Notes under the pieces: model-generated
Databases searched by the model: none
Told to the model about the DNA's origin: nothing
Seen by the model: only the letters and a program-made list of their open reading frames with translations
Program-made: the position numbers and the translations under genes
Origin: Gemmatimonadota bacterium
GTDB taxonomy: Bacteria > ARS69
Reading direction: 5' to 3'
DNA: 28,934 bases
Assembly (NCBI GenBank): GCA_020431545.1
Contig: JAGQIB010000222.1
Coordinates: forward strand, 1-28,934
Shown: positions 1 through 28,934 of the stretch, in pieces
Numbering within the stretch: the first letter of the stretch is position 1
Layout of the letters: each line of letters opens with the position of its first letter

Positions 1-200
1 GCGACCTCGAACGCGCAGCGCGTGCGCGTGGAGGCCTTCTCGAAGATCAACGCGATGTTCTTGCCGGTGAGCCGGGGCTGCTCGGTGCCGGCGTACTTCG
101 CGTTCTTCAGGTCGCGCGCGAGCCGAAGCAGGTGGAGGATCTCCTCGGGCGAGAAGTCGAGGACCTTCAGGAAGCTTCGCTGGCGCAGGTTCACGGGCAT
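1..200 (-). CDS. arcB: Ornithine carbamoyltransferase, probably catabolic ArcB type (5' part only; runs off the window start)
   Basis: Not in the ORF track; translated by hand from ATG at 200: [67 protein letters not shown]. It has the carbamoyl-phosphate motif STRTR, an AGGAG RBS upstream, and lies directly downstream of arcA. Confidence 0.95.
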
Positions 201-277
201 GGGGACTCCTCTCGGGCGGCGAAAGAAGGGCGACGGCTCGGGCGCCGCCGCCGCGCGCCCGCCGCCAGGGCGGGCTG

Positions 278-1543
278 CTACACGGGATCTCGCAGCAAGG
301 GACAGGTCATGCAGTGACCACCTCCCCGGCCCTTGCCGAGCTCGGAACCGTCGATCGGGATCACTTCCACTCCGGCCTCGCGGATCTTCGCGTTGGTGTG
401 CTCGTTGCGCGCGTAGGAGATCACGACCCCGGGCTCGATCGCCACGACGTTGTTCGCGTCGTCCCACTGTTCGCGCATCGCCTGCGTATCGTCGCCGCCG
501 GTCGTGATCACGCGGAGTCTCTTGACGCCGACCGCGTCGGCCACGGCTTCCAGGAGGCTCGGCTCCTGCGTGACGTCGAGCTCGCCCTCCGCGTCGCCCG
601 GCCGCAGGCTGAACGCCTGGATCTGGTGTACCACCTCGGGGTAGATCGTGACCGCGTCGCGATCGAGGAACGTGAACACCGTGTCGAGATGCATGTGCGC
701 GCGGTCCTTGGTCATCGAACAGGCGATCACTCGATCCGCGGCGCCGTTGCGGAACAGGGACTGCGCGAGCAGCTCCGCCATCCGCGCCGTCGTTCGTTCG
801 CTGAGTCCCACCAGCACGGTGCCGTCGCCGATCGGCATCACGTCGCCGCCCTCGAGGGACGACTGGCCGAAGCTCCGGGTCTCGAGGCCTCCGAGCGGAT
901 CGATGGCCGGGTACCAGAGGCGGAACCGTGCCTGCTTGAACATCGGATGGAATTTGTAGATCGTGGCGACGTTGATCACCTCGAGGTGCCGCGCCGACCA
1001 GAACATCGGGTTGAGGCTCACTCCGCCGTAGATCCAGCTCGACGAGTCCCGCGTGTACATCGTGTTCGGCAGGGGGCGCAGCACGAAGTCGTGGTCGTGC
1101 CCGGCGCGCCCGGTCAGCGTGTGGGACAGATCCATGCCGCGGGTGCGGAGCTCGGCCTTCGTGATTCCGGCGATCAGGTGCTGAGCCAGATCCTGCGGGG
1201 ACTCCTCCGCGAGCGCGGCCCGAACGTCCGGCAGCGCGCCGGGCCCCACCGTGTGCTCGGTGACCACGAGCCCCAGGACATGGCGCCGAGCGTCCTCGGT
1301 GGCGAGCGCCTCCTGGAGCAGGTCCCCCAGGAGGTGAACCTCCACGCCGCGGTCGCGCATGATCTGCACGAACTCGTCGTGCTGCTCCCGGGCGCGCCGC
1401 ACCCAGATCACGTCGTCGAACAGGAGGTCGTCGTGGTTCTTCGGGGTGAGTCGCCGGAGCTCCAGGCCGGGCCGATGGACGAGCACGCGGCGCAGCCGGC
1501 CGATCTCGGATCCGACCCAGAAGCTCGGCTTGGCATCCGTCAT
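278..1543 (-). CDS. arcA: Arginine deiminase
   Basis: 421 aa. N-terminal [43 protein letters not shown] and C-terminal [11 protein letters not shown] (catalytic Cys) are all ADI hallmarks. Confidence 0.97.
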
Positions 1544-1733
1544 CGAAGCGCTCCCCGAACCGCGAACTCCCCCCGGGGGTCCGCAGAGATCCAGCGTGGA
1601 ATTCTACAGGAGTCCCTCGCCGGTGTCATCGGGGCCGCCCCGGGCCGTGGCTCCGCGCCGCTCGGACTCGAGCAAAGAGGGCATCGAACGTCCCCGGGAG
1701 CCGCATTCCTGGCGCGCCGGGAGGCTGTCGCGG

Positions 1734-1739
1734 TACAAT
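1734..1739 (+). promoter_or_regulatory. Putative sigma70 -10 element (TACAAT) for the gene starting at 1805
   Basis: 5/6 match to TATAAT in a very GC-rich divergent intergenic region, about 65 nt upstream of the ATG. No convincing -35. Confidence 0.35.
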
Positions 1740-1804
1740 CGGAGACGCCGCTCCCCCCTTTTCGACCGTCACACCCACTGGATCCCGCCGGGGGCACATC
1801 GAAC

Positions 1805-3235
1805 ATGCGGCGACTCCTCGCCATCGCTCCGGTCGTGCCGCTGGCCGCCGTTCTGGCCTTCGGATCAGGGCTCGTCCCGGCGCCCGCGTCGGCGGCTCCG
1901 CGATGGGCCGAGCAGCCCGCGGCGCCTCCCCCCGCGAGTCCGCCGCCCGTGACGTCCGGGGAGGGGGTCTTCGCGCCGTTGCAGGCGTTCGTCGACGCCG
2001 TGTGGTTCGCGGCCGGTCTGCAGATCGTGGACCCGATCGATCCCGAGTTCGGTGGGATCGCGGAAGGCGAGGGCGACAGTCTGGGCGTCGTCGTCCAGAC
2101 GGACAACACTTCGCAGGCGGTCTGGGCGTTCTCGCGGTACCGGAGCTTCACCGGAGACACCACGATCGATCTCTGGCTCGAGCGGGCGTGGACCTACGTG
2201 AACGCCCATCCCGCGTACGACGAGGAGGGTCCCGAAACCACCCGGCAGGGCTACTACCGCATCTACAACTGCGCGTGGGCGCTGATCTCCTCGCTGGAGT
2301 ACGTGCAGACCACGGGCGACAGCGCGAACATGGCCTACTCCGATTCCTGCGCGAACTATCTCTCGACCCACACGCTCGACGTCGTCGGCAATCAAGGCTT
2401 CTACGATCGCGTGAATCCCCCGGTGCTCGGGCTCGCGGCGGCGGCGCTCCGCGCGTACGGCGAGGCGACGCAGGACTCGCTGTGGCTCGCGAAGTCCGTA
2501 GCGCGCGGCCAGCGTGTCCGGGAGTGGATCGAGGCGGATCCCGCGATCCTCGGTGTGGAGGAGTGGGCGGTCTCGGGCGGCGCGGCCATGTGGGGGACGC
2601 TCGAGTCCTGGTTCCGCGAGTACCCGGAAGACGAGGCGGCCTGGCTCGCGACCTATGCGCCGCTCATGGACACGTTCGCGAATCCGGGCGTGTTCGAGAA
2701 CGCCTGGCAGTGCTGGTACGCCCTGGCGGCGAACCGGATCGCCGATTCGACGGGCGATCCCCAGTGGGCGACCGTGCACGAAGGGCTCGTGAGCTACCTG
2801 CTGCAGTTCGACACCGACGCCGACGGCGGGATCCCCGCGAAACCCGCGGACCCCGACACGCTCGACCAGTCCTGGGTCACGACGAACCTCGTGTTCAGCG
2901 GACTGTCGCGCCTGCTCGACCATGCGCTCGACGTTCCGGAGCCGGGAGTCGATCCGCGAATCGTACGCTGGGTCAGCGCGCGTCCGAATCCCTTCGCGGC
3001 CGCGAGCACGATCTCGTTCCGCGTCGACTCGCCGCACGACGTGCAGGTGGACGTTTTCGACGTGACCGGGCGCCGGGTGGCTCGCGTGTTCGAGGCCCGA
3101 TCCGTCTCCGGCCTGCGCGACGTGCCCTGGCCCGGAACGGACGACGCCGGACGACCGCTGCCGTCCGGCGTCTATTTCGTTCGCGTCTCCGCCGGCGGCG
3201 AGCGCCACGGTCTGCGCGTCGTGCGGCTCCGGTAG
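1805..3235 (+). CDS. Secreted protein with an alpha-helical (six-hairpin glycosidase/GH76-like?) domain and a C-terminal FlgD-Ig/T9SS-like sorting domain
   Basis: True start is probably ATG 1805 (MRRLLAIAPVVPLAAVLAFG..., signal peptide); the ORF-track extension to 314 is antisense to arcA. Pro-rich linker, then a Trp/Tyr/Asp-rich helical core (QTDNTSQAVW, YNCAWAL). Tail: PNPFAAASTISF...DVTGRRV...WPGTDDAGRPLPSGVYFVRV. 476 aa. Confidence 0.8.
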   Translation: MRRLLAIAPVVPLAAVLAFGSGLVPAPASAAPRWAEQPAAPPPASPPPVTSGEGVFAPLQAFVDAVWFAAGLQIVDPIDPEFGGIAEGEGDSLGVVVQTDNTSQAVWAFSRYRSFTGDTTIDLWLERAWTYVNAHPAYDEEGPETTRQGYYRIYNCAWALISSLEYVQTTGDSANMAYSDSCANYLSTHTLDVVGNQGFYDRVNPPVLGLAAAALRAYGEATQDSLWLAKSVARGQRVREWIEADPAILGVEEWAVSGGAAMWGTLESWFREYPEDEAAWLATYAPLMDTFANPGVFENAWQCWYALAANRIADSTGDPQWATVHEGLVSYLLQFDTDADGGIPAKPADPDTLDQSWVTTNLVFSGLSRLLDHALDVPEPGVDPRIVRWVSARPNPFAAASTISFRVDSPHDVQVDVFDVTGRRVARVFEARSVSGLRDVPWPGTDDAGRPLPSGVYFVRVSAGGERHGLRVVRLR

Positions 3236-3251
3236 GCGCCGGCGCCTCGCG

Positions 3252-3593
3252 CTACTTCGCGAGGGCCGTCAGCGCCTCGTCTTCCGAGTCGTAGACCTCC
3301 ATCATCGTCACGAGCTTCGTCACCTGGAAGAGCGTGAGCACGCGCTCGTTCAGGCGGCACATCGCGATCCGACCGCCCTCGCGCTCGAAGCGGGTCTTGG
3401 TGGTGACGAGGATGCCGAGTCCGGTACTCGCGATCCACTTGACCTTCTCGAGGTTCAGCAGGAGCTTGCGGCCCCCGTTGCCGGCGATCTCCGTCGCGAG
3501 CTCGAGAAGCTTCTGGTTCTCGGGACCGCCGTACATCTCGCCGGAGATTTCGAGGATCGAGACGTCGCCCGCCTCACGCTGCTTGATCTTCAA
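3252..3593 (-). CDS. STAS-domain anti-sigma factor antagonist (RsbV/SpoIIAA family)
   Basis: LLLNLEKVKWIASTGLGILV matches the STAS phospho-Ser motif (canonical YIDSSGLG, here IASTG). TTG at 3593 is preferred over GTG at 3599 because AGGAG sits 7 nt upstream of the TTG but only 1 nt upstream of the GTG. Confidence 0.92.
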   Translation of the reverse strand: MKIKQREAGDVSILEISGEMYGGPENQKLLELATEIAGNGGRKLLLNLEKVKWIASTGLGILVTTKTRFEREGGRIAMCRLNERVLTLFQVTKLVTMMEVYDSEDEALTALAK

Positions 3594-3658
3594 TTCCACT
3601 CTCCTGGGATCACGGAAACCGGGCGACAGAATCCCACATTCCGGCGCGGGAGTCCACG

Positions 3659-3687
3659 CCCGCGGCCGGCGTCGCGCCGGCCGCGGG
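3659..3687. terminator. Perfect 13-bp GC stem-loop downstream of the BNR gene (terminator or RNA-stability hairpin)
   Basis: CCCGCGGCCGGCG-TCG-CGCCGGCCGCGGG, 9 nt past the stop at 3697 on the minus strand. No U-tract. Confidence 0.5.
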
Positions 3688-3696
3688 GCGGGTTGC

Positions 3697-6210
3697 CTAC
3701 CGGGCTACCACGATCTTGCGGGAGACCCGCTCCTCGCCGGCTCGCAGCACCGCGAAGTAGACGCCGGCCGGCACGTCGTCCGGGAACCAGGGCGTGGTGC
3801 GGATGATGCCGTCCCCGGTCGGGAACGACGCCAGGTCGCTCACGAGGCGGCCCTGGACGTCGTAGATCTCCACGTGCACCGGGTCGGATCCGCGCGCGGC
3901 GAATCGGAGCAGGGTCCGATCCCGGGCCGGATTCGGCCAGGGCGCATCGAGCAGGATGCGGGAGGAAGCGATGTCGACGCCCGGCTCGACCCCCGTGCCG
4001 CCGGTCGGCGGCAGGTCCGCCTCCCACGCGCCGCGCCCGTGCGTGCCGGCCACGAGCTTGCGGTCCGCCCGCCGGATCTCGAGGTCCGCGACCACGGTGT
4101 TCGGCAGGTCCTCGCCGAACGGCACCCAGTTCACGCCGAGGTTCGTGCTCTTCCACACCCCCACGTCGGTTCCGATGTACCACTCGTCCGTGAAATCGGG
4201 GTCGATCGCGATCGCGTTGACGGGCTGATCGGGCAGGTCGCCCGTCGCGTCCGTCCAGGTGGCGCCGAGATTCGTCGTGTACGCGACGTGCGCGACGTTC
4301 GCGTAGCTGGAGAACGTCACCACGGCGGAGTTCGGATCCGTCGGGTGAGCCTGGACCTTCGTGGGCGTCCCGGTCGAGAAGCCGTACGTGCGCTGGGTCC
4401 AGCTCGCCCCGTCGTTCGTGCTCACGCGGGTCGTGCCACCGACCGTCCACACGATGTTCCCGTCCACCGGCGAGATGTCGATCCAGTTCGCGCCGTGGCT
4501 CGCGACGTTCGTCCAGAGCGTTCCGCCGTTCAGCGTCCGGAAGATGCCCGCGGTCGTCGACGTGTACAGGTGATTCCCCACCGTCTGGTCCTCGGCGACG
4601 GGGGTGACCCAGGCGCCGGAGCCGGAGATGCCGTTGTTGATCGCCGTCCAGCCGCCGCCCGAGCCGGCGTTCGTGTTCTTGTAGTGCTGGCCGCCCTGGA
4701 TCTCCGCGTACACCACGTTCCCGTTGCCGGGATTGATGTTGCAGACCATACCGTCGGCGAACAGACCCTCCGACCACGTGGTCGTGCCGGACCACTTGTC
4801 CGTTCCCTGGTCCTGCGTTCCGCCCATGACGAAGTACGGCGTGGGGCCGTTGTTCACGCAGATGTCATAGAACTGGTACGTGACGAGTCCGTCGTTTCGA
4901 TCGGAGAACGCCACGCCGTCGTTGCCGGAGCGCCACAGGCCGCCGTCCGAGCCGACCCAGACGTTCGAGTTGCTGCCCGGCTCGTACGCCGCGAGGTGGT
5001 GGTCGACGTGTACCGAGATGCCGCCGGTACCGCCGAACGTGACGCCTGCATCGGTGGAGCGGAACAGGTCCACGCCGCCGGCGATGACCGTGTTCGCGTT
5101 GTCCGGGTCTGCCACGAGGGACAGGTTGTACCAGCCCTGCCCGCCCGGGATGTTCGGCGTGTTCGCCGTGAGCGACCAGTTCGTACCGCCGTTGTCGCTG
5201 CGGTAGACGCCGAGCAGGTTGCTCGTCGAGCGGTTCACGAACATCGCGTAGACGCGATCGGGGTTCGCCGCAGTCACGGCGATCTTCGACTTCCCGATCG
5301 ACGTGCCGCTCGGCTGCCCCGTGCCGACGCGCGTCCAGGTGGCACCGTCGTCGGTCGAGACGTGCACGCCCGCCTGCGAGCACCCGCAGGATCCGCGCAC
5401 GGCGTAGACCGTGGAGGACGCGCCCGGCTTCCACTTCGCGTCGTACCAGTTGCCGCCGGACTGGACCGTCGCCCAGGTCGCGCCGTTGTCGGTCGAGCGA
5501 TACAGCGCGTTCACGGCACCGGCGAGGAGCGTGCCGTTCGGCCCCGCGTCCACGCTGTGGAACCCGTGCCCGGAGTTCACGGCGAACGTGACGTTCGTGG
5601 TTCCCCACGTCGCTCCGGCGTCCGTCGAGCGCAGGATGCCCACGCCGCCGATCTGGTCGATGTTCGGCGTCCCTTCGCCGGTGCCGATCACGACGATCGA
5701 GGGGTTCGTGGGACTCACGGCGACGCCGCCGATCGCGATCGACGGCAGCTCGTCCGTGATCGGCGTCCAGGCGAGACCGCCGTCCGTCGACTTCCAGAGG
5801 CCGCCCCCCGCGGCGCCGGCGTACACGATCGACGCATTCGTGGGATCGAACGCGATCGAGAGCATGCGGCCGCTGAAGTTCGCGGGGCCGAGAGAGAACC
5901 AGGTCGACGCTCCGCGACCACGAACCTCCGCCCGGCGCATGCGCTCCTCCCACACCTTCCAGCGCGCGCCCGGCTCCGGCAGCTTTCCTTCGTACATCCT
6001 CTGTTCGACGAACCACTTGATACGCTGGTAGGGCTTCCAGCCGCTCCCCGGCTGGGTCGCCAGCTCCGGGTGACTCTCGTACCAGGCCGCGATCTCGTCG
6101 AAGGCGGCGAACGGGCTGTCGTCCACGTCGCTCGCGGCGGCGAAAGCGCGCGGCGCGAGCAGCGAGAGCGCGATGAGGGCGGACGCGAGTCCGGCGGTTC
6201 CGAATTTCAT
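3697..6210 (-). CDS. Secreted BNR/Asp-box (VPS10/sortilin-like) beta-propeller protein with C-terminal sorting domain
   Basis: 837 aa. Signal peptide; many Asp boxes (KSTDGGLAW, RSTDAGATW, RSTDNGATW, RSDNGGTNW); GPANFSGR start of the propeller; C-terminal APWPNPARD...YDVQGRLV...PAGVYFAVL. Confidence 0.9.
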   Translation of the reverse strand: MKFGTAGLASALIALSLLAPRAFAAASDVDDSPFAAFDEIAAWYESHPELATQPGSGWKPYQRIKWFVEQRMYEGKLPEPGARWKVWEERMRRAEVRGRGASTWFSLGPANFSGRMLSIAFDPTNASIVYAGAAGGGLWKSTDGGLAWTPITDELPSIAIGGVAVSPTNPSIVVIGTGEGTPNIDQIGGVGILRSTDAGATWGTTNVTFAVNSGHGFHSVDAGPNGTLLAGAVNALYRSTDNGATWATVQSGGNWYDAKWKPGASSTVYAVRGSCGCSQAGVHVSTDDGATWTRVGTGQPSGTSIGKSKIAVTAANPDRVYAMFVNRSTSNLLGVYRSDNGGTNWSLTANTPNIPGGQGWYNLSLVADPDNANTVIAGGVDLFRSTDAGVTFGGTGGISVHVDHHLAAYEPGSNSNVWVGSDGGLWRSGNDGVAFSDRNDGLVTYQFYDICVNNGPTPYFVMGGTQDQGTDKWSGTTTWSEGLFADGMVCNINPGNGNVVYAEIQGGQHYKNTNAGSGGGWTAINNGISGSGAWVTPVAEDQTVGNHLYTSTTAGIFRTLNGGTLWTNVASHGANWIDISPVDGNIVWTVGGTTRVSTNDGASWTQRTYGFSTGTPTKVQAHPTDPNSAVVTFSSYANVAHVAYTTNLGATWTDATGDLPDQPVNAIAIDPDFTDEWYIGTDVGVWKSTNLGVNWVPFGEDLPNTVVADLEIRRADRKLVAGTHGRGAWEADLPPTGGTGVEPGVDIASSRILLDAPWPNPARDRTLLRFAARGSDPVHVEIYDVQGRLVSDLASFPTGDGIIRTTPWFPDDVPAGVYFAVLRAGEERVSRKIVVAR

Positions 6211-6281
6211 CCGTGAGATCCTCCCTGCGGATCAGCGGCGGGCAGGTGGGCGAAGGCCTGGGAGCGGCGGGGGCACGGGAA

Positions 6282-6307
6282 CGGCCGGAGCCCGGAGGCT
6301 CCGGCCG
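6282..6307. terminator. Perfect 10-bp stem-loop between the greA-like gene and the BNR gene
   Basis: CGGCCGGAGC-CCGGAG-GCTCCGGCCG. No U-tract. Confidence 0.4.
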
Positions 6308-6369
6308 AGAACAGTGTACCGGATCCGGGCGCGTACCGGATCGGCCCGAGCGCTCCCGGGCGGGACAGG

Positions 6370-8472
6370 TCAGCCGTCGGCGCGATTCGCGACCGGCGTC
6401 TGCCAGGGGCGGATCTCCCGGATGCGGTAGGAACCGCCGTCCAGCTCCACGATGTCGCCGGGAACGTGGTCCAGGAGCTCCTTCGCGAACTCGGACTGGT
6501 AGGAATAGACACCCTGGTCCGGGTCGGAATCCCAGGGACCGAGGATCGTCACGGTCCGGTCTCCTCCGCCGACGGTGGGCTCCAGCGTGAGCTGGGCGCC
6601 GATCGTGACCTTGGACCCGTCCACGGTGCCGGCATCGATCAGGCGGGCCTTGTTCAGCTCCTCGGAGAGCCGCGCCGCCCGCGCGTTCAGGACCTCGTGC
6701 TTCTGACGGGCCGCATGGTACTCGAAGTTCTCGCGCAGATCGCCGTACTCGCGCGCCACTCGGATCGCCTCGGCGTTCTGCGGGATCTCCGTCTTCACGA
6801 GCACCTCGAACTCCTTCCGCTTCCTCTCGGACGACTCCGCGGTGACGTAGATCACGTCGTCGTCCGCCCGCTTCCGGATCTTGGGGTACTTCCGGAAGAT
6901 CGCCCGACGGATCGCGGTCTTGCGGTGCTCCTCGAGCGAGTTCGCGGAATCGACCACGTTCAGCAGGCGGTCGGCGGCGTCGCGGTCCGCACCGTCGAAC
7001 ACGACGAACGCGAGACCGCCGTCCTCGAACTGCTCGCGCAGCGGCGCCTTGAGATCCTTGAACTCCGGCGAGTCGAGCGCGTCCACGACCTTCTGGAGGA
7101 GCGACAGGTTCGCGCGATCCGAGAGCTCCGGGCGCGTGACCGAGTTCTTCACGACCCACACGAACGCGCGCGGGTTCCGGCGGTGGTTCGAGACCGCCTC
7201 GGCCACGAGCTTCTCGGACGCCCGCTCCGGCCCCTCCGCCGCGAGCGCCTCGTACAGCGAGGTCATGATCCGCAGATCGCTCTCGGCGAAGAACGCGTCG
7301 CGGTAGACGTCGGGCCAGTCCGTCTCGTGCACCTCGCGTACGCGACGCCACAGGCGCTCACGGTGCCGGCGATCGGACACCGCCCCCACGACCTCTGCCG
7401 CGTCGGGTCCCGTGAGAATCTCGTCCAGCGCGAGCGGCGACGGATCCGGGAGACCGCCGAGCTCCTCCAGCAGGCAGGCGAGGTCGACGGCGGTCGAACT
7501 CTGCTCCGGCGCCACGCGGTTCAGCTCCGACACGAGCCCCTCCACGATGCCTTCCATCAAGGAGCCGCCGCGCTTCGCGTGCTTGCGCGCGAGGTCGAGC
7601 TTCTGCGCGGTGTTCGCCTTCTCGAACTCGTCGAGCAGCGAGCGTTCGACCGTCTCCGCCGAATGGCTCCAGGTGAACGCGTTCCGCTTCTCGGGACTCG
7701 GCAGCACCTGCGGGTGGGCCTTCGCGCGATTCCACCACGCGGTCCACGCCGCGCCCTCGATCACGCCGGTCATGCACTCCTTGATCTCCGCCGACGTCAG
7801 CGGACGACCGAAGCACTCCAGGAGCTCGCGCATGAACGCTCCCGGGTCCTCCTTGGCCTCTTTCTTCACGCCGGCCGGGTCCTCGAGGCGACGCACCATG
7901 AAGTGCTCCGCCGGCAGCCACGTCAGGAGCTTGGACGCCTCATCCGTCCGCATCACGAGCGGGGCCGCCTTCTCGAACCGCACCTGGATCTTGGACAGCC
8001 CGAGGTTCGCCTCCGCGACCTTGCCGAGGCCGCGACCGAACAGCCAGAAAGTGGCGCCCGGCTCGTACCGCAGCCAGTCCCGCAGCTGATCGAACGTCTT
8101 GAGCGGCTCCTCCGCCTCCGAGAGCTCGAACCGCGCGAGGATGTCCTCGAGATCGGGACGCGACGCGTAGCGCGTCTCCACGAGCTCCAGTCCCTTCATC
8201 CGGAACTCCCGCAGGCGCGGGATCAGCACGAGTCCCTCCCGCACGACGTCGAACGCGGGCTCCCAGCGGTCCGCCGCCGCGTGCATGTCCGCCGCCGCGA
8301 GGACGAGATCGGACAGCTTGCTCTGAAGCTTTGCGGCCCGCATGTCGGTCAGGACGGCCCGGAACCAGGCGAGATCGGTGGGATTGCTCTCGACGTGCGA
8401 GTTCCACTCGGACTCGATCTCGTCGGTGTTCTTCTTCCGGATGTTCGTCTGCAGCTCATCACTCAGTTTCAA
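6370..8472 (-). CDS. greA: Long-form GreA/GreB transcription elongation factor (about 540-aa N-terminal helical region plus C-terminal Gre domain)
   Basis: C-terminus has AREYGDLRENFEYHAARQ (both catalytic acidic residues) and TILGPWDSDPDQGVYSYQS. Start inferred at TTG 8472 (MKLSDELQ...) with AGGAAGGA 8 nt upstream and a TTGA overlap with the pepF stop. 700 aa. Confidence 0.85.
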   Translation of the reverse strand: MKLSDELQTNIRKKNTDEIESEWNSHVESNPTDLAWFRAVLTDMRAAKLQSKLSDLVLAAADMHAAADRWEPAFDVVREGLVLIPRLREFRMKGLELVETRYASRPDLEDILARFELSEAEEPLKTFDQLRDWLRYEPGATFWLFGRGLGKVAEANLGLSKIQVRFEKAAPLVMRTDEASKLLTWLPAEHFMVRRLEDPAGVKKEAKEDPGAFMRELLECFGRPLTSAEIKECMTGVIEGAAWTAWWNRAKAHPQVLPSPEKRNAFTWSHSAETVERSLLDEFEKANTAQKLDLARKHAKRGGSLMEGIVEGLVSELNRVAPEQSSTAVDLACLLEELGGLPDPSPLALDEILTGPDAAEVVGAVSDRRHRERLWRRVREVHETDWPDVYRDAFFAESDLRIMTSLYEALAAEGPERASEKLVAEAVSNHRRNPRAFVWVVKNSVTRPELSDRANLSLLQKVVDALDSPEFKDLKAPLREQFEDGGLAFVVFDGADRDAADRLLNVVDSANSLEEHRKTAIRRAIFRKYPKIRKRADDDVIYVTAESSERKRKEFEVLVKTEIPQNAEAIRVAREYGDLRENFEYHAARQKHEVLNARAARLSEELNKARLIDAGTVDGSKVTIGAQLTLEPTVGGGDRTVTILGPWDSDPDQGVYSYQSEFAKELLDHVPGDIVELDGGSYRIREIRPWQTPVANRADG

Positions 8473-10331
8473 CGTCGCGTTCCTTCCTGTCCGTTCGTCG
8501 TGGCCGCGAGGCCGTGCTCGGCGACGTGCGCCTCGATTTGTCCGAGCAACGACTCGAAGAGGTCGAGCGTGTCCCGGACCGGTCCGTTCGTCTCGAGATC
8601 GACGCCGGCGCGCTTCAGGATCTCGAGCGGATAATCGGAATCTCCGGCGGCCAGGAAGCCGAGATAGTCGTCTCGCTCCTTGTCGCCCCCCGCGAGGATG
8701 CGTCGCGAGAGGGCCGTCGCCGCGGAGTATCCGGTGGCGTACTGATAGACGTAGTACGCGGTGTAGAAGTGCGGAATGCGGGCCCAGCCGAGGCCGGCGC
8801 GCTCGTCGAATCCGAGGTCCGGGCCGAGGATGCGCCGGTAGATCTCCCCGTAGACCTCGCTGATCGAATCCGACGTAAGCGGCTCGCCTCGCTCCGCCAT
8901 CTCGTGCAGGCGCAGCTCGAACTCCGCGAACATCACCTGGGTGATCACCGTCCCCCGGATCTGATCGACGTACTGGTTCAGCAGCGCGAGACGGAACCCC
9001 GGATCCTTCGTGGTCGCGAGCAGGTGATCCATGAGGATCGCCTCGTTCGTGGTGGACGCGACCTCGGCGAGGAAGATCGGATAGTGCGAGTACCAGTAGG
9101 GTTGCCGCAGGTTCGAGTAGTACGAGTGCATCGCGTGACCCATCTCGTGGGCCAGCGTGAACAGGTGATCGAGCGTGCCCTGGTAGTTCATCAGCACGTA
9201 CGGATGAGTCGAGTACGCTCCCCACGAGTAGGCGCCGGAGCGCTTGCCGCGGGTTTCGTGGACGTCGATCCAGCGTCCTTTGAGGCCGCCCCGCAACGCC
9301 TCGACGTACTCGCCGCCGAGCGGCGTGAGCCCCTCCTCGAGCAGCGCGCAGGCCTCCTCCCACTCGAACTGGCGGGCCGGGCCGGAGGCGAGCGGCACGT
9401 ACAGGTCGTAGACCTGGAGATCCTCGAGCGCGAGCAGACGCTTGCGGAGGGCGACGTAGCGGTGCACGACCTCCTTGCGCTCGTCGATCGTGCGGACCAG
9501 ACCGCGGTAGACGTCCTCGGAGATCCGCTTGGGAAACAACGCCGCGGCGAGGCTGCTCGGATAACCGCGGACCCTCGAGTAGAAGATGTCCCGCTTCACG
9601 GAGCCCGCGAGCAGCGACGCCACGGTGTTGCGGTGCTTCTCGTACCCTTCCGTGAGCGAGTCCCATGCGTCGCGCCGCACGCGCCGATCCGGCGACTCCA
9701 TGAACTTCGAGTACCGTCCCTTCGTGAGCTCGACCTCGCGCCCCTCCTCGTCGCGCACGGCGCGGAACTCGAGGTCGGCGTCGTTCAGCATGCCGTAGAC
9801 CGTGCGCGGAGTGCGGGTGACCTCACCCGCCATCGCGAGGATCTCCTCCTCGCGCGGAGTCAGCGTGTGCTCCTTGACGCGAACGAGATCGTCGAGCCAG
9901 TGGCGGCGATCCGCGAGTTCCGGCGCCTCGGTCCACGCCCGCAGCGTCTCCGCGGGCAGCGCGAGTATCTCCGGCTCGACCCACGCCGTGACCTCCGCGA
10001 CCTTCGTCCCGAGCCCGGCGGCGCGCTCCGCCATTCCCTGGGCGTCGGTGGCGCGCGTGTCCTGGTCCCGGAGGAGGTGGGCGTACACGTAGATCTGATC
10101 CAGACCGGATCCGATCTCCGACTGCAGGCTCAGCACTTCGGCCAGGTTTCCGGGTCCCCCGGCGATCGATCCCTTGCGCGCGAGCATCGGCTCGAGCAGG
10201 GAGGCGACGCGATTCAGCTCGGCCTCCCAGGCCTCCCGGGTCTCGAAGATGTGCCCGAGCTCCCAGCGGCGCTCGGCCGGAATCCGGTCCCGCTCGGGGA
10301 CGGCCTGGGGCGCGAGTTCGGATGTGCTCAT
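8469..10331 (-). CDS. pepF: Oligoendopeptidase F (M3B metallopeptidase)
   Basis: Start ATG 10331 (MSTSELAPQAVPERDRIPAERRWELGHIF). GKRSGAYSWG, TLAHEMGHAMHS (HEXXH), FLAEVAST and WARIPHFY-x-x-YYVYQYATG motifs. 620 aa. Confidence 0.96.
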   Translation of the reverse strand: MSTSELAPQAVPERDRIPAERRWELGHIFETREAWEAELNRVASLLEPMLARKGSIAGGPGNLAEVLSLQSEIGSGLDQIYVYAHLLRDQDTRATDAQGMAERAAGLGTKVAEVTAWVEPEILALPAETLRAWTEAPELADRRHWLDDLVRVKEHTLTPREEEILAMAGEVTRTPRTVYGMLNDADLEFRAVRDEEGREVELTKGRYSKFMESPDRRVRRDAWDSLTEGYEKHRNTVASLLAGSVKRDIFYSRVRGYPSSLAAALFPKRISEDVYRGLVRTIDERKEVVHRYVALRKRLLALEDLQVYDLYVPLASGPARQFEWEEACALLEEGLTPLGGEYVEALRGGLKGRWIDVHETRGKRSGAYSWGAYSTHPYVLMNYQGTLDHLFTLAHEMGHAMHSYYSNLRQPYWYSHYPIFLAEVASTTNEAILMDHLLATTKDPGFRLALLNQYVDQIRGTVITQVMFAEFELRLHEMAERGEPLTSDSISEVYGEIYRRILGPDLGFDERAGLGWARIPHFYTAYYVYQYATGYSAATALSRRILAGGDKERDDYLGFLAAGDSDYPLEILKRAGVDLETNGPVRDTLDLFESLLGQIEAHVAEHGLAATTNGQEGTRR

Positions 10332-10571
10332 CGGTCGGAAACTCCTGGCTTGCGGGGGCTCCGGCTCACGAAGGCTCCGGGGGGACCCGATATTGTCTAC
10401 GGCAGAGGGGGGGCCTGCAAGCGCGATTCCCGGCGCGGCGGTTCGGCGCGCGAATGGGCGCTTTCCGCACCCTCCGGACGCTTTTCGGAGGCGCGCAGGG
10501 GGTGTATGGTCCCGGCGTTCTCCGTCGCGTCGAACGGTCTCCATTCCACCCTCCGGAAACCGAGGTTTCTC

Positions 10572-11171
10572 ATGCGCGCACGCTCCCTGACCCTCGTCCT
10601 CGCGATGATCACCCTGCTGCCCGCCTGCGGCGGCAAGACGATCACGCGCGTCGACCCGAACGAGGCGATCGACCTCTCCGGTCGCTGGAACGACACGGAC
10701 TCCCGCTACGTGGCCGAGGCCCTGATCTCGGACTGCATGAACGCCCCGTGGCTCTCGCGTCACATGAACGCCTCGTCCCAGCGGCCGGTGGTCGTGGTGG
10801 GCCCCGTGCGGAACAAGGCCATGGAGCACATCCCGGTGGACACGTTCATCAACGAGATGGAGCGAGCCTTCATCAACGACGGGCGAGTGCGCGTCGTGGC
10901 CGACGCGGGCGAGCGCGTGGACATCCGCGCCGAGCGCGAGTCGATGCAGGGCAACACCACCATGGAGTCGCTGAAGCGCTTCGGCAAGGAACTCGGCGCC
11001 GACTACGTGCTGGCGGGCGAGGTCAACCAGATCAACGACCAGGAAGGCGGCGAGAAGGTCGCGTTCTTCCGCACGGACCTCGAGCTGATCAACGTCGAGT
11101 CGAACGAGAAGGTCTGGTTCGGCACGCACCAGATCAAGAAGTTCATCGCCCGCGGCCGCTACTCGGGCTAG
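10572..11171 (+). CDS. lpoB: Penicillin-binding protein activator LpoB-like lipoprotein
   Basis: Start ATG 10572; lipobox LLPA|C. TRVDPNEAIDLSGRWNDTD, VRNKAMEHI and FGKELGADY are typical of the LpoB-like family. 199 aa. Confidence 0.8.
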   Translation: MRARSLTLVLAMITLLPACGGKTITRVDPNEAIDLSGRWNDTDSRYVAEALISDCMNAPWLSRHMNASSQRPVVVVGPVRNKAMEHIPVDTFINEMERAFINDGRVRVVADAGERVDIRAERESMQGNTTMESLKRFGKELGADYVLAGEVNQINDQEGGEKVAFFRTDLELINVESNEKVWFGTHQIKKFIARGRYSG

Positions 11172-11176
11172 TCCCC

Positions 11177-12607
11177 GTGAGCACGCGGATGCCGCTCTCG
11201 CGACTCCGGTCGTGGGCTGTGCTCTCGTCGGCGCTCGTCGCGTCGACGTGGTTCACGTCGGGTTGCGCCACCTACTCGCAGAAGGCTCTCGCGGTGCGGG
11301 AGCCGCTGATTCGAGGCGACTTCGCCGGCGCCGAGACGTTTCTCGTGGAGGAGAAGCCCGGCGGCGACGGCCTCCCGTACCTGTTCGAGCTCGGTCTCGT
11401 GCAGCGCTACGCGGAGCAGTTCGACGCGTCGAACGAGACGTTCGATCAGGCGGAGCTGCTGATCGAGGACCTGTGGACGAAGTCCGTGTCCAAGGAACTG
11501 CTCGCGTTCGCCACGAGCGACGAGACGATCGCGTACGACGGCGAGATCTGGGAACGCGTCCTGGTCAACTACTACCGGGCGTTGAACTACATCGACCTCG
11601 GCCGCTACGAAGACGCCCTGGTGGAGTGTCGCAAGCTGAACGAGCGACTCCGCGTCTTCGCCTCCTCCACGGACGATCCGCCGACGTACGAGACGGACGC
11701 CTTCGCGCTGTGGATGACCGGCATGCTGTACGAGGCCGGCGGCGACGTCTCGGACGCGTGGGTCTCGCTGCGGCTCGCGGACGAAGCCTACGGTCAATGG
11801 AAGGAATCGTACGGCGTGGCGGCACCCGTCGCGCTGGAGCGGGATCTGCTGCGACTCGCGACCGCGCAGGGGTTCCGCAATGAAGCCGATGAGTACCGCG
11901 CCCGCTTCACGGAGGGCGAGGGGGCGCGCTGGTCCGCCGACGATCCGGATCTCGACCCCAGCGGCCGGGGCGAGATCGTGCTCTTCTGGGAGGAGGGCTT
12001 CATTCCCGCCAAGGTCCAGGCGGAGGCCACGATTCCGATCCTCGAGGACGAGTGGGGCGATCACTGGATCGAGCTCGCGCCGACCCTGGCGAACCGCTAC
12101 CACCACCCGGTCCGCTACCGGAAATCCACGCTCGAGTATCTGCTTCGCTTCGCGCTCCCCGCCTACCCGCCGCCCGCGCCGAACCCTCACCGCAGCCACG
12201 CGCGAGTCACGCTCGACGGGGAACGCGCGGTGACCACGGAGCTCGCGAGCGATCTGGAGGCGATCGCGCGGCACGGACTCGAGGACCGCTCCGGCAACAT
12301 CCTGCTCCGGACGATCGCGCGCGGACTCGCGAAGTACGCGATGACGCGCGCCGCCCGGAAGGAGAACGAGGTGGTGGGCGTACTCACGAACCTGCTGACC
12401 GCCGCCACGGAGAAAGCGGACACGCGGAGCTGGATCACGCTGCCCCGCACGATCCAGGTGGCGCGCCTCGTGGTTCCGCCGGGCACGCACGACCTCGAGA
12501 TGGTCTGCTTCGGACCGGACGGGCGAGAGAAGGAACGGGTCGGGTTCGCCGGCGTCACGGTGGGGGCGAACGAAGTTCGCTTCCTGTCGCACCGCACGTT
12601 CGAGTAG
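11177..12607 (+). CDS. COG3014-like TPR lipoprotein
   Basis: GTG 11177 (or ATG 11189), 5 nt after lpoB; lipobox FTSG|C. YDGEIWERVLVNYYRALNYIDLG...ALVECRKLN and EKADTRSWITLPRTIQVARL match this family as I recall it; it commonly neighbours lpoB. Confidence 0.75.
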   Translation: MSTRMPLSRLRSWAVLSSALVASTWFTSGCATYSQKALAVREPLIRGDFAGAETFLVEEKPGGDGLPYLFELGLVQRYAEQFDASNETFDQAELLIEDLWTKSVSKELLAFATSDETIAYDGEIWERVLVNYYRALNYIDLGRYEDALVECRKLNERLRVFASSTDDPPTYETDAFALWMTGMLYEAGGDVSDAWVSLRLADEAYGQWKESYGVAAPVALERDLLRLATAQGFRNEADEYRARFTEGEGARWSADDPDLDPSGRGEIVLFWEEGFIPAKVQAEATIPILEDEWGDHWIELAPTLANRYHHPVRYRKSTLEYLLRFALPAYPPPAPNPHRSHARVTLDGERAVTTELASDLEAIARHGLEDRSGNILLRTIARGLAKYAMTRAARKENEVVGVLTNLLTAATEKADTRSWITLPRTIQVARLVVPPGTHDLEMVCFGPDGREKERVGFAGVTVGANEVRFLSHRTFE

Positions 12608-12624
12608 GCGCGACCGGAGGGAGA

Positions 12625-13500
12625 TCAGTCCTCGGGCGACGTCGGATCGTCGCCGGAGGCGGCATCGGCCGCCGCGTCGAGCTCGGCATCCGTCGCCGCG
12701 TCGAACTCGGCGCGATCCAGCCACCACCGACGACCGCAGCGCGGACACAGGATCTCGACGCCGGGGTCGCCCCGGAACAGCTCCTCGGGATCCTTCTCGA
12801 ACAGACCGCGCACGAGCTCCATCATGCGATCCGGATTGCAGCCGCACAGGAACTTGTACACACGTCGGCCGAGCGACTTGAGCTCGTCGTCCACGATCCC
12901 GAGCGCCTGATCGCGCGAGAGGCCCTTGAGCCACTCGTCGTCCGCCTCCGGCAGGGCCAGCAGCATGGCGAAGTGCGCGTCGTCGATCTCCACGAAGCGC
13001 GCGGTCGCCTGCTCGGAGCGGTCCCAGTACTGCTCGAAGATCTGGAGGATATCGAGTCCCTCGACCTGCACCACGCTCTGGATCGGCGCGGCGCCGAGGC
13101 GACTCGACTGCACGAAGATCCGGCTCTCTTCCGAGGGCTTCACGTCCTTCGTGAACACCCGACCGACCACCGTGCACTCCGTGTTGTCGCCGGTGAGGAA
13201 CACGTTCGTGGGCGGATGGTGGACGTTGATCGTGAACCCGACCGTCTCGCCGTCGGGACGCGCGGCGAGGTGCAGCGCGGCCGCGCCGAGTCCCTGCCGC
13301 ATGAACGTCTGCGAGAGGTCGTCCGGTTCGGACTCCCAGCGACGCACATGGTCGAGGTAGGCCGCGAACAGCGGTCCGAAATCCGCGCGCATCACGAGGA
13401 GGTCGTGCTCGCGGTCGATCAGCCGATGGATCGTGGCCTCCCCGACCCGGTCCACCGGATGCTCGTCGTCGCTGCGGGGCGCTGGGGTGGAATCGGTCAC
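12625..13500 (-). CDS. hslO: Hsp33 (HslO)-like redox-regulated chaperone
   Basis: Start GTG 13500 with AGGAGG RBS. C-terminal Zn motif CGC-x30-CPRC (12838-12846 and 12736-12747) fits the Hsp33 CxC-x27-32-CxxC pattern; the N-terminus is divergent. 291 aa. Confidence 0.75.
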   Translation of the reverse strand: MTDSTPAPRSDDEHPVDRVGEATIHRLIDREHDLLVMRADFGPLFAAYLDHVRRWESEPDDLSQTFMRQGLGAAALHLAARPDGETVGFTINVHHPPTNVFLTGDNTECTVVGRVFTKDVKPSEESRIFVQSSRLGAAPIQSVVQVEGLDILQIFEQYWDRSEQATARFVEIDDAHFAMLLALPEADDEWLKGLSRDQALGIVDDELKSLGRRVYKFLCGCNPDRMMELVRGLFEKDPEELFRGDPGVEILCPRCGRRWWLDRAEFDAATDAELDAAADAASGDDPTSPED

Positions 13501-14279
13501 GGACCCTCCTCGGACCAGGAAGAGGAGCATAGCGGGGACCGCGCCAGGCGCAACCTCGATTCCGGCCCCGGTCGGGCCGGCGGTCCGGACGAGTAGATCA
13601 TGCGCGCGTCGTCGCGATTCACATGGATCCGCGTGAAGCTTCGCGTCGCGGCGTCCGGCCGCTCCATCGACACGGTGTACGCGGACGGTCCTCCGTGCGT
13701 GCTGCGATGGAACGCCAGGAGCTCCGCGAGCCCGGGTTCGGCCGCGGATCGCCCGGGAGGCGACGTCGCCGGATGCCCGGTGACGCGTTCGTACTCCGCG
13801 CGCCGGGCGACGCCGACCGCCGATTCGTCGAAAGACGAGGAGACGAGCGGTCTTCGGTGTTCGGCCGAGACGTCGACCCGGAAGGACGCGCGATCCCACT
13901 CGGCGACGAGCGCCGGTCGATCCGGCGCGACCACGAGCAGCCGGAACGGTCGGTAGGGATCCGGATCGAAGCGATCGAGCGCGGCCCGGACGCCGGCGAG
14001 CGCGCGATTCCGCGCGAGCTCGGCGACGATCCGACCGCGAGTCGTGTAGTCCCTCGGCTCGAGCGGGACGTGGATCCCGTTCAGGAGTCCGAACGTCAGG
14101 CCGCACTCGTTGACGGCGATCCACGTGCCGCCCGCGTCGCGGTCGGTCGGTGCGAGCCAGCGGACTCCGTCCCGCTCGAACTCCGCGGGAGGATCCGCCT
14201 CCGCGCGAGAGAGCAGCTCATCTCGATTGAAGAGCAGATCGTAGCCGTCCGGACGACGTCGCCACGTGACCGTGCACAT
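13497..14279 (-). CDS. NRDE/TANGO2-family protein (Ntn-hydrolase fold)
   Basis: Begins MCTV (N-terminal Cys after Met removal); LFNRDE motif; D-x-x-AGGTWIAVN-x-x-G; RGRIV. Stop overlaps the hslO start (GTGA). 260 aa. Confidence 0.9.
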   Translation of the reverse strand: MCTVTWRRRPDGYDLLFNRDELLSRAEADPPAEFERDGVRWLAPTDRDAGGTWIAVNECGLTFGLLNGIHVPLEPRDYTTRGRIVAELARNRALAGVRAALDRFDPDPYRPFRLLVVAPDRPALVAEWDRASFRVDVSAEHRRPLVSSSFDESAVGVARRAEYERVTGHPATSPPGRSAAEPGLAELLAFHRSTHGGPSAYTVSMERPDAATRSFTRIHVNRDDARMIYSSGPPARPGPESRLRLARSPLCSSSWSEEGP

Positions 14280-14374
14280 CCCGCCCACTCCCGACTCGGG
14301 TGCCCGGCCAATGTACCGGAACCGTCGCCTCGCGTCGGCTCCGGCGGGTCGGGGGCCTTTCGGTCAGGATCGGG

Positions 14375-14392
14375 TGACGGCGAATCCCGTCA
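14375..14392. terminator. Short hairpin overlapping the stop of the hypothetical gene
   Basis: TGACGG-CGAATC-CCGTCA, a 6-bp stem only. Confidence 0.2.
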
Positions 14393-15292
14393 GCTCCCGC
14401 TGCGACGGTGTCCGGGCCTCGGTGCCTCCGGTTCGCCCGGCGAACGCACCTGGTTCGGCGAGATCGCGAGCAGGTGCGGCGCTTCCATCGTGCCGGAGGG
14501 TCGACGTTGCCGGGCCGACGGCGCCGAGACGCCCTGCCCGGTGGCGACCTCTCGCAGGTGGACGCGTAACGAAGTGCGCTCCGTGGCGGGCAGATCCGCG
14601 AGCGTCTCCCGCGCACGCGCGATCGAACGCTCGAGCGTGGACGCGAAGCGCGCGCGATCCTCCCGTCGATCCAGATCCAGCGTGGACATCGAGGTCTCGG
14701 CCAGCCAGTAGTGACCGGCCGGCGCGGCCTCACCCCAGGCGTAGTCCCGATCCACGGCCGCGATCATGGATCCGCGCCGCGCGACGGCCGCGGGAATGGT
14801 CTCTCGCGCGCTCTCGACGAACACGCGCTCCGCGTCGCGCGCCCAGGCCTCCACGATCGCGCGACAGACGCCGTCGTAGGCGCCGAGCGACGGCCAGGAT
14901 CCGACGCGCTCGTACGCTCGCCTCACGATCCGGCGCACGACGGCTTCGCGCGGCACCGCCACGAAACGTCGCGCGGCCTCCGTGTGCACGAGCACGAGCA
15001 GGCGATGCGAGATGATCTCCGTGGCGAGCGTCGCGACGATCGCCGGCAGCTCCGCCAGAGCCGCCTCGAGCGGACCTCGCAGCGTCGGCGGCGCGTCGAG
15101 CGCGCGCCGGAGGTCGCGCTCGAGACGACGCCGGGCGCGGGATCGCCCGAACAGGAACGGCAACGGCAACCCGACCCTCGCCCGTCGCTCCGCGATCGAA
15201 CCGGCGTGGCGGACCCACTCCTCGAAGATGGCCTCGTCGAGGATTCTCGCCGGGAGGACGGGGCGACCTCCGACCCAACGAATGCGCTCCAT
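14390..15292 (-). CDS. Hypothetical protein (Arg/Ala-rich, mostly helical; no family recognised)
   Basis: ATG 15292 (MERIRWVGGRPVLPARILDEAIFEEW...). Third codon positions are strongly G/C in this frame and the ORF fills an otherwise empty 900-bp gap. Weak RBS; start uncertain. About 300 aa. Confidence 0.6.
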   Translation of the reverse strand: MERIRWVGGRPVLPARILDEAIFEEWVRHAGSIAERRARVGLPLPFLFGRSRARRRLERDLRRALDAPPTLRGPLEAALAELPAIVATLATEIISHRLLVLVHTEAARRFVAVPREAVVRRIVRRAYERVGSWPSLGAYDGVCRAIVEAWARDAERVFVESARETIPAAVARRGSMIAAVDRDYAWGEAAPAGHYWLAETSMSTLDLDRREDRARFASTLERSIARARETLADLPATERTSLRVHLREVATGQGVSAPSARQRRPSGTMEAPHLLAISPNQVRSPGEPEAPRPGHRRSGS

Positions 15293-15711
15293 GACGTTTT
15301 CCGCGGGGGAAGATGTCCGCTCGGGGGAGCGGTGCCGGAGCCCGAGGGGGTCGGGCGGACGACGCCGGGGGGAAGGCGCCCTTCCCGGGAAGTATCGGCC
15401 GGATCGAACGCGGAATTCACCCCGCTCTGGACCGGAACGGGACCCGGACGGGAGGGGGCCCCGGCCGTCGTGCCCTGGAAACCCGCTCACAGGCCGTTTC
15501 GCGGAACCGATGGGCACGACGGACCGGGAAGATCGCGACCCGCGCCGACGCCCCCGGAAGGGCAAACCGGCATCCCCCCTGGGTCGCGAAGAGGTCGGGG
15601 CCTGCCGAGGGCCTTCGTCCTCGTTCCGTACTTCCGGCGAGGTCCCGTTTTTTGAGGATCGATGCCGCATGAAGAAGTGAAGCGCCCGCGGGCGAAGTTC
15701 CGCTCCCCGCG

Positions 15712-15766
15712 GCACGATCCCCGCACGATCCCGGCGCGATCCCGGCGCAATCCCGGCGCGATCCCG
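15712..15766 (+). repeat. Five tandem 11-bp direct repeats, consensus GCRCRATCCCS
   Basis: GCACGATCCCC / GCACGATCCCG / GCGCGATCCCG / GCGCAATCCCG / GCGCGATCCCG, contiguous and intergenic. Confidence 0.95.
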
Positions 15767-15779
15767 GCCGGCGAGAACC

Positions 15780-15809
15780 TTGACCTCCCCCCGACGGCCC
15801 GGGCATGCT
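15780..15809 (+). promoter_or_regulatory. Putative sigma70-type promoter for the sigma-like gene: TTGACC-N18-CATGCT
   Basis: -35 TTGACC at 15780-15785 (5/6 match), -10 CATGCT at 15804-15809, then an AAGGAG RBS before ATG 15849. The repeat array ends 13 bp upstream of the -35. Confidence 0.5.
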
Positions 15810-15848
15810 GGCCCTGGCCGTTTTCGCGGGGCGCAAGGAGCCTCGAAC

Positions 15849-16445
15849 ATGTCTGGTGGTTTCGATGCCGGCGCGTACCTGTCCGGCATGAGCGACGACG
15901 AGTGGAAGCATCTTCTCCGGGATCTCGGTGACGCCGCGAGCCGATTTCGCCGCAAGACCGGCAACCGCCTCCCCGAGGACGTGACGGATTTCGTCTCCGG
16001 GTGCGTGGCGAAGCTGCTTCGGGAGCCTCACAAGTGGCAGCCGGAGCGCCGCCGCCACCGGCGGCCCCTGCCCGAAGAGCTCCGGGCGTATCTGGTGCGC
16101 GCCATCTGGTGCGACATCCTGAGCTTCCTGGAGAGTGCCGGGGTCCGTCGCCGCGAGGATTACGAAGACGCGATTCGCGCATGCCCGGAAATGGCGCCCT
16201 CGCCGGAAGAGTTGATGATGAAACGGGACCGGGCGAACTGGATCGCGCGGATGCGCGAGTTCCTCCGGCCGTACGGCTACACTCCCCTGTTCGATCTGCA
16301 CTTCATCGAGGGGTGCAAACCGCGGGAGAGCGCGCGTCTGCTCCGGATGCCGGTCGAACGGGTGTACGCGCACATCCAGCAGATCAAGGTGCTGCTCCGT
16401 CGTCACTTCGGCGACGACGGCTTCCTCGAAGATCTGCTCGCCTGA
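15849..16445 (+). CDS. Atypical ECF-type (sigma-70 family) RNA polymerase sigma factor
   Basis: ATG 15849 with AAGGAG. Region-2-like LPEDVTDFV...KWQPE...LRAYLVRAIWCDILSFL and region-4.2 HTH-like LFDLHFIEGCKPRESARLLRMPVERVYAHIQQIKVLL. 198 aa. Confidence 0.7.
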   Translation: MSGGFDAGAYLSGMSDDEWKHLLRDLGDAASRFRRKTGNRLPEDVTDFVSGCVAKLLREPHKWQPERRRHRRPLPEELRAYLVRAIWCDILSFLESAGVRRREDYEDAIRACPEMAPSPEELMMKRDRANWIARMREFLRPYGYTPLFDLHFIEGCKPRESARLLRMPVERVYAHIQQIKVLLRRHFGDDGFLEDLLA

Positions 16446-16457
16446 TCCGGAGACCGC

Positions 16458-17651
16458 ATGACGCCCGTCGACGATCAATCCCCCGAATCCACCGCCCACG
16501 TGGACTTCGATCGGCTGGAACGGGACGGCCTCCAGGAGGTCCGGCAGTTCCGTGAACGCATGGCCCGCACGGCGAATCGTCATCGCCGCCGCCGCTGGCT
16601 CCTGCCGACATCGCTATTGCTGAACGCGATCGTCCTGGCCGCATTGATCGCGGCGGCGAAGGGCGCCCTGTTCGGAGCGCGCGAGACCCCTCCGGTCCTG
16701 TTCGAGGGCAACGTGGTCCAGATCCTCAGCCTGTCCGGCGAGGAGGTGATCTGGACGCACGAGTTTCCCGCGCGCGTCTCGCGGGCCGAGATCGCTCCGT
16801 GGGGACGTCGCCCGCGCGAGGTGGTGGTCTCGCTTTACTCGGAGTCGGGGCGACCGGGTCCCGTTCTCGACTGGGACTTCCGGCGGAACCGCGAGGTCTG
16901 GCGCCACGAGATGTCGCCCGAGGAACTCATCCGGTACTTCCCGGCCGACCTGGTCCGCGTGGGAGCCGTCTGGTGCAACGACTTCGCGTTCGCGGACGTG
17001 GACGGCGACGGCGAGGCGGAGATCGCGGCGGCGTTCCATTCCGAGATCTACTACCCGGCCGGTCTCCGCACGCTCGATCGCGACGGCCACGTGCTCGGGA
17101 CCTACTGGCACCCCGGATACTTCGACGAGGTGCTCGCGGCGGACGTCGATCGGGACGGCGACGACGAGATCCTCGCCGCAGGCACGAACAACGCGCATCA
17201 CGGCGCGACCATCGTCCTGCTCGATGCGGAACACCTGTCCGGCTGCGCCCGGGACGACTCGTCGAATCGGATGATGACGCAAGAGGGGCCGGTGGACGAC
17301 GGCGCACTCGCGCGGCTCGTCCTCCCCGCCTGGGACCGGGAGATCATGGACGCGGTGGGGATCGAGAGACTCCACGCGCACAAGATGGCGTGGCGGGGAA
17401 TCGATCGGCAGATCCAGATCGAGATCGGACTCGAGTCCCGGAGCGCGACGGCCCTGATCCGGACGGACGCGGAGCTGCGCCCGCTCGAGGTCATCCCCCA
17501 CGGAGGACTGCTGAACACGGCCCGCATCGCGCGGGAGCAGGGACTCCTCTCGGTCGACGCGACGACACAGCAGTTCTGGGACGAGTGGCTCGCGCACGCG
17601 CAACGCTTCGGCGAGCTGGCGACTCCCGCCCCGTCCGCTCCGGCCTCCTAG
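16458..17651 (+). CDS. Single-pass membrane protein with extracytoplasmic FG-GAP/VCBS-like repeats (candidate anti-sigma or sensor)
   Basis: GGAG RBS, 12 nt after the sigma stop. About 45-aa cytoplasmic N-terminus ending RHRRRR, TM WLLPTSLLLNAIVLAALIAAA, then repeats FADVDGDGEAEIAAA and AADVDRDGDDEILAAG. 397 aa. Confidence 0.75.
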   Translation: MTPVDDQSPESTAHVDFDRLERDGLQEVRQFRERMARTANRHRRRRWLLPTSLLLNAIVLAALIAAAKGALFGARETPPVLFEGNVVQILSLSGEEVIWTHEFPARVSRAEIAPWGRRPREVVVSLYSESGRPGPVLDWDFRRNREVWRHEMSPEELIRYFPADLVRVGAVWCNDFAFADVDGDGEAEIAAAFHSEIYYPAGLRTLDRDGHVLGTYWHPGYFDEVLAADVDRDGDDEILAAGTNNAHHGATIVLLDAEHLSGCARDDSSNRMMTQEGPVDDGALARLVLPAWDREIMDAVGIERLHAHKMAWRGIDRQIQIEIGLESRSATALIRTDAELRPLEVIPHGGLLNTARIAREQGLLSVDATTQQFWDEWLAHAQRFGELATPAPSAPAS

Positions 17652-17680
17652 GACCCCTCCGCCGCGCCGGCCGGGCGGCC

Positions 17681-17689
17681 TGATATACT
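17681..17689 (+). promoter_or_regulatory. Putative extended -10 promoter (TG-A-TATACT) for the BNR gene at 17730
   Basis: TGnTATAcT match; the only AT-rich patch in this intergenic gap, 40 nt upstream of the ATG. Confidence 0.55.
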
Positions 17690-17729
17690 CGCTGGCGCCC
17701 CCTCCCGCGACCACCACCGGAGCGAGACC

Positions 17730-20294
17730 ATGCCGCGCCCGCCGCTACTCCGCCGCCCCGTCGCCCCGGTCCTGCTGGCCGGCGCTCTTCTCGCGGGGGG
17801 CCTGCTCGTCGCCCGCGACACGCCGTCGCCGACCGAGCCGCCGAAGCAGCCGAACGAGTGGTTCCACTTCCAGCGCGCCTGGCCCGCCCACGACCTCCCG
17901 CAGGGCGCGTACGCGCGCGCGCTGCGACAGGCGCGCGCCCTCGCTCCCGAGCGCGGACGCGCCGTCGGCGGCGAGTGGCAGGCCGCGGGCCCCACGAACG
18001 TGGGCGGGCGGGTGACCGCGATCGCGGTCGACCCCACGAACGCGTCGCGCTACTGGATCGGCGCCGCGGATGGAGGAGTCCTGCGAACGACGGACGCGGG
18101 CAACACGTGGACGCCGCTTCTCGACGACTTCGGCGGCCTCTCCGTGGGCGCGCTCGCGCACCACCCGAGCGATCCCGGCGTGCTCCTCTGCGGTACGGGC
18201 GAGGCGAACACGTCCGGCGACTCGTACGACGGCGTCGGCATCCTGAAGACGACGGACGGCGGCGACACGTGGACGAACCTCGGGCTGCCGAACTCGCAAC
18301 GCATCGCGAAGATCGCGTGGGACGCCACGAACCCCGCGCGAATCTGGGTCGCGGTCGCCGGCGGCCTGTTCTCGACCGGCCCCGACCGCGGCGTCTACCG
18401 CTCCACGGACTCCGGCGCCACCTGGAGTCGCGTGCTGTTCCTCTCGGACATGACCTCCGCGACGGACGTGGTGGTGGATCCCACGAACGGTGATCGCGTG
18501 TACGCCGCGATGTGGGATCGGCTGCGCTCGCCGAGCGATCGGATCGTCTCCGGTCCGAACTCCGGAATCTGGCGCTCCACGAACGGCGGCGACACGTGGG
18601 TCGAGATGACGAGCGGCGTGCCCACGGGCTCCGACGTCGCGCGCATCGGGCTCGCCGTCGCCCCGAGCCAGCCGTCGCGCGTGTACGCCGTGTACTCGCG
18701 CTTCAACACGACGTCCGGCACCTACCTCGACGACGTCTACCGCTCCGACAACTTCGGCACGAACTGGAGCGCCGTGAGCAACTCGTCGATCGGGAATCCG
18801 TACTCGTCGTTCGGCTGGTACTTCGGGCAGATCCGGGTCTCTCCGACCAACCCCTCGGAGGTGTACGTCCTCGGCGTGACGCTCGAGCGCTCGACGGACG
18901 GCGGCGTGAACTGGTCCGACCGCACGCCGATCCACGTGGACCAGCACGACCTCTGGATCAATCCCGCGGCGGGCGCCAGCCTCATCGCGGGCCACGACGG
19001 TGGCGTCGACACCTCGGTGAATTCGGGCGCCAGCTGGTCGAAGAAGCCGGACCTGCCGATCACGCAGTTCTACGCGATCACGGTGGACCCGCAGCTCCCG
19101 CACCGCATCTACGGCGGAACGCAGGACAACTCCACCCCGCGCACGCTCACGGGCGCGCTCGACGACTGGGACGTCCTGATCGGGGGCGACGGCTTCACCG
19201 TGGTCGTGGACCCCACGAACTCGAACACGATCTACGGCGAGTACCAGTACGGCGGTCTCTCCAAGGCGACCGACGGGTCGAACTTCTTCTCGATCTTCTA
19301 CGGCGCGGGCGACGGACGCGCGAACTGGCACATGCCGTTCGTGATGCATCCCACGGAGCCGCAGACGCTGTACGCCGGCACGTACCGGGTGCACCGCACG
19401 ACGAACGGCGGGAACAGCTGGAGCGCGATCTCGCCGGATCTCACGGACGGCGCCGGCGGGGGCGCCCTGGTGTTCGGCACGCTCACGACGCTCGCGCTGG
19501 CCCCGTCGGCGCCGAGCACGATCTACTCCGGCGCGGACGACGGCAGCGTGTGGGTCACGACGAACGGCGGCTCGTCGTGGTCGAACGTCGAGGCGGGCCT
19601 GCCCGTACGCTGGGTCACGCGGGTCGCGGTCGATCCGGGCGACGACGCGATCGCGTACGTGACCCATTCGGGCTACCGCGAGGACGTGTTCACGCCGCAC
19701 GTGTTCCGCACCACGAACCACGGCACGACCTGGGCCGACATCAGCGGCAATCTTCCGAACGCGCCCGCCAACGACCTGATCGTGGATCCCCAGGACACGA
19801 ACCGACTCTACGTGGCGACGGACGTCGGCGTGTACACGAGCGCGGATCTCGGCGGCACGTGGACCGTACTCGGCTCGGGGCTGCCGCTGTGCGTCGTGGC
19901 GGATCTCGAGCTGCACGACGACTCGCGCGCGCTCGTCGCCGGCACGCACGGTCGCTCGGCGTTCACGTTCGATCTCACGACCGTGGTCGACGCACCGGTC
20001 GTGGCCGACGTGGCCGGCGGACCGTCGCTCGAGGCGCCTTTCCCGAACCCGACCGCGGATCGCTCGCTGTTCGCGTTCACGCTGCCCCGGGCGGGAACCG
20101 CCCACGTGTCGATCCACGACGTCACGGGCCGGCGCATCCGGGAACTCCGGACCGGCGAGGCGCCCGCCGGTCGCACCGCCGTCACCTGGGACGGAACGAA
20201 CGACGCCGGCGACCCGGTGGCCGCCGGCGTGTACTTCGCCCGGCTCGAAGCGCTCGGAGAGCGGCGCTCCGTGAAGGTGTCACGGCTTCGCTAG
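17730..20294 (+). CDS. Secreted BNR/Asp-box (VPS10/sortilin-like) beta-propeller protein with FlgD-Ig/T9SS-like tail
   Basis: 854 aa. N-terminal hydrophobic segment, GPTNVGGR, many Asp boxes (RTTDAGNTW, KTTDGGDTW, RSTDSGATW, RSTNGGDTW). Tail: PFPNPT...DVTGRRI...WDGTNDAGDPVAAGVYFARL. Paralog of 3697-6210. Confidence 0.9.
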   Translation: MPRPPLLRRPVAPVLLAGALLAGGLLVARDTPSPTEPPKQPNEWFHFQRAWPAHDLPQGAYARALRQARALAPERGRAVGGEWQAAGPTNVGGRVTAIAVDPTNASRYWIGAADGGVLRTTDAGNTWTPLLDDFGGLSVGALAHHPSDPGVLLCGTGEANTSGDSYDGVGILKTTDGGDTWTNLGLPNSQRIAKIAWDATNPARIWVAVAGGLFSTGPDRGVYRSTDSGATWSRVLFLSDMTSATDVVVDPTNGDRVYAAMWDRLRSPSDRIVSGPNSGIWRSTNGGDTWVEMTSGVPTGSDVARIGLAVAPSQPSRVYAVYSRFNTTSGTYLDDVYRSDNFGTNWSAVSNSSIGNPYSSFGWYFGQIRVSPTNPSEVYVLGVTLERSTDGGVNWSDRTPIHVDQHDLWINPAAGASLIAGHDGGVDTSVNSGASWSKKPDLPITQFYAITVDPQLPHRIYGGTQDNSTPRTLTGALDDWDVLIGGDGFTVVVDPTNSNTIYGEYQYGGLSKATDGSNFFSIFYGAGDGRANWHMPFVMHPTEPQTLYAGTYRVHRTTNGGNSWSAISPDLTDGAGGGALVFGTLTTLALAPSAPSTIYSGADDGSVWVTTNGGSSWSNVEAGLPVRWVTRVAVDPGDDAIAYVTHSGYREDVFTPHVFRTTNHGTTWADISGNLPNAPANDLIVDPQDTNRLYVATDVGVYTSADLGGTWTVLGSGLPLCVVADLELHDDSRALVAGTHGRSAFTFDLTTVVDAPVVADVAGGPSLEAPFPNPTADRSLFAFTLPRAGTAHVSIHDVTGRRIRELRTGEAPAGRTAVTWDGTNDAGDPVAAGVYFARLEALGERRSVKVSRLR

Positions 20295-20303
20295 CCGCGC
20301 GCC

Positions 20304-21911
20304 CTAGCGCAGCTGCACCTTGGAGGTCGTGCGGCGACCGTCCGCGGCGACCGCGCGCAGGAAGTAGGTTCCGGCGGGCACCCGCCGCCCCGCGTCGTCG
20401 ACGGCGTCCCAGCGGATCTCACCCGACGTGTCGGTGCGGTTCCGCGCGGTCACGTCCGCCACGCGACGGCCCAGCACGTCGTACACCGCGAACTCCACCG
20501 GCAGGTCGGCCGGGGCGGTGAACGTCGCGCGGACGGAGCCCTCCGCGGGATTCGGGAACACGCGCAGCGCGAACTCCCCCGCCGCCGCGATCTCGGGCGC
20601 GGCCGTCGGCGCGTCCGGGTCGCGGTAGATGCGGTAGACGTGGGCCTCGTAGCCGTCGAACGTGTCGGTGAACTGATCCCCGTTCACCGGAATCCAGCGT
20701 TGCTCGAACAGCACCTCCGCCCACTCGGCGTCGAGGTTTCCGGGGACGTGGATCGTGGCCGGTCCCGAGTAGCCGTTGCGGCTCGCGGCGAACACGAGTC
20801 CCTCCTCCTCCACGTCCTTCCGCCCGAAGGTGTCCACGTCGGCCTGGTTGTCGGAGACGCCTTCCAGCTTCGGTTGCGCCAGGCTCGGCGCGATCGACGC
20901 GAACTCGGAGATCACCTGCCGGGTGACGTCCCAGTTGTCCTCGCCGCTGCCGAGCTCGTGGTACCAGGTCCAGCCCGCCCACAGGAGTCCGGTCGCGCCG
21001 TGGATGATCGACTGCGTTGCCTCCCAGCGGGACTCCTTCAGCGGGATCGACTTGTGGGCCTGCACGATCATCCAGAGCGGCTGCCCCGGTTCGTTCAGCT
21101 CGTTCAGGAAGATGTCGGCGGCGATCGGCAGTCGATCCATCTTGCACTCGGGCCAGCCGAGGACGTTGAAGTCCGTGCAGGTTCCGGGACCGGCGGGGTA
21201 CGGGTAGCTCGCGAAGAGCACGATATCCGTGGCCGGGATGTAGCCCGAGACGTCGTCTTTCCAGGTCTGCAGATCCTTGGACAGGTGCGCCGGCGCGAAG
21301 TTCATCACCACCGGTCGCGCGCCGTCGACGTCGTGCAGCTGCTCGAACGTCTCGAGAACGTGCAGGCTGTCGATGTCGCCGACCTGGCCGCGGGAGATGG
21401 TCCACACCGGCTCGTCCCGGTTCGCGTAGCCGAGGTGGCGACCGTTCCAGGGGAAGCACTGGTCGAGATCCTCGAGCAGGTTGTTCTCGTACATCGGATT
21501 GTCGACCTCGAACTCCGGCGTGTTCGGATTGTCCCAGTTCCAGGTGTCCGGCGAACCGGTGACGACGTAGTAGCCGGTCGCGAGCGCGGAGTCGCGGATG
21601 GCGGCGCACGTCGCGAGCGATTCCGAGTAGGCGAATCCGAGATCCCACACCGTGTTCGCGCCCGACTGACGAATGCGGTCGTTCCAGTCGTCCGGGTACT
21701 GCTCGATTCCGAGATCGAGGAGACCCACCGGGAAGAACCGCTGACCGTTCACGCGCAGGATCTTGTCGAAGCCGATCCAGACCGACTGCGCGTGGACGGT
21801 GCCCGCAACGAGGAGCAGGCCCAGGGCCGCCAGCGCGGTTCGGCTCCAGGCGAGCGTCGACCGGCTCCGAAGGAGTGACGTGCGGCGCGGCAGGCGCGCG
21901 AAATGCAGCAT
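20304..21911 (-). CDS. Secreted TIM-barrel glycoside hydrolase-like protein (clan GH-A-like) with FlgD-Ig/T9SS-like tail
   Basis: 535 aa. Signal peptide ending VHA|Q; VNGQRFFPVGL, YANRDEP (candidate acid/base), PLWMIVQA, IIHGATGLLW. Tail: VFPNPA...YDVLGRRV...WDAVDDAGRRVPAGTYFLR. Confidence 0.75.
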   Translation of the reverse strand: MLHFARLPRRTSLLRSRSTLAWSRTALAALGLLLVAGTVHAQSVWIGFDKILRVNGQRFFPVGLLDLGIEQYPDDWNDRIRQSGANTVWDLGFAYSESLATCAAIRDSALATGYYVVTGSPDTWNWDNPNTPEFEVDNPMYENNLLEDLDQCFPWNGRHLGYANRDEPVWTISRGQVGDIDSLHVLETFEQLHDVDGARPVVMNFAPAHLSKDLQTWKDDVSGYIPATDIVLFASYPYPAGPGTCTDFNVLGWPECKMDRLPIAADIFLNELNEPGQPLWMIVQAHKSIPLKESRWEATQSIIHGATGLLWAGWTWYHELGSGEDNWDVTRQVISEFASIAPSLAQPKLEGVSDNQADVDTFGRKDVEEEGLVFAASRNGYSGPATIHVPGNLDAEWAEVLFEQRWIPVNGDQFTDTFDGYEAHVYRIYRDPDAPTAAPEIAAAGEFALRVFPNPAEGSVRATFTAPADLPVEFAVYDVLGRRVADVTARNRTDTSGEIRWDAVDDAGRRVPAGTYFLRAVAADGRRTTSKVQLR

Positions 21912-21957
21912 GGAGAGCGGCTCCGGGGGGCTCCGGGTGAAGGGGCAGCAGACGCGG

Positions 21958-21963
21958 ATTCTA
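21958..21963 (-). promoter_or_regulatory. Putative -10 element (TAGAAT) for the gene starting at 21911
   Basis: Plus-strand ATTCTA reads TAGAAT on the minus strand (5/6 match), 46 nt upstream of the ATG. Confidence 0.4.
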
Positions 21964-22079
21964 GCGGATCCCGGGGCCGCGGAGGAAGAGGACCGCCCGC
22001 CGCCCGCAGGCGCATCGCGAAGAGAATACCCCAGGGCGCGCGGCTGCGGGAAGAGACCCTGGCTGCTTGTGAGGAACGC

Positions 22080-22250
22080 TCACTGTCGGTTGCAGCGGTC
22101 CCCGGTGGCGTCCCCGGGCGAGACCCGCGAACAGCCGCATCCGGAAGAACCGGTCGTCGAGACGGGGCTTCCGGCCGCCCGGAGACGAAGCCATCCCCAG
22201 ATCCCGGTGGCCACTCCGAGGCCCAGCACCACGACGACGTCCGTCCACAT
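22080..22250 (-). CDS. Small (56 aa) single-TM protein with a Cys-containing tail, last gene of the rnf operon
   Basis: MWTDVVVVLGLGVATGIWGWLRLRAAGSPVSTTGSSGCGCSRVSPGDATGDRCNRQ. ATG is 2 nt after the rnfA stop; hydrophobic N-terminus followed by RLR. Confidence 0.6.
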   Translation of the reverse strand: MWTDVVVVLGLGVATGIWGWLRLRAAGSPVSTTGSSGCGCSRVSPGDATGDRCNRQ

Positions 22251-22252
22251 GA

Positions 22253-22834
22253 CTAGCCCGCCCCGAGCAGGCCGGCGAAGCCCATGAACGCGAGCGACAG
22301 GATGCCGGCGATGAGCAGCTGGATCGCGGTGCCCCGCGCCGCGGCCGGAACGTCCGACAGCTCCACCTCGACCCGGATGCCGGCCATCAGAACCAGCGCC
22401 AGCGTCAGGCCGGCCCCGGCGCCGATCGCGAACACGATTCCCTCGAGGAATCCGTAGCCGCGGTTCGTCTGGAACAGGGCGAGACCGAGGATCGCGCAGT
22501 TCGTGGTGATGAGCGGCAGGAAGATCCCGAGCGCGCGGAACAGTGCGGGCGAGAGCTTCTTGATCGCCATCTCCACGAACTGCACCACGCTCGCGATCAC
22601 GAGGATGAAGCTGATCAGCTTCAGGTACGGGGCGTACGGGAGGATGAACCGGTCGAGCGCCCACGCGCACGCCGACGTGATCACCAGGACGAAGATGTTC
22701 GCGAGCCCGAGACGAAACGCCGTATCGAGACGCCCGGACACACCGAAGAAGGGACACAGCCCGAGGAAATACGACAGCGTGAAGTTGTTCACCACCATCG
22801 CGCCCAGGAAGATCCAGAGGAGATGCCCGCTCAT
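22253..22834 (-). CDS. rnfA: Rnf electron transport complex subunit A
   Basis: NNFTLSYFLGLCPFFG, VIASVVQFVEM and LGIFLPLITTNCAILG, with both conserved Cys. ATGA overlap with rnfE. 193 aa. Confidence 0.96.
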   Translation of the reverse strand: MSGHLLWIFLGAMVVNNFTLSYFLGLCPFFGVSGRLDTAFRLGLANIFVLVITSACAWALDRFILPYAPYLKLISFILVIASVVQFVEMAIKKLSPALFRALGIFLPLITTNCAILGLALFQTNRGYGFLEGIVFAIGAGAGLTLALVLMAGIRVEVELSDVPAAARGTAIQLLIAGILSLAFMGFAGLLGAG

Positions 22835-23487
22835 GCGGCCGCCTTTCGCAGGGGCTCGACCGCGGCGGCCTTCGCCCGGGCCGCCGCGCGTGCCTTCCAG
22901 GCGCCGAACACGAGCAGGATCGCGCCGAGCATGAGAAACCCGCCGGGGGGCAGGATCATCACGACCCAGGGCTCGAAGTTCGGACCGAACAGCGACACGC
23001 CGAACAGCGTGCCGTTGCCGAGGATCTCCCGCGTGGCGCCCAGCAGGAACAGTGCGAACGTGAACCCCGCGCCCATGCCCACCGCGTCCGCCACCGCGAG
23101 GCGGATTCCGTGCCGCGACGCGAACGCCTCCTGCCGGCCGAGGATCACGCAGTTCACGACGATGAGCGAGATGAACGCGCCGAGCTCCTTGTGGATGCCC
23201 GGCACGAACGCCTGCAGGACGAGATCGGCGATCGTCACGAACGTCGCGATGATCACGATGTAGGTGGAGATGCGGACCGGCTTCGGGATCACCTTCCGCA
23301 GGCTGGAGACGAGGAAGCTCGAGCCCACGAGCACGAAGAACGTCGCCACGCCCATCGCGAGCGCATTCGGGGCCGTGTTCGTGACCGCAAGCGACGGGCA
23401 CATCCCGAGCACCTGCACGAGGACGGGATTCTCGCGCCACAGCCCCTTGAGGAGCTCCTCCCGCACCGAGAGCTCACGCGCCTTCAA
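22831..23487 (-). CDS. rnfE: Rnf electron transport complex subunit E
   Basis: GLWRENPVLVQVLGMCPSLAVT and LGAFISLIVVNCVILGRQEAFA. TTG start with GGAGAG RBS and a TTGA overlap with rnfG. 218 aa. Confidence 0.95.
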   Translation of the reverse strand: MKARELSVREELLKGLWRENPVLVQVLGMCPSLAVTNTAPNALAMGVATFFVLVGSSFLVSSLRKVIPKPVRISTYIVIIATFVTIADLVLQAFVPGIHKELGAFISLIVVNCVILGRQEAFASRHGIRLAVADAVGMGAGFTFALFLLGATREILGNGTLFGVSLFGPNFEPWVVMILPPGGFLMLGAILLVFGAWKARAAARAKAAAVEPLRKAAA

Positions 23488-24143
23488 GACGCACTCTCCA
23501 GGCGCGACGCCCAGGTGCGCGCCACGGCGTCGAGGACCTTCACCACGGCGCGCGAGGAGATCGTCGCCCCGGTGATGGCGTCGACCTGATTCGGCGCCGT
23601 CTTCTCTCCGCGCTTCACGAGCACGACCTCCGGATCGATTGCAAGCGCCTCGAAGTTCGCCGCGAACTGGGCATCCTTCGCGATCTTGTCGCCGAGGCCG
23701 GGAGTCTCCCGGCTCTCCAGGACCTTGACCCCCACGATCCGTCGCCCCGCGGGCTCGTAGCCCACAAGCAGGCGAATCGTGTCCTGGAATCCCGCGCCCT
23801 CCGCGGGAATCGCGTAGCCGAGCAGCGTGCCGGCGTCGTCGCGGGCGGCGAACACCTCGGCCGGCGGCGCGCCGCTCGCGTTCGTCCCCGGTTCCGCCGC
23901 GGCCACGAGGCGGTCGCCTTGCCACGCGAACGGTTCGAGCTTCGTGGATCCGGGCACCACCAGGAACACCGCCTCGCGGAGCGCGCGCGCCTGGTTCGCC
24001 TGCACGATCGGCAACGTGGCGTCGTACGTCGCCACGAGCCCGGCGCCGGACAGCACGCCGGCCACGACCAGAGTGGCGACGAGCTTCAGCGAGCCGGGTT
24101 CCCGGGTCGGTCCGGGCACGATCACGCTCGAGCCGGTGCTCAT
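23484..24143 (-). CDS. rnfG: Rnf electron transport complex subunit G
   Basis: N-terminal TM anchor, GFQDTIRLLVG, ETPGLGDKI and the covalent FMN motif DAITGATISS. ATGA overlap with rnfD. 219 aa. Confidence 0.95.
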   Translation of the reverse strand: MSTGSSVIVPGPTREPGSLKLVATLVVAGVLSGAGLVATYDATLPIVQANQARALREAVFLVVPGSTKLEPFAWQGDRLVAAAEPGTNASGAPPAEVFAARDDAGTLLGYAIPAEGAGFQDTIRLLVGYEPAGRRIVGVKVLESRETPGLGDKIAKDAQFAANFEALAIDPEVVLVKRGEKTAPNQVDAITGATISSRAVVKVLDAVARTWASRLESAS

Positions 24144-25180
24144 GCCGCCCTCCCCCGTCCGAACGGCCGCGGCTGCGTCCATCGATCCACGTGCGGCACC
24201 ATCGCGTTCATCAGCAGGATCGCGTACATCACGCCTTCCGGCAGGCCGCCGAACAGCCGGATCAGCACCACGAGCACTCCGATCCCCGCGCCGAACACCC
24301 ACGCCCCGCGCGGCGTCACCGGCGACGTGACGGGATCCGTCGCCATGAACACGGCGCCGAGGAGCAATCCGCCGGAGAACAGCAGGAACAGCGTCGACGG
24401 ACAGCGCGCCGGCAGCAGCACGTGCAGCAACCCGCCGAACGCCGCCACCGCGAGCAGGATCGCGAGCGGGATCCGCCAGTCGAACAGTCGTCGGACCGCC
24501 ATCACGATACCGAGCAGGAGCAGCAGTCCGGCACTCGTCTCGCCGAGCGATCCCGCCGTGTGTCCGCTCAGAAGAGACGGCACCGCGGTGGTCACGCCCT
24601 GGAACTTCGCGAGCGAGAGCGGCGTCGCGGCGGTCACGGAGTCCACGCCCGCGCGGGAAAGGAAGGGGAACGCGAAGTTCGTCGCGCGCCAGGCGAGCCA
24701 CGGCGCGGCTTCGCCGGCCGGAGGCGACCAGGTGGTGAGCACGGTGGGAAACGCGGCCTGCAGAAACGCGCGGCCCACCAGAGCGGGATTGAAGACGTTC
24801 TGCCCGAGCCCCCCGAAGACCGTCTTCCCGAGCGCGATCGCGACGGCGCCGCCGAGGACGGCCATCCACAGCGGAATCGCCGGGGGCAACGTGAGCCCGA
24901 GCAGTAGTCCCGTGAGCGGCGCGCTTCCGTCGCGGAACGCGGCGACGAACCCGCGCCGGCCGCCGAACGCCCACTCCGCGAGTACGGACCCGAGCGTGGA
25001 CGCCGCGAGCACGAGCAGCGCCGACGGGCCGAAGAACACGACCGCCGCCGCGACGACCGGTACGAGCGCGATCAGCACCTCGGTCATGAGGCGCGGCGTG
25101 GTCAGGGAACGCGAGACGTACGGCGCCGCCCGGAGGATCAGCGAGTCGGGTTCGTGCTCGCGCGAGGCCAGATCGCTCAC
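24140..25180 (-). CDS. rnfD: Rnf electron transport complex subunit D
   Basis: LGKTVFGGLGQNVFNPALVGRAFL, FMN site DSVTAATPL, GSLGETS, FMATDPVTSP and EGVMYAILLMN. GTG start overlaps the rnfC stop. 346 aa. Confidence 0.96.
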   Translation of the reverse strand: MSDLASREHEPDSLILRAAPYVSRSLTTPRLMTEVLIALVPVVAAAVVFFGPSALLVLAASTLGSVLAEWAFGGRRGFVAAFRDGSAPLTGLLLGLTLPPAIPLWMAVLGGAVAIALGKTVFGGLGQNVFNPALVGRAFLQAAFPTVLTTWSPPAGEAAPWLAWRATNFAFPFLSRAGVDSVTAATPLSLAKFQGVTTAVPSLLSGHTAGSLGETSAGLLLLLGIVMAVRRLFDWRIPLAILLAVAAFGGLLHVLLPARCPSTLFLLFSGGLLLGAVFMATDPVTSPVTPRGAWVFGAGIGVLVVLIRLFGGLPEGVMYAILLMNAMVPHVDRWTQPRPFGRGRAA

Positions 25181-26514
25181 TTCGTGCCCTTTCCGTGCTT
25201 GCGGATCTCGGACTTCGCCACGCGGATCAGCTGCACGATCGGGATGTTCGACGGGCAGGACCACGAGCACGCGCCGCACTCCATGCAGTCCATCGCGAAG
25301 GCACGATCCATGTCGTCGAACCGGCCGGCGCGCGCCAGCCGCGCGAGACGCGACGGATTCAGGAAGTTCGAGCACGCCTCCAGACACCGCCCGCACTTCA
25401 GGCAGGCGTATTCCGTCGGTCGCGCCGCGCGCGCCTCCGTGAACGCGAGGATCCCGGACGTTCCCTTGAGCACCGGAACGTCCAGGGTGGCGAGCGGTTG
25501 CCCCATCATCGGGCCGCCGAGCACGACCTCCCGCGCCTCGGGCAACAGGCCGCCGCAGTGGTGCAGGATGTCCCGCACCGACGTGCCGATCGGCACGACG
25601 AGGTTCGCCGGCTCGCGCACGCCCGGTCCCGACACCGTGAGCCAGCGCTCGATCAGGGGAACGCCCCGGTCGAACCAGTCCGCGAGCGCCGCCATCGTCT
25701 GCACGTTGTTCACGAGGACGCCGAGGTCGAGCGGCAGCTTTCCGGCCGGCACCTCTTCGCGCCACAGCGCACGGATGAGCATCTTCTCGGCGCCCTGGGG
25801 ATACTTCACGTCGAGCGGCACCACGTCGACGGTCGGACCGTCCGTGGAGCCCGCCGCCTCCTTCGCCGCCCGTTCGAGCGCCGCGATGCCGTCCGGCTTG
25901 TTCGCCTCCACTCCCACCACGATCTCGCGCACGCCGAGCTTCGCGCCGAGGATCATCGCCCCGCGCACGACCGCCTCGGGTCGCTCGACCATGAGACGGT
26001 GATCGCACGTGAGATACGGCTCGCACTCGCAGCCGTTCACGGCGAGCCGTTCGAGCCTGCGCCCCTCCGGCACCTTGTACTTCACGTGCGAGGGGAACGC
26101 GGCGCCGCCGAGCCCCACGATGCCTGCGCGCTGCACCTGCGCCACGAACTCCTCGAGCGGCATCGCCGCCCAGTCGAGCGGGTCCCGGGACGGGAGTCGC
26201 TGCGGCGACCACGGGTCGGCCGCGATCTCGATCGCGTCGACCAGGGCGCCGGAGGGATGCCGGCGACGTTCCACCGCGGTCACCGTGCCCGCAACCGGCG
26301 CGCACAGTGTGGTGGAGACGAACCCGTCCGGCTCTGCGACCGGATCCCCGCGCTCGACGCGCACGCCCGCGGTCACGATCGCCTTGGACGGCCGGCCCCC
26401 GTGCTGCGCGAGCGGGAGCACGTAGTGCGAGACGAACGGCAGCCGACGGGTCGGCGAGTCGGCCGTCGCGTCCTTGTGCTCCGCGGGATGGACTCCGTGC
26501 TGGAACGTCTTCAT
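25177..26514 (-). CDS. rnfC: Rnf electron transport complex subunit C
   Basis: ATG 26514 (MKTFQHGVHPAEHK). AGIVGLGGAAFPSHVK, VNGCECEPYLTCD, YPQGAEK, GGPMMG, and two 4Fe-4S motifs (CLKCGRCLEACS, CMECGACSWSCP). 445 aa. Confidence 0.97.
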   Translation of the reverse strand: MKTFQHGVHPAEHKDATADSPTRRLPFVSHYVLPLAQHGGRPSKAIVTAGVRVERGDPVAEPDGFVSTTLCAPVAGTVTAVERRRHPSGALVDAIEIAADPWSPQRLPSRDPLDWAAMPLEEFVAQVQRAGIVGLGGAAFPSHVKYKVPEGRRLERLAVNGCECEPYLTCDHRLMVERPEAVVRGAMILGAKLGVREIVVGVEANKPDGIAALERAAKEAAGSTDGPTVDVVPLDVKYPQGAEKMLIRALWREEVPAGKLPLDLGVLVNNVQTMAALADWFDRGVPLIERWLTVSGPGVREPANLVVPIGTSVRDILHHCGGLLPEAREVVLGGPMMGQPLATLDVPVLKGTSGILAFTEARAARPTEYACLKCGRCLEACSNFLNPSRLARLARAGRFDDMDRAFAMDCMECGACSWSCPSNIPIVQLIRVAKSEIRKHGKGTK

Positions 26515-28934
26515 GCGTCGTCCTCGGAATCCGGACCGGCGAGCGCCATCAGCCGACGTTCCAGCCGCTCGACGAGCGCGGACTCCGTGTCGTGCGTGGC
26601 GGCATCCAGCGCGGTCGAGCGTTCGGCCACCGCGCGCCGACGCTCTTCGTCGCGGGCCTCGTCGCGCGCGCGCTCGATCGCGGGCCCGGCGCTGCCGGCG
26701 AGCAGCAGCAGGACGTCGCGGGTCGACGACGCGGGGCCGTCCCGCAGCGTGATCGTGCCGAGCGGCGCCCGCTCGGACGGGCTCGCCAGGAACGGCACGA
26801 ACTCCCCGGCATCGCGCCGCTGCCGGATCCGCTCCAGCGCGGCGGCCGCCTCTCCGTCCGGCCGCGGCGCGAACACGCGGACGAGGAGCGGGCCACCCTT
26901 CGTTGCCGCGTCGCGAATCGCGCGCACGAGCGGATCCGGATCCGCCACCGTGTCCTGCACCACGAACGCGTCGCGACCGGCCGCCGCGAGCAGCGCCAGC
27001 TCGCTCCGCCCCGCGTCGCCCCCGGCGCTCCCCGCCGTCACGATCACCGCGAGCGGCAAGCGTCGCGCGAGCAACGACTCGACTGCGCCGCCGCGACGCT
27101 CCGTCCACGACTCGTCGTCCAGGAGCAGCACCACCCGCGGCGCCAGCGCTTGTTCCTCGAGCCGCAGGTCCTCGAACCGGGCCGGCAGATCCGGCGGGTC
27201 GGGCGCGGCCGATCCCGTGAGCGCGTGCTCCACGCGACGGATTGCGCGGGCGTTCTCCACGGTCTCGCGCGCGATCTCGTCGAGCAGCCCGGACGCGGTC
27301 GCGATCCCGGCGCCGTCCAGATCCACGATCGCGGGGCCGGGGAACGGTTGCGCCGGGAACGTCGCGATCCACTCCGCGAGGTCGCGGTCCGCCACGACGA
27401 CGTAGGTGCGGCGGCCCGGTCCGGTCGCGCGCGCGAGGCGTTCGTCGAGATCCACGACGGACTTCGCGCGATCCACCACGCGCGCGAGGCGCTCGGCGTT
27501 CACCGGTCCGGTCTCCACGGCTTCCTCGAGCCGCGACACGAGCGCCGCGACGTCCACGTCGCGGCCGCCGAGCGACTCCAGACCCCGGGAGATCGCCTCC
27601 AGGTCTCCGGTCGGCACGACGTCGAGCATCGCGTGCCGGATCGACTTGGCGGCGCGCTCGCGCACCGCGCGGACCCGCGCCCGCGCATCGACGTCGCGTT
27701 GCGCCTGCGCCGCGCTCAGCGCGCCGAGCGCGAGACGCAGGCCCAGGCGCGCCGGCGAGCCCGCCGGAGCGGCGTCGCCGGGACCGAGCGCGTGACGCGC
27801 TTCCGGATCGAGCCACGTGGCCGCCGCGACGCCCACGTCGTCCCGTGCCGCGAGGCGCTCCCGGATTGCCGCATCCGTCGGAGCCATCGCGAGCGCGAGA
27901 TCGGTCCGCGCGCGCAGGGCGCCGGCCGACTCCGCTGTGGCCTCCTCGAGTCGAAGCGCCTCGGGCTCGCACTCCGTCGCGCAGATCCCGCAACCCGTGC
28001 AAGCATCCGGATCCACGACGATCGAGGCGATGTTCCCCTCCAGCGCCTCCGGCCGCGCGACCGGGAGCGCTCCGACCGCCGCGCCGACGGCCGCGACCGC
28101 AGCCGCGACGTTCGCCCGACGTTCGTCCGGCACCGAGCCCTCGATCGCCCGGAACGCCTGCTCCAGCGCGTCGTCGAACGTGGCCGGGGCATCCGCCGCC
28201 GCGAGCCGCGCTTCGACCTCGCGCGCGAGCTTCGAAGAAACGGAACGGAGTACGTCGACCGATCCGCCCTGCTCGCGCGCGAGGCGCATTCCCTCGTTCA
28301 GGAGGCCGGCCGCTCCGTGGACCACCGGTTCGATCGCTCCGTGCGGGCAGCTCACCCAGCAACGACCGCAGCCCGTGCAGGCAGCGGGATCGAACGCCGG
28401 CAGCTGACCGGAGACGTTCGCGACCGGCCGCAACGCGCCCGCCCCCGCCGGCAGCGCGGCGAGCGCGAGCAACGGATCCGGCGCGAGCGCCGCGGCGCGG
28501 CCTTCGCTCCACGGGCGAACGAATCCGTCCCAGGCGCTCGGCAACGACGACCAGGGCGCGGCGTTCTCGGGAACTCGACGGGCCCGGGCCGGTGGCACCA
28601 GGACGTCTCCGGGGGCACGATCGGAGACGCGGTCGGCGCGTACACCGTGGCGCTCCGCGCCCGGAAACGCCCGTCGCAGCTCTTCCCGGATCGCGGCCCG
28701 CTTCGGATCCGAGCGCAGGTCCGGCGCGAAGTCCGCGCCGACCCAGACCGGACCGGTGCGATCGTCGAACGTCCGGGCGAGCTCGAGCAGATCTTCCTCC
28801 AGCACTTCGGCCCCGCCGAAGCCCGCGATCGCGGAGATGAGGCGGCCGCCTACTCCCGCGGCGCGCACTTCGGCCGTCAGTCGGGGCTCGGACGCGAGCC
28901 AGGCGTTCGCGCGCTCGAGCACGAGGACGTCGCG
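26511..28934 (-). CDS. Degenerate pyruvate:ferredoxin oxidoreductase-like protein with two 4Fe-4S motifs (5' end lies beyond the window)
   Basis: Frame is open to the window edge (...RDVLVLERANAWL). Ferredoxin motifs FDPAACTGCGRCWVSCPHGAI (28344-28379) and VDPDACTGCGICATECEP (27963-28001), preceded by the PFOR-like LPAGAGALRP segment. Later segments resemble the PFOR beta/TPP domain without its key residues. Stop overlaps the rnfC ATG (ATGA). Confidence 0.8.
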   Translation of the reverse strand, partial: RDVLVLERANAWLASEPRLTAEVRAAGVGGRLISAIAGFGGAEVLEEDLLELARTFDDRTGPVWVGADFAPDLRSDPKRAAIREELRRAFPGAERHGVRADRVSDRAPGDVLVPPARARRVPENAAPWSSLPSAWDGFVRPWSEGRAAALAPDPLLALAALPAGAGALRPVANVSGQLPAFDPAACTGCGRCWVSCPHGAIEPVVHGAAGLLNEGMRLAREQGGSVDVLRSVSSKLAREVEARLAAADAPATFDDALEQAFRAIEGSVPDERRANVAAAVAAVGAAVGALPVARPEALEGNIASIVVDPDACTGCGICATECEPEALRLEEATAESAGALRARTDLALAMAPTDAAIRERLAARDDVGVAAATWLDPEARHALGPGDAAPAGSPARLGLRLALGALSAAQAQRDVDARARVRAVRERAAKSIRHAMLDVVPTGDLEAISRGLESLGGRDVDVAALVSRLEEAVETGPVNAERLARVVDRAKSVVDLDERLARATGPGRRTYVVVADRDLAEWIATFPAQPFPGPAIVDLDGAGIATASGLLDEIARETVENARAIRRVEHALTGSAAPDPPDLPARFEDLRLEEQALAPRVVLLLDDESWTERRGGAVESLLARRLPLAVIVTAGSAGGDAGRSELALLAAAGRDAFVVQDTVADPDPLVRAIRDAATKGGPLLVRVFAPRPDGEAAAALERIRQRRDAGEFVPFLASPSERAPLGTITLRDGPASSTRDVLLLLAGSAGPAIERARDEARDEERRRAVAERSTALDAATHDTESALVERLERRLMALAGPDSEDDA

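Follow-up and report, generated by a model that had tools for sequence, protein, structure and literature searches.

The window analyzed here, a 28,934-nucleotide stretch that makes up the whole of contig C168 from a Gemmatimonadota assembly, carries part of an rnf operon on its minus strand. It encodes rnfC (25177 to 26514; TIGR01945, E = 1e-141, with RnfC_N, Complex1_51K, and SLBB domains), rnfD (24140 to 25180; PF03116, E = 5e-100), rnfG (23484 to 24143; FMN_bind, E = 3e-18), and two Rnf-Nqr membrane subunits, one rnfE-like (22831 to 23487; PF02508, E = 1e-62) and one rnfA-like (22253 to 22834; PF02508, E = 5e-53). Next to rnfC on the same strand, positions 26511 to 28934 hold the C-terminal 807 codons and stop of what appears to be a noncatalytic protein derived from PFOR, hereafter pseudo-PFOR. 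Its reading frame is uninterrupted, and its 5′ end is lost at the contig end. A full-length ortholog measures 1,122 aa; the window's open reading frame is a fragment, covering most of a protein some 1,120 aa long. Contig C79 ends with the gene's first 26 codons, which overlap the rnfB stop. The N-terminal third falls in the assembly gap and was read from P0020, a full-length ortholog with 94.8% identity. An earlier sequence-only reading had reported a frame of more than 800 aa joined to rnfC by an ATGA overlap, and both features are present: the pseudo-PFOR stop (26513 to 26511) and the rnfC start (26514 to 26512) share ATGA at 26511 to 26514 on the minus strand, where the gene-end bases read GCA-TGA and the rnfC frame reads ATG-AAG-ACG. 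The gene is thus coupled at both ends, through GTG...TGA on the side of the rnfB stop and ATGA on the side of the rnfC start.

Joining contigs C79 and C168 rebuilds the operon as OFORa-OFORb-P0019-rnfB-pseudoPFOR-rnfCDGEA. The rnfB gene is therefore not absent from this operon but sits on the neighboring contig, which puts pseudo-PFOR between rnfB and rnfC. The core order P19-rnfB-pseudoPFOR-rnfC-rnfD recurs in four metagenome or MAG loci, with more rnf genes next wherever the contig is long enough. Three of these loci extend far enough upstream to reveal an OFOR, and two of the three have one. Among GTDB genomes with enough flank, loci with a catalytically dead family member have rnfC next in 47 of 47 cases and rnfB before it in 43 of 44. 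Linkage to rnfC is accordingly conserved in other genomes. The order proposed from the sequence, PFOR then pseudo-PFOR then rnfC, survives in its downstream half (47/47); upstream, the enzyme is instead an OFOR (29 of 36 dead loci), and P0019 and rnfB also belong to the arrangement. No OFOR was found upstream in the remaining 7 of the 36, which makes the association with OFOR a facultative one. ApbE-type maturation genes occur near some pseudo-PFOR operons.

A family profile searched against the PDB matched the PFOR of M. thermoacetica (6cin; E = 7e-54) over domains I+II, IV/V, and VI. An AF2 model of pseudo-PFOR (pLDDT 78) matched PFOR over residues 320 to 1165 (VIA Z of ~31; Foldseek E = 2e-10), and its residues 362 to 765 matched OOR beta and PorB (Z = 17.6). 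Profile and model together confirm the PFOR paralogy first proposed by eye. The window protein scores 25.5 bits against TIGR02176, below the cut-off of 911.35. From its truncated N terminus, on the minus strand throughout, it begins with the tail of PFOR domain II (residues 1 to 60; 28755 to 28934), assigned from a subthreshold PFOR_II match at residues 2 to 47 and from homologs that carry full POR_N and PFOR_II domains. Alignment A1 then places a 115-aa linker where PFOR has domains III/IV (residues 61 to 175; 28410 to 28754). The linker has low pLDDT, conserved P-K-R and proline positions, and a regional dN/dS of 0.02. A domain search found no match to domain III (gamma, PF01558) in the window protein or in its dead homologs, and the suspected deletion of this domain holds. 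Domain V (27930 to 28409; pLDDT >90) contains two CxxCxxCxxxC motifs, at residues 186 to 196 (28344 to 28379) and 312 to 322 (27963 to 28001), with a helical insert of ~100 aa between them. Their measured spacing of 116 residues agrees with the earlier estimate of about 115. A degenerate domain VI (26700 to 27929) follows, recognized by motif alignment, model, and HMMER. It combines a TPP-binding (PP) fold with a helical insert; HMMER aligns this region with 6cin residues 973 to 1164. The protein ends in a long helix (residues 746 to 807; 26514 to 26699), seen in the AF2 model and by comparison with P0019, that is common to pseudo-PFOR, the P0019 family, and long PFORs. Judged by profile and model, domains I, II, V, and VI of pseudo-PFOR retain their PFOR folds and follow one another in PFOR order.

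The catalytic sites were compared in a MAFFT alignment of 17 dead sequences, one bona fide PFOR, and six intact long Rnf-linked PFORs. The bona fide PFOR and the six long PFORs keep every listed catalytic and cofactor motif. All 17 dead sequences carry other residues at Glu64, TFTASQGL, CxxC, C840, GDG, and C1071, and all have a deletion where the DT..YSNTGGQ Mg loop would be. The losses map in the window, all on the minus strand, to the CxxC proximal-cluster loop (27732 to 27779; residues 386 to 401), the C840/PFNPYPFPW segment (27318 to 27356; residues 527 to 539), the GDG TPP motif (27069 to 27128; residues 603 to 622), the Mg loop (deleted directly after 27030 to 27053), and the C1071 site (26850 to 26876). 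The three stretches flagged by eye were indeed the correct sites (the CxxC loop, GDG, and the Y-P-F-N-P-Y-P-F-P-W segment), with close coordinates. In the window, GDG is replaced by L-D-D-E-S, and all four proximal-cluster cysteine positions are non-cysteine (A-P-A-G-S, D-R-D, and P-R-P). The catalytic Glu and T-F-T-A-S-Q-G-L of domain I are lost in P0020 and in every other dead member. Alignment with PFORs revealed no intact TPP or proximal-cluster ligands elsewhere in the protein; all catalytic determinants open to checking by profile, alignment, and model are gone, as the label "catalytically dead" had anticipated. Pseudo-PFOR thus lacks the catalytic Glu and domain III, and its missing ligands leave it unable to bind TPP/Mg or to hold the proximal [4Fe-4S] cluster. 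The eight domain V cysteines are present in every aligned sequence, dead or intact, and C186, C189, C192, C196, C312, C315, C318, and C322 are invariant in the pseudo-PFOR family. The lost cluster loop now reads G-D-G-A-E-P-G-S-G-x-R-L-A-x-R and is strongly conserved, with G392 and R400 invariant.

The family comprises at least 801 representative clusters (50% identity) at E < 1e-30 and spans at least 10 phyla. TPP and cluster-A motifs are absent from all of the 150 best representatives, each of which has exactly two Fer4 motifs. Against its ortholog in the same-genus genome G001, pseudo-PFOR has a dN/dS of 0.144 (0.02 to 0.23 by region), compared with 0.051 for rnfC, 0.021 for rnfB, and 0.079 for P0019. 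The gene is under purifying selection and is not decaying, in keeping with what had been foreseen. Fragments of close relatives are present in contigs assembled from metatranscriptome libraries. With its catalytic residues lost and both selection and broad conservation kept, pseudo-PFOR has the sequence hallmarks of a pseudoenzyme.

The homodimeric PFORs (NifJ/YdbK type; D. africanus 1B0P and M. thermoacetica 6CIN; TIGR02176) match pseudo-PFOR in folds, in the domain order I-II-(III)-IV-V-VI, and in the 2x[4Fe-4S] cysteines of domain V. They differ in possessing the GDG...N TPP/Mg motif, the proximal-cluster cysteines, the catalytic Glu, and domain III, whereas pseudo-PFOR adds helical inserts in domains V and VI, the long C-terminal helix, and a gene position between rnfB and rnfC. 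A closer relative occupies the identical operon position in a sister clade, where rnfB and rnfC flank the gene for an intact long PFOR that bears a ferredoxin tail (P0022 in G001; L074, L088, L096, and L113). These proteins have the domain V and VI helical inserts, the Y-P-F-N-P-Y-P-F-P-W segment, and the C-terminal helix in common with pseudo-PFOR, and they are its nearest relatives in a FastTree phylogeny built with one outgroup and containing some long branches. Unlike pseudo-PFOR, they keep domain III and all TPP, Mg, Glu, and cluster-A residues. The ferredoxin tail is part of the long PFOR polypeptide, whereas in the dead lineage it resides on the separate protein P0019. The window's genus also has a second rnf operon, with an intact long PFOR. 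Together, the profile, model, and tree indicate that pseudo-PFOR derives from PFOR, its ancestor being a long PFOR encoded within the rnf operon. The Rnf-embedded long PFOR clade appears to be undescribed. PFOR-type proteins, intact or dead, occur between rnfB and rnfC in numerous phyla, for instance in Gammaproteobacteria (including Thiosymbion symbionts), Acidobacteriota, Gemmatimonadota, Rokubacteria, and Planctomycetota.

The upstream OFOR has two subunits (alpha/gamma and beta) and a single cluster, without a ferredoxin/delta domain. It matches 5B48 (E = 4e-49), and its beta subunit is intact (CxxC, GCSS, GDG, NN, and CP). It is exactly of the alpha-beta type represented by Sulfolobus tokodaii 5B46/5B48 and Magnetococcus OGOR 6N2N, and the dead domain VI resembles the PP fold of their beta subunits (Z of 11 to 12.6). 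Such enzymes are active, with TPP and one cluster but no domain V; pseudo-PFOR is the opposite, with domain V clusters but neither TPP nor cluster A. The active PFOR-like partner postulated upstream therefore exists insofar as an intact OFOR adjoins, but it is this two-subunit, single-cluster enzyme rather than a long PFOR, and it is the likely active partner of pseudo-PFOR. P0019 is a second dead PFOR-derived protein, in which a dead TPP domain is joined to a ferredoxin tail (CxxCxxC...CP). It is paralogous to pseudo-PFOR's C-terminal half (hhalign probability 99%, E = 3e-18), its model matches PFOR residues 691 to 1170 (Z of ~20), and it too is predicted to be part of the OFOR-Rnf module. 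An OFOR is also found upstream of many intact long-PFOR loci, and its presence alone thus does not explain why PFOR catalysis became dispensable.

In the usual description, Rnf is a pump of six subunits that exchanges electrons with soluble ferredoxin, and PFOR and OFOR are soluble enzymes dependent on that ferredoxin. On balance, we favor the explanation that pseudo-PFOR serves as a wire and scaffold joining OFOR to Rnf. The case for complex formation and electron transfer is built on the order of the genes, their overlaps, and the cysteines that remain, and the hypothesis fits all observations. Pseudo-PFOR would be synthesized together with the Rnf subunits and would be a noncatalytic Fe-S accessory subunit of Rnf, its dead TPP domains acting as a scaffold and its domain V as a two-cluster wire. 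Together with P0019, which has a single-cluster ferredoxin tail, it would connect the upstream two-subunit OFOR to RnfB. Electrons could then pass between 2-oxoacid plus CoA, the OFOR cluster, the domain V clusters or the P0019 cluster, RnfB, RnfCDG, and NAD(H), in either direction and coupled to ion translocation, with soluble ferredoxin little needed or not at all. One feature sits awkwardly with a wire: with the proximal cluster gone, its inner end would meet a dead pocket, and the cluster of an external OFOR would still need to approach within electron-transfer distance.

The alternatives differ in how they treat the OFOR, the clusters, and the old active site. Pseudo-PFOR might let electrons into Rnf as an accessory module independent of OFOR, its clusters extending the RnfB chain or offering a docking platform for ferredoxin or flavodoxin, and its dead TPP domains providing only a structural body. 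The near-universal linkage to rnfB and rnfC (43/44 and 47/47), set against 29/36 for OFOR, speaks for this idea, as do the invariant domain V cysteines. We nevertheless regard it as rather unlikely, since most loci across phyla, that of the window's genome among them, have an OFOR without its own ferredoxin domain directly upstream, and the co-conserved P0019 would be left unexplained. Those same invariant clusters favor electron transfer over sensing alone and, with the outright deletion of the Mg/diphosphate loop, render improbable a regulatory subunit whose old TPP/substrate pocket binds a metabolite (CoA, acyl-CoA, or a 2-oxoacid) and gates or tunes the activity or direction of Rnf; the replacement motif with invariant G392 and R400 does hint at a functional surface or pocket that has been kept.

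Full-length purifying selection and several family-specific invariant residues would also suit an enzyme neofunctionalized around a new, TPP-independent active site. Yet domain and profile searches matched no other catalytic family, and all cofactor sites except domain V are lost, which leaves this option marginally less credible than a sensor. A factor for assembly or maturation of the Fe-S centers of Rnf or OFOR, rather than a stable subunit, would fit operon membership alone, and the occasional ApbE-type neighbors are compatible with it. Proteins of 1,100 to 1,600 aa with two invariant clusters of their own, coupled between two structural genes, would be atypical chaperones, and we consider such a factor very improbable. 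The loss of every catalytic motif could finally mark a decaying pseudogene or nonfunctional remnant of a duplicated PFOR. Against this stand the intact frame, the dN/dS of 0.144, the at least 801 clusters, synteny kept across at least 10 phyla, and the metatranscriptome-contig fragments; selection and conservation effectively refute it, and its probability is close to nil.

Beyond the favored wire-and-scaffold role, the distribution of intact and dead PFOR-type proteins between rnfB and rnfC suggests a device for direct coupling between 2-oxoacids and Rnf. More tentatively, and with more doubt than conviction, we raise the possibility of a widespread and so far undescribed OFOR-Rnf supercomplex in which pseudo-PFOR (two clusters) and P0019 (one) hard-wire a two-subunit OFOR to the ion-translocating Rnf. 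It might support 2-oxoacid oxidation, or reductive carboxylation driven by NADH or membrane potential, without soluble low-potential ferredoxin; in the sister version, a catalytically intact long PFOR would itself connect straight to Rnf. If so, models of energy conservation, CO2 fixation, or anaplerosis would change for the carrier organisms, with possible relevance to oxygen-exposed niches should free reduced ferredoxin be a liability there, and the family would plainly exemplify the conversion of a large redox enzyme into a pseudo-subunit that serves as both structure and electron wire.

The membrane core RnfCDGEA encoded in the window and the RnfB encoded on contig C79 are ordinary, as in the solved Rnf complexes (C. 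tetanomorphum 7ZC6, A. woodii 9ERI, and A. vinelandii 8AHX). Lineage-specific redox partners encoded in rnf operons have precedent, such as the multiheme cytochrome of Methanosarcina. To our knowledge, a PFOR-like subunit is absent from every Rnf complex that has been solved or reviewed. A 2025 Rnf/Nqr review mentions none, and our literature search found no paper describing a PFOR-derived pseudo-subunit in an rnf operon. In the Riftia symbiont, a sulfur-oxidizing gammaproteobacterium, a "PFOR-like" gene treated as a possible PFOR isoform is reported to fall in expression together with a dimeric korAB (PMC11636981). By this description that gene, coregulated with a two-subunit OGOR, may resemble pseudo-PFOR; Sedimenticolaceae carry the dead module (L062). 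Some sources label the dead proteins pyruvate-ferredoxin oxidoreductase, and metabolic reconstructions from MAGs may consequently overcount PFOR.

Pseudo-PFOR is a non-catalytic, Rnf-embedded derivative of PFOR that forms part of a 10-gene OFOR-Rnf module and is undescribed in the literature searched. The window spans contig C168 in its entirety, and the open frame of pseudo-PFOR, 807 codons on the minus strand, runs from the contig end at position 28934 to a TGA at 26513-26511. The stop shares an ATGA with the start of the next gene (bases GCA-TGA / ATG-AAG), as the sequence-only reading had described for an ORF of more than 800 residues coupled to rnfC. The gene on its 3' side is rnfC (TIGR01945, E 1e-141); beyond it lie rnfD, rnfG, and the genes of two Rnf-Nqr membrane subunits. 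In the window protein, Pfam detects nothing beyond a sub-threshold PFOR_II match at the extreme N-terminus and two 4Fe-4S motifs (residues 186-196 and 312-322), whose spacing of 116 residues matches the earlier estimate of about 115.

The source MAG is 68% complete, and just the first 26 codons of the gene were located elsewhere in it, at the end of contig C79, where the GTG start overlaps the rnfB stop; about 290 codons fall in the assembly gap. An ortholog with 94.8% identity from the same-genus genome G001 stands in for this missing N-terminal part. Upstream of the start, C79 carries rnfB (278 aa), P0019 (a second PFOR-related gene), and an intact two-subunit OFOR, and the operon pieced together from both contigs reads OFORa-OFORb-P0019-rnfB-pseudoPFOR-rnfCDGEA. 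A long PFOR encoded directly upstream is ruled out as the PFOR-like partner proposed earlier, as rnfB, P0019, and the alpha-beta OFOR are found there instead. The OFOR alpha/gamma fusion carries POR_N and PFOR_II, and the beta subunit displays CxxC, G-C-S-S, GDG, N-N, and C-P motifs; among solved structures, those of Sulfolobus OFOR (E 4e-49) and Magnetococcus OGOR come closest.

Profile comparisons and a structural model show that PFOR is the ancestor of pseudo-PFOR. In seventeen homologs (1,050-1,412 aa), a domain search recovered POR_N, PFOR_II, and two Fer4 motifs, but in none of them TPP_enzyme_C or the gamma domain. The profile of these homologs matches Moorella PFOR (E 7e-54) in separate blocks that correspond to domains I and II, to domains IV/V, and, within domain VI, to the C-terminal half. 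Modeled with AF2 (pLDDT 78, pTM 0.73), the window protein matches PFOR by Foldseek (E 2e-10) and by VIA-align (Z about 31), with model residues 1-740 superimposed on PFOR 320-1165. Since model residues 362-765 match the complete beta subunits of oxalate oxidoreductase and archaeal PFOR (Z 17.6), the C-terminal 470 residues are predicted to retain the TPP-binding (PP) fold.

We assessed the catalytic residues in an alignment of the window protein and its full-length ortholog with fifteen other family members, six intact long Rnf-linked PFORs, and P0021, a bona fide PFOR from a related genome (1,742 bits on TIGR02176). P0021 and the six long PFORs retain the domain I Glu, the T-F-T-A-S-Q-G-L segment, the proximal-cluster ligands (CxxC, C840, and C1071), the GDG, and the Mg loop D-T-x-V-Y-S-N-T-G-G-Q. 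Every dead sequence has substitutions at the Glu, TFTASQGL, CxxC, C840, C1071, and GDG positions and has lost the Mg loop, while the eight domain V cysteines are present in all aligned sequences, dead and intact. The by-eye assignments of the former CxxC proximal-cluster loop (27732-27779, minus strand) and the former GDG TPP motif (27069-27128, minus strand) were correct. The proposed relic of P-F-N-P-Y-P-x-P-W also holds, as the P-A-Q-P-F-P-G-P stretch (27318-27356, minus strand) falls on Y-P-F-N-P-Y-P-F-P-W in the aligned long-form sequences. Domain III, likewise suspected to be deleted, is absent, and a 115-residue linker, modeled at low confidence yet conserved, takes its place. Of 5,177 proteins returned at E<1e-3 by an exhaustive profile search, 801 reached E<1e-30; the best 150 representatives all lack the TPP and cluster-A motifs and all have exactly two Fer4 motifs. 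These sequence comparisons indicate that the pseudo-PFOR family is catalytically dead.

A dead enzyme could simply be a decaying pseudogene. The ortholog in G001 (98% complete) is gapless at 1,122 aa, and the Nei-Gojobori dN/dS between the two genomes is 0.144 for pseudo-PFOR, compared to 0.051 for rnfC, 0.021 for rnfB, and 0.079 for P0019. Within pseudo-PFOR, the ratio is lowest in the linker (0.02) and highest in the dead core of domain VI (0.23). Such ratios argue that the gene is maintained by selection, and together with its conservation they make pseudogene decay extremely improbable. Contigs from three activated-sludge/wastewater metatranscriptome libraries contain 93-97%-identical fragments of pseudo-PFOR and rnf genes; being assembled contigs from relatives, they fit expression in close relatives without proving it. 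More broadly, the organism or its near relatives (93-100% identity over window 22000-28934) occur in activated-sludge/wastewater metagenomes and metatranscriptome-library contigs.

The core order P19-rnfB-pseudoPFOR-rnfC-rnfD is common to four metagenome/MAG loci, with other rnf genes following where the contig is long enough and an OFOR upstream in two of the three that reach that far. A scan of GTDB species genomes, typed by tblastn with the window's own proteins and by motifs, yielded 80 loci, which divide into 54 dead and 26 intact long loci. Gammaproteobacteria account for 31 of the 54 dead loci (Woeseiaceae, Chromatiales, Sedimenticolaceae, Ca. Thiosymbion, and Thioploca) and Acidobacteriota for nine; the remainder belong to Myxococcota, Planctomycetota, Calditrichota, Krumholzibacteriota, Eisenbacteria, and others. 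The intact long loci are distributed across Hydrogenedentota, Gemmatimonadota, Rokubacteria, Planctomycetota, and Myxococcota. Among dead loci with enough flanking sequence, rnfC is next in 47/47, bearing out the expected conserved linkage, rnfB comes before the gene in 43/44, and 29/36 have an upstream OFOR.

P0019 (838 aa; C79 2803-5319, plus strand) has a C-terminal single-cluster ferredoxin domain and is otherwise without family assignment, and sequence-only searches of PDB and NCBIfam returned nothing useful. Its residues 92-707 align with the pseudo-PFOR family over the C-terminal half of the latter (profile-profile probability 99%, E 3e-18), and comparison of its AF2 model (pLDDT 79) gives Z about 20 against PFOR residues 691-1170 and Z 17 against PorB. 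Inspection by eye revealed neither TPP nor cluster-A motifs in P0019, and its tail carries a CxxCxxC...CP ferredoxin motif. P0019 is a dead PFOR fragment derived from domain VI, and its homologs are conserved upstream of rnfB in dead-type loci.

The long PFORs form a sister lineage of 1,650-1,750 aa that keeps all catalytic residues and domain III, carries the ferredoxin tail within the same polypeptide, and has helical inserts in domains V and VI in common with the dead family. Their genes are flanked by rnfB and rnfC, and an OFOR is often encoded upstream. A second rnf operon in G001 (contig C2 1995-12126, minus strand) is arranged as rnfB2, a 1,792-aa ORF, and rnfC2D2G2E2, and the ORF is an apparently intact long PFOR with domains I, II, III, V, and VI and the ferredoxin tail. 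Intact and dead PFOR-Rnf modules thus coexist in one genome; fragments of the G001-type long PFOR gene also occur in the window's own genome (contigs C113, C281, and C594). In a FastTree phylogeny of the C-terminal halves, a quick method rooted on one canonical PFOR and with some long branches, the dead clade (51 sequences, support 100) and the P19 clade (29 sequences, support 100) are sisters with joining support of 98, and the long clade (n=26) has support of 81. This topology provisionally suggests that the dead architecture arose once. At that origin, the C-terminal half may have been duplicated, with the copy that kept the ferredoxin tail becoming P0019.

In three members of the intact long clade (L087, L094, and L099), the TPP and cluster-A motifs are partly or wholly missing, which could reflect degeneration that occurred independently or a fault in the assembly or reading frame. 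Two others, L106 and L109 from "delta proteobacterium" MAGs, are intact and have no rnfB or rnfC within 8 kb, so the long form is not always Rnf linked. In long-PFOR loci, OFOR beta and rnfB are also separated by a conserved gene for a hypothetical protein of about 340 aa (L096 3853-4866; L113 3788-4855), whose versions in a Rokubacteria MAG and a Deltaproteobacteria MAG are 38% identical. Its similarity to the dead PP core of P19 is weak (hhalign probability 79%, E 1.5e-5), and it is not the same as the DHO_dh-like gene beside G001 rnfB2.

The module comprises a dead TPP scaffold with two invariant clusters, gene overlaps with rnfB and rnfC, and conserved co-occurrence with P0019 and an OFOR lacking a ferredoxin domain. 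From this arrangement we infer, at slightly better than even confidence, that pseudo-PFOR is a stoichiometric Rnf accessory subunit relaying electrons between OFOR and RnfB. In the long forms, the chain from TPP through clusters A, B, and C to the tail cluster would be complete inside one protein. The dead forms lack only A and TPP, so electron input must come from elsewhere, and the adjacent OFOR would be the obvious candidate. The domain V clusters and the P0019 cluster would then connect the OFOR cluster with RnfB. Oxidation of 2-oxoacids, or reductive carboxylation, would in this way be tied to NAD(H) and to the ion gradient, and soluble ferredoxin would be needed little or not at all. Against the OFOR link, 7 of the 36 dead loci with enough flank have no upstream OFOR, and OFOR accompanies intact long PFORs too. 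Pseudo-PFOR could alternatively be an Rnf electron-entry module independent of OFOR, which we consider unlikely, and we give small weights to a sensor, new-enzyme, or assembly role.

NCBIfam has no model for the family, whose members are named "4Fe-4S binding protein," "hypothetical protein," or, misleadingly, "pyruvate-ferredoxin oxidoreductase." Searches of the open literature turned up no account of rnf operons that contain a PFOR-like or dead PFOR gene, and neither a 2026 review of PFOR diversity nor a 2025 review of Rnf/Nqr mentions the family. A 2024 study of the Riftia symbiont (PMC11636981) reports that expression of a "PFOR-like" gene drops along with dimeric korAB, and these genes may represent the OFOR-Rnf module. 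A hemerythrin-domain gene lies immediately upstream of OFOR alpha in two loci (L004 3668-4099; L015 3247-3720) and may accompany the module in a role related to O2 or redox state. Gene calls also include small ORFs of 51-59 aa (L004 17828-17983; L016 11154-11333 and 9676-9855), located directly after rnfA and, in L016, also between rnfG and rnfE, and ApbE genes lie downstream in L015 and L016.
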